Source: Nanobdellota archaeon (lineage in GTDB: Archaea > Nanobdellota > Nanobdellia > Woesearchaeales > GW2011-AR4). From it: a stretch of 64,000 nucleotides of DNA. Of the stretch, positions 1 through 64,000 are shown in pieces (within the stretch, counting starts at the first letter, position 1; each line of letters opens with the position of its first letter). The position numbers and the translations under genes were made by a program. The notes under the pieces are model-generated. The model made no database searches. It was not told the origin of the DNA and saw nothing but the letters and a program-made list of their open reading frames with translations. The DNA lies in the NCBI GenBank assembly GCA_038046385.1, contig JBBSWH010000005.1, positions 32,001-96,000 of the forward strand, read 5' to 3'.

Positions 1-1203
1 TTTGTATTCTTTTTCAATTACATTGTTCCCTAAGCCAAGAATGTCCTTGTACATCTCTGTTGGAGTTAAAGTGCCTGACATTAGTATTGAGGAATAGCAA
101 TTATCAAAGACTTCTTTTGTGGCAATTGACGGGTCAAGGCACCTGTAAGCAAGGTTTATTTTTATTTTCTTGTCAGAATATTTTGAAACAATCCTTCCGA
201 AGCCCTTGTCAGGCCCAAGCCATGCCTCGAGGAATTTTGCAATATTCAAAACAAAACTTCTCTTTTGCTTGTCCCTTATGTCCTCTCCAATAAAAAGCAG
301 CTCTGAAACAACAGTGTCATAATTTTTTATCTTGTTTATCTGGTCTACAAAATCATTTTTGCTTATGATTGCTTCCGAATCAATATCTTTTGCAACTGCA
401 AAGAGCGCTTCCTCTATAATATGCAGGTTTGCAGCTGTTTCAGGATATTCATATTTCTGCGCCTCTTTCATTGCATACTCTATTAGATTGCTTGATGTGC
501 TCTGCGTCAATAATTCCCTTGCTCTTGACGGAAGGTTATGGGCTTCGTCCACAATAAGAATACAGTTCTGCAGCTCTTTTTTTGCTTTCAAAAGGAAACT
601 ATTCCTTATGCTTGTGTTGAACATGTAATAATAATCTGCAACAATGACTTTTGCGTCTGAAGCTGACAATACTGCGAGCTCGTATGGGCACAGGGACATA
701 TTTTTTCCTATTTCAATGACATCCTGCACATGCAATGGCTCCTTCATTCTTTCAAGGGCTTCCTTGGCTTCAAAAGTCGGCTGAAGATTTTGTTTTCTGG
801 TATTTGTATAAAATTCGCACTTGTTTTCATCTCTTAATGACTTGCAGTATTCGTGGAATGAGCCGGACTGCATGATCTCAACATTATTCTGCAGGCACAT
901 TGCTTTTTTGCCTATGATATCAGCGCATCCCAGATCTATATTGAATTTCTGCTTTATCTGCTTTAAGCTGTCGACAACTATCTTATGCTGGGTATGCCTT
1001 GATGTGAGAAAGAATATTGTAAGATTTTTTTTCATTGCAAAAGGCAAAGAAGGGGCGAGGGAAGCAATTGTCTTTCCTATTCCGGTTGGAGCATGCATTA
1101 TGATGTGCTTCTTTTTTTCAAGAGAATTGAGCACGTCGGCAACCATATCGGATTGAACATTTCTTATTTTTTCATAAGGAAAATAAATTTCGCTTGATTC
1201 CAT
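1..1203 (-). CDS. XPD/Rad3/DinG-family ATP-dependent DNA helicase (3' part outside window)
   Basis: Manual translation from ATG at 1203: MESSEIYFPYEKIRNVQSDM...HAPTGIGKT (Q motif, Walker A), Fe-S cluster cysteines and a DEAH box; runs off the window edge so it is absent from the ORF track. Confidence 0.88.
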   Translation of the reverse strand, partial: MESSEIYFPYEKIRNVQSDMVADVLNSLEKKKHIIMHAPTGIGKTIASLAPSLPFAMKKNLTIFFLTSRHTQHKIVVDSLKQIKQKFNIDLGCADIIGKKAMCLQNNVEIMQSGSFHEYCKSLRDENKCEFYTNTRKQNLQPTFEAKEALERMKEPLHVQDVIEIGKNMSLCPYELAVLSASDAKVIVADYYYMFNTSIRNSFLLKAKKELQNCILIVDEAHNLPSRARELLTQSTSSNLIEYAMKEAQKYEYPETAANLHIIEEALFAVAKDIDSEAIISKNDFVDQINKIKNYDTVVSELLFIGEDIRDKQKRSFVLNIAKFLEAWLGPDKGFGRIVSKYSDKKIKINLAYRCLDPSIATKEVFDNCYSSILMSGTLTPTEMYKDILGLGNNVIEKEYK

Positions 1204-1317
1204 TAAGCAAAGGCATTCATCTTGTTTTATAAGCTTTTAGGCAAGATTTGGCTGCGCGGTTGGAAGAGGGCATACGGCAACAAAAAGCTTTAAATCCAGC
1301 TAAAAATACCACTTATC

Positions 1318-1929
1318 ATGATAATCTGGATAATCATAGTCACCTTTTTTTTGCTTCTTATCTCGTTCCTGCTGAATTTCTACAGGGATCCTGAAAGAAC
1401 AATTCCAAAAGGAAACAATATTGTTTCTCCTGCAGATGGAAAAGTTATAAGCATAATAGACACGGCAAAAAACAATGTAAGAATAAACAAAGGTTTCCTT
1501 GGAAAAATAAAATCTTATTCAAAGGATGTTGCTCCAGAATGCAAAATAATATCTATTTTCATGTCTCCTTTGGATGTGCACATAAACAGAGCCCCAATAA
1601 GCGGAAAAGTGGTTTATGCAAAGCATTCAAAAGGCAAATTTTTCAGGGCGTATAACCTAGAAAAAAGCTTCGAGAATGAGAAAAATGAGATTCTTATAGA
1701 AAATAAAAAGATGAAAGTCAAGGTCATCCAGATAGCCGGGTTCCTTGCAAGAAGGATAATCTGCCATGTAAAAAAGAATGACAAGGTTGATAAAGGCGGT
1801 AAGATAGGAAAGATATCCCTTGGAAGCCAGGCTACTTTAATGCTTCCAAAAAATGTTGAAATAAAAGTTAAACTTGGCCAGAAAGTAAAGGCAGGCGAGA
1901 CAATAATTGCATCAATAAAATGGCAATAA
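1318..1929 (+). CDS. psd: Phosphatidylserine/archaetidylserine decarboxylase proenzyme
   Basis: FYRDPER, SPADGKV, IFMSPLDVHINRAP and LGS self-cleavage motif. Confidence 0.92.
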   Translation: MIIWIIIVTFFLLLISFLLNFYRDPERTIPKGNNIVSPADGKVISIIDTAKNNVRINKGFLGKIKSYSKDVAPECKIISIFMSPLDVHINRAPISGKVVYAKHSKGKFFRAYNLEKSFENEKNEILIENKKMKVKVIQIAGFLARRIICHVKKNDKVDKGGKIGKISLGSQATLMLPKNVEIKVKLGQKVKAGETIIASIKWQ

Positions 1930-2987
1930 AAATTAAAAAGGAAAAAATATTTTTCACAATACCCTGGTTAAGGTGCATTCTTGCGATTATTGTGGGTATT
2001 GCAATCATATCCGAAAAAAGAAATATATCTCTGTTTATTTTCATTCTTGCAACTTTAATCGGGTTTTTTGATATTTTCATAGCAAAACGCTATCCTTCAA
2101 TGCTTCGCTCTGTGATTGACTTCTTTGCAGACAAATTAATTGTGAATATAGCTGCAATTGCCCTTGCATTTGGAGGAATAATCCCTTTTTGGGCTGCGCT
2201 GATTTTCATTGCAAGGGACATGCTTACTGTGATAGGGGGCACTATACTGATTTACAGGGACTTGAGAAGGGAATTCAAGCCGACTGTGCTCGGCAAGATA
2301 AGTTATTTTTTCCAGATAATGTCGCTTATTCCCCCAATTATAAACAATGAGGTTGACTGGTACCTGATGTCTGCTGCGCTTATACTTACGGTTGCATCCG
2401 GCGCCTATGCGCTGATAAAATCCGAATTCAGGTTTACAAGAAAAAAAAGAGACCTGGATGATTTCAGGATAATCAAGCTTATTAAGCTTGCTGATTTGTT
2501 CACGCTTTTCAACGTAGCCATTGGGCTTATGAGCATAGTTTTTTCAATAGAAAACAGCTTTAACTATGCAGCGTTTTTTCTTTTTATTGCAGTTGCCTTT
2601 GACTATTTAGACGGAAAAATAGCAAAAGTAATGCAGCAGCAAAATGAGTTTGGGAAAGAGCTTGATTCATTGGCGGACACTGTATCTTTTGGAGTTGCTC
2701 CTGCTATATTTGGATTTAGCCTGATGCAGGATGCAATTGGCGCCAGCCAGATTAAGGTAACATTCGGGATGATAACTCTCGCCATTTTCCTTTTCTGCGG
2801 AATCCTGAGGCTTGCAAGATACAATATAATGAATTTGAAAGGCTCTTTTCAGGGCATGCCTATAACTTTGAACGGGATAATAATTCCAGCAGCATACTAC
2901 ATTAATTCCCCGATAAAATTTTACCCTTACATTTACCTTGTGTTAGGAATTCTAATGGTTTCTTCTTTCAGAATAAAGAGATTGTGA
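1920..2987 (+). CDS. Two-domain CDP-alcohol phosphatidyltransferase (PgsA-like N-half, PssA-like C-half)
   Basis: C-half has an intact DYLDGKIAK...GKELDSLADTVSFGVAP motif and LRLARYN typical of PssA; N-half has a degenerate motif (FFDIFIAKR...DFFADK). Confidence 0.85.
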   Translation: MAIKIKKEKIFFTIPWLRCILAIIVGIAIISEKRNISLFIFILATLIGFFDIFIAKRYPSMLRSVIDFFADKLIVNIAAIALAFGGIIPFWAALIFIARDMLTVIGGTILIYRDLRREFKPTVLGKISYFFQIMSLIPPIINNEVDWYLMSAALILTVASGAYALIKSEFRFTRKKRDLDDFRIIKLIKLADLFTLFNVAIGLMSIVFSIENSFNYAAFFLFIAVAFDYLDGKIAKVMQQQNEFGKELDSLADTVSFGVAPAIFGFSLMQDAIGASQIKVTFGMITLAIFLFCGILRLARYNIMNLKGSFQGMPITLNGIIIPAAYYINSPIKFYPYIYLVLGILMVSSFRIKRL

Positions 2988-4010
2988 CTATTTTTTTGAA
3001 AAGGTCTTGTATGCAAAAGTTGCCAGTGTTGCGTATGTTGACGCCATCACTATCATCAAAAATATGTTCTTGTAGGCGAAGTCTATCAGCAAGGCAAGTA
3101 TGGCAGCATATCCAAGCCCGACGTTTACAGTGCTGATTGTCGGCTTTATTACCCTCTTGTATTTTTTTAGGTTATATGCCTTGAGCAAAACTATCAGCAA
3201 TATTGCCAAAATAAGCATGGCTGCATAAAAACCCGTTACATATTTTGCGTAAATGAATATCACAAGAGTTGTCAGGATAAAAATAGTGTCTGAGGTAGAA
3301 TCAAATAAGCTACCAAATTCCGTCATCTGGTTCATGACCCTTGCTGAAACCCCATCAAGCTTGTCGCTTAATGTGATTATTCCAAAAATAATCAATGCGA
3401 TGTTTACTTTTGAATTAAGAAAGTAATATGCAAAAGGGATTATGAGCAAAAGCCTTGAAAGAGTTATAAGATTAGGCAAGTTTACTATTTTGTTTCCTGT
3501 CTTGATTCTTATTTTTATAAGATATTCTATTCCAGACCCCAATGTGATAATCACTGCAAGGATCATCATGGGGTATGCAAACTGAAGCTGAAGCAACGCA
3601 AAGACTATCGCAATGCTTTGCACGACTGTTTTTGCCTTTCCAAAAAAGCTTGCAGGCACAATTATTTTTGAAGGTATCAAGTAAAACCTTATTCCAGTAA
3701 CTACTATCTCTCTCGATATTATGGCCATGGCCATCCAAAGTTCAACTCCATTGCCTATCAAAAAAATGAGAGCAGTGGATATAAGGAGTTTATCCGCTAT
3801 AGGATCTATCAGCTGCCCAAGTTCAGTAATCTGGTTCTTTTTTCTTGCAAAATATCCATCAAATGCGTCTGAAACAGAAAGCATGATAAAGATAAATGCA
3901 GAAAGCAAAGGCTTGTGGGGAATGTCTACAAGAAGGATTACTGCAAAAAGAGGTATCAATGCCACCCTTAGCAGAGTTATTCTATTAGGAATGTTAAAAT
4001 GAAATTTCAT
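2988..4010 (-). CDS. Tandem two-domain PgsA-like CDP-alcohol phosphatidyltransferase
   Basis: Two repeats of NxPNxITxxR...DxxDGxxAR...GxxxDxxxD. Confidence 0.88.
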   Translation of the reverse strand: MKFHFNIPNRITLLRVALIPLFAVILLVDIPHKPLLSAFIFIMLSVSDAFDGYFARKKNQITELGQLIDPIADKLLISTALIFLIGNGVELWMAMAIISREIVVTGIRFYLIPSKIIVPASFFGKAKTVVQSIAIVFALLQLQFAYPMMILAVIITLGSGIEYLIKIRIKTGNKIVNLPNLITLSRLLLIIPFAYYFLNSKVNIALIIFGIITLSDKLDGVSARVMNQMTEFGSLFDSTSDTIFILTTLVIFIYAKYVTGFYAAMLILAILLIVLLKAYNLKKYKRVIKPTISTVNVGLGYAAILALLIDFAYKNIFLMIVMASTYATLATFAYKTFSKK

Positions 4011-4050
4011 AAAACAAAATATTTATAACGGCTTAAATAGTTTTCTGAAA

Positions 4051-4689
4051 ATGATGAAATACGACCTGCACATGCACACGCATTATTCAAAATGCAGTAA
4101 CTTGAAGCCAGATACTATTCTGAAACTTGCAAAAAAGAAAAAACTGGATGGCATTGCAATAACTGACCATCACGAGATAAAAGGCGCTTTGGAAGTCAAG
4201 AAGCTAAACAAGAATAAGAATTTTGAGGTTATTGTAGGAGAAGAGATAAGCACTGACAAAGGAGATGTTCTTCTTTATTATCTTGAGAAAAAGGTTTATG
4301 AAACTGAATTTTACAAGGTGGTTGAAGAAGCAAAAAAACAGAATGCATTAATCGTCATACCTCACCCTTTCAGGAGAACAATGCTGCATGACCATAAATT
4401 CCAGATGCCGCTTGAAAAAATAAAAAATATTGCTGATGCTGTTGAATGCTTCAACGCAAGGATGTTATTCCCATATGACAATAAAAAGGCCGATTTGGAA
4501 GCTTCACGCCTCGGAATGGCAAAAACCGGAGGGTCTGATGCGCACTTCTCCTTTGAAATCGGGACAGGCTGCACTGTTTTTGACGGAAATTTAAGAAATG
4601 CTATAAAAAATAAAAAAACAAAACCATGCGGAAGAATAAAATTCGGGGCTTTTGGAGGGATATTAAGCTATCTTAGAAAAATATATTAA
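4051..4689 (+). CDS. PHP-domain metal-dependent phosphoesterase
   Basis: DLHMHTHYS, AITDHH, PHPF, GGSDAH motifs. Confidence 0.9.
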   Translation: MMKYDLHMHTHYSKCSNLKPDTILKLAKKKKLDGIAITDHHEIKGALEVKKLNKNKNFEVIVGEEISTDKGDVLLYYLEKKVYETEFYKVVEEAKKQNALIVIPHPFRRTMLHDHKFQMPLEKIKNIADAVECFNARMLFPYDNKKADLEASRLGMAKTGGSDAHFSFEIGTGCTVFDGNLRNAIKNKKTKPCGRIKFGAFGGILSYLRKIY

Positions 4690-4771
4690 ATTTTCCCGTC
4701 AGTTAGCGCATAAATTGTCAACAATCTGAATTTTTGCAAAACTATTTAAATAAATATCTTATAGTTAATGC

Positions 4772-5320
4772 ATGACAGAAACTTTGTTTGTGCTAATTTC
4801 ACAATGCTTTTACCTTCTTTTGCCTGCATATTTTGCGAACATGGCACCGGTCATTGTAAAAAATGTGAATTTTCTTAATTATCCTATCGATTTCGGAAAA
4901 AAAATAGGAGGGAAGCCAATACTTGGAAATCATAAGACATTCAGGGGATTGTTTTTCGGGGTTTTGTTTGGAATTATAATTGCATATTTTCAATTTCTTA
5001 TTTATAAATCGGGAAATTTTGCCGGCATCGCAGTTGTTGACTATGACAAGTGGCTGCTTTTGGGCATTTTGCTGGGAAGCGGCGCTCTTATAGGGGATGC
5101 TGTAAAAAGCTTTTTCAAAAGAAGAGTGAATATAGCACCAGGAGCAAAGTTCATACCATTTGACCAAACTGATTTTGTGATTGGGGCATTGATTTTCACA
5201 ATGCTGTTTTTTGAAATAAACTTAAAAATATTTTTTACGTCGATATTATTGAGTTTTGCGCTGCATATAATAACCAATCACCTTGCTTTCTGGCTCAAGA
5301 TGAGAGACGAGAAATGGTAG
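4772..5320 (+). CDS. carS: CDP-archaeol synthase
   Basis: PAYFANMAP, PIDFG, GNHKTFRG, GDAVKSFFKRR, DQTDF motifs. Confidence 0.9.
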   Translation: MTETLFVLISQCFYLLLPAYFANMAPVIVKNVNFLNYPIDFGKKIGGKPILGNHKTFRGLFFGVLFGIIIAYFQFLIYKSGNFAGIAVVDYDKWLLLGILLGSGALIGDAVKSFFKRRVNIAPGAKFIPFDQTDFVIGALIFTMLFFEINLKIFFTSILLSFALHIITNHLAFWLKMRDEKW

Positions 5321-5788
5321 TCAAATCAGATAAAGAAGGTTTGCAAGCAGAATAAATCCGGTGTTGTAGAATATCAATTTGTACCGGTTGTTTTCTTTTT
5401 TGGTGTAAAGAAGAGATGCGGCTGCAATTCCGTAGATGAAAATTAAGCTCGATTCAATCAGGAAAAAAATCTGGTTTTTTGAGCTTAGGTAAAAAAGAAT
5501 GCCAAAAAGGCCGTATGATATGATTGATTTTTTCATCTGGTCTTTTAGGCTGTATTCGACAAAAAAGACAAATAGGCCATAAGCAATTGTGATTACCAAA
5601 TAAACGCTATTTTTATAAAAATTTAATATTGCAAAAAGGAATATTAAAATCAATATAGATTTTCTGCATATCTCAAAATATTTCTTGAGCGGCTTCTGCT
5701 CTTCAGGCGCTATTTTTATCAATAATATTCCTGCGGCAAGCCCGAGAAAAGAGATTATAGAAGCAAAAAAATAGTTGATGAACTCCAT
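5321..5788 (-). CDS. Hypothetical membrane protein
   Basis: 155-aa ORF with several hydrophobic helices, in tandem with rpiB. Confidence 0.7.
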   Translation of the reverse strand: MEFINYFFASIISFLGLAAGILLIKIAPEEQKPLKKYFEICRKSILILIFLFAILNFYKNSVYLVITIAYGLFVFFVEYSLKDQMKKSIISYGLFGILFYLSSKNQIFFLIESSLIFIYGIAAASLLYTKKENNRYKLIFYNTGFILLANLLYLI

Positions 5789-5792
5789 TTTG

Positions 5793-6248
5793 TTATTTTT
5801 CAGCTTTTGTTATTTTTGAAATTCTTCTCACGTGCCTTTCATCATTTGTAAAATATGTTGATAACCATATTTTTGCTGCTTCAAAAGCATGGTCGTTTGT
5901 CATGAATCTTGCGCCGATTGAAAGAATATTGGCGTCGTTGTGCTCTCTTGAGAGTTTGACTATCTCAAGGTTATTGCAGTTGTAGACTGCTGCGCGGACT
6001 CCTTTTACTTTGTTTGCTGAAATTGCCTCTCCCTGACCTGAACCGCCGAAGATTATTCCTTTTGAGATTTTGTCTTTGGAAACTTCTTTTGCGGCTGAAA
6101 TTATAAAGTCAGGATAATCGTCTTCCTTGTCGTATTCTAATGCTCCTTTATCTATGACGTTGTAACCTTCTTTCAGCAGCGCTTTTTTCATGAATTCCTT
6201 CATCTCAAAGCCTGCATGATCTGTTGCGAGAAATATTTTGGGTTTCAT
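5793..6248 (-). CDS. rpiB: Ribose-5-phosphate isomerase B (RpiB/LacA/LacB family)
   Basis: DHAG, DDYPD, GGSGQGE, ANKVKGVRAA, REHNDAN, RHVRR. Confidence 0.93.
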   Translation of the reverse strand: MKPKIFLATDHAGFEMKEFMKKALLKEGYNVIDKGALEYDKEDDYPDFIISAAKEVSKDKISKGIIFGGSGQGEAISANKVKGVRAAVYNCNNLEIVKLSREHNDANILSIGARFMTNDHAFEAAKIWLSTYFTNDERHVRRISKITKAEK

Positions 6249-6291
6249 AAGAATGAAATAATTATTTTGCTTTTAAATGTTTCTTAAAATC

Positions 6292-6558
6292 TTAATACCA
6301 AGTCCCGCGCCACGTGGAGTGTCCCCATTGGATTAGCAAATCAACACCTAATCTTTCAACCTGCAAAGGAACGTCGCATGCGCCGAAGCATGAGCCCATC
6401 CAGATGACAACAGAGGATCCTGTGTTTTTCTCTATTGATTCCTGTATTTCAGCTGCCTTTGGCTTTAATCCGTCCGGTAGCTGCACGCAGACCATCTTAG
6501 GATTATCTTTCTTGATTCTTTCAATGACTTTGCTTAATTCAAGGTCGTATTGGTCCAT
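6292..6558 (-). CDS. Stand-alone N-terminal domain of diphthamide synthesis protein Dph2
   Basis: VQLPDGLK, CFGACD, WGHS match Dph1/Dph2 domain 1; only 88 aa. Confidence 0.82.
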   Translation of the reverse strand: MDQYDLELSKVIERIKKDNPKMVCVQLPDGLKPKAAEIQESIEKNTGSSVVIWMGSCFGACDVPLQVERLGVDLLIQWGHSTWRGTWY

Positions 6559-6589
6559 ATCAAATAGGAAGAATATGTGGTTTAAAAAG

Positions 6590-7357
6590 TTATTTGAGAA
6601 TTCGCTGTATAATATAGTTCATGTATTTTTGACGATGTGAATCTGTAACCCTTGAATCTTGTCCAAATATTGCGCTAAAATCTGCTGCTACAAGATACAT
6701 AAGGAAAATCTTCCCGAACTGATTAGGATTCGCTTCCTTAAGCTGTTTTTTTGACGGGCCTCTTTGATATTCTGATGCAGCCACTGCAAGAAGATGCGGA
6801 TTGTTCAATGCAGAATCTGCATTAAATAATGAATCTGATTTTGTTAGGGGAAGCCTGTTCTGCTCGTCCAGCAAATCCCTGTATGCCATTGCAACATATT
6901 TAACATTTCTTTCCGGATCTGCCAATATTTCTTCAAATTCTCTTCTTCCTCTTTCGAGGCCGGGATGAAACATCTTATCAAGGCCTGCCGCTGTTGCAGC
7001 TTTCACCTGGCCCGGGCCAAGAGAAGGGTTATTCAAATTCAGCATTAATGCAATATTATCTTTCCAGTCTTCATAACGCGGCCTGTCGTGGTTTTGCGCC
7101 ATTATAAGCGCTGCAACTGCCTCTGGAAAAATTCCATAAAGTTTTGAAGATGAAGCAATCTCGTTGCTGTATTTTTTTACAAATGCAAGAGAAATTTGGT
7201 CTCCTTTTAATTCAGAAGAAGCTGTTTGCATCTCTCCCCTATCGAGATATCTTGACAGATTTCTCGAATCTGCAAGTCTCCCATATGAAGCGATTCCAGC
7301 AGAAGCTACAAGAGCGCACAACGATGCAACTTTAGCTTTCTGGTTTAAGCTTGCCAT
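6590..7357 (-). CDS. Secreted/anchored protein with lysozyme/lytic transglycosylase-like motifs
   Basis: N-terminal hydrophobic segment; YGIFPEAVAALIMAQN, SLGPGQV, DPERNV resemble SLT motifs. Confidence 0.5.
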   Translation of the reverse strand: MASLNQKAKVASLCALVASAGIASYGRLADSRNLSRYLDRGEMQTASSELKGDQISLAFVKKYSNEIASSSKLYGIFPEAVAALIMAQNHDRPRYEDWKDNIALMLNLNNPSLGPGQVKAATAAGLDKMFHPGLERGRREFEEILADPERNVKYVAMAYRDLLDEQNRLPLTKSDSLFNADSALNNPHLLAVAASEYQRGPSKKQLKEANPNQFGKIFLMYLVAADFSAIFGQDSRVTDSHRQKYMNYIIQRILK

Positions 7358-7382
7358 CTAGGTAAAATAAAATTATTGCGAT

Positions 7383-7535
7383 TTATTCGCAGAAAATCTC
7401 ATCCATTTCGAATCCAGATAAATCTCTCTTGTTGATGAGCTTTGCAAAGTCCTTGTCCTTAAGCTTTTTCCTTGCGCTTCTCATGTTCTCTATCTGGTCC
7501 ATATCCTCGTCCAAAAATAATTCTTCTGATTCCAT
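7383..7535 (-). CDS. Small hypothetical protein (50 aa)
   Basis: Manual translation MESEELFLDEDMDQIENMRSARKKLKDKDFAKLINKRDLSGFEMDEIFCE; fills an otherwise empty gap. Confidence 0.55.
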   Translation of the reverse strand: MESEELFLDEDMDQIENMRSARKKLKDKDFAKLINKRDLSGFEMDEIFCE

Positions 7536-7536
7536 T

Positions 7537-7638
7537 TTAGTATGATTGATTGCTATAGCTCTGATTAGGCTGATATTCTATTGCAGGCTTCTCTTGCTTA
7601 GAGTATGCCCCCTCAGCTATTGAACAAGCTAAACACAT
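7537..7638 (-). CDS. Small CxxC peptide (33 aa)
   Basis: MCLACSIAEGAYSKQEKPAIEYQPNQSYSNQSY, preceded by a G-rich SD-like GGGGGGAT; stop lies 1 nt before the next ATG. Confidence 0.4.
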   Translation of the reverse strand: MCLACSIAEGAYSKQEKPAIEYQPNQSYSNQSY

Positions 7639-7744
7639 TTTAAACCAATCCCCCCTATTATTCGTTACTTAGTAGTGATGTAACTGGTATATAAAGTTTT
7701 CTATCGGTATAGCTAAAATGAATTATTTTCACTATAGAAAAAAA

Positions 7745-8059
7745 CTACTTTACCGGAAACCGTGTATAGTGCTTACAGCCAGAACAATAGTAGATTAGCC
7801 TGCTTTTATGCAGCCTTACCCTACAGTTTACGCTCGGAACAAGGTATTTGTAGCAGTTCTTGCAAACTGTTCTCTTTTGATTTGATGTAAACTTGATTTT
7901 GTACTTCATGGCAATCCTTCTTGCCATGGCTATGTGCTTGTTTGATATGGATGAATCTTTTTTGAAAGAATCCTTTGCCATGCTGAACAAAAGAGAAATT
8001 CGCTTTTTTGCAATCTCTAATTGTTTTGCAGGCTTCTTGTAGTAGCGTTTCTTGGGCAT
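7745..8059 (-). CDS. rnp4: RNase P protein subunit Rpp21 (Rpr2)
   Basis: IAKKRISLLF, ARRIAMKYKI, CKNC...CSGC zinc ribbon. Confidence 0.9.
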   Translation of the reverse strand: MPKKRYYKKPAKQLEIAKKRISLLFSMAKDSFKKDSSISNKHIAMARRIAMKYKIKFTSNQKRTVCKNCYKYLVPSVNCRVRLHKSRLIYYCSGCKHYTRFPVK

Positions 8060-8102
8060 AGAGATAACTTAAGGGAATTGAAATATAAAGTTATCCGAGA
8101 AA

Positions 8103-10157
8103 TCAAACAAACAGCGGAACAAGAACTAATGTTATTGTTGCAAGAAGTTTGATTAAAACGTGCAGTGATGGTCCTGCTGTGTCCTTGAATGGGTCGCCTA
8201 AAGTATCTCCTGTGACTGCTGCCTTGTGAGCGTCAGAGCCTTTTCCGCCGTGGGCGCCTTCTTCAATGTATTTCTTTGCATTGTCCCATGCTCCCCCGCC
8301 TGTGTTGAAAAGCAATGCCATCAAAATTCCTGTGATTGTGGCAACCATCAAATAAGCGGCAACTGCTTCATATCCTAAAAGAACGCCAACAAGTATAGTA
8401 ACAACGACAACAAGCAGTCCCGGAAGAATCATTTCCTTCAAAGAAGCTTTTACGCAAATGTCAACTACTCTTGCATAATCCGGCTTCTGCTTTCCGGTCA
8501 TTATTCCTTTCTTTTCTTTCCATTGCTTTCTTACTTCATTGACAATGCTTCCAGCTGCGTCTCCAACTGCCCTTATTGCAAATGAGCTGAAAAGGAAGAT
8601 TAACATTGCGCCCATCAATGCGCCGACGAAAACTGTGATTTTTGAAATATCGACTGTAACTGTAAATCCTGTGTGCTTTGCAACATCATCAAGATATGCG
8701 CTGAAAAGCAGGAACGCTGCAAGTGCAGCAGATCCGATTGCGTATCCTTTTGTCAATGCTTTTGTTGTGTTTCCGACTGCATCAAGCTTATCTGTTCTTT
8801 TCCTGACTTCAGCAGGGGAGTTTGACATTGATGCTATGCCGCCTGCATTGTCTGTGATTGGGCCAAAATTGTCCATTGCAAGGACGTATGCTGCTGTTGC
8901 AAGCATTCCCATTGTTGCTACAGCTGTTCCATATAATCCGCCTCTTTCGATTCCGCTTAAGAAACCAAGGTGGAATGACAAAAGCAATGCGCCTGACAAA
9001 ACAATAACCGGCAATACTGTTGCTTCCATTGCAACTGCGAATCCGGAGATTATGTTTGTTGCGTGCCCTGTGACAGAAGCCTTTGCAATGCTCCTGACTG
9101 GCCTGTATGTTGATTCAGTATAGTAAATGCTTATCTTCACAATCAGTATGCTTGTTGCAAGCCCAACCAATCCGGCGTAGAAAAACCATGTCCAGCTGTC
9201 GAGGAATATCCATTTTGTTGCGGCATACAATCCAAGTGCAGACAAGACACTCGCAATATAATATCCCCTATTCAGGGCTTTCATTGGATGCTCATTTTCG
9301 TTCTTTAATTTTGTAAACATGACTCCTATAGTGCTTGCAATCAGCCCGAATGCTCCAACTATTAGCGGGAAAACAACTCCGTTGATTCCAAAATAAGGAT
9401 ACAACGCCACTCCGAGAATCATTGCGCCTATGTTTTCTGCTGCAGTGCTCTCGTACAAATCAGCGCCTCTTCCTGCGCAGTCTCCAACATTATCACCAAC
9501 CAAGTCTGCAATGACTGCTGGATTTCTTGGATCGTCTTCCGGGATTCCTTTTTCAACTTTTCCGACAAGATCAGCTCCGACATCGGCAGCCTTTGTGTAA
9601 ATTCCGCCGCCCAATTGTGCAAATAAAGCTACAAAAGATGCTCCAAATGCGTAACCTACGATTAAGAAAGGAACTTCAGTTGGCTTTAATCCTGCGCTGA
9701 ACCAGTTGAAAACGAGAGAAACTCCAAGCAATGACAAAGCTACTACAACAATTCCAGTTATGGCGCCTGACCTTAATGCAACAACAAAAGCCTCGTTAAG
9801 GCTTCTTCCTGCAGCGCTTGCTGTTCTGACATTGGCTCTTATTGATATCCACATGCCAAAGATGCCTGCAAATGCTGATGTTGATGCCCCGATTAAAAAT
9901 GAAGCAGATGTTTTCCAACCCATATCTGTCTTGCCAAAGGCAGCATATGCAATATATATTAATACAGAAAGAACTATTGCGAGGACTGCGATTGTGGTAT
10001 ACTGCCTTTTGACGAATGCTTCTGCTCCTGTCCTGATTGCATTAGAAACGGCCTGCATTTCCTCTGTTCCGGAGTCTTTATTCAGGATCTGCCTTGTAAG
10101 CCAGGCAGCGAAAATCAGCGCCAGAATGCTTATTGAAATAACTAAACCCAAAACCAT
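8103..10157 (-). CDS. hppA: Membrane-bound pyrophosphatase, probably K+-independent H+-PPase
   Basis: GGGIYTKAADVGADLVGKVE, DLVGDNVGD, GDTLGDPFKDTAGP; GNTTKA carries the Lys typical of K+-independent enzymes; start reassigned to MVLGLV at 10157. Confidence 0.93.
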   Translation of the reverse strand: MVLGLVISISILALIFAAWLTRQILNKDSGTEEMQAVSNAIRTGAEAFVKRQYTTIAVLAIVLSVLIYIAYAAFGKTDMGWKTSASFLIGASTSAFAGIFGMWISIRANVRTASAAGRSLNEAFVVALRSGAITGIVVVALSLLGVSLVFNWFSAGLKPTEVPFLIVGYAFGASFVALFAQLGGGIYTKAADVGADLVGKVEKGIPEDDPRNPAVIADLVGDNVGDCAGRGADLYESTAAENIGAMILGVALYPYFGINGVVFPLIVGAFGLIASTIGVMFTKLKNENEHPMKALNRGYYIASVLSALGLYAATKWIFLDSWTWFFYAGLVGLATSILIVKISIYYTESTYRPVRSIAKASVTGHATNIISGFAVAMEATVLPVIVLSGALLLSFHLGFLSGIERGGLYGTAVATMGMLATAAYVLAMDNFGPITDNAGGIASMSNSPAEVRKRTDKLDAVGNTTKALTKGYAIGSAALAAFLLFSAYLDDVAKHTGFTVTVDISKITVFVGALMGAMLIFLFSSFAIRAVGDAAGSIVNEVRKQWKEKKGIMTGKQKPDYARVVDICVKASLKEMILPGLLVVVVTILVGVLLGYEAVAAYLMVATITGILMALLFNTGGGAWDNAKKYIEEGAHGGKGSDAHKAAVTGDTLGDPFKDTAGPSLHVLIKLLATITLVLVPLFV

Positions 10158-10225
10158 ATTAGAACAATGAAATAGGGAGATATTTATAAAGTTTATTGAA
10201 AATGTCATATAATATTGCAACGACT

Positions 10226-10448
10226 GCCGCACGCCACCACATCGGCGGCTGTCGTCGCTTTCGCTCCTCGTCGGACAGACCGTAGGGCGCGTCCCCAGTC
10301 CGACCAGCGCCGACGTGGCGTGCGGCGAGCCGAGGGATGCAAATTGAGCAAAGCTCAATTACACACTTGAAGCTTCGCTTCAAGTCGTGGCTCCTACGGA
10401 GTGGCGAGCAGGTTGCTAGGCAACCGTCGCACTGCCATTGTCGGCGCA
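10226..10448 (+). ncRNA. GC-rich structured element, copy A (candidate ncRNA or non-autonomous repeat)
   Basis: Shares several conserved blocks and covarying stems with 46577-46796; TTTATAAA about 30-40 nt upstream. Confidence 0.55.
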
Positions 10449-10489
10449 TAGTATTTTAACAAATTCGGTTTACACAAAATGGAATTAAG

Positions 10490-11326
10490 ATGATAATAAC
10501 TCATAATGAAGCAAGGCAGCTTTTGGGCGCAAAGAAAGCCGGATTAAAAACGCTTGATGTATCTCTTGACCTCGGCAAAACAAAAGCAAAAGTAACCATA
10601 GATGGGGATTATTTTGCCTTTCCGGATGGGCAGAAAGTTGATGAAGAGCAGCTGAAAAAAACGCTTAAGAAAGATGCGGTCTGCTTTATTGTAAAGGATA
10701 ATTCTGTTTTGAAGGCGCAGCTTTTCTCTGATGATACAAACAAGTTCTACAAGCTCGTGCCAACATCAGATGCACCCACAGTTGAAATATCCGGCATAAG
10801 GATGCATGTGACAAAAAGCATGACTCCAATGCAGGATACTGAGAAAAAGCTCGAGAGCATAATGCCTGTGAAAGGTTTTGTGCTTGATACGTGCATGGGA
10901 CTAGGATATACGGCGATAATGGCATCAAAAAGCGCTGAATTTGTTTTTACCTGTGAAAGAGATGCTAATATAATAGAGGTTGCGATGCACAACCCATGGT
11001 CAAAAGAGCTGTTTGATAACAAAAAAATAAGTATAATCAATACAAGCGTATTTGAACAAATTAAGTTGTTTAAGAGTGGTATGTTTGATATTGTAATCCA
11101 TGATCCTCCAAGGCTGACGCTTGCAACAGAACTTTACTCGCTTGATTTCTATAAAGAGGTTTTCAGAGTCTTAAAAGAAAAAGGAAAACTGTATCATTAC
11201 ACAGGCAATCCCGGCGGAAAAAACAGGAATATTGACCTTGCTGCAAATGTAATGCTAAGGTTAAGAAAAGCTGGTTTTAGTAATATTAAGAAAGCTCATT
11301 TTGGTGTTGTTGCGTCGAAAAAATAG
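10490..11326 (+). CDS. Predicted archaeal SAM-dependent methyltransferase
   Basis: EISGIRMH, VLDTCMGLGYTA, HDPPR motifs. Confidence 0.85.
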   Translation: MIITHNEARQLLGAKKAGLKTLDVSLDLGKTKAKVTIDGDYFAFPDGQKVDEEQLKKTLKKDAVCFIVKDNSVLKAQLFSDDTNKFYKLVPTSDAPTVEISGIRMHVTKSMTPMQDTEKKLESIMPVKGFVLDTCMGLGYTAIMASKSAEFVFTCERDANIIEVAMHNPWSKELFDNKKISIINTSVFEQIKLFKSGMFDIVIHDPPRLTLATELYSLDFYKEVFRVLKEKGKLYHYTGNPGGKNRNIDLAANVMLRLRKAGFSNIKKAHFGVVASKK

Positions 11327-11364
11327 CTTAAGTTTTATATATAAAACATGTTTCTAATACTAAT

Positions 11365-12465
11365 ATGGCACTAAACGAATCTGAAAGGTTTCATCTGAAA
11401 AAGTTCATCAAGGAGCTTGAAAAGTTTAGAGGGCGCCATACAGAATTGGTAAGTGTTTATATTCCCCAGGATTATGATATCAACAAGATAATCAACCATC
11501 TTGCGCAGGAGCAGGGGACTGCGTCAAACATCAAATCTTCCGGAACAAGGAAGAATGTTACAGATGCGCTTGAAAGGATGATACAGCACCTTAAGCTTTT
11601 CAAAAGAACTCCGACAAACGGGCTTGTTGTATTTTCCGGAAATGTTGCAGAAAGAGAGGGAGCGCAGGATTTTAAAGTTTGGAGCCTTGAGCCGCCTGTT
11701 CCATTAAAAACAAGAATTTACAGGTGCGACAAAGAGTTCCAGCTGGATATTGTAAGAGACATGCTGGATGTGAAGGAAGTTTACGGGCTTGTTGTTATGG
11801 ACAGAAGGGATGCAAATATTGCTTTGTTAAAAGGAAAAAGCATAATTCCACTTGTAAAGACGCATTCAGAAGTTCCCGGCAAGTTTAAAGCAGGAGGGCA
11901 ATCTGCAATGAGGTTTTCGCGTTTGATAGAAGGCGCTGCAAAGGATCATTACAAAAAAGTTGCTGAATATATGAAAGAAGCGTTTCTTACCATGGAAGGG
12001 CTGAAAGGGATTATAGTTGGCGGCCCTGGGCCTACAAAATATGACCTTGTGGAAGGGAATTTTATCACTAACGAAGTCAAGAAAAAAATAATAGGCATCA
12101 AAGACTTAAGCTATACTGGCGAGTTTGGACTTGAAGAACTGCTGGAGAAAAGCCAGGATTTGCTGGCTGCAGAAGAAGTGACTGATGAAAAAAAGATTGT
12201 TGGAAGGTTTCTTGAAATGCTGGCCACAAAGCAGAAGATGGTTGCCTATGGAGAAGCAGATGTCATGTCAAAACTGCAGATGGGGACTGTTGACATAATG
12301 CTTTTGTCAGAAGACTTAAGCGATGAGAAAATTGAGGAATTTGAGAATACTGCCAAGCCGGTTGGAACAATTGTGAAGATTATATCAACGCAGACAAGGG
12401 AAGGCGTTCAATTGCGTGATTTGGGGAAAGTGGCTGCTATATTAAGGTATGAAGTTCATACGTAA
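11365..12465 (+). CDS. prf1: Peptide chain release factor aRF1
   Basis: TASNIKS, YRCDKEF, GGQS motifs. Confidence 0.97.
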   Translation: MALNESERFHLKKFIKELEKFRGRHTELVSVYIPQDYDINKIINHLAQEQGTASNIKSSGTRKNVTDALERMIQHLKLFKRTPTNGLVVFSGNVAEREGAQDFKVWSLEPPVPLKTRIYRCDKEFQLDIVRDMLDVKEVYGLVVMDRRDANIALLKGKSIIPLVKTHSEVPGKFKAGGQSAMRFSRLIEGAAKDHYKKVAEYMKEAFLTMEGLKGIIVGGPGPTKYDLVEGNFITNEVKKKIIGIKDLSYTGEFGLEELLEKSQDLLAAEEVTDEKKIVGRFLEMLATKQKMVAYGEADVMSKLQMGTVDIMLLSEDLSDEKIEEFENTAKPVGTIVKIISTQTREGVQLRDLGKVAAILRYEVHT

Positions 12466-12549
12466 GATATAATTTATTTTTTATGTTAAAAAAATAATCT
12501 GTTATGAAAGTAGGAAATTTTATATATTATTAACTACATTTAAGCTTTT

Positions 12550-14796
12550 ATGGGGGTAATTATAAGTAGAAATATTGTATTTATTATCCTATCATTACTA
12601 ATTGTTCCTATATCTTTAGGGATAGTATCTGATTCTCTGCCAATAGGTACGACAAAAGGTTATACTATAGGTCAAGATCATTTTGAAATTAATTGTTATA
12701 ATGGAAATCCAGATTCGCAAATCGCAGATTACAAAATCAATGGTGATTTGCATGGACTACTGCAAGGTTGGACATGGAATTTACCAAATGGGTACACGAT
12801 AAGAAATCTTGGTTTTAGCGGCGGCTCATGTAAATTTTCATTAGGATTAGCCTCTGATCCAGCAATGTGTAATGAGTGTGTTAATCAAAATGAAAAATGG
12901 TGCAAAGGAACGGATTTAATTCAAAGTTGTCAGCCAGTAGGAATTGATAACTGCTTAAAAATTGTTAATTATGAGGGTTGTGATAGTCCTTCTATTTGTT
13001 CAAATGGGCAATGTGCTTTACCTTCAGGATGTTCGAATAATAATCCACCATGCGGCTCTGGATATCAGTGCGTTAATAACCAATGTGTGAAACAATGCAA
13101 TGAGGGGAATATATGCGAAGGAAATTATGTGTACTCTCAAAAAGCAGATTGTAGCAAGCAACAAATAAAATTTTGTCAGTGGGGATGCAACAATTTTGGA
13201 GATTGCTCAGGAGCTCCGCCAGGTTGCACATATAATAATCCTTCTTGCCCTTCTAATTATAACTGTGTGAATAACCAATGTGTTCAAAAAACTCAGACAG
13301 GATGCTCTTATAATAATCCGCTATGTACAACTGGGTACACTTGTTCGAATAATCAGTGCATAAAAAATCAACCTTTAGGGTGTGCTTACCACAATTCAGA
13401 TTGTACTTCTGGTTATGATTGTGTCAATAATGCTTGTATTAAAAAACAACAAGTTATAACTTGTCAACAAGGCTGGAAGTGTAAAGATAACAACAATAAA
13501 GTCTATCAATATTCTGATTGTAGCTTTTCTAGTTCTAATTATTGTAGTTATGGATGTGAGAGTGGTAATTGTAAAATTTGCCAACCAAACTGGAATTGTG
13601 GAGGATGGAATGCTTGTGTAAATAACCAACAAACTAGATTATGTACTGATAACAACAATTGTGGCGATTTTACATCTAAGCCAATTGAATCTCAATCTTG
13701 CAGAAGTGTAGAAACAGAAGTACAATCAATTTCTGAAACTAAAGATTTTGTGAGTGATGGATATCCAATTATATTTGTGCATGGCATTAATTTGAATCAA
13801 AAGGTATACAACGGAACTATATGCGATGGAAATCTAAGGAAAGATTCTTTATTGGATTTTAAAGAAATGCAAAAGAAGTTAGAGGACGATGGACTTTATG
13901 TAAATGCTGGAGAGATTGGTAATGAATTTACAAGTTGTCCAAGTAATTGGCAAAATAATAAGCCCATATCAGTTAGGATGTCATATTACACTAACTGCAT
14001 AGAAGATACCGTTTATTGGGGTGACTATGCTAACAGATTAGGTAAGGTTATTGATGAAGTTAGGAGTTGCACTAAAAGTCAAAAAGTAAATATTATCTCC
14101 CATAGTCTAGGAGGCATAGTCACAAGGTATTATATTAAATATGTACCAAACCATGCCTCTGACGAAATCAATAAAGTTATAATGTTAGGTACTCCAAATC
14201 ACGGCATATCTCCAGCACTTACAGGTTTGTCATTAAACACTTGTTGGTATAAGAATGATAATGACTCGTTTTTATTCTGCCCACTCGGTCAAGTAGATAT
14301 GTTTCCTAATAATCCTAAAGGTGTCTTGAATGATCTTAACATACAAGAAACTTATCCACCAATCAGATATTATACTATTGGAACTACCCAATGGGATGGG
14401 TTAGTAACAATTAATAGTGTGTCTCTTAAAGGAGCCAACAAAAACTTTGTAGTGGATACGGGATGTGACCATTCAGGTTTAAGAGTTCCAGATAGATGCA
14501 AGCAAGCATACAATTTTGTGTTAGAAGCATTAAAATCTTCCACAACTTCTACTGAAACAAAAACACAACAGCAATTAAACCAACAACCAAATACACTTCA
14601 ATCTCAACCTGGGATTACACAACAATCTCAAACACAACAAAACACTAGAACAGACAAACCAAATCCTCAAAGCAAACCAACAAATGAAAAACCAAAAGAA
14701 ACTCAATCTGAGCCTCAAAAACAAGAACAAAAAAGAGAAGAGCCTAAAACTGTAGCTTCATCAATAAAATCTTGGTTTAGTAAGTGGTTTGGATAA
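12550..14796 (+). CDS. Secreted Cys-rich repeat protein with C-terminal alpha/beta-hydrolase (lipase-like) domain
   Basis: Signal peptide; repeated GCxxNNPxCxxxYxCxNNQC; FVHG, SHSLGG nucleophile elbow, GTPNHG, DG, H; Gln/Thr-rich tail. Confidence 0.8.
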   Translation: MGVIISRNIVFIILSLLIVPISLGIVSDSLPIGTTKGYTIGQDHFEINCYNGNPDSQIADYKINGDLHGLLQGWTWNLPNGYTIRNLGFSGGSCKFSLGLASDPAMCNECVNQNEKWCKGTDLIQSCQPVGIDNCLKIVNYEGCDSPSICSNGQCALPSGCSNNNPPCGSGYQCVNNQCVKQCNEGNICEGNYVYSQKADCSKQQIKFCQWGCNNFGDCSGAPPGCTYNNPSCPSNYNCVNNQCVQKTQTGCSYNNPLCTTGYTCSNNQCIKNQPLGCAYHNSDCTSGYDCVNNACIKKQQVITCQQGWKCKDNNNKVYQYSDCSFSSSNYCSYGCESGNCKICQPNWNCGGWNACVNNQQTRLCTDNNNCGDFTSKPIESQSCRSVETEVQSISETKDFVSDGYPIIFVHGINLNQKVYNGTICDGNLRKDSLLDFKEMQKKLEDDGLYVNAGEIGNEFTSCPSNWQNNKPISVRMSYYTNCIEDTVYWGDYANRLGKVIDEVRSCTKSQKVNIISHSLGGIVTRYYIKYVPNHASDEINKVIMLGTPNHGISPALTGLSLNTCWYKNDNDSFLFCPLGQVDMFPNNPKGVLNDLNIQETYPPIRYYTIGTTQWDGLVTINSVSLKGANKNFVVDTGCDHSGLRVPDRCKQAYNFVLEALKSSTTSTETKTQQQLNQQPNTLQSQPGITQQSQTQQNTRTDKPNPQSKPTNEKPKETQSEPQKQEQKREEPKTVASSIKSWFSKWFG

Positions 14797-14883
14797 CAAG
14801 ATAGTTATAATTGGAGATAAAAATCTACTTGTTTTACTTTTAAAACCACAACCTTTTTTAAGCTTACTTAACCTATTTTCTCC

Positions 14884-15546
14884 ATGTCATCGCTTGTTGA
14901 AGAGGCATACGAAGAGTTGTATCCTGATAAAAAGAGCAGTTACAATTTCTTTTTGGAATATTCTGGAAAATTCAAGGCTTACAACGCAAATGTCAGAAGG
15001 CATGGCTATAATATTACATTTAACTTAAGCAAAGAGTGGAGAAAGATAAGCAGAGACATACAGATTGGATTAGTGCAGGAGTTGATGCTTAAGATAATCA
15101 AGGACAAGAAGAAAAAAACAATGAACATGGAATTATATAATCTTTTTCTCAAGAATGTGCATGTTGCAATACCTAAGACAAAAAGCGATCCTTTGCTGGA
15201 AGAATCTTTTAATCGGGTGAATGATGCTTACTTTAACGGCATGATGGATATTCCAAATCTGGAATGGGGCAATGATTCAACAAGCAAACTTGGAAGTTAT
15301 CATTATGGATCTGACCTGATAACAATAAGCACGATTTTTCAGGAATCAAAACAAAATTTATTAGATTACATAATGTACCACGAGATGCTGCACAAGAAGT
15401 TCAAGTTTGAAAGCAAGAACGGAAGAAGTTTGCATCACAGCCCCGAGTTCAAAAAAATGGAAGCAAAGTTTGAAAATAGTGATTTGGTGGAGAAGGAAGT
15501 TTCGAAGCTTGCTAGGAAGCATAGGTTCGGGTTTTTTGGGTTTTGA
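14884..15546 (+). CDS. SprT-like/YgjP-like zinc metalloprotease domain protein
   Basis: YHEMLH (HExxH) and HHSPEF. Confidence 0.75.
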   Translation: MSSLVEEAYEELYPDKKSSYNFFLEYSGKFKAYNANVRRHGYNITFNLSKEWRKISRDIQIGLVQELMLKIIKDKKKKTMNMELYNLFLKNVHVAIPKTKSDPLLEESFNRVNDAYFNGMMDIPNLEWGNDSTSKLGSYHYGSDLITISTIFQESKQNLLDYIMYHEMLHKKFKFESKNGRSLHHSPEFKKMEAKFENSDLVEKEVSKLARKHRFGFFGF

Positions 15547-16395
15547 TTAACTGTGTGATGCTCTTGCGACCCAAGCTGATAATTTATCTTTTAAATAACC
15601 AATTGGTTTTTTTGTGTCTTGCTGATCAATTCCTGCTAATCTTGAAAAATCTGAGCTCCGTACAGAGGACAAAGGAAGAATTTGGGATGTTTTTCCATCT
15701 TTAAATTGAATAGTGACTGCCAGTTTATCTTCTAATTTAGTTTCAGCTTCATTATAAGAAAAACCTATAGTGCTGCCCTGGTAAGTAATTATGGTTTGGG
15801 GAGGGATAGGCCGAACATGAATTGTGTTTGACCCCCTAAAGTTTAGATAGCCATCTGCGCTTCCCACAAATCCCATTGGACAATGCAGCGCCATTGCCGT
15901 GTTTGGATAGATACACACCGTTATCCCCCTTTTCAGATCATGTTCAAAACCAAAAGCCCCTATACTATCGACGATTTCTGCCAAGTCTGCCGGATCTGTG
16001 CTAATAGCTTTTGGTTCTACTTTAATTTTTCCAAATGTCTCTTCAAACGAAAAATATCCACAGCTCATGTTCCGGTATAAATTATAAAAATTCATTCTTT
16101 CCATTTTGCTGAATTGCGGGAATAAATTCCTTATAAGTGCCTCAAAAGCTGGAGAGAATAGACTATCCATAAAGGGGTTGAGCTCTTCAATACTGCATAG
16201 TTCATTTGCAGGGGCAATGTTAAAATTCCATCGCTCCGCAAAATAGTCACGGCATACCTCAGCTACAAGCATTGGATCTCCATGAGTTTTCCTGATTTTT
16301 TTTAATCGGTCTCTCAGAGTAAATCTCTGGGCGGAGGCCAAAACTACATTAGGATTCGATTCTAAGGATTTTTCCAAGGCAGTTGCTAGTTCCAT
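15547..16395 (-). CDS. Hypothetical protein
   Basis: 282-aa ORF with no recognised motif. Confidence 0.65.
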   Translation of the reverse strand: MELATALEKSLESNPNVVLASAQRFTLRDRLKKIRKTHGDPMLVAEVCRDYFAERWNFNIAPANELCSIEELNPFMDSLFSPAFEALIRNLFPQFSKMERMNFYNLYRNMSCGYFSFEETFGKIKVEPKAISTDPADLAEIVDSIGAFGFEHDLKRGITVCIYPNTAMALHCPMGFVGSADGYLNFRGSNTIHVRPIPPQTIITYQGSTIGFSYNEAETKLEDKLAVTIQFKDGKTSQILPLSSVRSSDFSRLAGIDQQDTKKPIGYLKDKLSAWVARASHS

Positions 16396-16464
16396 TTTGC
16401 TTAATCTTCAGTAAAGCCCGAGGGTTACATAAATTTTTACCCGAACTTGTTCGGTATTATAGAA

Positions 16465-17130
16465 TCAGCTTTTCATCTCTCTTATGATGAATGGCAATAA
16501 CTTTATCTCTGCTTTTCTTAAATGCTCCTGAAAGGTTGCAAGAGATATTTTGGCTTCTTTTGCCAGCACTCTTAGCTCTGTTTTTCTCGGGTAAGTGTAA
16601 TAGCCCCTTTGATATGCAAGGATTATTGCTTTTCTTTGACTTAATGATAATTCTGGCAGGACATTTGGAAAATATATTTCTTTCAGTTTTTCATCCTGAA
16701 ATTTAAGCATTTCAAAGTAATCCATGTGCTTCTTCAGGGAGTTTACAAATTTCATCAGTATATTCTTGTCGTAAGCGGCAACATTCCAGTATTCAAACCC
16801 GTCTCTGGAGTTTATTACAGGAGCGACAAAAAACATTTCAGGGCTGTGGTAAAGCTGGACATGCTCGCCTGCTTTTCCCAAATCGACTTCATAGCTGTAG
16901 ATGCTTCCGGATATTTCCAGTTTTTTTATCCTTCTGTCTTTTTTTAAGTCCCTTATGAATGCTTTTTTGTTTTTTTCCTCTCCTTCCAGGAAATGGATTG
17001 CAGTAACATATTTTCTTCCATTTTTGCTGTAATTGGAAGTCGGATAAGCGTAGCTGTTGACTTTGAATTTCTCGCATCTTGGGACAATATGGCAGTCTTT
17101 ATGCATCAGCTTTAACTTTAAAATCCACAT
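16465..17130 (-). CDS. HTH_10 (Bat-like) transcriptional regulator
   Basis: C-terminal LSLSQRKAIILAYQRGYYTYPRKTEL...TFQEHLRKAE. Confidence 0.88.
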   Translation of the reverse strand: MWILKLKLMHKDCHIVPRCEKFKVNSYAYPTSNYSKNGRKYVTAIHFLEGEEKNKKAFIRDLKKDRRIKKLEISGSIYSYEVDLGKAGEHVQLYHSPEMFFVAPVINSRDGFEYWNVAAYDKNILMKFVNSLKKHMDYFEMLKFQDEKLKEIYFPNVLPELSLSQRKAIILAYQRGYYTYPRKTELRVLAKEAKISLATFQEHLRKAEIKLLPFIIREMKS

Positions 17131-17226
17131 AGCTCAAACAAGCCATGCATGTTTTAAATAATTTGTTATCCGTTGCCTTATAGTACATACAAAACCTTTA
17201 AATAGCCACTCTCGTTAATCGGGATT

Positions 17227-17436
17227 ATGACAAACAAACTTCTACCTTTGGCTGCAATGGAGAAACTCCTTAAGCAGGGAGGGGCAGAAAGGGTTTCTGA
17301 CAAGGCAAAAGTTGCATTGAAGAATGCATTGGAAGAGATTGCACACGAAATATCAGTCAAGTCTATCAAGCTCGCGATTCATGCAGGAAGGAAGACAGTC
17401 AAGGCAGAAGACATAAAGCTGGCTGTGAAAGATTAA
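17227..17436 (+). CDS. Archaeal histone
   Basis: LPLAAMEKLLK.GAERVS...HAGRKTVKAEDI. Confidence 0.93.
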   Translation: MTNKLLPLAAMEKLLKQGGAERVSDKAKVALKNALEEIAHEISVKSIKLAIHAGRKTVKAEDIKLAVKD

Positions 17437-17499
17437 ATTCTAGCATAATCTTTATAAATCAGGCGCAAAACCCAAGTATGTTAATATCTAACATTTATA

Positions 17500-17554
17500 G
17501 CAGACATAATCTCACTGGCGTTCGGAATGTCTGCATTTTCGCAATTGAACGCTA
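17500..17554 (+). promoter_or_regulatory. Candidate H-type pseudoknot in 5' leader of aIF5A operon
   Basis: GCAGACAT/ATGTCTGC stem plus loop TGGCGTTCGG complementary to downstream TTGAACGCTA. Confidence 0.45.
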
Positions 17555-17588
17555 AAAACAGAAAAATGAAAGGTAAACTATAAGAAAA

Positions 17589-17990
17589 ATGGCAGACACA
17601 AAATCAATCGGAGCAAACCAGATTCAAAAAGGCACTTCAATAGTACTTGACGGAGTTGCGTGCAAGGTTGTTGATGTTGAAATATCAAAACCAGGCAAGC
17701 ACGGGCACTCTAAAGTAAAACTTTCTGCTGTTGGCCTGATTGATGACAGAAAAAGAATAGTTGTAATGCCTGGGCATGACGCCATTGAAGTCCCTATAAT
17801 AGGCAAGAAAAGCGCACAGGTATTGTCTGTGCAGGGTAATATGGCAAATGTAATGGATGCTGAAACTTACGAGACATTTGATCTTAAAATTCCGGATGAG
17901 CTTAAAGGGCAGGTTGTTGACGGATGCTCTATTCTTTACTGGAACATCATGGGCGACAGAGTACTAAAACAAGTAAAAGGGAGCGAATAA
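17589..17990 (+). CDS. eif5a: Translation factor aIF5A
   Basis: SKPGKHGHSK hypusine loop. Confidence 0.95.
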   Translation: MADTKSIGANQIQKGTSIVLDGVACKVVDVEISKPGKHGHSKVKLSAVGLIDDRKRIVVMPGHDAIEVPIIGKKSAQVLSVQGNMANVMDAETYETFDLKIPDELKGQVVDGCSILYWNIMGDRVLKQVKGSE

Positions 17991-17992
17991 TA

Positions 17993-18154
17993 ATGGTTAA
18001 ATTTCATGAAGCTGAGGTAAGAAAGTTTAGGAATGTTTTTGTCTGCAGAAAGTGCAAGACAAAGAGAAAATCACCTAACGTGAAGATTATACAGGGCAAG
18101 ATAAAATGCCGCAGATGCGGAAGCAAGGCATTCAAGGCCGTAAGGAAGAAGTAA
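17993..18154 (+). CDS. rpl40e: 50S ribosomal protein L40e
   Basis: MVKFHEAE...VCRKC...KCRRCGSK; start at ATG 17993. Confidence 0.85.
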   Translation: MVKFHEAEVRKFRNVFVCRKCKTKRKSPNVKIIQGKIKCRRCGSKAFKAVRKK

Positions 18155-18156
18155 AC

Positions 18157-19347
18157 ATGGACTTTGAGTCAATAGCTTCTATAATCTTTCTTTTGATTCT
18201 TGGGATTTTGCTTTATAGAAACAGAAGCAAGCTTGATACAAAACAGATTATTCCCTATATTCTTTATTTTTCAATGTACAGGACCAAATTGGGACTTTCT
18301 TTGATGGATAAATGGTCGTCTAAATACAGAAAATTGACTGTTTGGATTGGATATTTTGGGATTGTCATCGGATTTATTGGAATGGCCTTGATAAGCTTCA
18401 GCTTAATCCAAAATCTTTTTATGCTGTTTACAAAACCAGCAGCTTCTTCAGGCGTTGGATTGGTTTTGCCGTTCAAGGCAAAGGGTGTTTTTTATGTTCC
18501 TTTCTTTTACTGGATAATTTCAATATTTGTTATTGCTGTTGTGCATGAATTTTCCCATGGATTAATTGCGCGCGCCAATAATATAAAAGTCAAATCTTCT
18601 GGATTTGCATTTCTTGCCTTGCTTGTTCCAATAATTCCTGCTGCTTTTGTCGAGCCTGATGAAAAAACACTGAAGAAAAGGCCTTACAAAGAGCAGTTAA
18701 GCATATTTGCAGCAGGCCCTTTGGCGAATATTGTGCTTGCGTTTTTGTTAATTGGGGCAATGTTTGCAATAACCCCTAAGATTGATTCGATGATTGTTCC
18801 TAATGGGGTCGTTATTTCTGATTATGTTAAGGGTGATTTTCCTGCAAAAGCATCCGGTATGCAGATTGGCGAGATAGTGCAGCAGATTGACAGCAATCCT
18901 GTTGAATATGTAGATAATCTTTCCATGGTTTTGAAGTCTAAAAAACCAGGAGATGCTGTAACGCTAAAAACAGATAAATCGTCTTATCAGATAACACTTG
19001 GAAAAAACCCTGACAATGAAACAAGTGCATATCTTGGAGCATATCTCGGGCAGAGCACAAAAATAAATGATGATTTCAAAGCAAGATACGGTGAATTTGT
19101 TCCGAATGCATTGATATGGGTGTACGGGCTTATGGTTATTATGATTGTTCTTAATCTTGGAATTGGGCTGTTTAACCTTGTTCCTCTTGGCCCATTAGAC
19201 GGAGGAAGAATGCTTCAGCTTGCAATGCACAAGTTTTTCGGCGTTGAGAAGGGAAACAAATACTGGTATTATATTGGGATGTTTTTCCTTGCTATAATTT
19301 TTATAAACATAGCAGCAGGGTTTGGGTTCTTGAAATTGTTTAGATAA
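18157..19347 (+). CDS. Site-2 protease (M50 family) with PDZ domain
   Basis: HEFSH, AFVEPD, AAGP, NLVPLGPLDGG. Confidence 0.92.
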   Translation: MDFESIASIIFLLILGILLYRNRSKLDTKQIIPYILYFSMYRTKLGLSLMDKWSSKYRKLTVWIGYFGIVIGFIGMALISFSLIQNLFMLFTKPAASSGVGLVLPFKAKGVFYVPFFYWIISIFVIAVVHEFSHGLIARANNIKVKSSGFAFLALLVPIIPAAFVEPDEKTLKKRPYKEQLSIFAAGPLANIVLAFLLIGAMFAITPKIDSMIVPNGVVISDYVKGDFPAKASGMQIGEIVQQIDSNPVEYVDNLSMVLKSKKPGDAVTLKTDKSSYQITLGKNPDNETSAYLGAYLGQSTKINDDFKARYGEFVPNALIWVYGLMVIMIVLNLGIGLFNLVPLGPLDGGRMLQLAMHKFFGVEKGNKYWYYIGMFFLAIIFINIAAGFGFLKLFR

Positions 19348-19420
19348 CGCAAAATTGCTAGTAATAAATAGGTAATTTTGCTGGATTGAAAATTTCAAAT
19401 GCACGAAATTTACGATAGAA

Positions 19421-19741
19421 TTATTGTTTCTGCCTGCTTTCAACATACTCTTTAACACGGTCGTTGATTGCAGGCTTTGCGTTTGGACCAAGAGCGTAAT
19501 ATATCTTTTCAGCTTCTGTGCCCCATGAATAATCACCTTTTGTCTTCTCAACTTTGTTGATTTCAAATTCGCCAAGGGAAACCCCTTTCCTTAAATGATA
19601 ATAAATGCTTCTTAATGTGACTTTTGGAAATATTGCAACGTAAATCTTGTAGATTTCATACCCATATGCTTTTTTTATGAAATGGAGTATCTCGACAACA
19701 TTCTGCCTTATCTCTGATTTTACCGGGCGTCCTTTTTTCAT
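19421..19741 (-). CDS. Hypothetical winged-helix-like protein
   Basis: GRPVKSEIRQ...GYEIYK...RSIYYHL. Confidence 0.65.
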   Translation of the reverse strand: MKKGRPVKSEIRQNVVEILHFIKKAYGYEIYKIYVAIFPKVTLRSIYYHLRKGVSLGEFEINKVEKTKGDYSWGTEAEKIYYALGPNAKPAINDRVKEYVESRQKQ

Positions 19742-19845
19742 AGAAATGATAATTATTTACTTATATTTATAATTATTGTTTCAATATGGAAAAGAAGATG
19801 AAAATATAGGATAAATTTTTATAGTAATAATATATAATAACTAAA

Positions 19846-20439
19846 ATGATTGACTTAAGGAGGGTTGCAATAATATTTGTGATTGCCGTATTGTATGCGA
19901 TATTTGTCAATGCAATAATAGACGCAGTCTATCCTTCTCCGAGATATGAAGACTTTTGCAAAGGAAGGTATACTCCTGAAAAGGCTTATGCAGTGGCTCC
20001 AGTAGGCTTTAATTGCGGAGTTTTGAGCCAGATAGAACAGGACAAGGCAAACAGCTGCTATGATGAAAAAGGCTATCCAGAATATACTTATGATTCAAAC
20101 GGATGCCAGTCAAAATTCAAGGAATGCAATTACTGCCAGAAAGATTTTGATACTTCAAACCAAAGATACAACCTTTACTTTTTTATAATATCGTCAATAC
20201 TTGCGCTTGTCGCGATTGGGATAGGATTATCGCTTCCATCTTCCGATGGATTGAATGAGTGGATTGCAACCGGCTTTATGCTGGGGGGATTGTTTACACT
20301 GTTCTTCGGCACTTTCAGGTATTATCAGTACCTTGGAAGGTTTGTAAAGCCAGCGGTTATATTGGCAGAATTGCTCATCATAATCTATCTTTCATACAAG
20401 AAGCTAAGGGATGTTAAGGGCAAGAAAAAGAAAAGGTAG
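19846..20439 (+). CDS. Hypothetical membrane protein with Cys-containing loop
   Basis: Four TM-like segments, 197 aa. Confidence 0.7.
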   Translation: MIDLRRVAIIFVIAVLYAIFVNAIIDAVYPSPRYEDFCKGRYTPEKAYAVAPVGFNCGVLSQIEQDKANSCYDEKGYPEYTYDSNGCQSKFKECNYCQKDFDTSNQRYNLYFFIISSILALVAIGIGLSLPSSDGLNEWIATGFMLGGLFTLFFGTFRYYQYLGRFVKPAVILAELLIIIYLSYKKLRDVKGKKKKR

Positions 20440-20470
20440 ATTTATTATTAGTTCTTGATTAGTTTATTCA

Positions 20471-21571
20471 ATGAAACACCTTTTATTTTTATCAGGGGAT
20501 TATATCGGGCTTGGGAAAGAGGAAGTTTTGAGTTTGTTTGATGCTAAGAGTGTTAAACTGATTAATCATGTTTTGATTGCTGATTTAGAGCCTTCAGATA
20601 GTTTTCAGAGACTTGCACTAACAAAACAAGTTTACAAAGCTCTTTTTGAGTGCAAAACAAATGAGTTGGTTGATTCAATTAAAAATTTTGATTGGGATTC
20701 TGTTTACAAAAAGGATTTCTGCTTACGTGTTCATAATTTAGACAATAATAGCTCAATAAATAAAAAACTCATTGATAATAAATCAAATAAAAAAGATATA
20801 ATAAAAATAAATAATTTAAAAAGTTTCTCTGAAAGAAAACTTGCCGGTTATATCTGGGATAAGCTGAAAAATCCAAAAGTAAGCCTTCAGAATCCAAAAA
20901 CTTTGATTGCAGTTGTAATTGCAAAAAATAAAGCTTACTGCGGCGTTCTTGAATATGAAAACAATGAGGATTTTGAATCGCGTAAATCTCATCTGAGGCC
21001 TTTTCCGCATCCAAGTTCATTGCATCCGAAGATTGCAAGGGCGTTGATAAATCTTACAGGAATAAAGCAAAATGAGATTCTTCTCGATCCTTTCTGCGGC
21101 ACCGGAGGTTTTTTTATTGAAGCAGGATTAATGAACATAAAATCTGTTGGCTATGACATAAATAAAGTAATGGCAGAAGGGTGCATCGCCAATCTTGAGC
21201 ATTATAAAAATAATAACTATAAAATAAAAATAAAAGATGCTGCTGATATTACGGATAAATTTGACTGTCTTGTAACAGACTTGCCTTATGGGTTGAATTC
21301 AAATGCTGTTTCACAGCAGGATAGAAAATCATTGAAGACGCACAGGATAAACAAAAAAATACAGAAAAAAGATTTTGTAAAAGATTTGGAGGAGTTTTAT
21401 TCTGAGTTTCTGAAAAATTTAAGGAAAAAAATAAAGAAAAAGGCAGTTATAGTTTTCCCAAGCTATGCTGACTACAAAAAACTGCTTAAGAAAAACGGAT
21501 TCAAGATAGAATTTGAATATTCTGATTATGTTCACAGGAGCTTAACGAGAAAGATGGTGAGGGTAAGCTAA
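20471..21571 (+). CDS. tRNA (guanine-N2) methyltransferase, Trm11/TrmG10-like
   Basis: RPFPHPSSLHPKIARALIN, LDPFCGTGG, TDLPYG. Confidence 0.88.
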   Translation: MKHLLFLSGDYIGLGKEEVLSLFDAKSVKLINHVLIADLEPSDSFQRLALTKQVYKALFECKTNELVDSIKNFDWDSVYKKDFCLRVHNLDNNSSINKKLIDNKSNKKDIIKINNLKSFSERKLAGYIWDKLKNPKVSLQNPKTLIAVVIAKNKAYCGVLEYENNEDFESRKSHLRPFPHPSSLHPKIARALINLTGIKQNEILLDPFCGTGGFFIEAGLMNIKSVGYDINKVMAEGCIANLEHYKNNNYKIKIKDAADITDKFDCLVTDLPYGLNSNAVSQQDRKSLKTHRINKKIQKKDFVKDLEEFYSEFLKNLRKKIKKKAVIVFPSYADYKKLLKKNGFKIEFEYSDYVHRSLTRKMVRVS

Positions 21572-21634
21572 GTCAATCGTATTGATTTATAATTTATCAA
21601 TAAATTATTTAAACTACTTAGATAATGTAATTAT

Positions 21635-22393
21635 ATGAATAAATATAAGATTATTGTTATATTAATACTATTTATAAGTATTATTCCTCTATCTCTAGGA
21701 GTTAAATTTGCCTCAGAACCATATAAAGACAAAACAGATATATTAGTACTTAGTCTTAATGGATCTGCAGAGAGGATATTAAGGTCTTATTATTTTAATC
21801 CAACCGAAAGAGGAGTGAATCAGCCTTATTCTTTTACTTCAGATGATTATTTTTATTCTAATGATCCTCATGTTGTAGATAGTTTTGGATACCCTCTCAT
21901 TATTGATGGAGTTCAACAGAAAGTAAAAATAGAAAATATAACGTTAAATGGGAAGCAAATTTTTCGTTATTCTTTTGGTCCTGTAGGGTTTTATGTTAAT
22001 GCAAAAGCTGCTGATTATATTGAATTTCACGAACCGATATCTAGATACTGGAATGGCAAAAATTTCGCAATAAGACAAAAAATAGTCACTTTTGATGAAG
22101 TTAAAAATTTGAGAGTTGAGTTTAAAATTCCAAAATATTCTCAATCAATATTTTATGATTATTCTCCATTCTTGACTAAAATTGAACCTGCCCCAAATAG
22201 TATTTATGAAACCCCTAATGAGAAAATTTTTGTTTGGAATTTAGGAGAACTATCATTAGGAGATTTCTTTTATATAGATTTTGAAGGAGGGTATAAAACA
22301 TCTTGGTTCCCTTTTATAGATAAAATAATTGCCGGGATAATAGGATTTTTAGTTGCGGCTTTATTTGGAATAAAACTAGCAAGAAAAAAATAA
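21635..22393 (+). CDS. Hypothetical secreted, membrane-anchored protein
   Basis: N-terminal signal and C-terminal TM helix; very AT-rich. Confidence 0.65.
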   Translation: MNKYKIIVILILFISIIPLSLGVKFASEPYKDKTDILVLSLNGSAERILRSYYFNPTERGVNQPYSFTSDDYFYSNDPHVVDSFGYPLIIDGVQQKVKIENITLNGKQIFRYSFGPVGFYVNAKAADYIEFHEPISRYWNGKNFAIRQKIVTFDEVKNLRVEFKIPKYSQSIFYDYSPFLTKIEPAPNSIYETPNEKIFVWNLGELSLGDFFYIDFEGGYKTSWFPFIDKIIAGIIGFLVAALFGIKLARKK

Positions 22394-22438
22394 TGATACC
22401 TGCATTTTAAAGAAATTTTATTCCTAATCTAAATAATG

Positions 22439-23443
22439 CTAACCATACTGATTAACTCTCAAAACCTTGGTAGCGCCTTTTTCCAGTATCCTCTGCCTTT
22501 CTGCATGAACTCCGAAGCCTATCTCTTTTGCAAATTTATCAAGCTGCTTGGCTCCAATATAAAGGCTCCACATATTGTGCCTTGTGCTTCTTAAAAGAGG
22601 CTTGCAGTCATAGCCAAGCATTGCCAAAAGCCTGTGAAGGTACTTGATTTCCTTTTCATTGCGCATTTCAATTCTTACATACCGGCTTTTGCCAAAATAG
22701 GCAGTTCCTTCGCCTATCATCATCCCTCTTGTGTAGGCTGCTGCCAACTTTGGATCTCTGGAGCATAAATCCTTGATTGTGTTTTCTAGAGAAAGAACCA
22801 AATCAATAGCTAAAGCATTGTTAAAGCAAAGTTTATATTTTACAAGCTTGTTGTAGTCCTCGTTTTTGAATTTCAAAATAGGATGATTTATCAGTTTTTT
22901 AATGTCTTTAGTAATAATTTTCATGCCACGCGGTATTATAACATCAACATAAGAATCGTTAGCCGGTAAGTGTGTATTAAGCCATTTTATCATGTAATTT
23001 ATGACTGACGGCTCTGAATTTGTAAACCTGAATTTTCTTGGCCTGTGCTTGGCGTTTGAGCCATTATCGCCTTCTGCAAAGTATAAAGCAAAACCTTCAA
23101 CGAAGAATTCATTAATAGGCAATTCTGTAGGTATTACTAAGGGAGATTTATCGTGCGAACCCCAATGATAAAAGCCTAGAACATTGTTGTAGACTTCTTC
23201 TTGACCTACGCCAAGAATTTCAGTGATTTTTAGGACTCTTGCGAAAGGATGGTAAATATTATGAGTAAATTCTGATCTAAAAGTGTTGTAATTAACCCCT
23301 AAAATATCATTGCTAAATTTTTCCATTCCATATTCTTTTACAATTGCGTTCTTTAACCTGCCAAAAAAGCTGTCAGTAATCTTAACGTGTATTCTATTAA
23401 ACTGCTTCAGATAATCAAATGTTGTAATTTTTGTTGAGTTCAT
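22439..23443 (-). CDS. Free-standing double-motif LAGLIDADG endonuclease-like protein
   Basis: FALYFAEGD...FRFTNSE and YTRGMMIGEG motifs; SD GGTGA upstream. Confidence 0.8.
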   Translation of the reverse strand: MNSTKITTFDYLKQFNRIHVKITDSFFGRLKNAIVKEYGMEKFSNDILGVNYNTFRSEFTHNIYHPFARVLKITEILGVGQEEVYNNVLGFYHWGSHDKSPLVIPTELPINEFFVEGFALYFAEGDNGSNAKHRPRKFRFTNSEPSVINYMIKWLNTHLPANDSYVDVIIPRGMKIITKDIKKLINHPILKFKNEDYNKLVKYKLCFNNALAIDLVLSLENTIKDLCSRDPKLAAAYTRGMMIGEGTAYFGKSRYVRIEMRNEKEIKYLHRLLAMLGYDCKPLLRSTRHNMWSLYIGAKQLDKFAKEIGFGVHAERQRILEKGATKVLRVNQYG

Positions 23444-23470
23444 TTTAAATCACCAAGTTTTACTGTGTTG

Positions 23471-23626
23471 AGGCTGCGTAAAAGAGTTTTGACAAAGTCA
23501 AAAGGCTTAATTTGGCAACCGAGACAATACTTAAGGTGATTAAAAGTATTGAATGAAACAGAAATAGTATTGATTACTGGTTTAAATAGTTTACACGAGA
23601 ATGTCCAGTGGTATTTTGTCCAGTGG
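23471..23626 (-). promoter_or_regulatory. Conserved upstream region of LAGLIDADG gene 1 (2x CCACTGGACA, TATA box, structured leader)
   Basis: 23474-23517 matches 57866-57909 at 38/44 nt; CCACTGGACA at 23602-23611 and 23617-23626; TATTTAAA at 23581-23588. Confidence 0.7.
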
Positions 23627-26041
23627 CTATCGCTTTTTACGTATTTTCTTTTCTAACTTGCCTATAGCCATTGTAGTTTTAATGACAGTATCCGGATTCA
23701 ACGATATGCTGTCTATGCCACATTGTACTAAAAATAGCGCAAAGTCCTCATAATCGCTGCTCGCTTGTCCGCAAATTCCGATCTTTGTATGATTTCGTTT
23801 GCATTTGTGAATTGCTTCCCAAATCATTCTCTTGACAGCAGGATTGCGTTCGTCATACAGTCTCGATACAAGTTCAGAGTCTCTATCCAAACCAAGCGTC
23901 AATTGCGTCAAATCATTGCTTCCGATTGAAAATCCGTCAAATACCTTGGCAAATTCATCTGCAAGAATCACGTTGGCTGGAATTTCGCACATGACATAAA
24001 TCTCAAGCTCGTTCTTTCCCCTTTCAAGCCCGTATTTCTTCATTTCTGCAACAACTGCCTTTCCTTCGTCAACTGTCCTGCAGAATGGTATCATGAGCTT
24101 TATGTTTGTAAGTCCCATTTCTTCTCTTGCTTTTTTCATTGCCAAACATTCAAGAGCAAAAGCTTCCCTGTAATTGCCGGTGTAGTATCTTGAAGCGCCT
24201 CTCCACCCAATCATTGGATTTTCTTCTTTTGGCTCAAAATCATGTCCGCCAATCAGATTGGCGTATTCGTTTGACTTAAAATCGGACATTCTTACGATAA
24301 CATCTTTCGGATAGAATGCGGCTGCAATCATTGCAACTCCCTGTGAAAGCTTTTCTATGAAAAAATCAGTCTTGCTTTTGTAAGGATATGCAAGCTCGTC
24401 AATTATTGCCTTTACTTTCTTATCCTTTAATTTTGAGTAATGCATCAGCGCAAGAGGGTGCACTTTTATGTAGGAGCTTATGATAAACTCCTCCCTCGCC
24501 AATCCAACACCGTCATTTGGAATGAATGAGAATTCAAAAGCGCTGTCGGGGTTGCCGACGTTCATCATTATTTTTGTTTTTGGCCTGGTTAATTTTCTTA
24601 AGTCTGTTTTTTTTACATCATACTTTAATTTGCCGCTGTAAACATTTCCAACTTCCCCTTCTGCGCAGGATACTGTGACATCAATTCCGTTTTTGATAAG
24701 CTCTGTGCCGTTCTCTGTTCCGACAATTGCAGGTATTCCGAGCTCTCTTGCTATTATTGCAGCGTGCGCTGTTCTTCCGCCCTTGTTTGTTACAATGGCA
24801 GATGCAATTTTCATAATAGGCTCCCAGTCCGGGTCTGTTTTTTCTGTTATCAGAATTTCTCCCTGCTTGAAATTTCCGATGTCATTGGCATTTTTTATCA
24901 CATGGGATTTTCCAACTCCTATTTTTCTTCCAACACTCAATCCTGTTGCAATGATTTTGCTTCTTCCTTTTAGTATATATTCTTCAAAGAAATTGAAATT
25001 CTTCTGGCTTTGGACAGTTTCCGGCCTTGCCTGCACTATGAAAAGCTGTCCTGTAATGCCATCTTTTGCCCACTCCATATCCATCGGCTTGAATTTTTTT
25101 GCCTTCTTGGAATAATAATCTTCTATTATGCATGCCCACTCTGCAAGTTTCAGAATTTCATTGTCATTGATGACGAATTTGAAGCGGTCTTCATATGGCA
25201 CTTCTACGTTTTCTGTTGTTTGCTTAACTTTGTCACTGTAAATCATCTTTATTCTTTTGCTACCGAGCTTTTTGCTTAAAATCGGCTTGAAGCCTTTTTT
25301 CAGAGTCGGCTTGAAAACATAAAACTGGTCTGGATTAACTGCGCCAAGAACAACATTTTCTCCAAGTCCGTAAGAGCCTGTAATGAGAGCAGCGTCCTTG
25401 AAACCAGTTTCTGTGTCTATTGAGAACATTACTCCGGAGCATGCCTTGTCGCTCCTAACCATTTTCTGCACTCCAATTGACAATGCAATCTTAAAATGGT
25501 CAAACTTTTTATCGACTCTGTATGAAATTGCGCGGTTTGTGAATAATGAAGCAAAACACTTTTTGCATGCTTCTATAAGGGCGTGGTCGCCCCTTATGTT
25601 AAGGTAAGTTTCCTGCTGGCCTGCAAAGCTTGCATCAGGCAAATCTTCTGCTGTTGCAGAGCTTCTTACTGCAACGTCTGTGTTTGGACCATATTCCTTG
25701 CACAGTTTTTTGTAAGATGCTGTTATTTCTTCTACTAGCTCTTTTGGAAACTCTGCTTTTAATATTATTTCACGCACTTTTCTTCCCCTTTCGGAGAGGT
25801 TATGCATGTTTCCTGTATCGAGCCCTTTCAGCGTGTTTTTTATGTTGTCCCTTATCTTTGCCTTTTCAAGAAGATAATTGTAAGCGTATGCCGTTACTGC
25901 AAATCCGTTTGGAATTCTAACTCCTTTTGAAGTTAAATTTCTGTACATCTCCCCTAAAGAAGCATTTTTTCCGCCGACGAGAGGAACATCTTCTATTGAA
26001 AGCTCATTAAACCATAGAATAAACCTCTTTTTTTTATCCAA
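23627..26041 (-). CDS. ppsA: Phosphoenolpyruvate synthase
   Basis: VGGKNASLGEM, VAVRSSATAEDLPDASFAGQQET, GGRTAHAAI, SIGSNDLTQ. Confidence 0.97.
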   Translation of the reverse strand: MDKKKRFILWFNELSIEDVPLVGGKNASLGEMYRNLTSKGVRIPNGFAVTAYAYNYLLEKAKIRDNIKNTLKGLDTGNMHNLSERGRKVREIILKAEFPKELVEEITASYKKLCKEYGPNTDVAVRSSATAEDLPDASFAGQQETYLNIRGDHALIEACKKCFASLFTNRAISYRVDKKFDHFKIALSIGVQKMVRSDKACSGVMFSIDTETGFKDAALITGSYGLGENVVLGAVNPDQFYVFKPTLKKGFKPILSKKLGSKRIKMIYSDKVKQTTENVEVPYEDRFKFVINDNEILKLAEWACIIEDYYSKKAKKFKPMDMEWAKDGITGQLFIVQARPETVQSQKNFNFFEEYILKGRSKIIATGLSVGRKIGVGKSHVIKNANDIGNFKQGEILITEKTDPDWEPIMKIASAIVTNKGGRTAHAAIIARELGIPAIVGTENGTELIKNGIDVTVSCAEGEVGNVYSGKLKYDVKKTDLRKLTRPKTKIMMNVGNPDSAFEFSFIPNDGVGLAREEFIISSYIKVHPLALMHYSKLKDKKVKAIIDELAYPYKSKTDFFIEKLSQGVAMIAAAFYPKDVIVRMSDFKSNEYANLIGGHDFEPKEENPMIGWRGASRYYTGNYREAFALECLAMKKAREEMGLTNIKLMIPFCRTVDEGKAVVAEMKKYGLERGKNELEIYVMCEIPANVILADEFAKVFDGFSIGSNDLTQLTLGLDRDSELVSRLYDERNPAVKRMIWEAIHKCKRNHTKIGICGQASSDYEDFALFLVQCGIDSISLNPDTVIKTTMAIGKLEKKIRKKR

Positions 26042-26108
26042 AATATCGCCTCTTGAATTAAATTGCTTTTTTGTCTTATTTAAAGGTATCGAAAATTAAA
26101 AATGTTAC

Positions 26109-26148
26109 ACCTTTAAATTAGAAAATCTTTGATTTTCTCCATATAAAG
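26109..26148 (-). repeat. 40-bp palindromic dispersed repeat, copy 1
   Basis: Reverse complement matches 50580-50619 at 37/40; core AGAAAATC-AAA-GATTTTCT. Confidence 0.75.
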
Positions 26149-26216
26149 CTTGTGATTTTATAGTTCCAACAAGAAAATTTAAATATATTAGCGGAAAACT
26201 AACTATTGTGAATTGA

Positions 26217-26522
26217 ATGAATTTTGTAAAAGTCTTAAATGTAAATGAACTGAATCACGGAGAGTGCAAGGTTGTTGAAGTTGACGGCAATGAAGTTGCG
26301 CTGTTCAATGTAAACGGAGAATTTTTCGCAATCCGCAATACATGCCCTCACAGAGGAGGCTCTTTGGGAGAAGGAATGCTTGAAGGAAATGTTGTTTCCT
26401 GCCCATTGCATGGCTGGCAGTTTGACGTCAAAAACGGGCAGAATGCAAGAATGCCTGGCCCTAATGTAACGTGCTATAAAGTAAAGATTGAAGGCAACGA
26501 TGTGCTTATATCGCTAGAATAA
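26217..26522 (+). CDS. Rieske [2Fe-2S] ferredoxin
   Basis: CPH...CPLHGW. Confidence 0.92.
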   Translation: MNFVKVLNVNELNHGECKVVEVDGNEVALFNVNGEFFAIRNTCPHRGGSLGEGMLEGNVVSCPLHGWQFDVKNGQNARMPGPNVTCYKVKIEGNDVLISLE

Positions 26523-27506
26523 TTATAACTTTTTCTTTTTAATCTTTATTTTCAGCTTCTTCATTGACTTAAGCGCTGCAGGATATGAAAGAAGTATGTT
26601 TTTTGCGCCGTAATGGGTTATGACGGATAATGAATTTGTTATGCCCAGCTTTATCGCAAACTCTATGTCATTTTTTTTCAGGATACCGGAAAGCATTGAA
26701 GATGCAAACGCGTCTCCTGCGCCTGTTGAGTCCAAAACTTTTACAGATGGAGGCCTTGCAGTATAGATATGATTGCCATGCGACACATGGATATCATTTT
26801 TTCCGTCTGTGACTGCAATTATGTTTGGTCCAAAGCCATGAAGCCTTTGCAGAACATCTTCAATTTTACCGCTGCCTGCAAGAGTTTCTGCCTCTTCTTT
26901 GTTCAGGATAAGAAGCTCTGTATTGCTGAGTATGTTTTTAAGATATCTGCTCCCTTTTTCCGCAAGATATGATGTAGGATTAAAAGCGATCTTTATTTTG
27001 TTCTTTTTTGCAAATACAGCAATTTTTTCAAGAGTCTTGAATGATGTTTCCATCATTGCGCCAAAATAAAACCATTTTGCCTTAAGCTTGTTGTAAGGAA
27101 CATCTGCATTTCTTAAATCGTTGTTGATGCCCTTATAGGCAAGTATTGTCCTGTCATGCTCTATGCTGTCAAGTATGACAGAATACCCGGAGTTTCCTTT
27201 TCCGCGGCTGCACAACAAGTCAACTTTTTCTTTTTTGAGGGAAGAGTGGATGAATTCTGAGTTTGTTCCATCTCCAATTTTTCCCACAAATCCCACTTTA
27301 TGGCCAAGCCTTGCCAGCGCAACAGCAGTGTTTGTTCCTCCGCCCCCTGTTGTGAAATCAAGCTCGTCTATGAGGATTTTTGTTCCAACAGGGAATGCAA
27401 GCAAATCAGTCTCTCCTTTTGGGTCAATTATCTTGATAATCTCAGAAAACCTTGTCCTTGCAAAAACATCAAGAGTTGCGCTGCCAACAGTTATTACGTC
27501 ATACAT
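26523..27506 (-). CDS. PfkB-family carbohydrate kinase
   Basis: GGGGTNTAVALARLG, DSTGAGDAF; start at MYDVITVG. Confidence 0.92.
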   Translation of the reverse strand: MYDVITVGSATLDVFARTRFSEIIKIIDPKGETDLLAFPVGTKILIDELDFTTGGGGTNTAVALARLGHKVGFVGKIGDGTNSEFIHSSLKKEKVDLLCSRGKGNSGYSVILDSIEHDRTILAYKGINNDLRNADVPYNKLKAKWFYFGAMMETSFKTLEKIAVFAKKNKIKIAFNPTSYLAEKGSRYLKNILSNTELLILNKEEAETLAGSGKIEDVLQRLHGFGPNIIAVTDGKNDIHVSHGNHIYTARPPSVKVLDSTGAGDAFASSMLSGILKKNDIEFAIKLGITNSLSVITHYGAKNILLSYPAALKSMKKLKIKIKKKKL

Positions 27507-27598
27507 AACTATAAAACTGAATTGGCAGTTTATATAGTTTATTGTTAAAGAAGCCCAATACCAAAGATTATTTATAGTATCTCTGCATATTAAGCAGA

Positions 27599-28141
27599 AT
27601 GGTTCCAAGCAAAATTTTTATGACGAAAGGTATTGGGGTCCATAAGGATAGGCTTTCCTCATTCGAGCTTGCATTAAGGGATGCAGGCATTGAAAAATTT
27701 AATCTTGTCACAGTTTCCAGCATTTTACCGCCAAACTGCAAGATTATACCAAAAGATGAGGGATTGACCCACCTTAATCCGGGTGAGATAGTTTTCTGTG
27801 TTATGGCCAGATTGGACACTAATGAGCCCAATAGACTGATAGCCTCTTCTATAGGGGTTGCAGTTCCGAAAGATACAAGCAATTATGGCTATTTGTCGGA
27901 GCATCATTCTTATGGAGAAACTGCAAAAAAATCAGGAGAGTATGCAGAAGATCTTGCAGCGACGATGCTTGCCACCACTCTCGGAATTGAATTTGACCCA
28001 AACCAGGCATGGGAAGAAAGGGAAGACATATACAAAGCCAGCGGCCACATATTCAAGACAATAAATATATGCCAGTCTGCCGAGGGCAACAAAGACGGCT
28101 TGTGGACAACTGTAGTTGCAAGCGCAATACTTCTGCCTTAA
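27599..28141 (+). CDS. pdaD: Pyruvoyl-dependent arginine decarboxylase
   Basis: [31 protein letters not shown]. Confidence 0.93.
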
Positions 28142-28185
28142 TTTAACAGTTAAATTTATATTTGCGAAAAAAATATGTTTTTTAT

Positions 28186-28707
28186 ATGAAAAATAAAATA
28201 TTTGCCATAGTTTCATTTGCTTTAGTTTTATTTCTGATTGGGTGCGCGCAGGAAGACAAAACAGCGTGCACAATGGACGCAAAGGCATGCCCTGATGGGA
28301 CATATGTCGGAAGGATTGCACCAGACTGCGAGTTTGAAAAATGCCCAGAAGTTCCGAATTCCGGCTGTGATTACACTAAAGAAGAGCCAAAATACGTTGG
28401 AAAGAGCGAAGATGAGTGTTCTGTCATAAGATTTATGTGCACTCAGGAAAGGGAATATTTCAAAGATGAATGCGGCTGCGGGTGCAAATTAAAAACAACA
28501 TCTCCGGAAACTAAACTGAAGGTAACAGACTGCCCTGCCCAAAGACCAGAAATGTGCACGAAGGATTACAGGCCTGCATGCGGATGGTTTGACCCTGCAA
28601 AAATACAATGCATAAAATATCCGTGCGCCCAGACTTTCTCCAATTCATGCACTGCATGCTCTGATGAAAAAGTCATATCCTGGTCAGAAGGAGATTGTCC
28701 AAAGTAA
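28186..28707 (+). CDS. Cys-rich lipoprotein with C-terminal Kazal-like module
   Basis: LIGC lipobox, CTMDAKACPDG, CTKDYRPACG...TFSNSCTAC. Confidence 0.75.
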   Translation: MKNKIFAIVSFALVLFLIGCAQEDKTACTMDAKACPDGTYVGRIAPDCEFEKCPEVPNSGCDYTKEEPKYVGKSEDECSVIRFMCTQEREYFKDECGCGCKLKTTSPETKLKVTDCPAQRPEMCTKDYRPACGWFDPAKIQCIKYPCAQTFSNSCTACSDEKVISWSEGDCPK

Positions 28708-28761
28708 TCAGTTCAGTGGAACTTCTATAAAGAGTATTTTTTGATTTTGTTGCCAGTATAC

Positions 28762-29157
28762 TTATCTTGCAGTGTAGCTGAAGATAAAAAGTAGGATGTT
28801 AACAAAATAGATGGAATAACATACTATACATACTGTCTTGACCTTGAAGTTAAGCATATAGGCAAGGTATATTGAACCTATCAGGGATAATATTGAAAGG
28901 TAAAATATTATGTTAGTCATTCCGAAAATGTTCAGTGTAATTACCAGAATGTAAAACGCCATTCCGGCCAGTCCGTTTGATATTCCAAAAAACAGATGCC
29001 CGTAGCCGCTTGTAAATGTCTTGCTGCACGACATCCTGTCGCTTATGTCACATACTGCCTTGTAGCTGCTGTCTTTTGAAGTTTTTCTTTCAACGTAAAA
29101 TGAATATAGGGAAAGAAGAAATCCAATTGCAGGGATTATCAATAATGAGGTTTGCAT
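28762..29157 (-). CDS. Vitamin K epoxide reductase (VKOR) family protein
   Basis: CDISDRMSCSKTFTS and CIVC. Confidence 0.9.
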   Translation of the reverse strand: MQTSLLIIPAIGFLLSLYSFYVERKTSKDSSYKAVCDISDRMSCSKTFTSGYGHLFFGISNGLAGMAFYILVITLNIFGMTNIIFYLSILSLIGSIYLAYMLNFKVKTVCIVCYSIYFVNILLFIFSYTAR

Positions 29158-29246
29158 TGTATGTATTATTCGTTCCTTATTTATTAATTATTCGCATTCT
29201 TTACGCGCTAAAAAATAAAAAGAAAAAAATTTATCCAAAAAAAAAC

Positions 29247-29276
29247 TTAACAGCACCCTTTTCCTTTTCCTACCAT
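29247..29276 (-). CDS. Possible 9-aa micro-ORF MVGKGKGCC
   Basis: Strong SD GAGGTGA 4 nt before ATG; T-run after the stop. Confidence 0.3.
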   Translation of the reverse strand: MVGKGKGCC

Positions 29277-29310
29277 TTTTTCACCTCTGAGTTTAATGTT
29301 TATTATTGGT

Positions 29311-29910
29311 TTATATGAAAACTTCGTTTTCATCGAACCTTACTTTTGGCTTTGAAGTATCTGCTGCATATCCTATCGGACACAATACGGTCGGCACAAT
29401 ATTGGCTGGGAGGTCCAGTATTTTTGCGTATGCTGCTGAATCAAATCCTTCCATTGGGCAAGAATCTATTCCGAGCGCTTTTGACCCGTTTAATGCATTG
29501 CCTAGAGCAAGATAAACCTGTCTTTGAGCCCATGCAAGCTTTTTCTGGTCGTCCATTCCTTTTTCAAATGATCTCATCATGTCAGCGTATTGCTTGGCGC
29601 CTGCGGCATCCATTCCATTTTTAATCATGAGCTTTTCAAGCCTGTCTATGTTGCCTGCAACATCCTTGTCTGCGCAGAACACGAGTAAATGAGAACATGT
29701 AGTTATCTGCAGTTGGTTCCATGAAACTGGAGCTAATTTTTCCTTTGTAGCCTGATCCGTTACTATTTTGATTTTCCACGGCTGTATATTGTAAGAGCTC
29801 GGAGAGTATCTTATGAGTTCTTTAAGTTTGTTTACCCTTTCTTCAGGAACCTTTTTTCCGTCGAATTTCTTTACTGCATATCTTCCCATTACTACTTTTT
29901 CGAATTCCAT
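29311..29910 (-). CDS. NAD(P)H nitroreductase (NfsB-like)
   Basis: RYAVKKFD, PSSYNIQPW, DSCPMEGFD. Confidence 0.92.
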   Translation of the reverse strand: MEFEKVVMGRYAVKKFDGKKVPEERVNKLKELIRYSPSSYNIQPWKIKIVTDQATKEKLAPVSWNQLQITTCSHLLVFCADKDVAGNIDRLEKLMIKNGMDAAGAKQYADMMRSFEKGMDDQKKLAWAQRQVYLALGNALNGSKALGIDSCPMEGFDSAAYAKILDLPANIVPTVLCPIGYAADTSKPKVRFDENEVFI

Positions 29911-30113
29911 TTTATCACCACAATTTTATTAATTTAATTTTATCTGATTATTTTATGCTGATTTATAAAGTTATGTTGGCAGGAAGAGGGTCTTCTCCTG
30001 CCGCATAACCAAACTATAGGAAATAACTTTAATTTTCGTATGTATTTGTTATTTCCTAATAAGCAAATCACAACGGAAAGCTATGAATATTCGTGTGATT
30101 TGCTATAAAATGA

Positions 30114-30425
30114 TTACATCATTGCTTTCTTCAGCTTCTCCTCAAATTCTGCAAATGATGCCTTATCCTTCATCTGATTGTTCCAGTATGCAATGCACGC
30201 TTCAACGCCTACTTGAGCCATTCGGTCCATTTTTGGGCCGATTGCCTTTTCATAAGCGGCTTTCATTTTTTCCTTCATCAGCTTTGACCATGCCTCATTG
30301 GCAAGCCCCATTATCATAGTAGCCATATTGTTGCTTTCGCAGCTGCATTCGTTTTCGCATCCGCATTTGCTGTCTTCGCAGCAGCTGTCGTTTGTTTCGC
30401 AGCACTTTTCTTCATTGCATCCCAT
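30114..30425 (-). CDS. Small protein with metallothionein-like Cys-rich N-terminus
   Basis: MGCNEEKCCETNDSCCEDSKCGCENECSC followed by a helical domain. Confidence 0.7.
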   Translation of the reverse strand: MGCNEEKCCETNDSCCEDSKCGCENECSCESNNMATMIMGLANEAWSKLMKEKMKAAYEKAIGPKMDRMAQVGVEACIAYWNNQMKDKASFAEFEEKLKKAMM

Positions 30426-30556
30426 TTTCGTATCCTCCGATTGTTTGATTGATTATTTCTAATATTGGATATGCGATACTAATATTTAAATATATCGGTT
30501 GTACGATATACCAATCTAAGAAAAGTATAAATAGGATTCGTTATTCTTACCCTAAT

Positions 30557-30871
30557 ATGAGGAAGTGCTGTGAGATGAAGGGTTTTCTTAGCTTTCTTGT
30601 CCTCAAGCTAATAGGGAAAAACAATATGTCAGGAGAGGAGTTAAGCGAGGAGCTTAAGAAAAGAAAGGGAACAAAGCCAAGCCCTGGCACTATTTATCCA
30701 GTTCTGAAAGCCTTGAGCGAGAACGGCTTCATAGAGGAAGTCAAAGGAAAAGGCAAGCTGAAGAAATACAAAATAACAAAAAAAGGCCAAAAAGAGCTTG
30801 AGATAGCAACTCACAAGTTCTGCAATCTTTTCTATGACATGGAAAACGAATTTCACAGGTGCTGTAAATAA
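30557..30871 (+). CDS. PadR-family transcriptional regulator
   Basis: PSPGTIYPVLKAL...KYKITKKG; start at MRKCC. Confidence 0.9.
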   Translation: MRKCCEMKGFLSFLVLKLIGKNNMSGEELSEELKKRKGTKPSPGTIYPVLKALSENGFIEEVKGKGKLKKYKITKKGQKELEIATHKFCNLFYDMENEFHRCCK

Positions 30872-30882
30872 TTTTTCTTAAG

Positions 30883-31539
30883 ATGCAAAAATACAAGCTA
30901 GTTTGTTTTGATGTTGACGGCACTTTGATAGACAACATAAAATTCTCGTGGCAATTATTTCATGACTATTTCCAGACTGATGAGCATAGAAGAGAGGATG
31001 CAAAGAAAAAATTCTTTGACGGAAAAATAAGCTACATGGAATGGGCGGAGCATGACATAGGAATGTGGAAGGAAAAAGATGCAAAAAAGCAGGATTTCAT
31101 GAAAGCGCTTGACAAATTGAAGCTGATGGAAGGCGCAATTGAAACTCTGGAAGAGCTGAAGAAAAACGGAATGAAGCTTGCAGTCATATCTGGATCATTG
31201 AATGTGCTTCTTGAAAATTTCATACCAAACTACGAAGAGATTTTTGATGATGTTTTCATAAGCAAAATTCATTTTGACGAAAAAGGGCATATTGAAAGCA
31301 TTGAAGCAACTGAATTTGATATGGAAGCAAAGGCGCTTGCGCTGAAAAAAATAGCTGAAAGAGAAAAATTAAAGCTTGAAGAGTGTGTTTTTGTCGGAGA
31401 TTACCTGAATGACCTCAAGATAATGCAGGAAGCCGGGTTGGGGATTGCGTTCAACTGCAGCCATGATGAGCTTAAGAAAGCTGCTGATGTTGTAATAGAA
31501 GGGAAAGATTTGAGGAGCATTCTAAAGTATATAATTTAG
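30883..31539 (+). CDS. HAD-superfamily phosphatase (SerB-like)
   Basis: FDVDGTL, ISG, VGDYLND, AGLGIAFN. Confidence 0.88.
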   Translation: MQKYKLVCFDVDGTLIDNIKFSWQLFHDYFQTDEHRREDAKKKFFDGKISYMEWAEHDIGMWKEKDAKKQDFMKALDKLKLMEGAIETLEELKKNGMKLAVISGSLNVLLENFIPNYEEIFDDVFISKIHFDEKGHIESIEATEFDMEAKALALKKIAEREKLKLEECVFVGDYLNDLKIMQEAGLGIAFNCSHDELKKAADVVIEGKDLRSILKYII

Positions 31540-31546
31540 AATTGCG

Positions 31547-31918
31547 TTATTTTCTTTTAAAAAGATTAATTACATAAAGAATAATTATTATCAAAATTCC
31601 AAGAACTATTGCCCCGTTTAATGAAACTGCGCTTAGGTATGCTGCATCGCTTCCGTCTGTTGCTATGAGATAGATAATCTGATCTGCAATCAAAGCGGCC
31701 CCTATTCCAGACACCATAATAACTAGTTTATTGTTGATCCTATTCACAAGCAACAAAGTGGAAAATATCAGAAGTATAGCGCCAGTAAACAGATGATGGA
31801 TGTTGTACCCCCCAATACTAAAATTAGCGCCAGGGTATAAATAAAGAAAAATTCTAAGAACTATCAGGGCTGCAGTAAATGATGCGGCAAACAAATGAAC
31901 GTTATTTTTTGATCGCAT
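31547..31918 (-). CDS. Hypothetical membrane protein
   Basis: IHHLFTG motif and four TM-like segments. Confidence 0.7.
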   Translation of the reverse strand: MRSKNNVHLFAASFTAALIVLRIFLYLYPGANFSIGGYNIHHLFTGAILLIFSTLLLVNRINNKLVIMVSGIGAALIADQIIYLIATDGSDAAYLSAVSLNGAIVLGILIIIILYVINLFKRK

Positions 31919-31928
31919 GTTAAAAAAT

Positions 31929-32906
31929 TTAATCTTGAACCATACTTAACGCAAGCATCGGGAAAACTATTGTCGCATCTGCCTCTATGCAGACTGATTT
32001 TGATTCTGATTTAAGCTTGTTCCACGAGACTGCTTCTTTTGGCTTTGCTCCGGACAATGATCCGTCGTATTCTGTGCCTGTCTGTATGTAAATTGCATAA
32101 TCAAGGCCGTTTCTCAGGATAGCTGCGCCGATGAGATGGTGCTTTGCAATGCCTCCTCCGAGGATTATGCCTGCTGTCTTGTCCGGCTGAAGGAGCATGT
32201 TGTAAAATTTTGTTATGTCTGCTGCAGTGTCTATTACAATTTTATTTTTGCCACGCTGATTGTGAAAATAAAGGTGGTCGCCGATTGCGCCGTCTACAAA
32301 TCCAGGGCAGAAAATAGGTATTTTGTTTTTTGCGCACTGGTATAAAACAGAATTTTCGTCTTTCAATTCCAATCCAAGTTTCATTGCGTATTCAGAAGGG
32401 CTCCAAATGTTTTTTTCCTTTACCAGCTTTTCTATGAACTTCATGTGAAAATCTTCAAAGTCGCAATAGTTTTTGTCAGGGACAAAAATATTTCCCAGCC
32501 TATTTATGCCGTTGTTTTTCACAACTTCATCATCAACATTGAAGCTTCCAAGGTAAAAATCGTTCATTGTCTTTATGAAATCCTCCTCTATTGCGCCTGT
32601 TGTTGTTATTATTGCAGCAATAAGCTTTTTTGCTGCAAGCTGCGCTATGATTTCCCTTAATCCCGAAGAAACCATATTGGATGTGCATGCTAAGTACAGT
32701 TCTGCTTTGTCTTTTTTTATCTGCTTTAGAATATCAACAGCTTTTCCTATGTGGCTTGCCTGAAATCCGATTGAATTGTAGTTTTCAAGAAGTTCATTTA
32801 CTTTTAGGTCTTTTTTTAGCTGGAAGCCTTTTATCTTTTTAATTTCCTTTATGTTTATGGAATTCTCCTTTGCCTTCCTCTTGAAAGATATGTTCTTCAT
32901 AGTCAT
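31929..32906 (-). CDS. dys: Deoxyhypusine synthase
   Basis: GFQA, TSNMVSSGLRE, NRLGNIFVP, GGGIAKHH, DGSLSGAKPKEAVSWNK. Confidence 0.95.
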   Translation of the reverse strand: MTMKNISFKRKAKENSINIKEIKKIKGFQLKKDLKVNELLENYNSIGFQASHIGKAVDILKQIKKDKAELYLACTSNMVSSGLREIIAQLAAKKLIAAIITTTGAIEEDFIKTMNDFYLGSFNVDDEVVKNNGINRLGNIFVPDKNYCDFEDFHMKFIEKLVKEKNIWSPSEYAMKLGLELKDENSVLYQCAKNKIPIFCPGFVDGAIGDHLYFHNQRGKNKIVIDTAADITKFYNMLLQPDKTAGIILGGGIAKHHLIGAAILRNGLDYAIYIQTGTEYDGSLSGAKPKEAVSWNKLKSESKSVCIEADATIVFPMLALSMVQD

Positions 32907-32944
32907 CTGGTTTTCATATAATTATTTAAATGTTAGTATAGATA

Positions 32945-33736
32945 ATGCATAAAATGGCACTCTTCATTGACGCACACACACATTTAGACCACCATCTTCT
33001 AGTTAGCCAGCTGGATGAAGTAATAAGAAGGGCGAAGAATGCTGGAGTTCGCCATATTGTAACCAATGGGATAAATCCGGAAACAAACAGGAAATGCCTT
33101 GAAATATCTAAAAAATACGATATTGTAGAGTGCGGGATGGGGCTGTACCCAAGAAATGCTTTAAAGAAAGATATTGACAGCGGAGATTACCCGATAAAGC
33201 TGTGGGATTATAATGTTGATGAAGAGCTTGATTTCATAAGGCAGAATAAAAACAGCATTGTTGCAATTAGCGAGGTTGGGTTGGATTTTGTTGACGGAGA
33301 AAGCAAGGAGCAGATGGAAGATTTTGAAAAAGTAATGAAGCTTGCTGAACAAATTGGAAAGCCGATTGTGGTGCATTCCAGAAAAGCAGAGCAGAAATGC
33401 ATTGAGATGATTGAATCTTCTAAGCTAAAAAAAGTGGTGATGCACTGCTTCTGCGGCAAGAAATCGCTTGTGAAAAGAATAGCGGACAACGGATGGTATA
33501 TCACGATTCCGACAAGCGTTGTCAGGGCGCAGCAATTTCAGGATATTGTAAAAAACGTGCCGATAACGCAGCTTTTCTGCGAAACTGATTCACCTTACTT
33601 AAGCCCTTACAAAGACAAAATGAACGAGCCTGCTTTCATACTGGAAAGCTACAATAAGATAAGCGAGATAAAGAAGATGGATGCTTTGGAAGTTGCCAAC
33701 AGCATCTATATGAACTGGCAGAAAGTGTTTAAATGA
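32945..33736 (+). CDS. tatD: TatD-family DNase
   Basis: DAHTHLD, EVGLDF, VHSR, MHCF, ETDSPYL. Confidence 0.93.
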   Translation: MHKMALFIDAHTHLDHHLLVSQLDEVIRRAKNAGVRHIVTNGINPETNRKCLEISKKYDIVECGMGLYPRNALKKDIDSGDYPIKLWDYNVDEELDFIRQNKNSIVAISEVGLDFVDGESKEQMEDFEKVMKLAEQIGKPIVVHSRKAEQKCIEMIESSKLKKVVMHCFCGKKSLVKRIADNGWYITIPTSVVRAQQFQDIVKNVPITQLFCETDSPYLSPYKDKMNEPAFILESYNKISEIKKMDALEVANSIYMNWQKVFK

Positions 33737-33784
33737 GTTAGCAGCTTCAAAATTCTTGATTTGTTGGTTTAAGTATCGTTCATG

Positions 33785-33804
33785 CTCCGTAGGAGCCGTC
33801 CCTC
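33785..33804 (-). repeat. 20-nt fragment of the GC-rich structured element
   Basis: Reverse complement GAGGGACGGCTCCTACGGAG is identical to 46722-46741. Confidence 0.7.
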
Positions 33805-33903
33805 TGAACTCAGTTTATAGTTTTCCAGAATGAATTTTGACCTTAGGCTGCTAACCATAGTAAAACCGCAAGATTTTTAAGCTACAACTATCCAGTCAGA
33901 ACC

Positions 33904-34290
33904 ATGAAACTCGAGATAAACACCAAGGAAGACTCGCACGATGAGATAAGGAAAGTCATAAAAATGCTCCAGCATATTGTTGGCGATTCTTCGGAAGTTT
34001 TTACTAACCAACCTATCGTATCTACCGCTGCTGAAACATCTCAAAATGCGTTTGTCAACATGTTTGGAGATTCTTCAACTCCCGCTGCATCAGAATCTGT
34101 TTCTGCTGAAACACAACCTGTTCCAGAAATAACAGAAGCCAAATCATCAGACTCAACAGAGGACCTTTTTGCAGAGCTTTTCAGCCCTGAAGAAATCCAA
34201 AAGATGGATACGAAGCCTGAAGATGAGGATGATGAAGAAGAGGCTCAAGTTAAGAGCAAAGCCAAAAAACGTAATTTAGAATTCTATTGA
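33904..34290 (+). CDS. Acidic, probably disordered hypothetical protein
   Basis: 128-aa ORF rich in E/D/S/T. Confidence 0.7.
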   Translation: MKLEINTKEDSHDEIRKVIKMLQHIVGDSSEVFTNQPIVSTAAETSQNAFVNMFGDSSTPAASESVSAETQPVPEITEAKSSDSTEDLFAELFSPEEIQKMDTKPEDEDDEEEAQVKSKAKKRNLEFY

Positions 34291-34449
34291 AAATTTATAG
34301 AGAACTTTGAATAAATTATTTGGTTTATATATTAGATTTAAAGTTCTCTTAGAGAATTTTGACAAATTGATGGTTTTTCAAAATTCTCTATAGTTTAATA
34401 AATCAGTATAAATTTTCAATCCCGCAATTTGCTTAGCAAATCTGCGTTA

Positions 34450-35067
34450 TTAAATATCTATTATTTTTCCTTTCTTGCCGACATTTATGACTTTTGTATT
34501 TCCAATCATTTCCTCTATGCCTTCTGCCTCGTGCACGTGACTGCATAGCAGAATATCTGGCTTGAAAACATCAATTGCCTTTCTGACTCCATCGCTCCCA
34601 GGAAATATATTTGAGAATTTTTCCATCAATGAGCCAGATGGATGAACATGAGTTACTAAAATTTTGGTCTTTGAGTCTTTTATTCTGTCATATCCTTTTT
34701 TTATCAATTCAAAAATTTCATCTTCACCTAGCTGGAACAATCCGATGTTTGCGCCGCCGCAGCCGAATAAGCCAACGTCTTTGTGTTTTATGGAATATCC
34801 GTGCAGGTTTGTTGCTCCGTACAACTCTGCCAGAAAATCGGCTGTTGCAACAGTCTCGTGATTGCCGGGAATGAGGATTACTTTCTTATTTTTATTGATG
34901 AACGGACCTATAATCCCTTCTGTAGATGATTCTTGGTATGTCAAATCTCCGCACAATACGACAAGGTCAACATTATCTTTTTCTGCCTGGTCTGCAAGCT
35001 TCATTGCATGCCGTGTGTCGCCGTGAATGTCACCTGCAGCGAGTATCTTTAACTTTTTGATGTCCAT
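34450..35067 (-). CDS. Calcineurin-like metallophosphoesterase
   Basis: GDIHG, CGDL, PGNHE, THVHP, SHVHE. Confidence 0.9.
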   Translation of the reverse strand: MDIKKLKILAAGDIHGDTRHAMKLADQAEKDNVDLVVLCGDLTYQESSTEGIIGPFINKNKKVILIPGNHETVATADFLAELYGATNLHGYSIKHKDVGLFGCGGANIGLFQLGEDEIFELIKKGYDRIKDSKTKILVTHVHPSGSLMEKFSNIFPGSDGVRKAIDVFKPDILLCSHVHEAEGIEEMIGNTKVINVGKKGKIIDI

Positions 35068-35114
35068 AAGGTTAGAATGAGGATATTTGTTTAAAAGATT
35101 ATTGGAAATTTTTA

Positions 35115-35681
35115 CTATCTATCCACTATCTTCGCCTTTCCTGTTAAATCTACTATCTTGCTTGGCTTTCCATTTTTTTCGCCTTCGTAAAGGGCAAAAT
35201 CAACATTTCCTTTTATCTCATCATCAAGGTCTTCGACAGAAGTCATGTAATCTTCCCCAGTTTTGTTGACAGAAGTTGTAACGATAGGAACGTTTGCCTC
35301 TGCAACAATATCCTTTATCCAGTGCTTAGGAATTCTTACTCCAAGCGTCTTTAATCCCGGATTGACTTGTTTTGCAACACAGTCTTTTTTTAGCTTAAAG
35401 ATTAGAGTGTATGGTCCAGGAAGTTTTTTTAGCCAGGCTTCCGCTTCTTTTTCAACAACGCAGTTTTCTTTTATCCATTCAACAGATGGAGCGATTACAG
35501 AAAAAGGGTTTTGTGCGCGTGATTTTATGCTTCTTATTTCGGAAACAGCTTCTGCATCCTGCGCGTTGCACCCGATGCCATAAATTGTATCTGTCGGATA
35601 GATAAATATTTTTCCTTCTGTTATAGAATCAATGATTTCCTGCTTTTCAAGATTTACCTCATCAAAATTTATTACCCTCAT
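35115..35681 (-). CDS. Threonylcarbamoyl-AMP synthase (TsaC/Sua5 family, single domain)
   Basis: YPTDTIYGIG, IKSR, PGPYTL, GVRIP, TTSVN. Confidence 0.92.
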   Translation of the reverse strand: MRVINFDEVNLEKQEIIDSITEGKIFIYPTDTIYGIGCNAQDAEAVSEIRSIKSRAQNPFSVIAPSVEWIKENCVVEKEAEAWLKKLPGPYTLIFKLKKDCVAKQVNPGLKTLGVRIPKHWIKDIVAEANVPIVTTSVNKTGEDYMTSVEDLDDEIKGNVDFALYEGEKNGKPSKIVDLTGKAKIVDR

Positions 35682-35723
35682 AAAAAAATGAAAAGAAAAA
35701 GAATATAAAAATGTTGCGTATGG

Positions 35724-35852
35724 CTATCTTAAATAGCCTCTCATGAACCCTTCTTCAATGCCGCTTATTTCGTCATCATCCATTGATTCCTCAAGGAAAT
35801 TTGAAGAGTAAAAATCTTCTTGAAATTCATCATACATCATCTCTTCTTCCAT
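35724..35852 (-). CDS. Small acidic protein (42 aa)
   Basis: MEEEMMYDEF...DDDEISGIEEGFMRGYLR; SD GAGGTGAT. Confidence 0.65.
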   Translation of the reverse strand: MEEEMMYDEFQEDFYSSNFLEESMDDDEISGIEEGFMRGYLR

Positions 35853-35857
35853 CTAAA

Positions 35858-35989
35858 TCACCTCTTATGTTTTATTGGAACGCCGCTGAACTGCGCGTCA
35901 AAGCTTCTTAATTGCTTGTTTGTCTTTGCTGTTAATTCTTTCATCTGCTGAAGGAATAATCCTTCAATGAACTTATTGCTTGTTTCCAT
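35858..35989 (-). CDS. Small hypothetical protein (43 aa)
   Basis: METSNKFIEGLFLQQMKELT...KHKR; SD GAGGTGAC. Confidence 0.55.
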   Translation of the reverse strand: METSNKFIEGLFLQQMKELTAKTNKQLRSFDAQFSGVPIKHKR

Positions 35990-36065
35990 TTTTTGTCACC
36001 TCTGAGTTTTTACGAAGAGGTTTGTTGAGCTTTGCTCAACTTCACCTTTTTTGTTTTTTATTGGG

Positions 36066-36233
36066 CGCCGCGGCTGGGATTCCACGCAAATCGAAGATTT
36101 GCTGGGGTGCTCGAAAATCTATGATTTTCGACATTCACCCAGAAGGATTAATCCTTTCCAAGATTTGAACCCAGAAGCTCTTTCGAGCAGGAAGGTCTTA
36201 GTTTCCCGGAATACCGAGTTATCCTACCGCGGC
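36066..36233 (-). tRNA. Ser-type (long variable arm) tRNA-like gene with 84-nt T-loop insertion and atypical anticodon loop (AAG by position); possibly a pseudogene
   Basis: GCCGCGG/CCGCGGC acceptor stem, G73, variable arm GCTC-GAAA-GAGC, T stem CTGGG/CCCAG; insert 36080-36163 at position 59/60. Confidence 0.65.
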
Positions 36234-36269
36234 ATAAAGTTTAAATATCAGTAAACTAATCTTCTCTAT

Positions 36270-36303
36270 GAAGGTCTTAGTTTTCTGGAATGCCGGGTTA
36301 TCC
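36270..36303 (-). repeat. Degenerate partial duplicate of D-arm/anticodon arm of the adjacent tRNA
   Basis: 30/34 identity with 36191-36224. Confidence 0.7.
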
Positions 36304-36314
36304 GGTTTTCTTTT

Positions 36315-36467
36315 TTATCTCCAGCCACTGATAGCCATATCCTTCATGAAGTTCTTTGCCACGATTGGATCCGGCATTGATGAATTTCTTAGTGGATTTC
36401 CATGGCATTGATAGCACTCTTCAAACCATGGCTTGACTGATGCTCCGCATGTTACACATCTCATCAT
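36315..36467 (-). CDS. Small zinc-ribbon protein (50 aa)
   Basis: MMRCVTCGASVKPWFEECYQCHG...; SD AGGTGAT. Confidence 0.65.
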   Translation of the reverse strand: MMRCVTCGASVKPWFEECYQCHGNPLRNSSMPDPIVAKNFMKDMAISGWR

Positions 36468-36557
36468 TTGTATCACCTTTGATATTAATTGGCAAGGAAA
36501 ACCGCGTGTGGGGGCTGCGGTTTTTTCCCTGCCTAATGGATTTAAGAGTAGAATTGG

Positions 36558-36597
36558 TTTATATACCTCACACGCACAGATGTCCAGTGTCCAGTGG
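36558..36597 (-). promoter_or_regulatory. Tandem CACTGGACA motif plus TATA box
   Basis: Minus strand CCACTGGACACTGGACAT, 14 nt, TATATAAAC; same architecture as at both LAGLIDADG genes. Confidence 0.6.
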
Positions 36598-36663
36598 TTA
36601 GTTTCCTTATTGAAAATAATAGATAAGTGCAGATTTATATAGGAAAATAACTTACCATAGGAA

Positions 36664-36930
36664 ATGGGATGCGTTCATCTTATTGTCTCTGGAAAAGTGC
36701 AGGGTGTTTTCTTTCGCGAGAACACAAGAAGAAAAGCAATAGAGATTGGATTGAAAGGATATGCCAAGAATTTAAATGATGGAAATGTTGAAGTTGTGGC
36801 AGAAGGAAGCGAGAAAAAAATAAATGAATTAATTGATTTTATTAAAAATAATCCCGGATATTCAAAAATTGAAAATGTTAAGGTTTCACACAAGGAATAT
36901 AATAATTTTAAATTATTTGAGGTATATTAA
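36664..36930 (+). CDS. acyP: Acylphosphatase
   Basis: VSGKVQGVFFR, GYAKNLNDGNVEVVAEG. Confidence 0.93.
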   Translation: MGCVHLIVSGKVQGVFFRENTRRKAIEIGLKGYAKNLNDGNVEVVAEGSEKKINELIDFIKNNPGYSKIENVKVSHKEYNNFKLFEVY

Positions 36931-37997
36931 AAATCCGTCAATTTCTTCTCTGTCTTGTATTTTATGATTGTCGTGTTGCCGTCAGATCCGCCTTCTGTCT
37001 TTTCAGTGGTTATGAACTTGCTCTTCTCCAGCTTCTCTATTTTTCTTTGGAAGGATTTGTAAACCAGCTTGCCGTTGTTTTCCTGATACAGCTTGAACAA
37101 ATCCCCTATTCTTTTTCCTGAGTTGTTTTTAATTGTATCAAGAATAATATGCTCTTCATTTTCCAGAGATTCAGGATTTTTTATAGTAAACTCTTCTATC
37201 TTTTTCAGTGACTGCTGCGCGTGCTCAAGGATTATCTTTCTTGATGATTTTGATTCTGCAATGTGGGCTGCTTCCTTCATCAGATGGAGCCCTGTCCTTA
37301 AGTCCTGCATTTCAAATGTTTTTTTAGCAACCAATTCAAAAGAATCATCGTCCCACACTCCAGGGTGGAAAGCATACTGGACTCTCTGCTTCAGAATTCC
37401 TTTTGTTTCCTCCTGATTGTATGGCTTGTATTCTATAATTTCCGGCATTAATCGTGATTTTATGCGTTCATCAAGGTTTATCAGCCATTCCTTGTAGTTT
37501 GTGATAAGAATAATTGTTTTCCTGTAAATCTCTTCAAGAATCATGTAAATAAAATCTGGCTCTTCCAGCTTGTCAACTTCATCAAGAATAAAAACAACGG
37601 ATTTCTTGTTAAGTGACTGCTTAACAATGCTGAAAAGCTCCTCTGTTTTTTTGTTCTGTATGAACTTAAATTCCAGCTTCTCGCAGATATAATAAAGTAT
37701 CTTGAAAGTCGTGTTTCTTTGCCAGCAGTTTACATAAATCGGAACAATATCGTCTGTCTGGTCTTCCAGCTCAACAATTATCTGCTTGCATGATACTGTT
37801 TTTCCCACGCCAGGCTGGCCGTAAATGAAAACGTTCTTGCCGCTTTTTTCATTGAACAGCGGCTTGATGCATTCTGCTACGATTCTTTGCTCCCTTTCCC
37901 TGTAAGGTGTTATTTTCGGCTGATAGTCAAACTCCAAAGCTATGTCATTCTTGAAAAGAGTCTCGTTGCTTGCCAGAATGTCCTTAAACAATGCCAT
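36927..37997 (-). CDS. cdc6: Cdc6/Orc1 replication initiation ATPase
   Basis: YQPK..PYRE, GQPGVGKT, YVNC, LDEVD, RIKSRL, winged-helix C-terminus. Confidence 0.92.
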   Translation of the reverse strand: MALFKDILASNETLFKNDIALEFDYQPKITPYREREQRIVAECIKPLFNEKSGKNVFIYGQPGVGKTVSCKQIIVELEDQTDDIVPIYVNCWQRNTTFKILYYICEKLEFKFIQNKKTEELFSIVKQSLNKKSVVFILDEVDKLEEPDFIYMILEEIYRKTIILITNYKEWLINLDERIKSRLMPEIIEYKPYNQEETKGILKQRVQYAFHPGVWDDDSFELVAKKTFEMQDLRTGLHLMKEAAHIAESKSSRKIILEHAQQSLKKIEEFTIKNPESLENEEHIILDTIKNNSGKRIGDLFKLYQENNGKLVYKSFQRKIEKLEKSKFITTEKTEGGSDGNTTIIKYKTEKKLTDF

Positions 37998-38052
37998 ATA
38001 GGCTGAAACTTAAACTTGGTTTATAAATTTTTGTTAAAAGAAATAAAATAAA

Positions 38053-38364
38053 TTAATTCAGCCTTCTTCCGCACCTTGAGCAGAAATTGTCATGCGCTCT
38101 TGCAGAGTTGCTGCAGTAAGGGCACCTTTTCATGCTTTGATTATTTTGATGGGTTGGTTGCCTGTGCATGGTTTGAGGAGTTTGATGGTGCAACGGCTTT
38201 TCTTCCTTTTTTCCGGAAGAAAAAATCATTTTGATTATCCCGATAAGAATGAACAGTATTCCGACATAAAAAAAGAATAAAAATTTATCATAGTTTATTT
38301 TCCATGACACAGAAGACAGGAGGAAGCCTGCAAGCATGTAGACAATCCAATGTATTTTTGCCAT
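38053..38364 (-). CDS. Membrane protein with C-terminal zinc ribbon
   Basis: Two TM helices; CPYC...FCSRCG. Confidence 0.75.
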   Translation of the reverse strand: MAKIHWIVYMLAGFLLSSVSWKINYDKFLFFFYVGILFILIGIIKMIFSSGKKEEKPLHHQTPQTMHRQPTHQNNQSMKRCPYCSNSARAHDNFCSRCGRRLN

Positions 38365-38372
38365 TTATTCCC

Positions 38373-39653
38373 TTATTTCTCTCTTTTTCCTATAACTTTC
38401 TTTCCAAGATATTTCTGCAGAACCTTTGGCACTTTTATCGTGCCGTCTTTCTGCTGGTGATTTTCAATAATTGCTCGCAAAGCTCTGCTTGTTGCAATTG
38501 CGGTGCTGTTTAAAGTGTGGACATATTCTTTTTCGTTGTCTTTTCTGTATTTTACATTTAATCTTGTTGCCTGATATGCTGTGCAGTTTGAGCATGAAAC
38601 AACTTCCCTGTACAAATTCTCGCGGGGGAACCATGCCTCAATGTCATATTTCTTTGCAGCAACAATTCCGATGTCACCTGTGCATACATTAACAACTCTG
38701 TAAGGGATTTCAAGTTTTTGGAATATCTCTTCTGCATTTGCAAGCAACTCTTCGTGGAATTTCCATGAATCTTCAGGCTTGCAAAAGATAAACTGCTCAA
38801 TCTTGTTGAAGTGATGAACTCTGAAAATTCCTTTTGTGTCAATGCTGTGGCTTCCCAATTCTTTTCTGAAGCAAGGGCTGCAGCCGGCAAATTTCAAAGG
38901 CAGCTTTTCAGGATCGACAACTTCGTTCATCAGCATGGCTGCAATCGGATGCTCTGATGTTGCAATCAGCATCAAATCTTCCCCTTCAATCTTGTACATC
39001 ATTGTCTCAAAATCTTTCAAATCTGTGACGCCTTCATACGGCTTGCGCCGCATCATCAAAGGAGGCTGAATCATTGTGTAATCTTTTTCTGAAAGCAGGT
39101 CTATTGCAAAATTTGTCAGCGCAAGCTCAAGCCTTGCGATGTCTCCAATAAGATAATAAAAACCATGGCCGGAAACTTCAGCAGCTTTTTCAAAATTCGC
39201 CAGTCCCAACTCCTGCAAAAGTTCTCCATGAGACTTCAGTTCAAAGTCAAACTTAGGCTTTTCTCCGTGAGTCTTGACAACTTTGTTGTCTTCTGAGTCT
39301 TTTCCAGTTGGAACGCTGTCATGCAGAATGTTTGGAAGGCGCATCATGTAATATTCTACTTTTGTTTTTAATTTTTCAAGCTGCTCATCGCTCTGCTTTA
39401 CTTTTTCCGGAAGCTCTTTTGCTTCCTGCACTTTTTCCTTGAAGTCCTTGCCTTGTTTTCTAAGAACATTGATTTCTTCTGTTATCTCGTTTCTTCTCTG
39501 CCTTAGCTTCTGGTTTTCCTGCAGCAATTTTCTGTAGTCAACGTCTGATTTTAACAAATCATCCAGCCATGCAAGCTTTTCCTTGTCGTTTCTCTTTTGA
39601 AGATCTTTCCTTACAATTTCAGGATTTTCGCGTATGAATCTTATGTCTAACAT
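38373..39653 (-). CDS. serS: Serine--tRNA ligase
   Basis: MLDIRFIREN, ATSEHP, CFRKE, FRVHHFNKIEQF, EVVSCSNCT, HTLNST. Confidence 0.97.
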   Translation of the reverse strand: MLDIRFIRENPEIVRKDLQKRNDKEKLAWLDDLLKSDVDYRKLLQENQKLRQRRNEITEEINVLRKQGKDFKEKVQEAKELPEKVKQSDEQLEKLKTKVEYYMMRLPNILHDSVPTGKDSEDNKVVKTHGEKPKFDFELKSHGELLQELGLANFEKAAEVSGHGFYYLIGDIARLELALTNFAIDLLSEKDYTMIQPPLMMRRKPYEGVTDLKDFETMMYKIEGEDLMLIATSEHPIAAMLMNEVVDPEKLPLKFAGCSPCFRKELGSHSIDTKGIFRVHHFNKIEQFIFCKPEDSWKFHEELLANAEEIFQKLEIPYRVVNVCTGDIGIVAAKKYDIEAWFPRENLYREVVSCSNCTAYQATRLNVKYRKDNEKEYVHTLNSTAIATSRALRAIIENHQQKDGTIKVPKVLQKYLGKKVIGKREK

Positions 39654-39694
39654 AGAACTAAATTAATTTAGAATGTATAAAAATGTTTCTTATA

Positions 39695-41470
39695 TTACTC
39701 AGCGGGATTTTCTTCCAATAAAGGACTATAAGCCTGTTCAAAGTACTGCCTAACCATTCTGTGGCTGTTAAACCATGGGGCATTATGCGCAGCAGCCGCT
39801 CTCATGACTCTCGCCCATGCTCTTTTATCATTTTTAAAAAGAGGGACTATTACGTGTTCCAGTTTTCCATATAAATCAGATGTGTCAATCTGTCTGTCTT
39901 CATCTCTTTTTTTTCTTCCGTCAGGCCCCAGTAATTCAACAAAATCCTGTCTGCCCGGCAGCCTTCCTATAGCCCAGCCGGTTACTCCTTCTATTAACCC
40001 TTTAGGCAATGTATATCCAGATACAGGTTCCTGCGGCACAGTCCAGCCGTCAAGTATAGAGAGTTGCGGAACAAGATTTATCGCAGCTTTCATTCCGCTG
40101 TTGCCGGACGCCTCTAAAAGCCTCTCCGGAGTGTTGAGCCAGACATCAGCACCCCTTACTAAATATTTTGCAACCTGCATATCGTAATCTTCCACAAACC
40201 AGATAGGAACTTTTCCTTTTAATTCCTTCATGTAATTGAATATTTGTTGTATAACCTCTTTTCCTGGATTGTCATTTGGATGGGCTTTGCCGGAAAATAC
40301 AAACTGCACATCTGTTCCTAATTTAATTAATCTATCCAAGTCTTCAAAAATAAGGGTAGCTTGTTTGTATGTTGCAAATCTTCTTGCAAAGCCTATTGTT
40401 AATTTATTTGAATCGTAGTCTGCATTTCCCCTTATGCTCTGACTATTATTTAGAAAATGCCCTAGATTTTCTCTGGATAATCTGTGAGCATTCAAAACCT
40501 GATCTTCAGTTAACTCCAGTATTCTTTCAAGCCTTTCAGGATGCAGTCTCCATTCTCTGTTTGTCAAGCTATCATACAGTTTTTGAACCTGGGAAGAAGC
40601 CCATGTTGCAAGATGAACCCCGTTGTCTATGCTATACAATTTGCCCATATTCGGAAAATCAGAAAACATATATCTTGATACTTCAGCATGCAATGGAGAA
40701 ACTCCAAAAGCTTGTGAAGCAAGTGCCATAGCAAGTCTTGCCATGTTGAGATCGCTTGTTCCGGTCAATGAATTCATGTAATCTGAAGAAGGCATTCCTT
40801 CCCCCAATACTTGTTCAGCTAATTGCCTTGAGAATATGTCTAAACCTGCAGGTACTGGAGTGTGAGTTGTGAACACAAAATGCTTCCGTGCTTCTTCAAT
40901 ACTTCCATATTTTGCTATAAGCTCAAGCCCAGCTAAAGCGGCATGGCCTTCATTTGCATGATGCACTTTTATATCTTGATAGCCTAAGGCATCCAGTGCC
41001 CTTACACCGCCCCTGCCTAAAACTTGTTCTTGGGTTAAGCGCCAGTATAGGTGTTCTGATGGATACAAAACGTCGCAAATATCATTATCCCAATTACCTT
41101 CATTATTGCCGTTGGTATCAATGTCTATTAACGGAACAACACTGCCTGTAACTCCCACGATCGGAAGTACCCATGCGCTCAATTTTACATCTCTTCCCTC
41201 AATTGGGACTGAAGTTATCTTTGGATGATAAGTCATCCTTCCGGTTGGGTCAAATCCCCCGTATTCCTCTGTCTGCCACCCGTCAGCTGATAATTTCTGA
41301 TGAAAATTGCCCCTATTATAAAGAAGTCCAACACAGGCTACCGGATAACCCAAATCTGCAAATGATTTAGCACCATCACCTGCGAGAATGCCTAGCCCTC
41401 CTCCAAACGGAAGGCCTTCCTGTCCAAATTCTGCAGAATAATATGCTACCCTAGCATCTTTTTGTAACAA
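39695..41470 (-). CDS. glgP: Alpha-glucan (glycogen/starch) phosphorylase
   Basis: GGLGILAGD, NEGH, FTTHTPVPAG, ARRFATYK, GKAHP, EASGNSGMK. Confidence 0.93.
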   Translation of the reverse strand: MLQKDARVAYYSAEFGQEGLPFGGGLGILAGDGAKSFADLGYPVACVGLLYNRGNFHQKLSADGWQTEEYGGFDPTGRMTYHPKITSVPIEGRDVKLSAWVLPIVGVTGSVVPLIDIDTNGNNEGNWDNDICDVLYPSEHLYWRLTQEQVLGRGGVRALDALGYQDIKVHHANEGHAALAGLELIAKYGSIEEARKHFVFTTHTPVPAGLDIFSRQLAEQVLGEGMPSSDYMNSLTGTSDLNMARLAMALASQAFGVSPLHAEVSRYMFSDFPNMGKLYSIDNGVHLATWASSQVQKLYDSLTNREWRLHPERLERILELTEDQVLNAHRLSRENLGHFLNNSQSIRGNADYDSNKLTIGFARRFATYKQATLIFEDLDRLIKLGTDVQFVFSGKAHPNDNPGKEVIQQIFNYMKELKGKVPIWFVEDYDMQVAKYLVRGADVWLNTPERLLEASGNSGMKAAINLVPQLSILDGWTVPQEPVSGYTLPKGLIEGVTGWAIGRLPGRQDFVELLGPDGRKKRDEDRQIDTSDLYGKLEHVIVPLFKNDKRAWARVMRAAAAHNAPWFNSHRMVRQYFEQAYSPLLEENPAE

Positions 41471-41672
41471 TTTAAATAAAAATTTTTAAAACATCTTAAT
41501 AAATCTTTTGGTTACATAAGAAAAATGATTAATTTATACTTTAAACCCTCAAACTAATTGTCTCTTGATTTTAAAATTGCTTGCTTTCTTCAACACAGCA
41601 AGGCAACTGAGACAAATGGGTGGGGTTTATGTTCCTTTAGAAGAAAGAGTAGCAGCAATAGCCGCCTAAACA

Positions 41673-41767
41673 ACCATCCTTATCTTGTTTTTATTGTTTA
41701 AAGCATCAACAAGCTTTCCGCCTATGTTATTGTTCTTCTTTATTTTTATTACACCGGTTTTTCCGGC
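41673..41767 (-). repeat. 95-bp orphan copy of the 3' end of the PINA gene
   Basis: 94/95 identical to 42475-42569. Confidence 0.9.
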
Positions 41768-41870
41768 GACAGCAAATCTTCTTTGATTATCCGGTCATGC
41801 TTTCCTGTATTAATCCTGGAACCAATGAAGAGTATTCAGGATTGCTTATAGAAAGGTTTCTAGAATTGTG

Positions 41871-42443
41871 TTAGTTATATTCTGGAATTAATTTTCTATC
41901 TATATTTCTAACCTTCCCTATAATCCTTCCATTTTCATATAAACTCAAATTTCTAGATTGTATGGATTGGGTATCACTATCCCACCAAACTAAGCTATCA
42001 TAATTAATGACGGATTCCTGTCCACTTGTATCTTTCAAAACCAAATAATTGTCTGTACCGACATTATCTATAAAACAGTCTGGCTTGATTCCTATATAAC
42101 TCTTGATAACATTGAACTTCATTCCTGATGGAACTTTTTTGAGATGAATGGTGTTATCAACAAAGGCGAACTCAGAAAGGTTATAATAATATAAGGATCT
42201 ATTAATTCTTTGCTCAGTTTTTGCTCCAGGAAGGGTTATTAGTCCCTCAAAATAAAAAACAGGATCGTCAAAAGATAGTGTTCTTCCTTTCAAAAACTCT
42301 GGTAAAGAAATTGTTTTTTCTTTTATTTGGCAATGCCCGAAAAACGAAAACCATAAAAAAATCTTGCTAGAAATATAGATAATCCAAGATATTGAGATAA
42401 TCACTATTAAAATAATTAATATCCATTTGATTATTTTATTCAC
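41871..42443 (-). CDS. Hypothetical membrane-anchored protein between the direct repeats
   Basis: 190-aa ORF, N-terminal TM helix, AT-rich. Confidence 0.65.
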   Translation of the reverse strand: MNKIIKWILIILIVIISISWIIYISSKIFLWFSFFGHCQIKEKTISLPEFLKGRTLSFDDPVFYFEGLITLPGAKTEQRINRSLYYYNLSEFAFVDNTIHLKKVPSGMKFNVIKSYIGIKPDCFIDNVGTDNYLVLKDTSGQESVINYDSLVWWDSDTQSIQSRNLSLYENGRIIGKVRNIDRKLIPEYN

Positions 42444-42467
42444 TAAATAAACACCTAATTAAATATT

Positions 42468-44309
42468 TCAGATTACCATCCTTATCTTGCTTTTATTGTT
42501 TAAAGCATCAACAAGCTTTCCGCCTATGTTATTGTTCTTCTTTATTTTTATTACACCGGTTTTTCCGGCTTTTGCGCTAAGAAGGAATTCTTCTCCAATA
42601 TAAATATCCACATCGCGATTCTGCATATCCACTCCCAATTCTATCATCAGCTGGTTCTTTTTGTATCTGATCTCAAAAGGAACTTCTGCCTGGTCTTTTG
42701 CAGCGCCCTTGACTTCATATTTTTCATCGATGCTTTTGATGTCTATTCCAATGCCCAACTTTTCTTCAATCTTCGTGATGTTTGCGCCCTGCTTGCCTAT
42801 GATTTTTGCAATATCAGATTCAGGGACATAAACCGTGCATTTATTGTCGGATAAAACTTCCACTTCAACATTTCTTGAATAATTATGGAATTCCTGCAGG
42901 ATTGTTGCTTCTGCAAGCTTATGTGTTCCGGTTTTGCTTGATCCTTTTTGAACCGGCACAACAACTGTCTGCTCGCCGTAGCTGTAAATTTCATATTCTA
43001 ATTTATCTGTTTCAAAATCATTTATAACGACAACCGGCCTTGCAAGGTCTGCTTCTGTCATGCCCGACGGGACTTTTACTACCATCTTCAGTGAAAGCAC
43101 CTTGAATACTGCTCCATTCTTTATGAAAACCACAGTATCGATAATCTGCGGAATAACTCCCATCTCAATTCTTCCTAAAAATCGCTGGATTGCATCAACA
43201 GGGGATGTTCCGTGAACTACGCCGACCATCCCAACACCTGCAAGCCTCATGTCTGCAAAAAGCTGGAAGTCTTTTGTGTTTCTCATTTCATCAAATATTG
43301 TATAATCGGGCCTTGAAAGAAGAAGAACATCATGGATTTCCTGCGTGTCGCCATGGGAAATTGAGTATTGAGTTATTGTTTCCGGCAAAATCAAATCTCT
43401 TGGAGACTCGACTGTTTTCACTATCTTGTTTTGTAAAGCATAATATTCTGCAAGAGCCTGCGCAAAAGTTGTCTTGCCCATTCCTGGCGCGCCTGCAACA
43501 AGAACACCTTCTGCTTGACCTGCAACTCTAGTCATTAACTTCTCGCTTAAATTGTAATCTTTTAGGTCGAGTTTTCTTACCGGCCTTACTGCAGTGATTT
43601 CCCATCCGTCGGAAAATGGAGGCCTTGTGATTACTATTCTAAAACTTCCGAGCTGAACAATTGTAGAACCTTGCCTTTCTATTTCTATGAAGCCGTCTTT
43701 TCTTAATTTTGATTCTTCAATTATCTCTCTTGAGATATCTTGTATTTCTTCCTGTTTCAATGGAGCTTTTCTTAGCTGCTTGAATTCCCAATTGCCAGGA
43801 GTTCCTTTTTTTGCGTTTGGAGGCACATTCTCTCGCAAATGCACGCTCATTGTTGTTTCATCAAAGAATTTTTCAAGCTTTAATTTTTTTAATCCTTTTT
43901 CTGATCTTTTGTAATACAATACTTTTATACCGCGTGCAAGCCCGACTTCGCTTTGGATTTTGTCAGATGTGACTAAAGTTGCATCTTCATCATATGCCAA
44001 TTGCCGAATTAATGAATCAATTTCTCCGATTGAAGCGTTCCTTATTTCTGCTGCCTTTGGCCTCGTTCCCTTGAACAAAAGCTCGAAGTTTTTTTCTGAT
44101 GAAAGCTGCTTGATTCTTTTTATTTCATCAAGCCCCAAAAATCCTATTGACTTACCCATATTAGCCTGATGTTCAAGCTCTGCAATTACGGCTTCATGAA
44201 GAATTATCTGGGTTGTTTTGATGCTTCCATTCTTTATCTTGTCAGACAACAAGCCCTCGATTATTACAGAAGTATCCGGAACAATCCTGTCTGCAACTGT
44301 CTCATCCAT
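42468..44309 (-). CDS. PIN-domain ATPase with KH domain (PINA-like)
   Basis: VPDTSVII PIN motif, GAPGMGKT, ESPRDL, DEMR, KIIGKQG KH motif. Confidence 0.92.
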   Translation of the reverse strand: MDETVADRIVPDTSVIIEGLLSDKIKNGSIKTTQIILHEAVIAELEHQANMGKSIGFLGLDEIKRIKQLSSEKNFELLFKGTRPKAAEIRNASIGEIDSLIRQLAYDEDATLVTSDKIQSEVGLARGIKVLYYKRSEKGLKKLKLEKFFDETTMSVHLRENVPPNAKKGTPGNWEFKQLRKAPLKQEEIQDISREIIEESKLRKDGFIEIERQGSTIVQLGSFRIVITRPPFSDGWEITAVRPVRKLDLKDYNLSEKLMTRVAGQAEGVLVAGAPGMGKTTFAQALAEYYALQNKIVKTVESPRDLILPETITQYSISHGDTQEIHDVLLLSRPDYTIFDEMRNTKDFQLFADMRLAGVGMVGVVHGTSPVDAIQRFLGRIEMGVIPQIIDTVVFIKNGAVFKVLSLKMVVKVPSGMTEADLARPVVVINDFETDKLEYEIYSYGEQTVVVPVQKGSSKTGTHKLAEATILQEFHNYSRNVEVEVLSDNKCTVYVPESDIAKIIGKQGANITKIEEKLGIGIDIKSIDEKYEVKGAAKDQAEVPFEIRYKKNQLMIELGVDMQNRDVDIYIGEEFLLSAKAGKTGVIKIKKNNNIGGKLVDALNNKSKIRMVI

Positions 44310-44467
44310 GCATTATATCCGACTATGCACATATATAAAACTTTGGATATTTAATTTATTTACTATATTGATAATAAAAGAATAATTGAATAATTTTAAT
44401 TGTTTACATTATGGCAAATAAATATTTGCCAGATTAAAAATTTATCAATTTTTGATATAGAAAATAA

Positions 44468-46519
44468 CTAGTATGCTGTTCTTTTTCTAAACATAAACAA
44501 CAAAAGAAGAACAAATACTGCAATCCCTATTGATATAGCCGGCAAAATCCACCTATCATCCGAATCAACATTCATGAACAAAAGGATTCTTTGAAGAATG
44601 CTCGCGTTCCACAAGCCAATTGATAATTCTTTTGTCGCTTCATATTTTTTGCCTGTGTCATCTGTGTACAGAATTTGAACATTAAAATCATTCTTTCCGT
44701 ATTTCAATTCTTTTCCGATTGAATTCAAATTAAATTTGCGGTCATTCTCAAGCCTTGCAAGATCCCACTGCGTTTCTATTCCGTTTCTTGTTACTTTCAG
44801 CACAGCGCTTTTCGGCAATGAAGAGGATTTTCTTGCAGCAGTAAAAATTATTGTGAAGTTTTCATTGTATGAAACATTCTGCGGATACTGCAGGTTTTCT
44901 ATTTCTATCTTAGGAATGTCTTTTATTGTAAAGTTGACAAAGGATGACTTTGAGACGATGCTGCTTTTCAAAATGACAGGAATTTCTTTGTAGCCTGTCT
45001 TGCTTTTTTCTATGCCAAAAGAGAAATTTGCCGACTGGGAGATTCCAAGATCAAGGCTTTCGCATTTGTTTTCAAAGCAGACGCTTGCGCCGCTTAAGAA
45101 AACATTCCCGTTGTTTTTTGCACTGCACAGTATTTTTGCATTCTGATACTGGTAAAACTCATTTTTTGTGGCTGCGCATTCCAGTTCAACATTTGCAGAA
45201 TATTTTTTTTCCTTTTCGTCTTCGAATAAATTTGCAAGCTGCTGCATCTCTTCAATATCAAAATAATCTTCTCTCACGCTGGCGACAAAACTTGATTCAT
45301 CTGAAATGTTTTCAAGAGTCCTGACTGCAACCGGAAAAGTATAGGAATATTTTTTATCGAGAGCGCTGCTTACCTGCACTATCCAGAAAACCTTTCTTTT
45401 TTCGAACGGCAAAAGAAGGATGCTTTTTGCCCCATCTCCCATTATTTTGACTTCTTTTGGCTCATTTACGTAAACTTCGGTTGCATAGTAAAAACTGTTT
45501 GTATTTTCTATGTCTGCTTCTATGAGGTTGTAAGAGCCGAGTGCAACTGCTTTTTTGAGTATAGTTATGCTGACTTTTAATGGAATGGTATATGTGCCGG
45601 AATGGCTGACAAGGCTTGTTTTAATTTCCATGTCTTTCGCTTTTAAGTCTGCATTCTTTCCGAGCCACTGATAATATGTTGACGGATCATCAGAATCAAC
45701 AGACTCTTTGAATTTCAGATGTGTTGGGTCTACCCATCCAAACTCGCCGTATGTGACATCAAAAGGAACCCACCCATAGCCAGGAAAATAAACCTCTGCC
45801 CAGCCGTGCGCCCCCCAGCTGTCTGCAAACAATTCTGAATTTGTGTAGGCAATGCCGGATATGAATCTTGCAGGTATTCCAACAGACCTTGCCATTGCAA
45901 TGAACAGAGAAGTCAACTCATCACAAACACCCTGCTTGTTTTCCAGCACCCAAGACGCTTTTTGGCTTATATCTGCTGTGAGCGTGCTTAGGTTATAGTT
46001 TATGTTGTTTTTTGTCCAGCCAGCCAGCTTGAAAACGGCGCTGTACAAATCGTCTTCGCCTTCAACAAGCTGCGATGCCAGCCTGATTATTTCAGGGTCG
46101 TCTGAGTCTATTGTCGGGCTCGGCTTTGTGTAAGGAAGGATATCATCAGGAAGCTTTTGTATTGGGAACGGTATTTTTTCTTTTATCTGGACTATGCTGT
46201 TTGTGGTCTTTACCTGCGCATTAAGATTAAAGCTTATTTTGTCTTCTGGGCTTTTCCATTGAAACTGCAAAACATCATTGTTTTGCTCTGCTTTTGGATT
46301 TGTTTCAAATTTAAGCAATTCCTGATTCTTGTATTCCTTTGGATAGAATGTCAGGTTTATGGTTGCGCTTTCAACATAACCACTAGGAGTTAATTTGACA
46401 ATCTCTATCTGAGAAGCCATTTTGACATCTGCTGTCACAGTCTGGCTGCTGTAGTACCACTGCGCATAGGCTGAAGGAATCAATAATAAAATCATCAAGA
46501 ATACAAGCTCTTTTTTCAT
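44468..46519 (-). CDS. Secreted, membrane-anchored transglutaminase-like protein
   Basis: GVCDEL...ARSVGIPARFISG...HGWAEVY...FDVT. Confidence 0.88.
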   Translation of the reverse strand: MKKELVFLMILLLIPSAYAQWYYSSQTVTADVKMASQIEIVKLTPSGYVESATINLTFYPKEYKNQELLKFETNPKAEQNNDVLQFQWKSPEDKISFNLNAQVKTTNSIVQIKEKIPFPIQKLPDDILPYTKPSPTIDSDDPEIIRLASQLVEGEDDLYSAVFKLAGWTKNNINYNLSTLTADISQKASWVLENKQGVCDELTSLFIAMARSVGIPARFISGIAYTNSELFADSWGAHGWAEVYFPGYGWVPFDVTYGEFGWVDPTHLKFKESVDSDDPSTYYQWLGKNADLKAKDMEIKTSLVSHSGTYTIPLKVSITILKKAVALGSYNLIEADIENTNSFYYATEVYVNEPKEVKIMGDGAKSILLLPFEKRKVFWIVQVSSALDKKYSYTFPVAVRTLENISDESSFVASVREDYFDIEEMQQLANLFEDEKEKKYSANVELECAATKNEFYQYQNAKILCSAKNNGNVFLSGASVCFENKCESLDLGISQSANFSFGIEKSKTGYKEIPVILKSSIVSKSSFVNFTIKDIPKIEIENLQYPQNVSYNENFTIIFTAARKSSSLPKSAVLKVTRNGIETQWDLARLENDRKFNLNSIGKELKYGKNDFNVQILYTDDTGKKYEATKELSIGLWNASILQRILLFMNVDSDDRWILPAISIGIAVFVLLLLFMFRKRTAY

Positions 46520-46576
46520 TTATTGGATTATGATATTTTTGTTTATAAGGTTTGCCATAAATTTAGATTATTTCAA

Positions 46577-46796
46577 ACGCCACTATCGGCGGCTGTCGTC
46601 ACTACGTGACTCGCTTGACACAACTTGAGCAAAGCTCAAGTGTGCAATTGGTAGTAACCAATTTGCACCCCGAATGGGGCGTCCCCCGTCAAGCCAGCGC
46701 CGACGTGGCGTGCGACGAGCCGAGGGACGGCTCCTACGGAGTGGCGAGTAGGATTTTTCACAGGGAAAAATCCGTAGCACCGCCACTGTCGGCGCA
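46577..46796 (+). ncRNA. GC-rich structured element, copy B
   Basis: Homologous to 10231-10448; TTTATAA at 46542-46548, about 30 nt upstream. Confidence 0.55.
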
Positions 46797-46857
46797 AAGA
46801 GAACCTAACATTAATCCAAATAACATTTATAAATGGACTAGATGTACTTACCAGTAT

Positions 46858-46994
46858 GCCGAGGTCGCATAGCCTGGTATTGCGGTGATTTCTGAAAAGA
46901 AACCGTATGATTGCTAGGCTTACGCTTTTTGGAGTAAGTGTTATAAAAATCCACTGTCCGAAAGGATCCGGGGGTTCAAATCCTCCCCTCGGCG
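46858..46994 (+). tRNA. tRNA-Ser(GCT) with two introns (46888-46908 at 29/30; 46917-46948 at 37/38)
   Basis: Removing both gives anticodon arm GTGGA-TTGCTAA-TCCAC; acceptor GCCGAGG/CCTCGGC, G73, long variable arm, TTCAAAT; intron 1 has a BHB (GCGG/CCGT, bulges TGA and ATG). Confidence 0.88.
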
Positions 46995-47008
46995 TTTATT
47001 TTAATAAA

Positions 47009-47410
47009 ATGGGAGTAGCAACAGAGCTGGAAAAGGGCAAGTATTTTCTTCACAACAACGAGCCTATGAGGGTTACAAGAAAAGAGGTTGTTGCTGTCGG
47101 AACGCATTCACACACCAAGCTCAAGATTTTCTATCAGGGAGTTGAAGGCAGGGGAGAAAAAACAATCATACTGGGGCATACTGATAAAGTAGATATTTTG
47201 GACATAACAAGAAAACAGGGACAAGTGATATCAAAAAACAACGACAAGGTGCAGATAATGGATCTTGTTTCGTATGAAGTGATGGAAGCAAAAGCAATTC
47301 CTGAAATAATGGATGATTTCAAAGAGGGATTGATTGTGACTTTTATAAATTTCAACGGAGACTGCAGGATTGTGGATATAAGGGGAAGCCAGAAAGAAGA
47401 ACATTCATGA
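47009..47410 (+). CDS. aIF5A-like paralogue lacking the hypusine lysine
   Basis: Aligns by eye with aIF5A (GTHSHTK vs GKHGHSK; RKQGQVIS, QIMDLVSYE); start at ATG 47009. Confidence 0.78.
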   Translation: MGVATELEKGKYFLHNNEPMRVTRKEVVAVGTHSHTKLKIFYQGVEGRGEKTIILGHTDKVDILDITRKQGQVISKNNDKVQIMDLVSYEVMEAKAIPEIMDDFKEGLIVTFINFNGDCRIVDIRGSQKEEHS

Positions 47411-47898
47411 AAAAAACTAATTCTAAATATATTGTTGTGAAAAAGTCAAAAATCCACAACAACGGGATTTTTGCAAAGAAAGATGTGCCAAAAGGAATTA
47501 AAGTACTGCAATATGTTGGAGAAAAAATAGACAAGACAGAAGGGGCAAAAAGAGAGGTACTGCAGGATAAGCTTGCAGCAAAAAACAAAAAATACGGAGT
47601 TGTTTATGTCTTTGAACTCGATAAGAAATGGGACATTGACGGGAGCTTTGAGTACAACACTGCAAAATACATAAACCATTCGTGCAATCCAAACTGCAGG
47701 ATAAGCATAAAAAACGGGGAGATATGGATAGTGTCAAAGAGAAGGATAAAAAAAGGGGAAGAGATAACTTATAATTATGGCTATGACTTCGAAGGAGGAG
47801 ACCATCATGAATGCAAGTGCGGATGCGGCAATTGCGTCGGGTACATACTTGATGAGGATCACTGGCCAAAGCTGAAAAGGGCTATTAAGGGGCAATAG
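47407..47898 (+). CDS. SET-domain protein-lysine methyltransferase
   Basis: GIFAK, YINHSCNPN, GEEITYNY, post-SET CKCGCGNC. Confidence 0.93.
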   Translation: MKKTNSKYIVVKKSKIHNNGIFAKKDVPKGIKVLQYVGEKIDKTEGAKREVLQDKLAAKNKKYGVVYVFELDKKWDIDGSFEYNTAKYINHSCNPNCRISIKNGEIWIVSKRRIKKGEEITYNYGYDFEGGDHHECKCGCGNCVGYILDEDHWPKLKRAIKGQ

Positions 47899-47899
47899 A

Positions 47900-48628
47900 A
47901 TGTCAAAAAAAATATCGCTAAAGCAGTATCTTATGAAGACTGGGAAGTTTGCAACAGTTTCCGATGCAGTTGAGTCAATACAGAAAGGCAAAGTCACATT
48001 AAACGGCAAAGCTGTTGTAATCCCTAATTATTTCTTTAATCCGGAAAAAACTCTCGTGAAGTGCGGCGATGAGAAAATAAAAAAGGTTTCAAAGCTTTAT
48101 TTTCTGATGAACAAGCCGGCAGGGTTAATCTGCCAGAAATCAGAGGACGAAAAAACAATTTATGATATTTTAAAATCAAAAGTTGATGAAAAGCACGTTA
48201 ATTCATTGTTTGCAGTCGGAAGACTGGACAAAGACACTGAAGGATTATTGATAATAACAAACGATGGAAAGCTGGCTGATACTATAATGCATCCTGCGCA
48301 CGAGATAACAAAAAAATATTTTGCCGTTCTTGAAAAGAATATTGACAAGAAAGACGCAATTGCGCTTGAAAAGGGAATAATAATTGAATTGGAAGATGAG
48401 CCGTACAAGACAAAGCCTGCAAAAATAAGAATTGTGAAAGAAAAAGAAATTTATGTTTCCATAACAGAAGGGAAAAAAAGACAAGTTAAGAGGATGTTTG
48501 AATCAATAGGAAACAGAGTAGTGCATCTGAAAAGGGTTTCAATCGGGGGAGTGTCGCTTGGAAAGATTGAAACAGGAGAAATAATGCAGGTTTCAAGGGA
48601 AGAATTAGTGCAGATGCTTGAATTATAA
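47900..48628 (+). CDS. RsuA/RluB-family rRNA pseudouridine synthase
   Basis: S4-like N-terminus, NKPAG, VGRLDKDTEGLL, EGKKRQVKRMF. Confidence 0.92.
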   Translation: MSKKISLKQYLMKTGKFATVSDAVESIQKGKVTLNGKAVVIPNYFFNPEKTLVKCGDEKIKKVSKLYFLMNKPAGLICQKSEDEKTIYDILKSKVDEKHVNSLFAVGRLDKDTEGLLIITNDGKLADTIMHPAHEITKKYFAVLEKNIDKKDAIALEKGIIIELEDEPYKTKPAKIRIVKEKEIYVSITEGKKRQVKRMFESIGNRVVHLKRVSIGGVSLGKIETGEIMQVSREELVQMLEL

Positions 48629-49603
48629 TCAAGATTTTTCTAATTCCAATGGAAACCAATTTACGCTATGCTCATATAAGATAAAAATGTCATGATCCAC
48701 AATAGATTCAGAAAATTTTTCTTTGATATTATTCAATATGGATCTTAAATCCTTCATTGTCTCAACAGCAAATTCCAGAGCCAGATCATATCTTCCCAAT
48801 GTCACTGTCGCGAATGTTGCCCTATCATCCTGTGAAGCATAGCTTATCATGCTTTCGAGCATGGAATGGTTTTTCAGGCTGAAATTAATCTGGAAATGCT
48901 GCAGCCCGAGCTTCTCAAAATCTATCTCCAGCACATGCGTTCCAATTATTTTTTCATTTCTTAATTTACGAATGCGATATTTGACCACATTTGTTTCTGT
49001 TTTAGTTATCTTTGCTAAGTCTATGAGGCTTATACGCGCATTTTTAGCCAATTCCTTTATTATTGCATAGTCGATTTCGTCAAGATTTGTTTCTTTCAGC
49101 TCCACTGGGTATTTTGTATGCAGCAATTTGCCGTTTTCATAAAAAAACCTAAAGTTAAACCTGTGGACAGCAGGCATCGTCAGAATTTCCTGCTCTAGAA
49201 TATAGTCCCCAAATTTTTCCCTGAATGGGACCAAAAATTTATATAAATCCCTCATGTCCTTTGCGAGAATAAGGAATGTGATGTTGTATCTTCCCTCAGT
49301 GCTTGCAAAATATGCTATTGATTTGCAATTCTGGATGAAGGAAATAATTTCGCCGTCAATTTTTGGATTTGTCTTGTGGAACTTGTAAAACAGCTTATAG
49401 TAGAACCTATTAAGGTGTGATATGTTCATTGTTGTTATGAAATTTTTTATATATCCTTCTTCCATGAGCCTGTTTACGCGAAACCTTGCTGTTTCTTTGG
49501 CTATGCGCAGTTTTTTGGCCAGTTCTTTGTAGGGCTGCCTGCTGTTTATGTCAAGCTCGTATAATATTTTCCTATCCAACAGGTCTAATGAATATTTCTT
49601 CAT
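48629..49603 (-). CDS. Tandem-duplicated Lrp/AsnC-family regulator
   Basis: Two LDxxDxxIxxEL..N.R HTH modules, each followed by a RAM-like domain (GRY). Confidence 0.88.
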   Translation of the reverse strand: MKKYSLDLLDRKILYELDINSRQPYKELAKKLRIAKETARFRVNRLMEEGYIKNFITTMNISHLNRFYYKLFYKFHKTNPKIDGEIISFIQNCKSIAYFASTEGRYNITFLILAKDMRDLYKFLVPFREKFGDYILEQEILTMPAVHRFNFRFFYENGKLLHTKYPVELKETNLDEIDYAIIKELAKNARISLIDLAKITKTETNVVKYRIRKLRNEKIIGTHVLEIDFEKLGLQHFQINFSLKNHSMLESMISYASQDDRATFATVTLGRYDLALEFAVETMKDLRSILNNIKEKFSESIVDHDIFILYEHSVNWFPLELEKS

Positions 49604-49700
49604 ATTATTGGTTAAAATGAAATTTTGTTTATAAATTTTTTCATTTTAATTGTTTTTTGGATAAGAATATTGATATATCTATCAATATATTTACTACTAT

Positions 49701-50558
49701 ATGATGACAGATAGTATAGGAAAAAATGTCAACCTCATAGGATGGATGGACAATTTTTATAGTACTGCTCCCTGTGAAGTCAGACTGGAAGGGCTTGAGA
49801 GCAGGATAATAAAAGCGTCAAATCCAAGCGGGCTGCTTGATTTGTTTAACCCTAATGCAGAAAGGATTGCGACACTGGGAGAAATAGCCACTGCAAGAGT
49901 AATTGCACTTGATTATTTATTTGAAATGGTTCCTAATTTAAGCGATATGTTTGCAATAAGTCATATCTGCAAACTCGATAGTGTGATTGACATTGACCAA
50001 GCAATGCTTGGAAGAATCCTGAAAGCATTTGTAAGATATCCTGAAATATTCGGAATATGGCAGGAAAGATTGACTGCATCAACGCATATGGTAAGGGGGA
50101 TTGATGACAATCAAGATAAAATTTTCTTTGCCGATGGAAATAAATTTGATAGAACTATTGACTACAAAAAAGCATTGGAAGGAGAATTATCAGATGGTGG
50201 AATACGCTATGGCGATGAAACTCTAAGTAATATGGCTGATAAGTCTTACTCCTCTTTATCACTTGCGTCTTATTTGGATGCAAAAGGCGGAAAATTCAAT
50301 GGCTCAGAATTATTTAATCATCCAATATTCAAGGCAGCTTTGAATGATGATGCGCTTAGAAGCCAGTATGTATTGGCACTGCAGTTGCTTGATTTTGTAA
50401 GCATTCATGATGCAGGAAGATATGCACTTTGGCGTCCTGGTGGAATGAAACCAGGATTTGGGAGGCAGATATCTCTTGGATATAAAGGCGAGACATTCTA
50501 TCCGCCGAATAATGACACAGTAGGACATGCTGCACTAGTATTACCAATAAAATCCTGA
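49701..50558 (+). CDS. Hypothetical protein
   Basis: 285-aa ORF divergent from the Lrp gene; no recognised motif. Confidence 0.65.
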   Translation: MMTDSIGKNVNLIGWMDNFYSTAPCEVRLEGLESRIIKASNPSGLLDLFNPNAERIATLGEIATARVIALDYLFEMVPNLSDMFAISHICKLDSVIDIDQAMLGRILKAFVRYPEIFGIWQERLTASTHMVRGIDDNQDKIFFADGNKFDRTIDYKKALEGELSDGGIRYGDETLSNMADKSYSSLSLASYLDAKGGKFNGSELFNHPIFKAALNDDALRSQYVLALQLLDFVSIHDAGRYALWRPGGMKPGFGRQISLGYKGETFYPPNNDTVGHAALVLPIKS

Positions 50559-50579
50559 ATTTAATTTTTATTCAGCAAC

Positions 50580-50619
50580 CTTTATATGAAGAAAATCAAA
50601 GATTTTCTAATATAAAAGT
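50580..50619 (+). repeat. 40-bp palindromic dispersed repeat, copy 2
   Basis: 37/40 match to the reverse complement of 26109-26148. Confidence 0.75.
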
Positions 50620-50670
50620 TCGAACTGAGTTCGATACTTTTATAAAACGACTTCTTATACTAAATGCTAT

Positions 50671-50845
50671 AGCGGGGTAGGGCAGCCAGGAGTGCCCGAT
50701 GAGGTTGCTTATGAATAAGAAGCAGCCGCGGAAGGCTCATAAGCACATCGAAATGCCTTAGACACCCATACCAGCCTCTAAAGCTGGGGTTAAAGGTCGG
50801 AAGTTCAAAAACCATTAATTTGGTCTGGAAGTCTTCCCCCCGCTA
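50671..50845 (+). tRNA. Initiator tRNA-Met(CAT) with four introns (50702-50733, 50742-50763, 50770-50793, 50810-50831)
   Basis: Joined exons give a 75-nt cloverleaf AGCGGGG..ATGGG-CTCATAA-CCCAT-AGGTC-GGAAG-TTCAAAT-CTTCC-CCCCGCTA with A1-U72 and three G-C anticodon-stem pairs. Confidence 0.88.
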
Positions 50846-50890
50846 CTTTTCTTCACAAAGCTTTTATAACAATATCGTTCTACAGCTTTT

Positions 50891-51565
50891 ATGATAATCT
50901 GCGGTATTGATGAAGCTGGTCGCGGTCCATTAATCGGCCCTATGGTGATGGCCGGCGTTCTGATAGATGAAAAAGACGAGGCTAAATTCAAGGCTATCGG
51001 TGTAAAAGATTCTAAACTGCTAACCCCTTTCCAAAGAAAAGACCTATTTGACAAAATAAAATCCATTTCTAAAAAATACAAGATAATAATTGTGCAGCCT
51101 GATGAAATAGATGATGCTGTTTTTGGAAAAGGTGGATTAAACCTAAACTGGCTTGAAGCAAACACTTCTGTAAAAATACTAAATGAACTAAATCCTGAAA
51201 AGGCAATAGTTGATGCTCCGAGCCCGAACATAAAAAAATACACAGAATACATAAGAGAAAAGCTTGACAACAAAAAGGTGAAGCTTGTTTTGGAACATAA
51301 GGCGGATGTTAATTATCCTGTTGTCGGCGCAGCTTCGATTCTTGCAAAAGTCACAAGGGACAATGAAATCGAGAAAATAAAAAAGCAGATTGGAATTGAC
51401 TTTGGAAGCGGGTACATGTCTGATCCAAAAACGTCTGAGTTCTTGAAAAAACACCACAATAAATTTCCCGAGATTTTCAGGAAGAGCTGGGCGCCCTATC
51501 AGAAGATTGCAGACAAAAAGATGCAGAAAAATTTATCTGATTTCTCCAAATTCATTAAAGAGTAA
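50891..51565 (+). CDS. rnhB: Ribonuclease HII
   Basis: GIDEAGRGP, VKDSK, KAD, AASILAKV, GSGY. Confidence 0.96.
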   Translation: MIICGIDEAGRGPLIGPMVMAGVLIDEKDEAKFKAIGVKDSKLLTPFQRKDLFDKIKSISKKYKIIIVQPDEIDDAVFGKGGLNLNWLEANTSVKILNELNPEKAIVDAPSPNIKKYTEYIREKLDNKKVKLVLEHKADVNYPVVGAASILAKVTRDNEIEKIKKQIGIDFGSGYMSDPKTSEFLKKHHNKFPEIFRKSWAPYQKIADKKMQKNLSDFSKFIKE

Positions 51566-51601
51566 GAAAGATTTAAATAATATTAAAAATAGAATTTTTT
51601 A

Positions 51602-52153
51602 ATGCACGACATAGTAAAAAGGGATATCCTAAGCGTACTCACCAGATTATCTGAGATAATAAAGATAAAAAATGATACTGATTTTCTTGAATTAAAAGAG
51701 TTGAGCAACCACGTCATACACAATGCGAGCGTTTTCCAGGATGAGGATTCTGTTTCTGTAGCAGTTTTGATATATGCGCTGTCAAAGATAATAGAGAGGC
51801 AGCAGAACTTTGACTATGCGAGGGTCTTTGGCATGGTGGAGTCCTGCATTGCTAATTTATTAAACGGCAATGACGAAGGATTCAGGAAGTCAATAAAAGA
51901 GATATTCAGCTTCATAAGAACTGTTGATAACAAGCTCAGGATGTACATCAACGAAGTCATCAACCAGGCGCAGATAAAGAAAGGCTGTAAATTGTGCGAG
52001 CACGGAATATCTGTCGCGAGAGCTGCTGAAGTGCTTGGAATATCGCAATGGGAATTGATGCATTACCTTGGAAAGACTATGATTATGGACCAGATCAGCG
52101 AGCCTGTTAATGTATCCCAAAGGTTAAAATTTGCAAGAGGGCTGTTTTCATGA
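51602..52153 (+). CDS. Hypothetical protein with C-terminal HTH-like segment
   Basis: GISVARAAEVLGISQWEL. Confidence 0.7.
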   Translation: MHDIVKRDILSVLTRLSEIIKIKNDTDFLELKELSNHVIHNASVFQDEDSVSVAVLIYALSKIIERQQNFDYARVFGMVESCIANLLNGNDEGFRKSIKEIFSFIRTVDNKLRMYINEVINQAQIKKGCKLCEHGISVARAAEVLGISQWELMHYLGKTMIMDQISEPVNVSQRLKFARGLFS

Positions 52154-52839
52154 AATCAATAATTTTTGATGCCGGCCCGATAATAAGCCTTGCAACAAAC
52201 AACCTGTTGTGGATACTGGACCCACTAAAGAAAAAATTCAATGGAAAATTCTACATAACAGACGCTGTAAAAAGAGAGCTTGTTGACAAGCCGTTTGAAA
52301 CAAAAAAATTCAAGTTTGAAGCTATACAGGTTGAGAAGCTTATAGAAGAAGGCGTTATTGATGTCATAGACAGCGGAATGGTAAGGCAGCAAACTCCGCT
52401 TTTGCTCGACAAGGCAAATCAAACTTTCAAGGCATACAAAAATTATATGAAAATAGTGCATTATGCTGAAATGTCTGTTATTGCTGCAGCCATTGAGATA
52501 AAGGCAGACGCCATTGTGATAGACGAGAAAACAACAAGATTTCTTATAGAAGACCCTGAAAACCTAGTAGAGATATTTAAAAAAAACCTGCACACAAGGA
52601 TAGACGTAAACGAAAGTAATTTAAAAGAATTCAGAGCATCTGCAAAAGGGGTAAAAACCATAAGATCTGTGGAGCTTGTGGCAATTGCATTTGAGCACTC
52701 GATACTTGACACTTATATGACAAAGCTGCCAAATGCCAGAGCGCAATTGCTGGAAAGTGTCTTGTGGGGTGTAAAGCTCAACGGGTGCGCTGTTTCAAAA
52801 GACGAGATTAGCCAGATAATGAAGCTGGAGTTAAAATGA
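52150..52839 (+). CDS. PIN-domain-like protein
   Basis: IIFDAGPII, VKREL, AE, IVIDE acidic pattern. Confidence 0.7.
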   Translation: MKSIIFDAGPIISLATNNLLWILDPLKKKFNGKFYITDAVKRELVDKPFETKKFKFEAIQVEKLIEEGVIDVIDSGMVRQQTPLLLDKANQTFKAYKNYMKIVHYAEMSVIAAAIEIKADAIVIDEKTTRFLIEDPENLVEIFKKNLHTRIDVNESNLKEFRASAKGVKTIRSVELVAIAFEHSILDTYMTKLPNARAQLLESVLWGVKLNGCAVSKDEISQIMKLELK

Positions 52840-53927
52840 TAAAAAAAGAGGAAGATTTTCAGATTGATTTTGTAGTGCCGCAGGTGCCTGCATCTACTGC
52901 TATTCCTAATTTCTGCGTTGCGATGCTGAAGAACGGCAGCACTGTAAAAGTCGAAGGGACCGTTGAAGAATTGATTCCTACAATAAATGACTCTGATTTC
53001 TGCTGGGTTAACATACAAGTTAGCAATCTGAAAGAAGGCAGCAAGAAAGTATGCTCTTTGCTTGGATTCAAAACATCAACAATTGATGAGCTGATGTCCC
53101 AAAGGTTTTCCGGATATGACGACAATGTCACAGAGCTTGGATTGCTGCTGCCGGCAGTGAAGGTGACTGAGCTTGAAGTTGAGATAAACCAGCTGATTAT
53201 CCTGATAAAAAATAACATGATAATCACTATCCACGGCGAGCACGTAACAAGACTTTTAAAATTCGCAAGATATGCTGTAACTTTCTTCAAAAAAGTTCCA
53301 AAAAACCTTGAAGCTACTGACAAGATATCGCTTGTCCTGATAAGAATACTTGACGAGAACAATGAAAGAAATTTTGACGGGATAAGGTCTATACAGGAGC
53401 AGGGAGAGCTGATAAGCAAATACCTTATTGAAACAACCGGCTTCAGGAAGGAGCTTGGAAGCGATATATACAAGATGAAGCATGCCTTGATTTCATATCT
53501 TGAGGCATTGTGGGCATCGCTTGATGTCATACACTATCTTAGATACGGAGATGCAGAACTTATAACTGATGATTCTGTGATATTGCAAAAAGTCGGCATG
53601 CTTAGCACAGACTTGACAAGGCAGATTTCCATCAGTGAGCAGATGTCAACGGTGCTTGCATCCGGCCTTGAAGTGATGCAAAGCATTTACAACAACCAGC
53701 TGACTATGCTCAACAACAGATTTTCCATGCTTGCAGTATGGATGGCATTGGTCGGAACTGCATTCTTAGTTCCAAATACCATAGCAACTGTTTTTGGAAC
53801 GCCGATTGCAGAGCATCTGGACTGGCACACCCAATTATGGATTATAATTACTTCAACTCTGGCGGCAGTGCTTATTGTATACTGGCTTATGAAAAGAAAG
53901 GGAATATTCCCAAAAATGGAGCAATAA
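52836..53927 (+). CDS. CorA-family divalent cation transporter
   Basis: Soluble funnel domain plus two C-terminal TM helices; signature GMN replaced by GTP. Confidence 0.8.
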   Translation: MIKKEEDFQIDFVVPQVPASTAIPNFCVAMLKNGSTVKVEGTVEELIPTINDSDFCWVNIQVSNLKEGSKKVCSLLGFKTSTIDELMSQRFSGYDDNVTELGLLLPAVKVTELEVEINQLIILIKNNMIITIHGEHVTRLLKFARYAVTFFKKVPKNLEATDKISLVLIRILDENNERNFDGIRSIQEQGELISKYLIETTGFRKELGSDIYKMKHALISYLEALWASLDVIHYLRYGDAELITDDSVILQKVGMLSTDLTRQISISEQMSTVLASGLEVMQSIYNNQLTMLNNRFSMLAVWMALVGTAFLVPNTIATVFGTPIAEHLDWHTQLWIIITSTLAAVLIVYWLMKRKGIFPKMEQ

Positions 53928-53958
53928 TAATATAAATCAGCAGGATAACTCAAATAAA

Positions 53959-54063
53959 ATGGAACAAAATAATGAGAATGGAATGTCAGAATTGAAGATT
54001 GCTGTAACCTGCTTTATTGCCATTGTAATAATAATAATTGGGCTTGCATTAATCATCAAATAG
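53959..54063 (+). CDS. Small single-TM protein (34 aa)
   Basis: MEQNNENGMSELKIAVTCFIAIVIIIIGLALIIK. Confidence 0.45.
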   Translation: MEQNNENGMSELKIAVTCFIAIVIIIIGLALIIK

Positions 54064-54120
54064 GGATTTCTTCAGCATGGTTCAGTTAATTATATAAATA
54101 ACAATAATCAAAGCTAGCAC

Positions 54121-54789
54121 ATGGATGTCTTTGACTGCATAAGAACAAGAAGATCTATAAGGAGATACAAAGAGAAGGATGTCCCTTGGGATAATATTGT
54201 GGAAGTTCTCCAAGCCGGCAAATACGCGCCTTTTGCAGGAAATATTCTTCCTTGTAAATTTGTTGTCGTGAAGAATGAGGCAAAAAGAAGGAGCATTGCT
54301 GAAGCGTGCTTGCAGCAGCACTGGATGCAGGACGCCTCTGTGCATATTGTAGTTGCTGCAGAGCCGGAAAAGATTGAAAGGTTTTACGGCACACGCGGAA
54401 CACGGCTGTACATGGTGCAGGGAATTGCAGCTGCGATTGAGAATATGCTGCTTACTGCGCATTCGCTTGGCCTTGGATCCTGCTGGGTCGGCGCCTTTGA
54501 TGAGGATGAAATTAGAAGATTGTGTAATTTACCCGAGCATGTTGATGTTCATGCTATTGTCACAATAGGCTATGCGGATGAAACGCCTCAAATGCCGCCA
54601 AAGTACAGAATTGAGCATACGATGTTCTTTGAGAGATGGTGGGGCAGGCAGGAATCTCCCAAAGGCGGGCTTGGTGAATGGAGCCCGGTGTTCAAGAAGG
54701 CTGCTACAGAAACTTCTAAAATTACTAAGAAGCACTCTAAGGGAATTGTCCACAGGATAAAAGAGAAGTTCAAGAAGAAGAAAGAATAA
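54121..54789 (+). CDS. Nitroreductase-family protein
   Basis: RRSIRRY, APFAGN, AHSLGLGSCWVG. Confidence 0.9.
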   Translation: MDVFDCIRTRRSIRRYKEKDVPWDNIVEVLQAGKYAPFAGNILPCKFVVVKNEAKRRSIAEACLQQHWMQDASVHIVVAAEPEKIERFYGTRGTRLYMVQGIAAAIENMLLTAHSLGLGSCWVGAFDEDEIRRLCNLPEHVDVHAIVTIGYADETPQMPPKYRIEHTMFFERWWGRQESPKGGLGEWSPVFKKAATETSKITKKHSKGIVHRIKEKFKKKKE

Positions 54790-55007
54790 AGTTTTTTGAT
54801 TATTTTCTTTAATATTAATTTTTAATTATATTTTATTGAATTTTATTTTTTAATGTTGTTCGTTATTGATTTTTTGTTAATGTGTTTCGTTTATTGAGTC
54901 GTTTTTATTTTTCCGTCCCTTCGGGACAAAAGTTACGCTCGCTGCATTGCTCGCCTATTAATTGTAAAAATGTAGAATTATTTCTATGCTCTAAATAAAA
55001 AAATTGG

Positions 55008-55109
55008 GGCTCGTTGCCGAGCCACCGCTTGCCTTCGTCATTAAAACGTTGGGGGTGGTTTTCTTAACGAAGGCAAAGAAACAATCTCACCACAAAGACT
55101 TGTGGGTGA
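55008..55109 (-). ncRNA. Candidate structured RNA in ftsZ 3' region
   Basis: Three consecutive hairpins, the last with a GCAA tetraloop, followed by a T-run. Confidence 0.4.
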
Positions 55110-55119
55110 ATGTGAGTTT

Positions 55120-56184
55120 TTACCTTACCAGTTCTATTCCTAATTCTTCGCTTACAGCTACAGCCGCCTTTGAAGGCCTTGCATGATCAACCTTGCCAAG
55201 AACCCAGGGGCTCTTGACTCCGGTGATTATTGTCATGACACTGATCTTGCCTTTCATGTCTTCTGAAACTCTTGCACCCCAGATGACATTTGCTTCTTCG
55301 TCAAGAGACTCTGTGACAAGCTCTCCGACTCTGTTGATATCATCAAGTGTCATATCAGGCCCGCCGGTTACGTGAATCAATGCGCCGGTTGCGCCAGTGT
55401 AGTCAACTTCAAGCAGTGGATTGGCTAAAGCGCCTCTTACAGCTTCTTCCACTCTGCTGTTAGTATCGGACATTCCGACTCCGATTACTGCAACCCCGCC
55501 GTTTTGCATTATTGCCTTTACATCAGCATAATCCAGATTGACAAGTGAAGGAACCGATATAGTTTCCACTATTCCTTTGATCATTGTTGAAACAAGCTCG
55601 TTTGCAACAGCAAATGCCTGCTGTATTGGCAGATTTCCTGCAATCTGAACAAGCCTGTTGTTGTCAATAACTATTACTGTGTCAGTTACCTGCCTTAGTT
55701 TCTGCAATCCGTATTCTGCTTTGTCAATTCTTGCGCGCTCTATCTTGAACGGCATTGTGACAGCTCCAATTACGATTGCGCCTGATTCTTTTGCAAGCTG
55801 TGCAGCAATAGGTGCAGCTCCTGTTCCTGTTCCGCCGCCCATGCCTGCGCAAACAAAGACCATATCAGCTCCTTTTAAGCTGTCTTTCATTTCTTTCAAG
55901 GATTCCTTTGCAGCTTCAGCTCCCTTTTCAGGATAGCCACCGCAGCCTAATCCCCTTGTAACACTTTTCCCAATGAGGAATTTTTTATCAGCGTCAATTA
56001 TGTTCAAATGCTGCTTGTCTGTGTTGCAAGCAATTATTTCTGCTCCCTGTATTCCTTTTTTATAGAGCCATCCCACAATATTGTTGCCAGAGCCGCCAAC
56101 ACCAATAACTTTGATGTTTGCCTGTCCTACTTCAAATGTCTGTGCTGCCACAGGTTGCGTTATCTCTCCAAATCTGATGTCCAT
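55120..56184 (-). CDS. ftsZ: Cell division protein FtsZ
   Basis: VIGVGGSGNN, GMGGGTGTGAAP, NLDYADV. Confidence 0.97.
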   Translation of the reverse strand: MDIRFGEITQPVAAQTFEVGQANIKVIGVGGSGNNIVGWLYKKGIQGAEIIACNTDKQHLNIIDADKKFLIGKSVTRGLGCGGYPEKGAEAAKESLKEMKDSLKGADMVFVCAGMGGGTGTGAAPIAAQLAKESGAIVIGAVTMPFKIERARIDKAEYGLQKLRQVTDTVIVIDNNRLVQIAGNLPIQQAFAVANELVSTMIKGIVETISVPSLVNLDYADVKAIMQNGGVAVIGVGMSDTNSRVEEAVRGALANPLLEVDYTGATGALIHVTGGPDMTLDDINRVGELVTESLDEEANVIWGARVSEDMKGKISVMTIITGVKSPWVLGKVDHARPSKAAVAVSEELGIELVR

Positions 56185-56377
56185 TTTAATCTCCCCCTTT
56201 GTCCCTAGCCATTGCGGTTGTATATATCACAACATAAACATCGGATTACCGAAATGCTTATATTGCCCCTCCACTAAACTCCATTTAGAATTAGCTTATG
56301 CCAATAAGCTGGTTTAAAACCGTTTTATAGTTTTTAACGTACAAGAAAACTAGATAGTACAAAACAAGTCCGATTTG

Positions 56378-56432
56378 AGCTGCTTTTCGCCAAAAAAGCT
56401 GCTTTAGTTGAGTTTTTCGCCAAAAAAACTCA
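56378..56432 (-). promoter_or_regulatory. Twin hairpins/direct repeat upstream of ftsZ
   Basis: TTTTCGCCAAAAAA at 56384 and 56414 (30-bp period), each inside a different inverted repeat. Confidence 0.5.
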
Positions 56433-56562
56433 TAATTAATCTTTTCTTATTTTATTAACAATGTCATGATTGATTTATAAAGATTTCTTGGGTTAAATAT
56501 GTATATTGGTTCATATACTTTAATAAGAAAATACTTTAATTGAAGGTTTATTACTCCTTCTT

Positions 56563-57018
56563 ATGGGGTTGGCAGACGTGGTTCAGGCAGAAGAAGCTAT
56601 AGGTAGAATGATAACATTGATTACAGGTGTAGCTCACAAACCGGTTTTTGTAGGAGTTTACGGAAGTGCCAATCATGGCAAAACTCATTTTTCAAGAAGA
56701 GTTCAAAAAGAAAGATGGGATAGTGCCAATAGTGTAGTTAGGGTGTTGAATGGACCAGAAGAATTTGGGCACTATAGCATTGTGGATACTTACCTCATTA
56801 ATATTACATTGACTGATCCTGCAAACAGACACGGAAAGTCTTCTCCAGAGAGGGATCTTAGAAAGATTGTAAAGAGAGACTATGATTTGAGCATTGCTGT
56901 GGTAAATCCAAGTTTGCATAATATTGATGTTGAAGCTTGCAGAGGATTGTATGACTTGGTTGTATTAAATCCAAATTCAAAAGTTAAAATGCCAATTAAA
57001 GTTCCTGTAAATTTATAA
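56563..57018 (+). CDS. Hypothetical protein with P-loop-like motif
   Basis: VGVYGSANHGKT. Confidence 0.6.
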   Translation: MGLADVVQAEEAIGRMITLITGVAHKPVFVGVYGSANHGKTHFSRRVQKERWDSANSVVRVLNGPEEFGHYSIVDTYLINITLTDPANRHGKSSPERDLRKIVKRDYDLSIAVVNPSLHNIDVEACRGLYDLVVLNPNSKVKMPIKVPVNL

Positions 57019-57040
57019 ATTAAGTTATAATACTACATCT

Positions 57041-57793
57041 ATGGCGCTTTATTTCATAGGAATTGGACTTAACAACGAAAAAGACATCACTCTTAATGGC
57101 CTTGAAGCTGTTAAGAAATGCGATGTTGTTTATCTGGAGAACTATACTTCTGTTTTGAATGTTAAAAAGGAGAAGCTTGAAGAGTTGTATGGAAAGAAAA
57201 TAGTGTTGGCAAGAAGGACGCTTGTTGAAGCTGACAATAATGAGATAATTAAGAATGCTGCATCAAGGAATGTTGCTTTTTTGGTTGCAGGAGATTCTCT
57301 TTCTGCAACAACGCATATTGATTTATGGATGAGGGCGAAGAAAGAAAACGTGAAGTGTTTTATTATTCACAATGCTTCAATACTGACTGCAATCGGCGTT
57401 ACCGGTTTGCAGCTGTATAAGTTTGGGAAAACAACTTCAATTCCTTTGGCTAATGAGAATGTTGAAACGCCTTATGATGTTTTGAAAGGAAACTTAAGCC
57501 TTGGATTGCATACTTTGTTTTTGCTTGATCTTAATCCGGAAGAAAATCAGTTTATGGGTGTTGGAGATGCACTTCGGTATCTGCTCAAGATTGAATTAAA
57601 ACGGAATGAAAAGCTGATTTCTGAAAAAACAATCTGTGTTGGATGCGCAAGGGTAGGAAGCGAGACGCAATCGATAAAAGCCGGAATGGTGAAAGATGTG
57701 CTGAAGCATAATTTCGGAAAATCCGTGCAGTGTTTGATAATACCGGGAAAGATGCACTTCATGGAAGAAGAAGCGCTGCAGATGTGGAAATGA
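57041..57793 (+). CDS. dph5: Diphthine synthase
   Basis: LYFIGIGL, YLENYTS, SATTH, GLQLYKFGKT, GLHTL, IIPGKMHFME. Confidence 0.95.
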   Translation: MALYFIGIGLNNEKDITLNGLEAVKKCDVVYLENYTSVLNVKKEKLEELYGKKIVLARRTLVEADNNEIIKNAASRNVAFLVAGDSLSATTHIDLWMRAKKENVKCFIIHNASILTAIGVTGLQLYKFGKTTSIPLANENVETPYDVLKGNLSLGLHTLFLLDLNPEENQFMGVGDALRYLLKIELKRNEKLISEKTICVGCARVGSETQSIKAGMVKDVLKHNFGKSVQCLIIPGKMHFMEEEALQMWK

Positions 57794-57912
57794 CCACTGG
57801 ACATCCCTGCCTAAGATATTTAAACTAATTCTTCGTCTTAAACTGAAAAAGAGAACACGCAAAACTGCCAAATTAAGCCTTTTGATTACATCAAAATCCT
57901 TTTACGCAGTTT
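57794..57912 (+). promoter_or_regulatory. Conserved upstream region of LAGLIDADG gene 2 (CCACTGGACA, TATA box, structured leader)
   Basis: CCACTGGACAT at 57794, TATTTAAAC at 57817, 44-nt block 57866-57909 homologous to 23474-23517. Confidence 0.7.
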
Positions 57913-57980
57913 CGCTTAACATTCTCTTTTTCCTGAATTCCAAAGTTCCAAAAGGTTAGAAACTTTGGAGGTTGATTAAA

Positions 57981-58691
57981 ATGATACAGAAAACGAAAGA
58001 AGAGTATTTGAAAGAACATAAGAATTGGGGCAGTATTAAACTTATCAATTTTCCCGAAAAGAATGAAAGATTGGCAGAGCTTGTCGGCATAATTCTTGGT
58101 GATGGTAACCTACATGTTTATACAAAAGGTAGTAATGTGGGAACTTATTCTTTAAGAATAGCTGGAAATTACATAAAAGATCATGAATATCTTACAAATT
58201 ATGTGGCTAGTTTGTGCAAAGACTTGTTTATGGTTAAGCCTAGGACATACAAACAGCCAAATGTAAATTGCATTTATCTTATAATTGATGGTAGGCTAAT
58301 TATAGATTTTTTAATTGAGATTGGATTAAAAAGCGGCAACAAAATAAAAAGTCAAGTTACAATACCCGATTGGATTATGGAAAATAATGAATATCTTAAA
58401 TCATGCATAAGGGGATTGATAGATACCGATGGCTGCGTTTATGAAATGCTGCCTCATTGGCCAGGCTTGTTCCAGATTAATTTTGAGAACAGAAACATAA
58501 CTTTGTTGAGAGATACAAGAGAGGCTTTGATAAAGCTAGGCTATCACCCTTCTAAAATTTGTGGCAATAGAACGCAATTCGGAACTAAAATTTATATCTC
58601 TCGAAAGGAAGAAATCAAAAGATTTTATAAAGAGATTGGGTCTAGCAACGATAGGAATATAAAACAATTCACTAAAGTGTTTAACTCATAG
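57981..58691 (+). CDS. Free-standing double-motif LAGLIDADG endonuclease
   Basis: LAELVGIILGDG and CIRGLIDTDG motifs; SD GGAGG before ATG 57981. Confidence 0.88.
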   Translation: MIQKTKEEYLKEHKNWGSIKLINFPEKNERLAELVGIILGDGNLHVYTKGSNVGTYSLRIAGNYIKDHEYLTNYVASLCKDLFMVKPRTYKQPNVNCIYLIIDGRLIIDFLIEIGLKSGNKIKSQVTIPDWIMENNEYLKSCIRGLIDTDGCVYEMLPHWPGLFQINFENRNITLLRDTREALIKLGYHPSKICGNRTQFGTKIYISRKEEIKRFYKEIGSSNDRNIKQFTKVFNS

Positions 58692-58780
58692 CCCCGTAGT
58701 CTAGCGGTCACTTGAATAAAGCTGCAGAAGGATTCGGCCCTTTGGAGGCTGAGGCGGCAGTTCGAATCTGCCCGGGGCTA
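58690..58780 (+). tRNA. tRNA-Gln(TTG) with 18-nt D-loop intron (58710-58727)
   Basis: AGCCCCG/CGGGGCT acceptor, CGGCC-CTTTGGA-GGCTG anticodon arm, GGCAG-TTCGAAT-CTGCC; BHB-like GCGG/CTGC with bulges TCA and AGA. Confidence 0.88.
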
Positions 58781-58844
58781 TATTTTAATTTTCTCTTGAT
58801 TATGGGCAATACTTAGATATACCTTACCAATATTTCTCTAAACT

Positions 58845-59216
58845 ATGTCCGTTATAATCAAGAAATCAAAAATACAGGGGAAAGGTGTATTTGCTGGTTC
58901 TAACTTTAGAAAAGGAGATGTTGTGATGAAATGGGATGCTTCCATGATGTTAAGCAAAAAGGAAGCCAAAAAAGTACCTATTCGATATAGGAAATATCTT
59001 GTGCTTTACAAAGGGAAGTTTATAGTATCGCAGTCTCCTGAAAAATATCTTAATCATTCCTGTAATCCGAATACAAAGGAAGGAAATCTCTGCGATATTG
59101 CGATTAGAAGCATAAAAAGGGGAGAAGAACTTACAACAGACTATTCGATTGATGCTAAAGATTACCTTAAAATGAAGTGCAACTGCAAAAGTGAGAAGTG
59201 CAAGAAGATAGTGTGA
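58845..59216 (+). CDS. SET-domain protein
   Basis: GKGVFA, YLNHSCNPN, GEELTTDY, CNCKSEKC. Confidence 0.9.
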   Translation: MSVIIKKSKIQGKGVFAGSNFRKGDVVMKWDASMMLSKKEAKKVPIRYRKYLVLYKGKFIVSQSPEKYLNHSCNPNTKEGNLCDIAIRSIKRGEELTTDYSIDAKDYLKMKCNCKSEKCKKIV

Positions 59217-59289
59217 AATTTACAAATAGTGTAAATATAAAAGAAGCTAAACGGTAACATTTACAAAGACTGGTTAATTATCCATTTAC

Positions 59290-59409
59290 ATGAAAAAGAA
59301 AAAAATGTTTCAAAGAATAATGGAAAAGATTGACAAAAACCTGAAAGACAAGGCTAAAAAGAAAAGCTGCTGCAGCTGCAAGATGAAAGATGCTGGAAAG
59401 AATAAGTGA
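59290..59409 (+). CDS. Small basic protein with CCSC motif (39 aa)
   Basis: MKKKKMFQRIMEKIDKNLKDKAKKKSCCSCKMKDAGKNK, overlapping the permease start. Confidence 0.5.
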   Translation: MKKKKMFQRIMEKIDKNLKDKAKKKSCCSCKMKDAGKNK

Positions 59410-60304
59410 AGTGTTCAATAGCGGCTTTTTTAGCTATTTTGTATATGAATCCCTCAAGATATTAATACTGCTGTTCTTAGTAATTTTTATCATAGGTTTT
59501 TTAAGGTCGTACATATCTGCAAAAAAGCTCAATTCCTGGCTTAAGGGAAAGAGCAAGATTGTTGCGCATTTTGTTGCGTCTATGTTCGGGGCAATAACCC
59601 CTTTCTGTTCATGCTCGTCAATCCCTATCTTTATGGGATTCCTTGAAGCAAGGATGCCGCTTGGGATTGCATTTTCCTTCTTAGTTACTTCTCCTTTGGT
59701 AAATGAGTATCTCGTTGTCCTTATGCTGGCCCTTTTTGGAGTTAAAATAACCGTAATATATGTCCTTATCGGCATTCTTCTGGGAGTTGTTGCCGGAATT
59801 ATACTCGGATGGATGAAACTTGAAAAATACCTTGTTAAAGATATTGCAGACAGGGCTCAAAAAATTGTTAAATTCAGAAATTTCAGGGAAAGGGTTGGCT
59901 TTGGATTTGGCGAGGCAAAAGATATAACAAAAAAGATTTTCCTGTGGGTTATTGTTGGAGTTTTCTTTGGAGCACTCATCCATAATGCAGTTCCTGAAGA
60001 TTTTATCAGAACGGCAATAAGCAAGGCAGGAATTTTTGGGGTCCCTATTGCAACATTGCTTGGAGTTCCGATTTACGGCAGCAGCGCTGCAATGCTCCCG
60101 ATTACATCTGGATTATACAATAAAGGAGTTCCTTTGGGGACTGCATTTGCCTTTATGATGGCAGTTTCTGCGCTTAGCTTTCCTGAAGCAGTCATACTGA
60201 GAAGAAGCATGAAACTGAAGCTAATAGCAATATTTTTCGGGATTGTTGCACTCGGAATTATTTTTGTCGGATATGCATTAAATTTTGTTCAGTGGATGGT
60301 ATAG
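59390..60304 (+). CDS. ArsP/DUF318-family permease
   Basis: GAITPFCSCSSIP, SPLVNE, ALSFPE. Confidence 0.88.
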   Translation: MLERISEVFNSGFFSYFVYESLKILILLFLVIFIIGFLRSYISAKKLNSWLKGKSKIVAHFVASMFGAITPFCSCSSIPIFMGFLEARMPLGIAFSFLVTSPLVNEYLVVLMLALFGVKITVIYVLIGILLGVVAGIILGWMKLEKYLVKDIADRAQKIVKFRNFRERVGFGFGEAKDITKKIFLWVIVGVFFGALIHNAVPEDFIRTAISKAGIFGVPIATLLGVPIYGSSAAMLPITSGLYNKGVPLGTAFAFMMAVSALSFPEAVILRRSMKLKLIAIFFGIVALGIIFVGYALNFVQWMV

Positions 60305-60352
60305 AAAAGCTTTTATTCTGCCTTAAACACCATGCTATTGGGGTGCATTGAA

Positions 60353-61102
60353 ATGGTATGGACATATATTTTATTGGGCATTGCTGCAGTTATAGTATTA
60401 AGTTCTATAAAGATAATCGACCAGTTTGAAAAGGGAGTTGTTCTTACTTTGGGAAAGTTCAGCGGAATGAGAGGGCCGGGATTTAATCTTGTTGTTCCGA
60501 TAATACAAAGAATCGTTATTGTTGACTTGAGAATAAGGACGATTGACATTGAAAAGCAGCAGGTTATGACAAAAGATAACGTGCCTGTTAATGTTAACGG
60601 AGTTGTGTTCTTTAAAGTTGCAAAGGTTGATGATGCTGTCCTGAAGATACAGGATTATGAATATTCTTTGTCGCAGTATGCGCAGACTGCACTTAGAGAT
60701 GTTGTCGGCGGAATGAGCCTGGATATGGTTTTGACTGAAAGGCAAAAGATAGGTGAAGAGATAAGCAAGATTGTTGACAAAGAAACTGACCAGTGGGGTT
60801 TGGACATTCAAACCATAAAATTGCAGGATGTTGAAGTTCCTGATGACTTGAAAAGAATTATGTCAAGGCAGGCTGCTGCTGAAAGAGAAAAGAGAGCTGT
60901 AATTATCAAATCAGAAGGTGACAGGGATGCTGCAAAGAATCTTGCTCAGGCTGCAACAACAATGGGAAGAGCAAAAGGCGCGATGCAATTACGAACGCTG
61001 CAGACGCTTGACGGGCTTGGACCGACTGCTTCCAACACTGTTGTGATGGCACTTCCGGTTGAAGTGATGGAAATGTTTCAGAAGCTGGCGAAGAAGAAGT
61101 GA
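60353..61102 (+). CDS. SPFH/stomatin (band 7) protein
   Basis: VDLRIRT, TKDNVPV, QTALRDVVG, QAAAEREKRA, QLRTLQTL. Confidence 0.93.
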   Translation: MVWTYILLGIAAVIVLSSIKIIDQFEKGVVLTLGKFSGMRGPGFNLVVPIIQRIVIVDLRIRTIDIEKQQVMTKDNVPVNVNGVVFFKVAKVDDAVLKIQDYEYSLSQYAQTALRDVVGGMSLDMVLTERQKIGEEISKIVDKETDQWGLDIQTIKLQDVEVPDDLKRIMSRQAAAEREKRAVIIKSEGDRDAAKNLAQAATTMGRAKGAMQLRTLQTLDGLGPTASNTVVMALPVEVMEMFQKLAKKK

Positions 61103-61321
61103 GTGAAATATAAAATAATGGGAAAAGAAATTAAACTTAACGACAATCAGGTTTGGACAGGGGTAGTTGGAGGAGTTATCGCTGGTATGATTTTAATAAT
61201 TTCAGACTCCTTTGGAGAAATGTTTTCAGGAGGAATAAAAATTATTATAAAATTAGGATTAGCAATAGTAATAACAATGGTTTTAATGGTGTTGTACCTT
61301 AAACCAAAAAATAAAAATTAG
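61103..61321 (+). CDS. Small membrane protein
   Basis: Two TM-like helices. Confidence 0.6.
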   Translation: MKYKIMGKEIKLNDNQVWTGVVGGVIAGMILIISDSFGEMFSGGIKIIIKLGLAIVITMVLMVLYLKPKNKN

Positions 61322-61388
61322 AATATACAGAATTCACTCAACAACAACCTTTTTAAACCCTATAATTATCCCATATAGTATAACAAAG

Positions 61389-61436
61389 ATAGCTCGGTGA
61401 AAGCTTGGCTATACTGGGTAGAAAGTGATTTCTCCC
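61389..61436 (+). promoter_or_regulatory. Candidate structured leader of uS15 mRNA
   Basis: Two adjacent hairpins with GAAA and GTGA tetraloops between the TATA box and the SD. Confidence 0.45.
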
Positions 61437-61468
61437 TAATATTAACTAAAACAACACGAGGTTGAACT

Positions 61469-61924
61469 ATGGCAAGAATGTATTCAAGGAAGCACGGAAA
61501 GTCAGGGTCAAAGAAGCCTGCAAAGAAGGTAAATCCGTCATGGACAAGATACAAGGGAAAGGAAGTTGAGCTTCTTATCGGAAAGCTTTACAAGGAAGGA
61601 AAGCCAGCATCACAGATTGGACTATTATTAAGAGATACTTACGGAATACCAAGCGTAAGAACACTGTGCGGCAAGTCAATTCACGCAATTCTTGAGGAAA
61701 AGAAAATGGTTGCTGAAATTCCTGAAGATTTACAGGCTATGTTCAAGAAATACGCGCTTGTGAAGAAGCACATTGTCACAAACAAGAAAGACCAGACTGC
61801 TGCTAGAGGATTAAACATAACAGCCTCAAAAATAAACAAGCTTGTAAAATATTACAAGAGAAAAGGCAGAATGGCAGAGACGTGGAAGTTCGACGCTGAC
61901 AGAATGGGATTCTTCGCGGAATAA
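61469..61924 (+). CDS. rps15: 30S ribosomal protein S15 (uS15/S13e)
   Basis: MARMYSRKHGKSGS, SQIGLLLRDTYGIP, IPEDL, LVKYYK. Confidence 0.96.
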   Translation: MARMYSRKHGKSGSKKPAKKVNPSWTRYKGKEVELLIGKLYKEGKPASQIGLLLRDTYGIPSVRTLCGKSIHAILEEKKMVAEIPEDLQAMFKKYALVKKHIVTNKKDQTAARGLNITASKINKLVKYYKRKGRMAETWKFDADRMGFFAE

Positions 61925-61949
61925 ATTCCGCTTTTTTTTATTTTTTACC

Positions 61950-62426
61950 ATGTCAAGATCAAAGGCAAGTGAACATGGAAAATATTTAAGATTGGCTTAC
62001 TTTAGAAGCATAGACGGCGCTGTGACCCATTCAGGCATGGTAAATGATGGCAATTTTGAAGGCTTGCCGCAAGAATTCTTTGCCCAGTTGTCTGAAAAAG
62101 GATTTGGATTCAGAAGCCTTGACGGCCAGCTTTATTCTGGGTTGGGCACACAAAGAATGTTTGATGAAGTTGCGTCTGTCCCTTCTGCTTCAATAGGCGG
62201 CCTTGAAGTCAGGACAATAAATGGGTTTAACATATTCCATAGCCAAAAAAATGATGCGACTTTGATTGTGATAACCAAAGATGGAGTGAATTATGTGCTG
62301 CTAAATGCAGATTTCGGGCACGGGCCAGAGACTTGCGCAGTCATGGCAGACAAGCCTACTTATTCACAACCACTTTTGCTTCATCAGGTTTTGAAAAGAG
62401 TATATAACTCAAAAACTAAGAGTTAG
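61950..62426 (+). CDS. Hypothetical protein
   Basis: 158-aa ORF with no recognised motif. Confidence 0.6.
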   Translation: MSRSKASEHGKYLRLAYFRSIDGAVTHSGMVNDGNFEGLPQEFFAQLSEKGFGFRSLDGQLYSGLGTQRMFDEVASVPSASIGGLEVRTINGFNIFHSQKNDATLIVITKDGVNYVLLNADFGHGPETCAVMADKPTYSQPLLLHQVLKRVYNSKTKS

Positions 62427-63084
62427 CCATTTCCTTTATTTTTCCGTATTCTTTCAAACTTGATAACGTCAAATCTGCTGTTTTTTGAAGCTCCTGCAAA
62501 GTGCAGCTTCCGGTTGCGACTCCAACAGCAAATGCGCCTGATTTTTTTGCAGCTTCGATGTCATATGCAGTATCTCCAATGACAATAATTTTTCCGAAAT
62601 CGTATTTCATTGATTTTGCCCGTTCTATTGCTCTTTGGACTATCTGAGCCCTTGTGCTTAATCCGTCGTCAAAGCTCGAAACGTCAAAATATTTTGACAA
62701 TCCGGATTTTTCGAGTATGAGCCTTGCAATTCCTTCCATGTTGCCGGAAACAACGCCTGCAAAATGGCCTGCTGAGCGGATTGCTTCAAGAAAATCAAGA
62801 ACGCCTTCAAGCGGCTCCACAGGGTGCTGGCCAAGCACTTTTGCAAAGTTAGAAGGATGAAGCTGCATCAGCCTCTGTGCAACTGCGTTGTCATAATTAA
62901 TGCTTAATTCCCTGAAAATCTGCCTGTGCATGCTTGAGTCAGGCATGCCGAATGTCTTTGTTATCATATAGTCTGGCACGTTTATTTTCATAACGTCGTA
63001 ATAATCGTACTTGTATGAAGCAAGATGCAGCTTGTTTATGTTCACAAGCGTTCCGTCAATGTCGAATAAGTAAAGGGTTTTCAT
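62416..63084 (-). CDS. HAD-superfamily hydrolase
   Basis: FDIDGTL, VSGN, IGDTAYD, GVATG. Confidence 0.9.
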   Translation of the reverse strand: MKTLYLFDIDGTLVNINKLHLASYKYDYYDVMKINVPDYMITKTFGMPDSSMHRQIFRELSINYDNAVAQRLMQLHPSNFAKVLGQHPVEPLEGVLDFLEAIRSAGHFAGVVSGNMEGIARLILEKSGLSKYFDVSSFDDGLSTRAQIVQRAIERAKSMKYDFGKIIVIGDTAYDIEAAKKSGAFAVGVATGSCTLQELQKTADLTLSSLKEYGKIKEMANS

Positions 63085-63085
63085 T

Positions 63086-64000
63086 TTAAGAATTTGTTAT
63101 TTCTTTTATTCTTTCAACAACTTCATCAATAAGATAATCCGGTGTTGATGCGCCTGCTGTGACTCCGATTTTTTCTTTTCTGGCAAACCATCCTTTCTGC
63201 AATTGGCCTTGAGACTGGATGAAATAAGACTGGACGCCGAACTCTTTGCATTTTGTATGGAGTTCTTTTGAATTTGAAGAATTCAAGCCGCCGATTACAA
63301 TTACAACGTCGCTTTCCTTGGCAAGGTCTTCTGTATCTGATTGCCTTTGTTTTGTGGGATTGCATATTGTGTCAACCCATGCGTATTTTGCATTTGTTTC
63401 CTTCATGCTCAAAGGGATATTCTCAAACTTTCCGCTTTTCATCTTTGAGTTTGTTTCATCAATCAGCTTCTTGTAGCCGTAGACCGACATTGTTGTCTGC
63501 GATATTATAGCATACTTGCCGTATTCTGCCTTATTGATGAAATCAACAATCCTGTCAGAGTCTTCTGCATGCTCCACAATGAATGTGTCTTTGCCTTTTA
63601 GATGATAAGATGTGCCGATTGATTCCGGATGGTCGTGCTTTCCAAAGATTATGACTTCGTAGCCTGCATTCTTCAATTTTATTGCAACATTATGCACCAA
63701 AGTGACTAGAGGGCAGGTTGCATCGTTCAGGTTATTGCTTTTAGTAATTGATTTCTGCTCAAGAATCTGGTAAGTTGTTCCTGGTTCGCCATGAGCTCTA
63801 AGAACAGTGACTGCGTTTTGGGGGATTTCGCTTATGCTGTCAACAAAAACAATTCCCTTGCCTTCAAGGTCGTTGATAACCCTTTCATTGTGCACAAGCT
63901 GGCCAAGAACATATGTTTTTTCTGTATTTTTTCCTGCAACTTCCTCTGCAATCTCTATTGCTTTCTTCACTCCAAAACAGAAGCCTGCGTGCTTTGCTAC
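63086..64000 (-). CDS. ispH: 4-hydroxy-3-methylbut-2-enyl diphosphate reductase (start just outside window)
   Basis: AGFCFGVKKA, VHN, RAHG, DATCPLV, HPE, SQTT, TIC.PT..RQ, SSNS, TAGASTPD. Confidence 0.95.
   Translation of the reverse strand, partial: VAKHAGFCFGVKKAIEIAEEVAGKNTEKTYVLGQLVHNERVINDLEGKGIVFVDSISEIPQNAVTVLRAHGEPGTTYQILEQKSITKSNNLNDATCPLVTLVHNVAIKLKNAGYEVIIFGKHDHPESIGTSYHLKGKDTFIVEHAEDSDRIVDFINKAEYGKYAIISQTTMSVYGYKKLIDETNSKMKSGKFENIPLSMKETNAKYAWVDTICNPTKQRQSDTEDLAKESDVVIVIGGLNSSNSKELHTKCKEFGVQSYFIQSQGQLQKGWFARKEKIGVTAGASTPDYLIDEVVERIKEITNS

Follow-up and report, generated by a model that had tools for sequence, protein, structure and literature searches.

Strand-specific, Y-shaped repeats in head-to-head pairs dispersed among genomes of Woesearchaeales-type DPANN archaea

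The element of about 220 nt present twice (copies A and B) in the analyzed window, a stretch of 64,000 nt from the genome of a Nanobdellota archaeon (contig JBBSWH010000005.1, positions 32,001 to 96,000), is formed by two units, each about 100 nt long, that overlap and lie on opposite strands, head to head. With high confidence, these units represent a dispersed, strand-specific and branched repeat that occurs in head-to-head pairs. Among the readings put forward in the original prediction, that of a non-autonomous single-strand mobile element is the one favored by the evidence (strand specificity, copy number, patchy spread and lack of synteny), and we give somewhat better than an even chance to the proposal that the repeat spreads as single-stranded DNA (ssDNA) via a trans-acting enzyme and is not a family of RNA genes. 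The parts of both copies are given below, together with their matches to R1, a covariance model built from 3' halves of the element only (M1 and M2 are subtypes of the unit, and P0 is its outer helix).

10183-10189: TTTATAA box, 37 nt before copy A; the minus-strand divergent gene has its ATG (10157) at a distance of 26-32 nt
10226-10448: copy A, intergenic element
10226-10326, minus strand: unit a2 of copy A, diverged M2 type; R1 match at 10244-10313, 29.1 bits, E 0.009 genome-wide
10306-10447, plus strand: unit a1 of copy A, M1 type; R1 match at 10315-10436, 53.2 bits
10306-10313 with 10440-10447: outer helix P0 of a1, GCGCCGAC with GTCGGCGC, complementarity score 8
10340-10389, plus strand: AT-rich insert of copy A, 50 nt with two hairpins, a gap with respect to copy B in the alignment
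44468-46519, minus strand: open reading frame of the divergent gene beside copy B
46542-46548: TTTATAA box, 29 nt before copy B; the minus-strand divergent gene has its ATG (46519) at a distance of 23-29 nt
46577-46796: copy B, intergenic element
46577-46711, minus strand: unit b2 of copy B, diverged M2 type; R1 match at 46588-46703, 26.2 bits, E 0.04 genome-wide, and fold
about 46620-46668, in b2: AT-rich insert of copy B, about 50 nt with two hairpins, a gap with respect to copy A
46697-46795, plus strand: unit b1 of copy B, M1 type; R1 match at 46705-46784, 86.5 bits, and fold
46697-46704 with 46788-46795: outer helix P0 of b1, GCGCCGAC with GTCGGCGC, score 8

The two copies were confirmed as homologous elements at the sites originally proposed, with a mean column identity of 73% in a MAFFT alignment in which every sequence block quoted in the prediction was present, and with an E value of about 3e-13 in a within-genome BLAST comparison. 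Both were intergenic, as had been claimed, the overlapping open reading frames being short and without support. The compensatory changes reported between them could be read directly (GTCGGAC/GTCCGAC in A vs. GCTTGAC/GTCAAGC in B, and GGTTGC/GCAACC in A vs. GGATTTTTC/GAAAAATCC in B) and were located in helices that covary across many genomes, while the predicted exchange of G-C for G.U pairs was recovered as TGCC in A vs. CGCC in B, within helix P1. When copy A was folded as RNA, z values of -4.5 (plus strand) and -5.1 (minus strand) were obtained, and copy B folded as DNA gave -9.2 and -8.6, respectively; in each of these four runs, 0 of 200 dinucleotide shuffles folded as well. The TTTATAA boxes described upstream of the copies were present before both A and B, but they were better placed for the divergent neighbor genes: at 23-32 nt from those ATGs, they fit these genes at least as well. 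With regard to known RNAs, the stated lack of hallmarks was upheld by the absence of Rfam (release 15) matches at gathering thresholds in the whole window, on which basis a known Rfam family or ribozyme was discarded. The best local matches around A and B (searched up to E of 10) had E values of 0.66 to 9 and corresponded to unrelated families. RNase P and SRP RNAs were also discarded as candidates, since both were located elsewhere in the genome (C5:111301-111613 and C6:7359-7649).

In BLAST comparisons and an initial inspection of relatives, pieces of the element were found separately, and its 3' half was present alone in many genomes. The structure of this unit was derived from a hand-made alignment of 15 copies, and consisted of a Y-shaped hairpin of about 100 nt in which an outer helix (P0), an internal loop and a helix P1 are followed by a three-way junction with helices P2 and P3. 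In P1, GGCG/CGCC was extended by 5-6 bp, and a single C was bulged out of its 3' strand. P2 had 6 bp beside the junction, often with tandem G.A/A.G pairs that were freely swapped for Watson-Crick pairs, and was capped by an asymmetric G-rich loop (GGGGWYG) plus a CCC-loop-GGG hairpin. P3 was a variable hairpin, and the junction nucleotides were two (YA) from P2 to P3 and one (G) from P3 to P1. The sequence of P0 differed from copy to copy, and a complementarity score of at least 8 was found in 51 of 86 units when each was paired with its own partner arm, vs. 179 of 1698 pairings with the arm of another unit.

Covariation was evaluated both on the hand-made alignment and on 68 copies from 53 sources gathered with R1. 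In the former, double-sided changes were detected in 11 of 25 pairs, with 88% of cells paired; in the latter, they were detected in 18 of 25 pairs with 91.5% of cells paired, and in neither case did any of 500 shuffles score as high. Slid controls on the 68 copies resulted in 34-47% of paired cells. The 68-copy alignment was fitted to R1, a procedure that favors the structure, and the hand-made 15-sequence alignment agrees with it. The expectation of a new structured family with real covariation was thus borne out by the double changes found in 18 of 25 pairs on 68 copies.

The idea that the plus strand encodes one pseudoknotted RNA or ribozyme spanning about 220 nt had to be abandoned, given that the 5' half is a reverse-complement relative of the 3' half. 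R1, built from 3' halves, also matched the 5' halves on the opposite strand, so that the element contains one unit twice, in inverted orientation, with homologous halves on opposite strands, each selected on its own strand. The 5'-half matches were weak in A and B (29.1 and 26.2 bits); in elements from relatives, the two halves scored 83.9 and 66.0 (L010), 86.2 and 64.5 (L011), 73.5 and 65.1 (L014), and 79.1 and 56.8 bits (L022). In tight pairs, each P0 was made from the complement of the 5' arm of the partner's P1, with an overlap of about 20 nt, which accounts for the fact that the 5' and 3' arms of the element both match its center. Likewise, the apparent pseudoknot of CGTCCCC with GGGGAYG is a product of the inverted duplication. 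In copy A, folds showed an outer helix of 12 bp for a2 (10226-10237 with 10315-10326), which overlaps a1 by 21 nt, and P0 of a1 enclosing P1, P2 with its G-rich loop, and P3; in copy B, b2 and b1 overlap at 46697-46711.

Two subtypes were distinguished by their P1 helix (GGCGTGCGRC/GTCGCACCGCC in M1 and GGCGCTGAC/GTCAGCCGCC in M2). At 20 loci of a high-copy genome (G144), all 10 pairs consisted of a minus-strand unit followed by a plus-strand unit, each joining one M2 to one M1. Partners were separated by 1 to 158 nt (40 and about 128 nt being among the values), and the longer gaps contained AT-rich hairpin cassettes. The same minus-then-plus arrangement was found in six other genomes (G032, G100, G101, G108, G135 and G151).

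The inserts of copies A and B occupied different positions in the element. That of copy A was located in the G-rich loop of a1 and contained the hairpins TTGAGC-AAA-GCTCAA and CTTGAAGC-TTC-GCTTCAAG; a motif with an insert of this type was also found at C5:23314, C17:19533 and C1:80895. A hairpin pair related to the insert of copy B was present at C11:106082 and C2:42556. Canonical bulge-helix-bulge introns, in which a 4-bp helix separates two 3-nt bulges at the insert boundaries, seem an unlikely explanation for these 50-nt inserts: no canonical motif was seen by eye, and the motif with its insert recurred at three other loci of the genome. For the insert of copy A, the best candidate by eye (GAGCC/GGCUC plus GAGG/CUUC) leaves a non-canonical bulge of 7-8 nt.

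The distribution of mismatches in the helices indicated which strand is folded. In the 68 copies, read in sense orientation, 1459 cells were Watson-Crick pairs, 51 were G.U and 8 were A.C. By subtype, the 45 M1 copies contained 38 G.U, 8 A.C, 97 G.A/A.G and 0 C.U/U.C mismatches, and the 23 M2 copies contained 13, 0, 28 and 0, respectively, adding up to 125 G.A/A.G vs. 0 C.U/U.C. As the orientation of the hits is set by the asymmetric architecture of the unit, this asymmetry is not a by-product of strand choice, and it indicates that each unit is selected to fold single-stranded on its own strand, paired units using opposite strands. Neither a duplex protein site nor a symmetric cruciform predicts such strand asymmetry. 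Tolerance of G.U and G.A pairs fits RNA and ssDNA alike.

In order to describe the spread of the family, R1 units were tallied among sampled genomes of the same order, and were present in 39 of 151 (38 of 144 genera), a count that takes in one unpublished genome (G156) and becomes 38 of 150 without it, the other claims being independent of that genome. Among the order genomes at least 90% complete, 26 of 115 were positive. Copy numbers in five genomes reached 34, 30, 17, 11 and 9, with 150 candidates scored per genome. In a draw at phylum level, 16 of 151 genomes were positive and all 16 were labeled as the same order (115 negatives came without a given label). A loose DNA pattern scan of named genomes returned at least 120 stretches, of which 80 loci were scored with R1; true units (E up to 1e-5) were found in nine of them, and most of the other pattern matches were GC-rich bacterial records. 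The nine true loci comprised four Candidatus Woesearchaeota records, two from one Nanoarchaeota metagenome-assembled genome (MAG) and three labeled as uncultured Methanosarcinales. A virus-borne element was discarded, as none of the four IMG/VR pattern matches was a true unit.

The units behaved as repeats within genomes. Of 63 copies, 38 had their nearest neighbor in their own genome (when labels were shuffled, the mean was 12.5 and the maximum 24), and in one genome (G172) near-identical units were found in unrelated flanks. At the locus of copy A, the unit was absent from all 14 orthologous loci of the genus, defined by orthologues of the downstream gene (62-68% identity). No conserved flank was detected among G144 units, no target-site duplication at three near-identical G172 units, and no filled/empty locus pair with alignable flanks was obtained.

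A mobilizing enzyme was searched for among known candidates. A single IS200-like Y1 gene was present in the genome of the window, at C10:41823-42302; its product of 159 aa showed HUH-like and Tyr motifs on visual inspection, and the flanks of the gene did not recur elsewhere. Within the order, Y1 was found in 56 of 151 genomes and coincided with the element in 20, so that it was mildly enriched in element-bearing genomes (20 of 39 vs. 36 of 112 others), 19 of the 39 being without a Y1 match. No unit was located within about 1.5 kb of a Y1 transposase at any of 13 loci, and neither Y1 nor TnpB was detected over the cut-off in the five high-copy genomes (0 of 5 in both cases). A RAYT-driven REPIN was rejected on these grounds (no unit at 13 Y1 loci, no Y1 over the cut-off in the five high-copy genomes, and unrepeated Y1 flanks). 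The genome of the window likewise lacked a TnpB match over the cut-off, which, together with its absence from the five high-copy genomes, led to the rejection of a TnpB guide RNA. A retroelement was dismissed on the basis that no reverse transcriptase (RVT_1) match was found in the same genome, which is 85% complete. Two wide pairs of G028, with units in plus-then-minus arrangement, enclosed ordinary genes and yielded no cargo gene; considering also that identical contig ends span only 141 nt, units were not regarded as the ends of a larger transposon.

No description of the unit family was found in a full-text literature search, in which papers were represented mainly by their abstracts, and within that scope the family appears to be undescribed. 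To our knowledge, no REP-like or REPIN-like repeat systems have been described in archaea. The family is nearest to REP/BIME/REPIN repeats in function and architecture. Like them (PMC3733652), it is extragenic, multi-copy, patchy between relatives and made of strand-oriented hairpin units, which form head-to-head heterodimers (here M1 with M2) with optional linker cassettes between partners. According to that paper (Di Nocera et al. 2013, PMC3733652), head-to-head dimers predominate in bacterial REPs, with a preference for heterodimers, and the CGTC REP superfamily, where head-to-head dimers also predominate, has no dedicated transposase gene found. The present units share these dimers and the lack of a detected dedicated transposase with CGTC-tagged REPs, whereas the latter are bacterial and have stems of 8-9 bp and loops of 4-5 nt (PMC3733652). 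The CGTC at the P3/P1 junction of the units is a chance presence, and no other sequence likeness to CGTC-tagged REPs was seen.

The family is nevertheless outside REP proper because of its size, its departure from the simple-hairpin shape and its lack of RAYT association. In contrast to the simple hairpins of 20-40 bp of REP/BIME/REPIN, its units are about 100 nt long and contain a three-way junction supported by covariation; moreover, it is hosted by a DPANN archaeon, a tag of the GTAG type was not recognized, no RAYT gene was flanked by units (0 of 13 Y1 loci), and the five high-copy genomes were without Y1. In its elaborateness, the fold of the unit equals those of many RNAs, and a covarying three-way junction with conserved unpaired G runs, more elaborate than known REPs, is expected of a functional RNA. 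The family also differs from IS200/IS605-derived elements, where left- and right-end hairpins lie on the same strand, in that paired units lie on opposite strands and a TnpB match is absent. Correia, ERIC and BOX elements are bacterial miniature inverted-repeat elements (MITEs) that fold as RNA; they are small, non-autonomous, modular and located near genes, their ends are inverted repeats, they are accompanied by target-site duplications, and their origin lies in known insertion sequences. The units are similarly small, non-autonomous and modular, but showed no duplication (three G172 units), no parent element at the few loci examined, and no cargo. Finally, the T- or Y-shaped hairpins at the ends of parvovirus genomes, and the single-strand initiation signals known from plasmids and phages, are found beside replication genes, in one or two copies per replicon. 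An analogy may be drawn with these strand-specific branched hairpins of about 100-145 nt, which work only as folded ssDNA; the relation is by analogy only, as up to 34 copies of the present units are dispersed in a chromosome.

Under the favored reading of a non-autonomous mobile element, the 220-nt element is a head-to-head heterodimer from a dispersed, multi-copy repeat family of Woesearchaeales-type DPANN archaea, which would multiply within genomes in the manner of REP/BIME/REPIN repeats, at intergenic sites, in either orientation and with optional linker cassettes. An enzyme acting in trans would recognize and copy each unit in its folded single-stranded form, most likely as ssDNA, and any effect on neighbor genes through read-through RNA would be secondary.

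Several RNA-based explanations have to be weighed against this proposal. We consider it unlikely that each unit encodes a stable, structured RNA of about 100 nt that acts in trans (e.g. as part of a ribonucleoprotein), with dimers representing divergent overlapping genes. Such genes could be multi-copy, as are those of archaeal C/D-box sRNAs, and the strong covariation of the three-way junction, the conserved unpaired nucleotides, the G.U and G.A bias of the sense strand and the closure of the 5' and 3' ends by P0 all agree with this possibility. As regards transcription signals, some solitary units had a TATA-like box 25-45 nt upstream, and runs of at least five T were slightly in excess downstream (12 of 55 vs. 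4 of 55 in the control), yet TATA-like boxes showed no positional peak on the sense side with respect to the control side (54 and 53 flanks of solitary units), so that an own promoter or terminator was discarded for solitary units. The motif scan was crude and the scanned copies were not independent. In abutting dimers, the promoter would moreover fall inside a GC-rich partner starting 1 nt away. Since no unit was detected in 112 of the 151 order genomes and the copy number ranged up to 34, they are not a core RNA, and they are without synteny. The predicted terminal loops of P3 also speak against an RNA gene: GNRA tetraloops were nearly absent (1 of 67), and 36 of 67 were triloops, most often C(GAA)G (10 cases). 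A GNA triloop with a C-G closing pair is a hallmark of very stable DNA mini-hairpins, and loops rich in triloops and poor in GNRA are more typical of such hairpins than of functional RNAs.

Rather less probable still is that the units are cis-acting RNA structures of untranslated regions (3'-end protectors, terminators, insulators or leaders), i.e. domesticated repeats. Bacterial REP/BIME sequences have been described in such roles, the structure is very stable, and all inspected copies were intergenic, including several (L234, L237 and copy B) with the end of a gene on one side and a tRNA promoter on the other, and one (L225) in the apparent 5' leader of a thermosome gene. Against it, the orientation of units with respect to neighboring genes was mixed, A, B and the unit at C2:34170 have divergent genes on their two sides, so that read-through would not be expected to reach them, and the unit at C1:147646 is antisense to both neighbors; it is also hard to see how one transcript could account for a sense fold selected on each strand of a dimer. 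A self-cleaving or otherwise catalytic RNA borne by a repetitive element seems very improbable. Hammerhead, twister and HDV-like ribozymes are often found on such elements, the units are multi-copy and patchy, and their compact junction and conserved unpaired G-rich loop would suit a ribozyme, which would belong to a new class, as known families were unmatched. The G-rich loop was, however, shortened or absent in many well-scoring G144 copies, which indicates that there is no invariant core, the tandem G.A pairs of P2 were freely swapped for Watson-Crick pairs, transcription signals were not seen, and the genome of the window had no reverse transcriptase match. Equally little weight is given to double-stranded palindromes that serve a dimeric protein, or cruciform sites, without any single-strand function: the nested palindromic architecture and the GC-rich arms of GGCG/CGCC words would fit them, but departures of the G.T and A.C types, and of the G.A and C.T types, should then be equal (51 vs. 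8 and 125 vs. 0 were observed), and the helix sequences vary freely with pairing kept.

DPANN genomes are very small and dense, and yet this elaborate fold is present 20-34 times in some of them. With 18 of 25 pairs changed on both sides, the family provides an unusually clean covariation signal, and its G.U/G.A asymmetry constitutes a built-in strand test, by which selection as ssDNA or RNA and the enzyme that recognizes the unit become testable. It is conceivable, though we regard it as rather doubtful, that the family represents a new archaeal replicator, with a Y-shaped hairpin and an enzyme outside IS200/RAYT, TnpB and reverse transcriptases, or else a new class of structured or catalytic RNA spread as a repeat; if either were true, an entire DPANN order would possess a nucleic-acid machine that has so far escaped description and has a recognition fold of its own.

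The repeat also left a mark on the assemblies. Contigs of G144 and G108 ended in it, with identity over 140-144 nt, which is about the k-mer length given in several MAG contig titles (k141); the identical ends correspond to the repeat itself and not to a longer element. Units break MAG assemblies at the k-mer length, and could serve to mark Woesearchaeales contigs, including those binned with putative hosts.

Besides the paired units of copies A and B, the window's own genome (G000) carried three solitary units of the diverged form of the M2 subtype found in both copies, each scoring about 33 bits with the unit covariance model R1:
C1:147646-147709, solitary unit, diverged M2 type
C6:125859-125922, solitary unit, diverged M2 type
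C6:143101-143164, solitary unit, diverged M2 type
Their P0 helices were AT-rich (e.g., CCAACAATAATATA/CATATTGTTGG), and P3 was a mini-hairpin of the GCGAAGC type. A single IS200-like Y1 transposase ORF was present in this genome:
C10:41823-42302 (L209 1423-1902), IS200-like Y1 transposase ORF, 159 aa
GC-rich hairpins flanked this ORF, with no second occurrence of them elsewhere in the genome.

Units were also found in other genomes. In G172, one of them lay upstream of a gene:
L225, G172:C1:279389-279465, unit between a TATA-like box and a gene start
The N-terminus of the following gene (MSQQIQPIFILPEGSQRT) resembled, by eye, that of a thermosome subunit, and the position of the unit between box and start therefore suggests that it may occupy the leader of a putative thermosome gene. 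At four other loci of G172 (L224, L226, L227 and L231), a second structured domain, conserved among them and some 170 nt long, lay ahead of the unit; its closing helix was AAATCCAGCCATGG/CCATGGCTGGATTT, and domain and unit together made up a composite repeat of roughly 280 nt. True units (75-88 bits) were likewise detected at L049, L064 and L075, in records labelled as uncultured Methanosarcinales archaeon whose contigs had a GC content of 38-49%; these labels could reflect either DPANN DNA mis-binned with a possible host, or transfer.

A further structured element was observed within the window:
33730-33860, minus strand, structure closed by GGTTAGCAGC/GCTGCTAACC
Its tip (33785-33804) was the same G-rich motif as that of the units, GAGGGACGGCTCCTACGGAG. 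Relatives closed by GTTAGCATC/GATGCTAAC were located at C5:23240-23455 and C17:19460-19675, both with the AT-rich two-hairpin insert, and together these elements may represent a second structured family with modules in common.

No tRNA was predicted in the whole window by default ARAGORN or by Rfam; the following were called by ARAGORN only with the intron option:
46857-46995, plus strand, tRNA gene
58689-58781, plus strand, tRNA-Cys (GCA) with an 11-nt intron
The first lay some 60 nt past copy B on its downstream side and was assigned to Gln-CTG with a 43-nt intron, an identity that is doubtful because of the long variable arm. With the same option, introns were predicted in 20 of the 24 tRNAs that ARAGORN detected in the genome. 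Another candidate, called by none of the tools used, was recognized by eye:
about 36040-36235, minus strand, tRNA-like gene
Its ends were GCCGCGG...CCGCGGCGCC, and its T-loop appeared to be split by some 80 nt of inserted hairpins; these hairpins (CGAAAATCAT.GATTTTCG, GCAAATCTTCGATTTGC) recurred at C2:42450-42620; a TTGAGCAAAGCTCAA hairpin followed the gene (36025-36042). In many genomes of the genus, a minus-strand tRNA gene was also observed upstream of orthologues of the gene at window position 10490 (L192, L193, L198 and L200-L204), with inserts varying widely in length and hairpin content.

Follow-up and report, generated by a model that had tools for sequence, protein, structure and literature searches.

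A probable initiator tRNA-Met gene with four bulge-helix-bulge introns, and a series of zero to six introns among its orthologues in a genus of DPANN archaea

Is a tRNA sequence broken into five pieces within 175 nt a working gene, and how might such a gene be spliced? The question is raised by positions 50671-50845 (plus strand) of the window, meaning the whole 64,000-nt stretch of DNA analysed here, which comes from a genus of Woesearchaeota-type DPANN archaea. These positions (AGCGGGG...CCCCGCTA) hold an initiator tRNA-Met(CAU) gene of five exons and four inserts, set in a 332-nt intergenic gap bounded upstream by an open reading frame (end at 50558) and downstream by an RNase HII gene (start at 50891). 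Exon 1 (50671-50701, 31 nt) supplies the 5' strand of the acceptor stem, the D arm and anticodon-stem positions 27-29, and exon 2 (50734-50741, 8 nt) supplies G30, G31 and the anticodon loop as far as A37, CAT included. Exon 3 (50764-50769, 6 nt) contributes A38 and the 3' strand of the anticodon stem, C39-T43. Exon 4 (50794-50809, 16 nt) contributes the variable loop, the 5' strand of the T stem and the T loop to A59, and exon 5 (50832-50845, 14 nt) contributes T60, the 3' strands of the T and acceptor stems, and the discriminator A73. CCA is not encoded after A73. A TATA-box-like TTTATAAA (50639-50646), on the plus strand like all the exons, lies 24 nt upstream of tRNA position 1 and would be the promoter; the (C)GTTTATAAA motif is also present upstream of the orthologues inspected, with a spacing of 24-25 nt kept. 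The T-rich tail CTTTTCTT (50846-50853, plus strand), directly after A73, is a likely transcription stop.

Archaeal initiator tRNAs are marked by a CAU anticodon, an A1:U72 pair and three G:C pairs at 29-31:39-41. When the five exons are joined by their coordinates, the resulting 75 nt are called tRNA-Met(cat) [1,75] by ARAGORN with a full cloverleaf, and CAU, A1:U72 and G29-G31:C39-C41 are all present in it. A preliminary description of this DNA had given exons of 31, 8, 6, 16 and 14 nt, inserts of 32, 22, 24 and 22 nt and an initiator identity based on these same marks; the lengths are exact and the identity holds. Against the intronless orthologue of a congener (G002), the spliced product is identical at 74 of 75 positions, and the traceback of the spliced alignment opens four gaps at the insert sites.

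The 75-nt intronless template from G002 was also aligned, with free long gaps, to both strands of all 19 contigs of the assembly (1.28 Mb). The initiator locus scored 56.0 and the next best locus in the whole assembly 17.0, so the parse stands far above chance. In these 1.28 Mb, the spliced alignment revealed no second initiator tRNA gene, and a BLAST search of the whole assembly with the intronless template matched exon fragments of the split locus only. With the completeness of the assembly at 85%, the missing part could still harbour another tRNA copy or another subunit of the splicing endonuclease EndA. Two other architectures were considered and rejected. A split or permuted, trans-spliced tRNA gene is ruled out by the collinearity of the five exons within 175 nt. 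Group I and group II self-splicing introns are ruled out by the size of the inserts (22-32 nt) and by the lack of any Rfam family at 50671-50845, even at E<=10. We propose that the locus is functional, that it is interrupted by four bulge-helix-bulge (BHB) introns, and that it is the only initiator tRNA-Met gene of the cell; judged from sequence, this reading has in our estimate a probability of about 0.9.

In a BHB motif, the 5' exon ends in four helix bases followed by two bulge bases, and the intron ends likewise. Intron 1 (50702-50733, plus strand, 32 nt) lies at 29/30. Its central helix, CCGA/GCGG, pairs at three of four positions between bulges TG|A and AA|G, with an outer helix of 2 bp and an inner hairpin of 8 bp, GGTTGCTT/AAGCAGCC. 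Intron 2 (50742-50763, plus strand, 22 nt) occupies the canonical position 37/38, with central helix CTCA/TTAG (three of four pairs), bulges TA|A and AC|A and an inner helix of 3 bp. Its outer helix has 2 bp in the precursor; after removal of introns 1 and 3, the anticodon stem (5 bp) would take that role. Intron 3 (50770-50793, plus strand, 24 nt), at 43/44, has central helix ACCC/GGTT (three of four), bulges AT|A and AA|A and a 5-bp inner hairpin, CCAGC/GCTGG; it is without a real outer helix and belongs to the HBh' type. Intron 4 (50810-50831, plus strand, 22 nt), at 59/60, has all four central pairs (TTCA/TGGA, one of them G-U), bulges AA|A and AG|T and a 4-bp inner hairpin. Its outer helix is the 5-bp T stem, giving a full hBHBh' motif, and it is the only intron with a full outer helix in the precursor.

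The strict or relaxed BHB geometry read earlier, TTCA/TGGA with its bulges included, is thus borne out, with a central-helix mismatch in three of the four introns. Spliced alignment likewise confirms the four insert positions given there, two of which can slide by one base. Positions 29/30 and 59/60 are unambiguous; the second insert may be placed at 37/38 or 38/39 (two equivalent placements) and the third at 43/44 or 44/45, and the BHB register favours 37/38 and 43/44.

Several observations beyond this one gene bear on the motif. The precursor folds better than its own shuffles (z = -3.1). As a class test, 172 introns from 135 unique DPANN initiator genes were compared with controls made from six shifts of the 3' register by 1-3 nt. 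At least three of four central-helix pairs formed in 143 of the 172 introns in the true register versus 10-41 in the shifted controls. Some boundaries had been misplaced in genes whose T stem differs from that of the template. After refinement by pairing in the mature cloverleaf the count was 159 of 172 against 2-30 in controls, a refinement that used the BHB score as a tie-break and is mildly biased towards the motif. The 32 introns of the 29/30 class show 25 distinct inner-helix sequences; at least three of four central-helix pairs form in all 32, and the inner helix reaches 3 bp or more in 28.

The hairpins themselves vary in a paired manner. Intron 1 matches a homologous 32-nt intron in the congener G017 at 29 of 32 positions. 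The three differences all fall within the hairpin with pairing kept, one being a compensatory change from C:G to U:A and another a change from G-U to G-C. Among congeners, the hairpin of the 43/44 intron occurs in the compensatory variants CCAGC/GCTGG, CTAGC/GCTAG, TTAGC/GCTAA and TTAGT/ACTAA. When the genome was searched by blastn-short for further copies of the four introns, paralogous or mobile, each intron significantly matched only itself.

The distribution of introns in orthologues was then followed through the genus, for which our collection holds 43 species-level genomes (G000 being that of the window). An orthologue was located in 27 of the 43, complete in 26 and cut by a contig end in one; the queries matched none in the other 16. 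Over the 26 complete orthologues, intron number ranges from 0 to 6 across eight positions: 13/14, 15/16, 20a/21, 29/30, 37/38, 43/44, 53/54 and 59/60. The gene of G002 has no intron. Single introns are found at 15/16 (G006, G012) or at 53/54 (G042, G046), and pairs at 29/30 and 37/38 (G011, G014, G017) or at 13/14 and 53/54 (G053). Three introns occur at 13/14, 29/30 and 37/38 (G007, G013, G021, G049), at 13/14, 37/38 and 43/44 (G050, G055), or at 29/30, 37/38 and 43/44 in G015, where the T loop contains a tandem duplication of 11 nt that the alignment counts as a fourth. Four are found at 29/30, 37/38, 43/44 and 59/60 in the window genome and G043, at 20a/21, 37/38, 43/44 and 59/60 in G001, at 13/14, 29/30, 37/38 and 43/44 in G009 and G045, and at 13/14, 29/30, 37/38 and 59/60 in G010. 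Five (13/14, 29/30, 37/38, 43/44, 59/60) interrupt the genes of G004 and G008, and six (the same five and 53/54) those of G020 (222 nt) and G023 (224 nt), whose layouts share 93% identity over 256 nt. Congeners therefore hold both subsets and supersets of the introns in the window, at identical sites. The exact four-intron combination is found in the window genome only, since the introns of G043 occupy the same positions with different sequences.

These orthologues bear on whether the inserts exist in the cell at all. The window comes from a 19-contig assembly of an uncultured organism, and its exact intron combination is unique to it, as might be expected if the inserts were chimeric joins or collapsed variants of a mixed population. 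Independent assemblies, however, repeat each intron type at its own site: G017 has intron 1 (the 29-of-32 match above), and G001, G004, G043 and others have introns at 37/38, 43/44 and 59/60. In addition, the joins fall exactly in BHB register and restore a perfect tRNA, which makes an assembly artefact extremely improbable.

A second alternative accepts the inserts and denies their removal. The locus would then be a decaying pseudogene that has suffered four insertions and stays unspliced, with a working copy in the unassembled 15% of the genome. Decay is hard to reconcile with exons that are free of lesions and agree with the intronless orthologue at 74 of 75 positions, with inserts that all lie in BHB register, with a conserved promoter or with compensatory changes in the intron hairpins. 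G020, 99% complete, also carries a split copy only, with six introns; there, as in G023, G004 and G008, BLAST with the intronless template matched nothing other than exon fragments of the split gene. We consider a pseudogene very unlikely, even granting that the assembly of the window genome is 85% complete and that three central helices contain a mismatch. A look-up of public sequencing runs covering 50560-50900 listed no RNA run. A functional four-intron gene remains the reading that we prefer.

The 22-nt 5' end of the gene is found in at least 120 public archaeal contigs. Among the 80 matches listed, most recognisable lineage names belong to DPANN (Woesearchaeota, Nanoarchaeia, Micrarchaeota, Iainarchaeum, Aenigmatarchaeota, Nanohaloarchaea), while about 15 contigs are titled uncultured Methanosarcinales and others simply 'archaeon'. 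The 135 unique DPANN initiator genes used above are a non-random set: its named loci were fetched with an uninterrupted 5' 22-mer, a query that leaves out genes with early introns. Within this set, 53, 39, 17, 11, 11, 2 and 2 genes carry 0, 1, 2, 3, 4, 5 and 6 introns, respectively. After splicing in a script, 133 of the 135 products were called tRNA-Met(cat) by ARAGORN (the failures being L049 and L156), including all 11 four-intron genes and both genes in each of the five- and six-intron classes.

Some features of the surrounding DNA were recorded alongside the introns. The duplication in the T arm of G015 (L003 1540-1699; also L107 and L137) consists of AAGTTCAAATC twice over 11-nt units, and may represent a minimal intron, a lesion or an assembly quirk. 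A conserved GAGGACTGGGAGTTAAATTCTCTCGGTTCTC-like hairpin stands directly after A73 in six congener loci (L003, L010, L164, L171, L175, L176) and is absent from the window, and CACTGGACA repeats occur further downstream of the initiator gene in several congeners. The open reading frame upstream of the tRNA (49701-50558, plus strand) encodes 285 aa; of the congeners, only G043 has it beside its own initiator gene (39% identity), and G043 is also the only one sharing the four intron positions of the window. It was considered as a possible homing endonuclease and set aside, as it matches no Pfam or NCBIfam family.

The unspliced gene escapes both of the standard tRNA finders applied to it, as had been anticipated. 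ARAGORN detected no tRNA at the locus, either in default mode on the window or in intron mode on the precursor. Rfam returned nothing in the window at the gathering score; a threshold relaxed to E<=10 for the surroundings of the locus gave seven chance-level matches, none of them a tRNA and none overlapping the gene. The prediction is thus upheld for ARAGORN in both modes and for the Rfam tRNA model. Over the whole genome, ARAGORN in intron mode reports 24 tRNAs (19 with an intron call, Met not among them), and Rfam reports 18 above its cut-off. Rfam tRNA matches number 14 in G002, 11 in G046 and 14 (at E<=0.001) in G039, a genome from the same order that is complete in one contig. Most tRNA genes of the order appear to be hidden from standard models. 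The intronless tRNA templates available from the collected loci are mostly tRNA-Met (65 of 110), with many tRNA types missing. Genomes of this lineage seem to lack an initiator tRNA because ARAGORN and Rfam both miss the split gene, and the annotation of DPANN genomes and estimates of their completeness are affected when an indispensable tRNA is overlooked.

Two further loci in the window attracted attention during these scans. At 46857-46995 (plus strand), ARAGORN in intron mode calls a tRNA-Gln(ctg) of which 96 nt remain after one intron is removed. By eye the locus looks like a tRNA of the Ser(GCU) type with two introns near 29/30 and 37/38, and the tRNA-Gln label is probably wrong. At 58689-58781 (plus strand), the same mode calls a tRNA-Cys(gca) with an 11-nt intron, an 82-nt product and a poor D arm, probably another mis-parsed multi-intron tRNA.

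The genome encodes homologues of both enzymes expected to act on such a precursor. A single EndA gene (contig C6, L013:1186-1788) encodes a 200-aa protein matching PF02778 and PF01974, which is closest to the N. equitans alpha subunit and the EndAs of M. kandleri and M. jannaschii, with the N. equitans and M. jannaschii proteins as its best solved relatives. The EndA catalytic domain was matched in 34 of the 43 genomes of the genus, by a single match in all but G043. Residues 34-200 align to the alpha4 enzyme of M. jannaschii with no insert of three or more residues. The short inserts seen around the catalytic histidine in the N. equitans and ARMAN-2 enzymes are absent, and the N-terminus carries a Lys-rich extension of about 30 aa. 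The protein looks like a plain alpha-type enzyme of the alpha4 class and presumably assembles as a homotetramer.

The ligase RtcB is also present (a PF01139 match of 536 bits on contig C19). Its gene is itself interrupted: a 31-nt insert (contig C19, about 25345-25375, minus strand; L192/L193) divides it into two frames within the conserved PDGHWG-Y-GFPIGG motif. The insert forms a full BHB, with central helix GGGG/CCCT, bulges AT|T and TG|A and a 9-bp hairpin. The same 31-nt insert is found in G012, G043 and G001, and the rtcB genes of G055, G049 and G014 are without it and read through. In G001 (L200), a further 12-nt insert slightly downstream contains an in-frame TAA and may be a second mini-intron.

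How, then, might four introns be removed from so short a gene? We propose that transcription from the TATA box would yield a precursor of about 175 nt, and that EndA would cut each intron after the second base of the two 3-nt bulges flanking its 4-bp helix. RtcB would then join the exons, with the introns released, and CCA would be added after splicing. Intron 4, in the T loop, would fold independently and could be removed at any time. Removal of introns 1 and 3 would precede that of the canonical intron 2, since intron 1 breaks up the anticodon stem around intron 2 and intron 3 is paired with that stem. The motifs overlap in detail: A38 is unpaired in the motif of intron 2 and paired in that of intron 3, and the anticodon stem framing intron 2 shares A27 and C39-C41 with the central helices of introns 1 and 3. 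From this overlap we weakly infer that intron 4 is independent and that intron 2 is last. The earlier suggestion that the motifs compete, and that splicing may be ordered, is plausible on the same modelling.

Folding energies were estimated with a nearest-neighbour model, which ignores protein. About 30% of the ensemble contains the BHB fold of intron 4, regardless of which other introns are still in place, except that the share drops to about 5% when introns 2 and 3 are both gone. For introns 1 and 3 the BHB fold costs 3.3-7.1 kcal/mol; for intron 2 the cost is about 10 kcal/mol as long as the precursor is complete and 6.6 kcal/mol once introns 1 and 3 have been removed. That the BHB folds of introns 1, 2 and 3 cost 3.3-10 kcal/mol in this model counts against the main explanation, as do the mismatches in three of the central helices and the missing outer helix of intron 3.

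The tail of intron 2, TGCCTTAG (50755-50763), has its complement in the 3' part of intron 3 (50783-50791). The same complementarity exists in L005, L007 and L150, with a compensatory change in G001. The tail is also complementary to the 5' strand of the D arm, and it is this D-arm pairing that appears in the minimum-energy fold. Across the genus, the 37/38 intron in its long form is found together with the 43/44 intron. The pairing of the tail may be a device for splicing order, or it may just reflect shared ancestry.

These pairings lend some weight to a variant in which the gene is real and its introns are removed in a strict order or in partly different form, for example with the 3' part of intron 3 holding the tail of intron 2 up to the cleavage of intron 3, or with boundaries at 38/39 and 44/45. 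The one-base slide of two boundaries, the double role of A38, the complementarity of the tail to both intron 3 and the D arm, and the co-occurrence of the two introns in congeners are all consistent with it. So is the three-intron tRNA of Cyanidioschyzon merolae, which, according to the part of the published account available, loses its canonical intron last in experiments (PMC3728597). The basis of the variant, however, is thermodynamic modelling and reading by eye, and the co-occurrence may be shared ancestry. We regard it as a distinct possibility that falls well short of an even chance. It is a refinement of the main explanation and does not contradict it.

The nearest published setting is the survey of DPANN endonucleases by Kaneta et al. 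(2018; PMC5829648). As presented in the available part of that paper, the alpha4-type EndAs of several DPANN lineages accompany more tRNA gene disruption, and gaps in the predicted tRNA sets are taken as a sign of disrupted genes that escaped detection; the window genome is exactly such a case. The same part ties the cleavage of relaxed motifs to loop inserts, describes an 'L3' loop in the alpha4-type EndAs of DPANN with many disrupted tRNA genes, and mentions no four-intron gene. The EndA described here differs in having no insert of three or more residues relative to that of M. jannaschii, and L3 would thus be absent from it. This absence is read from an alignment, as the source, in the part available, places L3 only 'in the C-terminus region'. 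A plain alpha4 EndA in a genus of this kind would be at odds with the published link between loops and heavy disruption.

A broader claim may be ventured at somewhat less than even odds: that the initiator gene is an intron hot spot of the genus (0-6 introns, eight positions), that the six-intron genes of G020 and G023 are the most fragmented cis-spliced tRNA genes described, and that one plain alpha4-type EndA without the published specificity loops serves them all. If this is true, the broad intron tolerance of DPANN would have another basis, such as the Lys-rich N-terminal extension or near-canonical motifs that fold in succession. The series from 0 to 6 is a natural experiment on the gain and loss of BHB introns and on the number that one tRNA tolerates. 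It also bears on whether a simple alpha4 endonuclease can work in a set order through motifs that are partly relaxed and mutually exclusive.

Multi-intron tRNA genes are best known from Thermoproteales (Sugahara et al. 2008), with up to three introns per gene according to the consulted portion of a review (PMC4390854). The likeness to the gene in the window is close: short BHB or HBh' introns at canonical and non-canonical positions of one cis-encoded gene, removal by EndA and an RNA ligase (predicted here), and genes missed by standard finders. The differences lie in number (up to three introns there, four here, and five and six in congeners), in lineage (Crenarchaeota there, Woesearchaeota-type DPANN here) and in the endonuclease, which is an (alpha-beta)2 enzyme in Thermoproteales and here appears as a single alpha-type subunit without the Crenarchaea-specific loop. 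The preliminary description had taken three introns as the known maximum. The reviews do say up to three, in the portion at hand, but the congeners reach six, and the novelty of four is weaker than was claimed.

Heavy interruption has also been described in a superphylum other than DPANN. In three Asgard genomes of Atabeyarchaeia and Freyarchaeia (Valentin-Alvarado et al. 2024; PMC11291895), the text available reports 228 tRNA introns, more than half of the tRNA genes multiply interrupted, and extra introns beyond detection by tRNAscan-SE, with per-gene counts in Supplementary Data 4. The resemblance lies in the extent of interruption and in introns that a standard tool missed. In the main texts of the literature searched on tRNA intron numbers, multi-intron tRNAs and disrupted tRNA genes, we found no tRNA gene described as carrying four introns or more. 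The series in the genus extends the 'up to three introns' of reviews, and the 2024 Asgard data, from what that text conveys, may already exceed three.

A eukaryotic parallel is the nuclear tRNA-Ile of C. merolae, which in the accessible part of its description (PMC3728597) contains three BHB-type introns, one each in the D arm, at position 37/38 and within the T loop. There, as predicted here, the outer introns leave before the canonical one, an order established by experiment in the alga. It differs in being a eukaryotic nuclear gene, acted on by a eukaryotic endonuclease, with at most three introns. Set beside these systems, the four-intron gene belongs to a known kind, the multi-intron BHB tRNA genes; what appears to be new, as far as sequence comparison can tell, is the 0-6 intron series within one genus together with a plain alpha4-type EndA.

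Follow-up and report, generated by a model that had tools for sequence, protein, structure and literature searches.

The closest described systems are phage homing endonuclease genes. According to the published account, I-TevI, I-TevII, I-TevIII, and segB of the T-even phages and mobE of Aeh1 have leader hairpins which sequester the ribosome binding site (PMC2988022). Like the genes described here, those of the T-even phages are selfish, belong to different nuclease families, carry their own promoters, and have their Shine-Dalgarno (SD) sequence paired in RNA (by prediction in the present case). T4 segB is placed among tRNA genes (PMC2988022), and our gene A adjoins a tRNA-Gln-like gene. There are also clear differences. 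The T-even systems are phage systems, whereas the cassettes here are chromosomal and their host is a cellular archaeon. The T4 hairpins, as far as that account describes them, are individual and unrelated, while ours belong to one conserved, covarying RNA family, with over 150 copies, whose core hairpin has a conserved internal loop. Unlike the T4 leaders, this family occurs in two interchangeable architectures, one of which uses a copy of the 3' tail of 16S rRNA. Finally, the T4 leaders are described there as containing a late promoter within the structure, from which transcripts escape the block, but we found in leaders A and B no second CACTGGACAT/TATA module that would yield an unblocked transcript.

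Two free-standing LAGLIDADG genes and their shared promoter

We analyzed a 64,000-nucleotide stretch of the genome of a tiny groundwater archaeon of the Nanobdellota (the window), which contains two divergent LAGLIDADG genes, A and B (Table 1). Each LAGLIDADG motif ends in a conserved acidic residue. A and B each have two motifs with conserved acidic residues, and in B these (E124 and E245) are invariant across seven orthologues. Gene A matches LAGLIDADG_3 (PF14528) at 39.4 bits (E = 7.4e-10); gene B is just above the cut-off of 22.5 bits, at 22.7 bits, and one of its orthologues reaches 32.8 bits. No solved structure matched the sequence of A, of B, or of a seven-sequence profile of B, and the putative fold of B is assigned from Pfam and the motifs. 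The initial annotation saw little similarity between the two proteins, which agrees with the 23% identity over 94 aa that we measured (pairwise E = 0.007).

The genes were also correctly described as lying outside any host gene. Gene A sits between a TP_methylase-family (diphthine-synthase-like, dph5-like) gene and a tRNA; its final codons pass through a TATA-like ATATAAAA, and two nucleotides of its TAG also belong to the tRNA. This tRNA-Gln-like gene gave only a partial match to the Rfam tRNA model (22.3 bits), and ARAGORN reported no tRNA in the window. Gene B sits behind a PEP-synthase-type gene. Known LAGLIDADG homing endonucleases, whether free-standing or borne by an intron or intein, share with A and B the two motifs, the acidic residues, and a site-specific presence or absence near conserved genes. 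A and B themselves lie in neither an intron nor an intein, and their presumed role as homing endonucleases is read from sequence.

Table 1. Coordinates of the two modules, their structural elements, and the genes around them (window numbering)
Feature	Position	Strand	Details
Copy A CCACTGGACAT box	57794-57804	+	Directly 3' of the TGA stop of the dph5-like gene; left edge of the repeated module
Copy A TATA box TATTTAAAC	57817-57825	+	12-nt spacer from the box
Type-1 helix P1	57845..57932	+	GAAAAAGAGAA (57845-57855) pairs with UUCUCUUUUUC (57922-57932); encloses core A
Core hairpin A	57859..57915	+	Outer stem, conserved internal loop CAAAUUA / UUUAC, inner stem
Copy A 44-nt block	57866-57909	+	
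Type-1 SD hairpin P3	57938..57970	+	UUCCAAAGUU (57938-57947) pairs with AACUUUGGAG (57961-57970); buries GGAG of the SD GGAGG
Copy A SD GGAGG	57967-57971	+	
Copy A ATG	57981	+	
LAGLIDADG gene A	57981..58691	+	236 aa; motifs ILGDGN and LIDTDGC; Pfam LAGLIDADG_3
tRNA-Gln(UUG)-like gene	58690..58780	+	18-nt D-loop insert; by eye and from relatives' copies
Copy B two CCACTGGACA boxes	23626-23617 and 23611-23601	-	The latter is CCACTGGACAT
Copy B TATA box TATTTAAAC	23588-23580	-	12 nt past the second box
Type-2 long-range helix, 5' arm AAUCACC	23535..23541	-	Pairs across the core with the SD of gene B
Core hairpin B	23458..23533	-	R1 match, 73.7 bits; fold z-score -3.39
Copy B 44-nt block	23517-23474	-	
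Copy B SD GGTGAT (GGUGAUU at 23448-23454)	23454-23449	-	Paired with 23541-23535
Copy B ATG	23443	-	
LAGLIDADG gene B	22439..23443	-	334 aa; motifs YFAEGD and MIGEGT

The common layout noticed upstream of both genes was recovered element by element at the positions in Table 1. By direct reading, the 44-nt blocks of copies A and B are identical at 38 of 44 positions, and the pattern that they define (seven free positions) matches only these two places in the window, against none expected from 100 shuffles. The box CCACTGGACA, with one mismatch or none, occurs eight times in the window against 1.62 expected, a count that none of 100 shuffles reached. In copy A, a purine-rich stretch before the TATA box looks BRE-like by eye, and in copy B the boxes begin right 3' of the TAG stop of the PEP-synthase-type gene.

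Across the genome, the exact sequence CACTGGACAT occurs 27 times. A TATA box follows at 26 of these 27 sites, 12 nt later at 23 and 14 nt later at three others. The same arrangement precedes, among others, the genes for MCM, Hef, an integrase (a tyrosine recombinase of the Xer type), and a Cas4-like nuclease, and the box precedes MCM both here and in at least four other families of the order. Thus, CCACTGGACAT-N12-TATA is a general promoter type which extends beyond genes A and B and beyond the LAGLIDADG cassettes. Among the copies of the module, only C7 carries a promoter inside the core: the promoter module sits within the loop of the core hairpin, and the SD of C7 is still able to pair.

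Fold of the leader RNA

Between promoter and start codon lies a predicted 5' leader of 90-160 nt built around a core hairpin. Both 66-nt cores have the same predicted fold, consisting of an outer stem, an internal loop, AAG/CUU, and a 7-bp inner stem, with energies of -15.1 and -15.2 kcal/mol and z-scores of -5.13 and -3.39 (the latter for copy B). Core A matches R1, our covariance model of the core hairpin, at 57850-57925 with 91.9 bits. The whole of leader A (57836-57983) has a minimum free energy fold of -35.7 kcal/mol (z = -4.85), and leader B as a whole has a z-score of -4.14. The covarying pairs first noticed by comparing the two copies are real in both: the loop-closing pair is C-G in one and U-A in the other, and the outer stem reads GGUUGC/GCAGCC in one and AACUGC/GCAGUU in the other.

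The larger family bears this out. RNAalifold did not recover the inner stem, nor the outer helices of type 2, from MAFFT alignments made without guidance, so the structures were set by hand and the pairs counted. In 37 core copies, 89.8% of cells are paired and double changes occur at 14 of the 19 pairs, which none of 500 shuffles reached; slid controls of the same alignment were 29-48% paired. Double changes are also present in both core helices of 19 type-2 leaders. The core is therefore an RNA-type hairpin family with compensatory changes, and covariation supports both of its helices, in line with the initial proposal that the endonuclease-like cassettes, which are free-standing, form a family and carry a structured element acting in cis. 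Wobble pairs give no strand support for the core, as its helices contain 46 A.C mismatches against 14 G.U pairs.

The internal loop is strictly conserved, with C-Y-AAAU-W-A opposite W-UUA-Y. Across both leader types, no other part of the element is as well conserved as these letters; the helices that flank them change by compensation, and one and the same core is set in two different outer architectures (types 1 and 2). The possibility of a match to a known RNA or repeat had been raised at the outset; Rfam gave no match at its gathering thresholds in the whole window, and a permissive scan of 57780-58800 returned chance-level matches and a partial tRNA only. Readings of the internal loop as a kink-turn, a bulge-helix-bulge, or a tetraloop receptor were set aside by eye, since the loop lacks G.A pairs and no 4-bp helix flanked by 3-nt bulges is present. 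A kissing interaction between the internal or apical loop of the core and the SD-hairpin loop was also rejected, since across 26 type-1 leaders it scored no better than shuffled loops except in one leader.

The two architectures treat the SD in different ways (Table 1). In type 1, the SD lies in a local hairpin, a 9-bp consensus helix in 26 leaders (9-10 bp overall) with a folding term of -9.34 kcal/mol. Its alignment contains 10 G.U cells and no A.C cells, which fits sense-strand RNA, and one compensatory pair; the helix is almost invariant in sequence. The type-2 counterpart, helix 1, is the long-range pairing AAUCAC(C)/(G)GUGAUU. In 19 leaders, 86.8% of its cells are paired; it has one double change, and position 19:109 decays to mismatches. 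The 5' arm of this helix reads AUCACCUC in most type-2 copies, which is identical to the 3' tail of 16S rRNA and thus mimics the anti-SD; the 16S 3' end (...GGATCACCTCCT) was read in a genome of the same genus, as it was not found in this assembly. Covariation cannot prove the SD helices because their sequences are almost invariant. In the folding models, the SD is base-paired in both leader architectures, and in B by way of the copy of the 16S 3' tail. An SD-like 5-mer lies upstream of 79 of 593 long ORFs, compared to 16 of 593 random controls (with crude start calls); with so few ORFs carrying one, SD-dependent initiation may not be the rule in this organism.

Distribution, insertion, and exchange of the module

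The covariance model R1 finds nine copies in this 1.28-Mb genome. It matches 33 of 36 genomes of the same genus and 4 of 24 other families. In a class-wide draw, it matched one of 150 further genomes, and that one belongs to the same order, making five other families of the order in all. No match was found in about 130 class-level genomes outside the order or in two bacterial records which share a common 21-mer, and viral contigs contained no exact match to a 21-mer of the leader. The suggested occurrence in DPANN fits the names of the matching records (Woesearchaeota/Nanoarchaeota). Judging from the encoded domains, the module heads free-standing genes of putative homing-endonuclease type in one order of Woesearchaeota (DPANN).

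Each of the nine copies in this genome is followed by an ORF of like orientation and is placed between the promoter and the start codon of that ORF. Six of the nine ORFs are LAGLIDADG-type, four above the Pfam cut-off and two below it; the other three are PD-(D/E)XK-like, zinc-finger, and HTH-only. In relatives, for which the best 29 of about 160 R1 matches were examined, a rule-based call found a downstream ORF at 27 of the 29, and 16 of these 27 match LAGLIDADG_3, with others matching LAGLIDADG_1/2, HNH_repeat, MazE/AbrB, or HTH. HTH domains are found in many cassette proteins. The proposed LAGLIDADG association thus stands as a majority in both samples, but not as a specific one, given the other domains downstream. 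In this genome, the promoter also occurs without the core, at three LAGLIDADG cassettes, indicating that the leader is dispensable.

Comparison of syntenic loci, as the initial annotation had suggested, showed the cassettes to be polymorphic at both sites. An orthologue of gene B follows PEP synthase at 6 of 29 relatives' loci, two loci hold other cassettes, and the remainder are mostly empty. The site between dph5 and tRNA-Gln is empty in four relatives and filled in at least five genomes, and two relatives carry orthologues of gene A there with 91% and 69% identity. The cassettes are therefore insertion polymorphisms at conserved sites. In the comparison of the dph5/tRNA-Gln site, the inserts start, on their left side, precisely with the CCACTGGACAT box. 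The 3' ends of 16 cassettes show no conserved element by eye. Of 16 public runs listed with this DNA, none is an RNA run. Contigs of four public DNA runs break at 57793, where they diverge leftward, and at 57984, which are the edges of the module; none of these contigs joins across an empty site.

The leader is not fixed to its gene. Orthologues of gene B at the same site have a type-2 leader in two genomes (G000 and G021), diverged type-2 copies in two more (G005 and G006), and a type-1 leader in another three (G025, G017, and G016). Since same-site orthologues can have either leader type, the promoter plus leader constitutes a swappable module.

A probable translational brake and alternative readings

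Based on the paired SD, the architecture of the leaders, and the likeness to the phage systems, we consider it fairly probable that these elements are a portable expression module with a T4-like translational brake on nuclease genes. The module would extend from the CCACTGGACAT box to the start codon and comprise a promoter and a structured 5' leader RNA transcribed from the CCACTGGACAT-TATA promoter. The mRNA would be made, but pairing of the SD would hold down ribosome loading, and the resulting low output may be what allows the host to tolerate a DNA-cutting enzyme. Of the three roles initially offered for the structure, namely translational control, a mobility end, and an associated RNA, translational control fits best, and the leader probably keeps production of these enzymes low. 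Occlusion of the SD by itself does not account for the conserved internal loop, which is most simply a docking site for a factor.

That loop is also the starting point of a different reading, in which the core hairpin would serve as an operator RNA. A protein encoded by the host or by the cassette would bind the internal loop and switch translation or decay, and SD pairing would be secondary, or would be a state that the factor stabilizes or melts. The conservation of the loop letters amid covarying helices, the identical core in two outer architectures, and the HTH domains of many cassette proteins all favor such an operator. The sequence, however, names no binding partner, the cassette proteins are too diverse for one common RNA-binding function, and no known RNA motif was recognized, with Rfam empty and, by eye, none of the G.A pairs expected of a kink-turn; we regard this reading as possible but somewhat unlikely. 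It is quite improbable, in our view, that the leader mainly stabilizes or processes the mRNA and leaves ribosomes unblocked, with a 5'-terminal helix that protects against a 5'-3' exonuclease or with a cleavage signal. The predicted type-1 start, about 26 nt past the TATA center, would fall at the 5' arm of P1, so that the 5' end would be base-paired, and processing by RNase E is described for the transcripts of T4 seg and mobE as well (PMC2988022). Type-2 leaders, though, would have about 25 unpaired nt ahead of their first helix, and the SD as a paired partner in two unrelated architectures, one with the 16S-tail copy, would go unexplained.

A role of the hairpin as DNA, where a cruciform or single-strand hairpin would be the site at which the cassette or the promoter-leader module recombines or moves, appears very improbable. 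It draws on the exchange of the module between cassettes, the promoter inside the hairpin loop of copy C7, the excess of A.C mismatches over G.U pairs in the core, and the coincidence of the left edge of the inserts with the box. It is at odds with the constant orientation from promoter to start codon (9/9 copies here and 27/29 best matches in relatives), and none of the copies is linked to a transposase or an integrase. That no conserved partner element was seen by eye at the 3' termini of 16 cassettes also counts against it, as do same-site cassettes with another leader or without a recognizable core. The mobility end proposed initially fails on similar grounds, as B orthologues at one site carry type-1, type-2, or degraded leaders and three LAGLIDADG cassettes do without the core.

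We also considered a bolder extension, which we think unlikely, concerning the promoter box. The published origin recognition box (ORB) consensus is CTTCCAGTGGAAACGAAAGGGGT (PMC4153887, Table 2), and variants such as GTTCCACTGGAAAC have eight contiguous letters, CCACTGGA, in common with CCACTGGACAT. The flanks differ: the promoter box is without the outer AA/TT of the ORB dyad core TTCCAsTGGAA and without the G-string of full ORBs. ORBs also cluster at the origin beside orc1/cdc6, whereas the promoter boxes are dispersed, each at a fixed distance before a TATA box, and different ORB-like sites, closer to the canonical form, lie upstream of orc1/cdc6 in this genome, which is encoded at C6:135882-137087. 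In the Sulfolobales, an Orc1/Cdc6 paralogue is a global transcription regulator, as stated in PMC6061795. By this account, the box would be a mini-ORB read by the single Orc1/Cdc6 as a transcription factor, and the nuclease cassettes would be plugged into a host replication and repair regulon (MCM, Hef, the Xer-type recombinase, and the Cas4-like nuclease). Cassette mRNAs would then appear when a repair template is present, and a host factor recognizing the loop would unlock the ribosome site only at that time. If true, this would be two-key control of homing, by an initiator protein and an RNA lock, in a cellular organism.

Our literature search, which had most subscription journals outside its reach, found no paper describing this promoter-leader module. 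As a translational brake, the module would mean that the T-even logic of hiding the ribosome site recurs in a cellular archaeon as one conserved RNA family, one that is absent from Rfam, common to nucleases of different folds, and exchanged as a module. To our knowledge, few cis-regulatory RNA families are known in archaea, and this would be a new one. It makes it possible to test how ultra-small DPANN genomes put up with many selfish nucleases. The fixed-geometry promoter element common to MCM and repair genes may represent the first regulon that can be read in Woesearchaeota, and it may point to a role of Orc1/Cdc6 in transcription beyond the Sulfolobales.

Two leader copies and the family of their core hairpin

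The initial annotation had described one layout upstream of two LAGLIDADG ORFs, and both sites, read again, show it as claimed: a CCACTGGACAT box, 12 nt, TATTTAAAC, a spacer, a 44-nt block, AAAACUU(U)GG with the Shine-Dalgarno sequence (SD), and ATG. Both genes, A and B, match Pfam LAGLIDADG_3, and their proteins are as dissimilar as had been noted (23% identity, 94 aa aligned). Recounting gave the noted 38/44 identity for the block, and the 66-nt cores, the conserved hairpins containing it, do fold alike (z = -5.13 and -3.39 for A and B). The 44-nt pattern matched the window at these two copies only, with 0 matches expected from 100 shuffles.

Coordinates of the leader-bearing genes and related features
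Feature	Coordinates	Strand	Description	Score
Gene A	window 57981-58691	+	LAGLIDADG ORF behind leader	
Gene B	window 23443-22439	-	LAGLIDADG ORF behind leader	
tRNA-Gln(UUG)-like gene	window 58690-58780	+	18-nt insert in D-loop	
Third box	window 36597-36315	-	ahead of 53-aa zinc-ribbon-like ORF (36476-36315)	
Cassette L005	G000:C4:57183-57971		two convergent tRNAs directly behind LAGLIDADG-like ORF	Rfam 55.8 and 58.7 bits
Leader copy L007	G000:C9:17542-17661		44-nt insertion	
Leader copy L008	G000:C7:3758-3882		promoter within core	
NgoPII-family restriction endonuclease	G000:C18:12194-13118		same CCACTGGACAT promoter	288.5 bits
L221, region upstream of orc1/cdc6	G000:C6:135335-135880		AT-rich stretch flanked by ORB-like GTTCCATAGGAAATCAAGGGGT and TTTCGTGTGGAAACG	

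A motif search of all contigs of this genome (G000; 1.28 Mb, 19 contigs, 85% complete; the window is C5:32001-96000) found more diverged leader copies elsewhere. Seven cores were aligned with MAFFT, and a structure of 19 pairs was written by hand; 85.7% of cells were paired, 8 of 19 pairs carried double changes, and 0/500 shuffles did as well. From this alignment and structure we built the covariance model that the initial annotation had called for, R1, which finds 9 copies in this genome. It also matched 33/36 same-genus genomes and 4/24 from the order's other families (about 160 matches together). A class-wide draw added one positive in 150 further genomes, that one within the same order. 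When 37 copies were aligned to R1, a fit that biases the alignment toward the structure, 89.8% of cells were paired and 14/19 pairs had double changes (e.g. CUGC/GCAG to CUCC/GGAG, and U-A to C-G), in agreement with the MAFFT alignment, which is independent of R1. This pairing was reached by 0/500 shuffles, and slid controls were 29-48% paired. Within the core, A.C mismatches outnumber G.U pairs, and the internal loop, C-Y-AAAU-W-A opposite W-UUA-Y, is nearly invariant among copies aligned to R1. Copies A and B belong to a family and are more than a pair.

A leader 21-mer occurred in 44 stretches of public genomes, mostly from groundwater, under record titles that were nearly all Woesearchaeota, Nanoarchaeota or Nanoarchaeia, with some labelled "Methanosarcinales" by the record; the exact 21-mer had 0 matches in viral contigs. 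Two bacterial records containing it were rejected as chance words, and R1 does not match them.

Genes behind the leader and predicted burial of the SD

The nine leaders of this genome precede six LAGLIDADG-type genes, of which four pass the Pfam cut-off and two fall short of it, and three others (weak PD-(D/E)XK-like, zinc-finger and HTH-only). Among the best 29 R1 matches in relatives, a CACTGGACA box stands at most 110 nt upstream of 27, and a downstream ORF is recognised by a simple rule for 27; these 27 ORFs comprise 16 LAGLIDADG_3, 5 LAGLIDADG_1, 3 LAGLIDADG_2, 2 HNH_repeat and 2 MazE, counts that may overlap. Most genes behind the leader are thus of LAGLIDADG type (six of nine here, 16/27 in relatives), but HNH, HTH, zinc-finger and MazE genes carry it too; its association with selfish nucleases is strong, not exclusive. 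A profile search found seven LAGLIDADG_3 genes in this genome, every one free-standing; in three the promoter is present and the core missing, so the leader is dispensable. One of these coreless genes retains just the opening portion of a type-1 leader.

Two architectures surround the core. In type 1, as in gene A, it sits within a long helix, P1; further 3' comes a separate hairpin with ACUUUGGAG as its 3' arm, the GGAG of the SD in the predicted fold of leader A. This hairpin has a 9-bp consensus helix in 26 leaders, with 10 G.U and 0 A.C cells. In type 2, as in gene B and 18 full-length relatives found within the genus, a helix spans the core: its upstream arm, AAUCACC, is matched by the SD GGUGAUU on the downstream side. 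Across 19 leaders, 86.8% of cells in this helix are paired, but its sequence hardly varies. The upstream arm is usually AUCACCUC, identical to the 16S rRNA 3' tail (16S end from a same-genus genome), and is therefore an anti-SD mimic. The SD is thus predicted to be buried in both leader types; covariation gives proof for the core but not for the SD helices. Genome-wide, an SD-like word precedes 79/593 long ORFs vs 16/593 controls, with crude start calls.

Some copies are unusual. Leader L008 holds a full promoter module, GCACTGGACAT-N12-TATATAAA, in the apical loop of its core hairpin, which puts the core 5' arm upstream of the promoter. L007 and L038 have a 44-nt insertion in the core 5' arm and a second copy of it downstream; both insertion copies contain a small palindrome, UCAAAAAUCUUUGAUUUUUGA, a mini-hairpin that recurs in the leader of a relative. 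The insertion may be a miniature mobile insert.

Cassette insertion and module exchange

Synteny comparison, another check that had been suggested, found cassettes (promoter, leader and gene as one unit) present or absent at both sites examined. Gene A is flanked by a TP_methylase-family (diphthine-synthase-like) gene and a tRNA; gene B stands directly behind a PEP-synthase-type gene. The dph5 site is empty in four relatives, with tRNA-Gln 46-190 nt away under its own TATA box; it holds a cassette beginning exactly at CCACTGGACAT in G000 and one relative, and further inserts in others. Orthologues of A occupy it in other genomes (91% and 69% identity), as do two distant LAGLIDADG paralogues (32-35%). 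The reading frame of gene A in G000 continues across a TATA-like ATATAAAA to a TAG that takes in the first two bases of the tRNA. The 29 relatives' PEP-synthase loci include six with an orthologue of B (55-70% identity) and two with another cassette; the rest are empty. Leaders of the B orthologues are type 2, type 1 or degraded, and one orthologue has no TATA box, its promoter box being joined directly to the leader. At 57793 and again at 57984, contigs from other public runs part from the window sequence, breaks indicating that the repeated module spans box to ATG. The cassettes are insertions, and the promoter-leader module has been swapped between them.

tRNA or tRNA-like genes adjoin two more leader cassettes here: L005, whose nearer tRNA shares the last 19 nt of the leader-bearing ORF, and C9:17767, where the tRNA-like gene is a weak match only. 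Neither ARAGORN nor Rfam, the latter at gathering score, called the tRNA-Gln(UUG)-like gene beside A; in relatives the inserts of this gene lie elsewhere in the tRNA (after the anticodon, T-arm region). In several genomes of relatives, open frames reach ~1200-1350 aa vs ~810 for PEP-synthase and ~1070-1230 aa vs ~675 for MCM, which suggests inteins in those relatives.

The promoter box and leader function

CACTGGACAT has 27 sites in the genome, with a TATA box 12 nt on in 23 and 14 nt on in 3. The box also precedes the single MCM gene, a Hef-type helicase-nuclease, a tyrosine recombinase, a Cas4-like nuclease, the NgoPII restriction enzyme (immediately followed by a methyltransferase-like frame), three Bro-N genes, a MazE/AbrB gene and small ORFs. 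One of these lies in the window, where a third CCACTGGACA(CTGGACAT) box with TATATAAAC heads a leader with a different hairpin, GGCAGGGAAAAAACCGC...GCGGUUUUCCUUGCC (z = -3.7). Across a sample of the order's other families, box and TATA box precede MCM in at least 4/28 loci; at most remaining loci MCM lies directly behind another gene. The box is thus a host promoter element, more than just a cassette end.

The box shares CCACTGGA with the archaeal origin recognition box (ORB) variants in Table 2 of PMC4153887. Upstream of this genome's orc1/cdc6, in a region (L221) that is a probable replication origin, an AT-rich stretch is accompanied by ORB-like sites closer to the canonical form. MCM and a TBP-like gene lie within 10 kb of it, as do six successive CCACTGGACAT promoters (C6:125.9-130.3 kb) serving Bro-N, MazE and small ORFs. 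In Sulfolobales one Orc1/Cdc6 paralogue is described as a global transcription regulator (PMC6061795), and we hypothesize that Orc1/Cdc6 could read the promoter box.

Our literature search of main texts found no description of this module. Its nearest known counterparts are the hairpins that sequester the RBS of T-even homing-endonuclease genes, which, as presented in PMC2988022, share with it selfish nucleases, own promoters and a paired SD (pairing here is predicted). Unlike those hairpins, the module resides in a cellular archaeon, has two interchangeable architectures and no embedded bypass promoter, and forms one conserved RNA family with a conserved loop. Rival readings make the core hairpin an operator RNA that binds a factor, the leader an mRNA stabiliser, or the hairpin a site acting at the DNA level. 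We lean toward the leader working as a translational brake on the genes of these cassettes.
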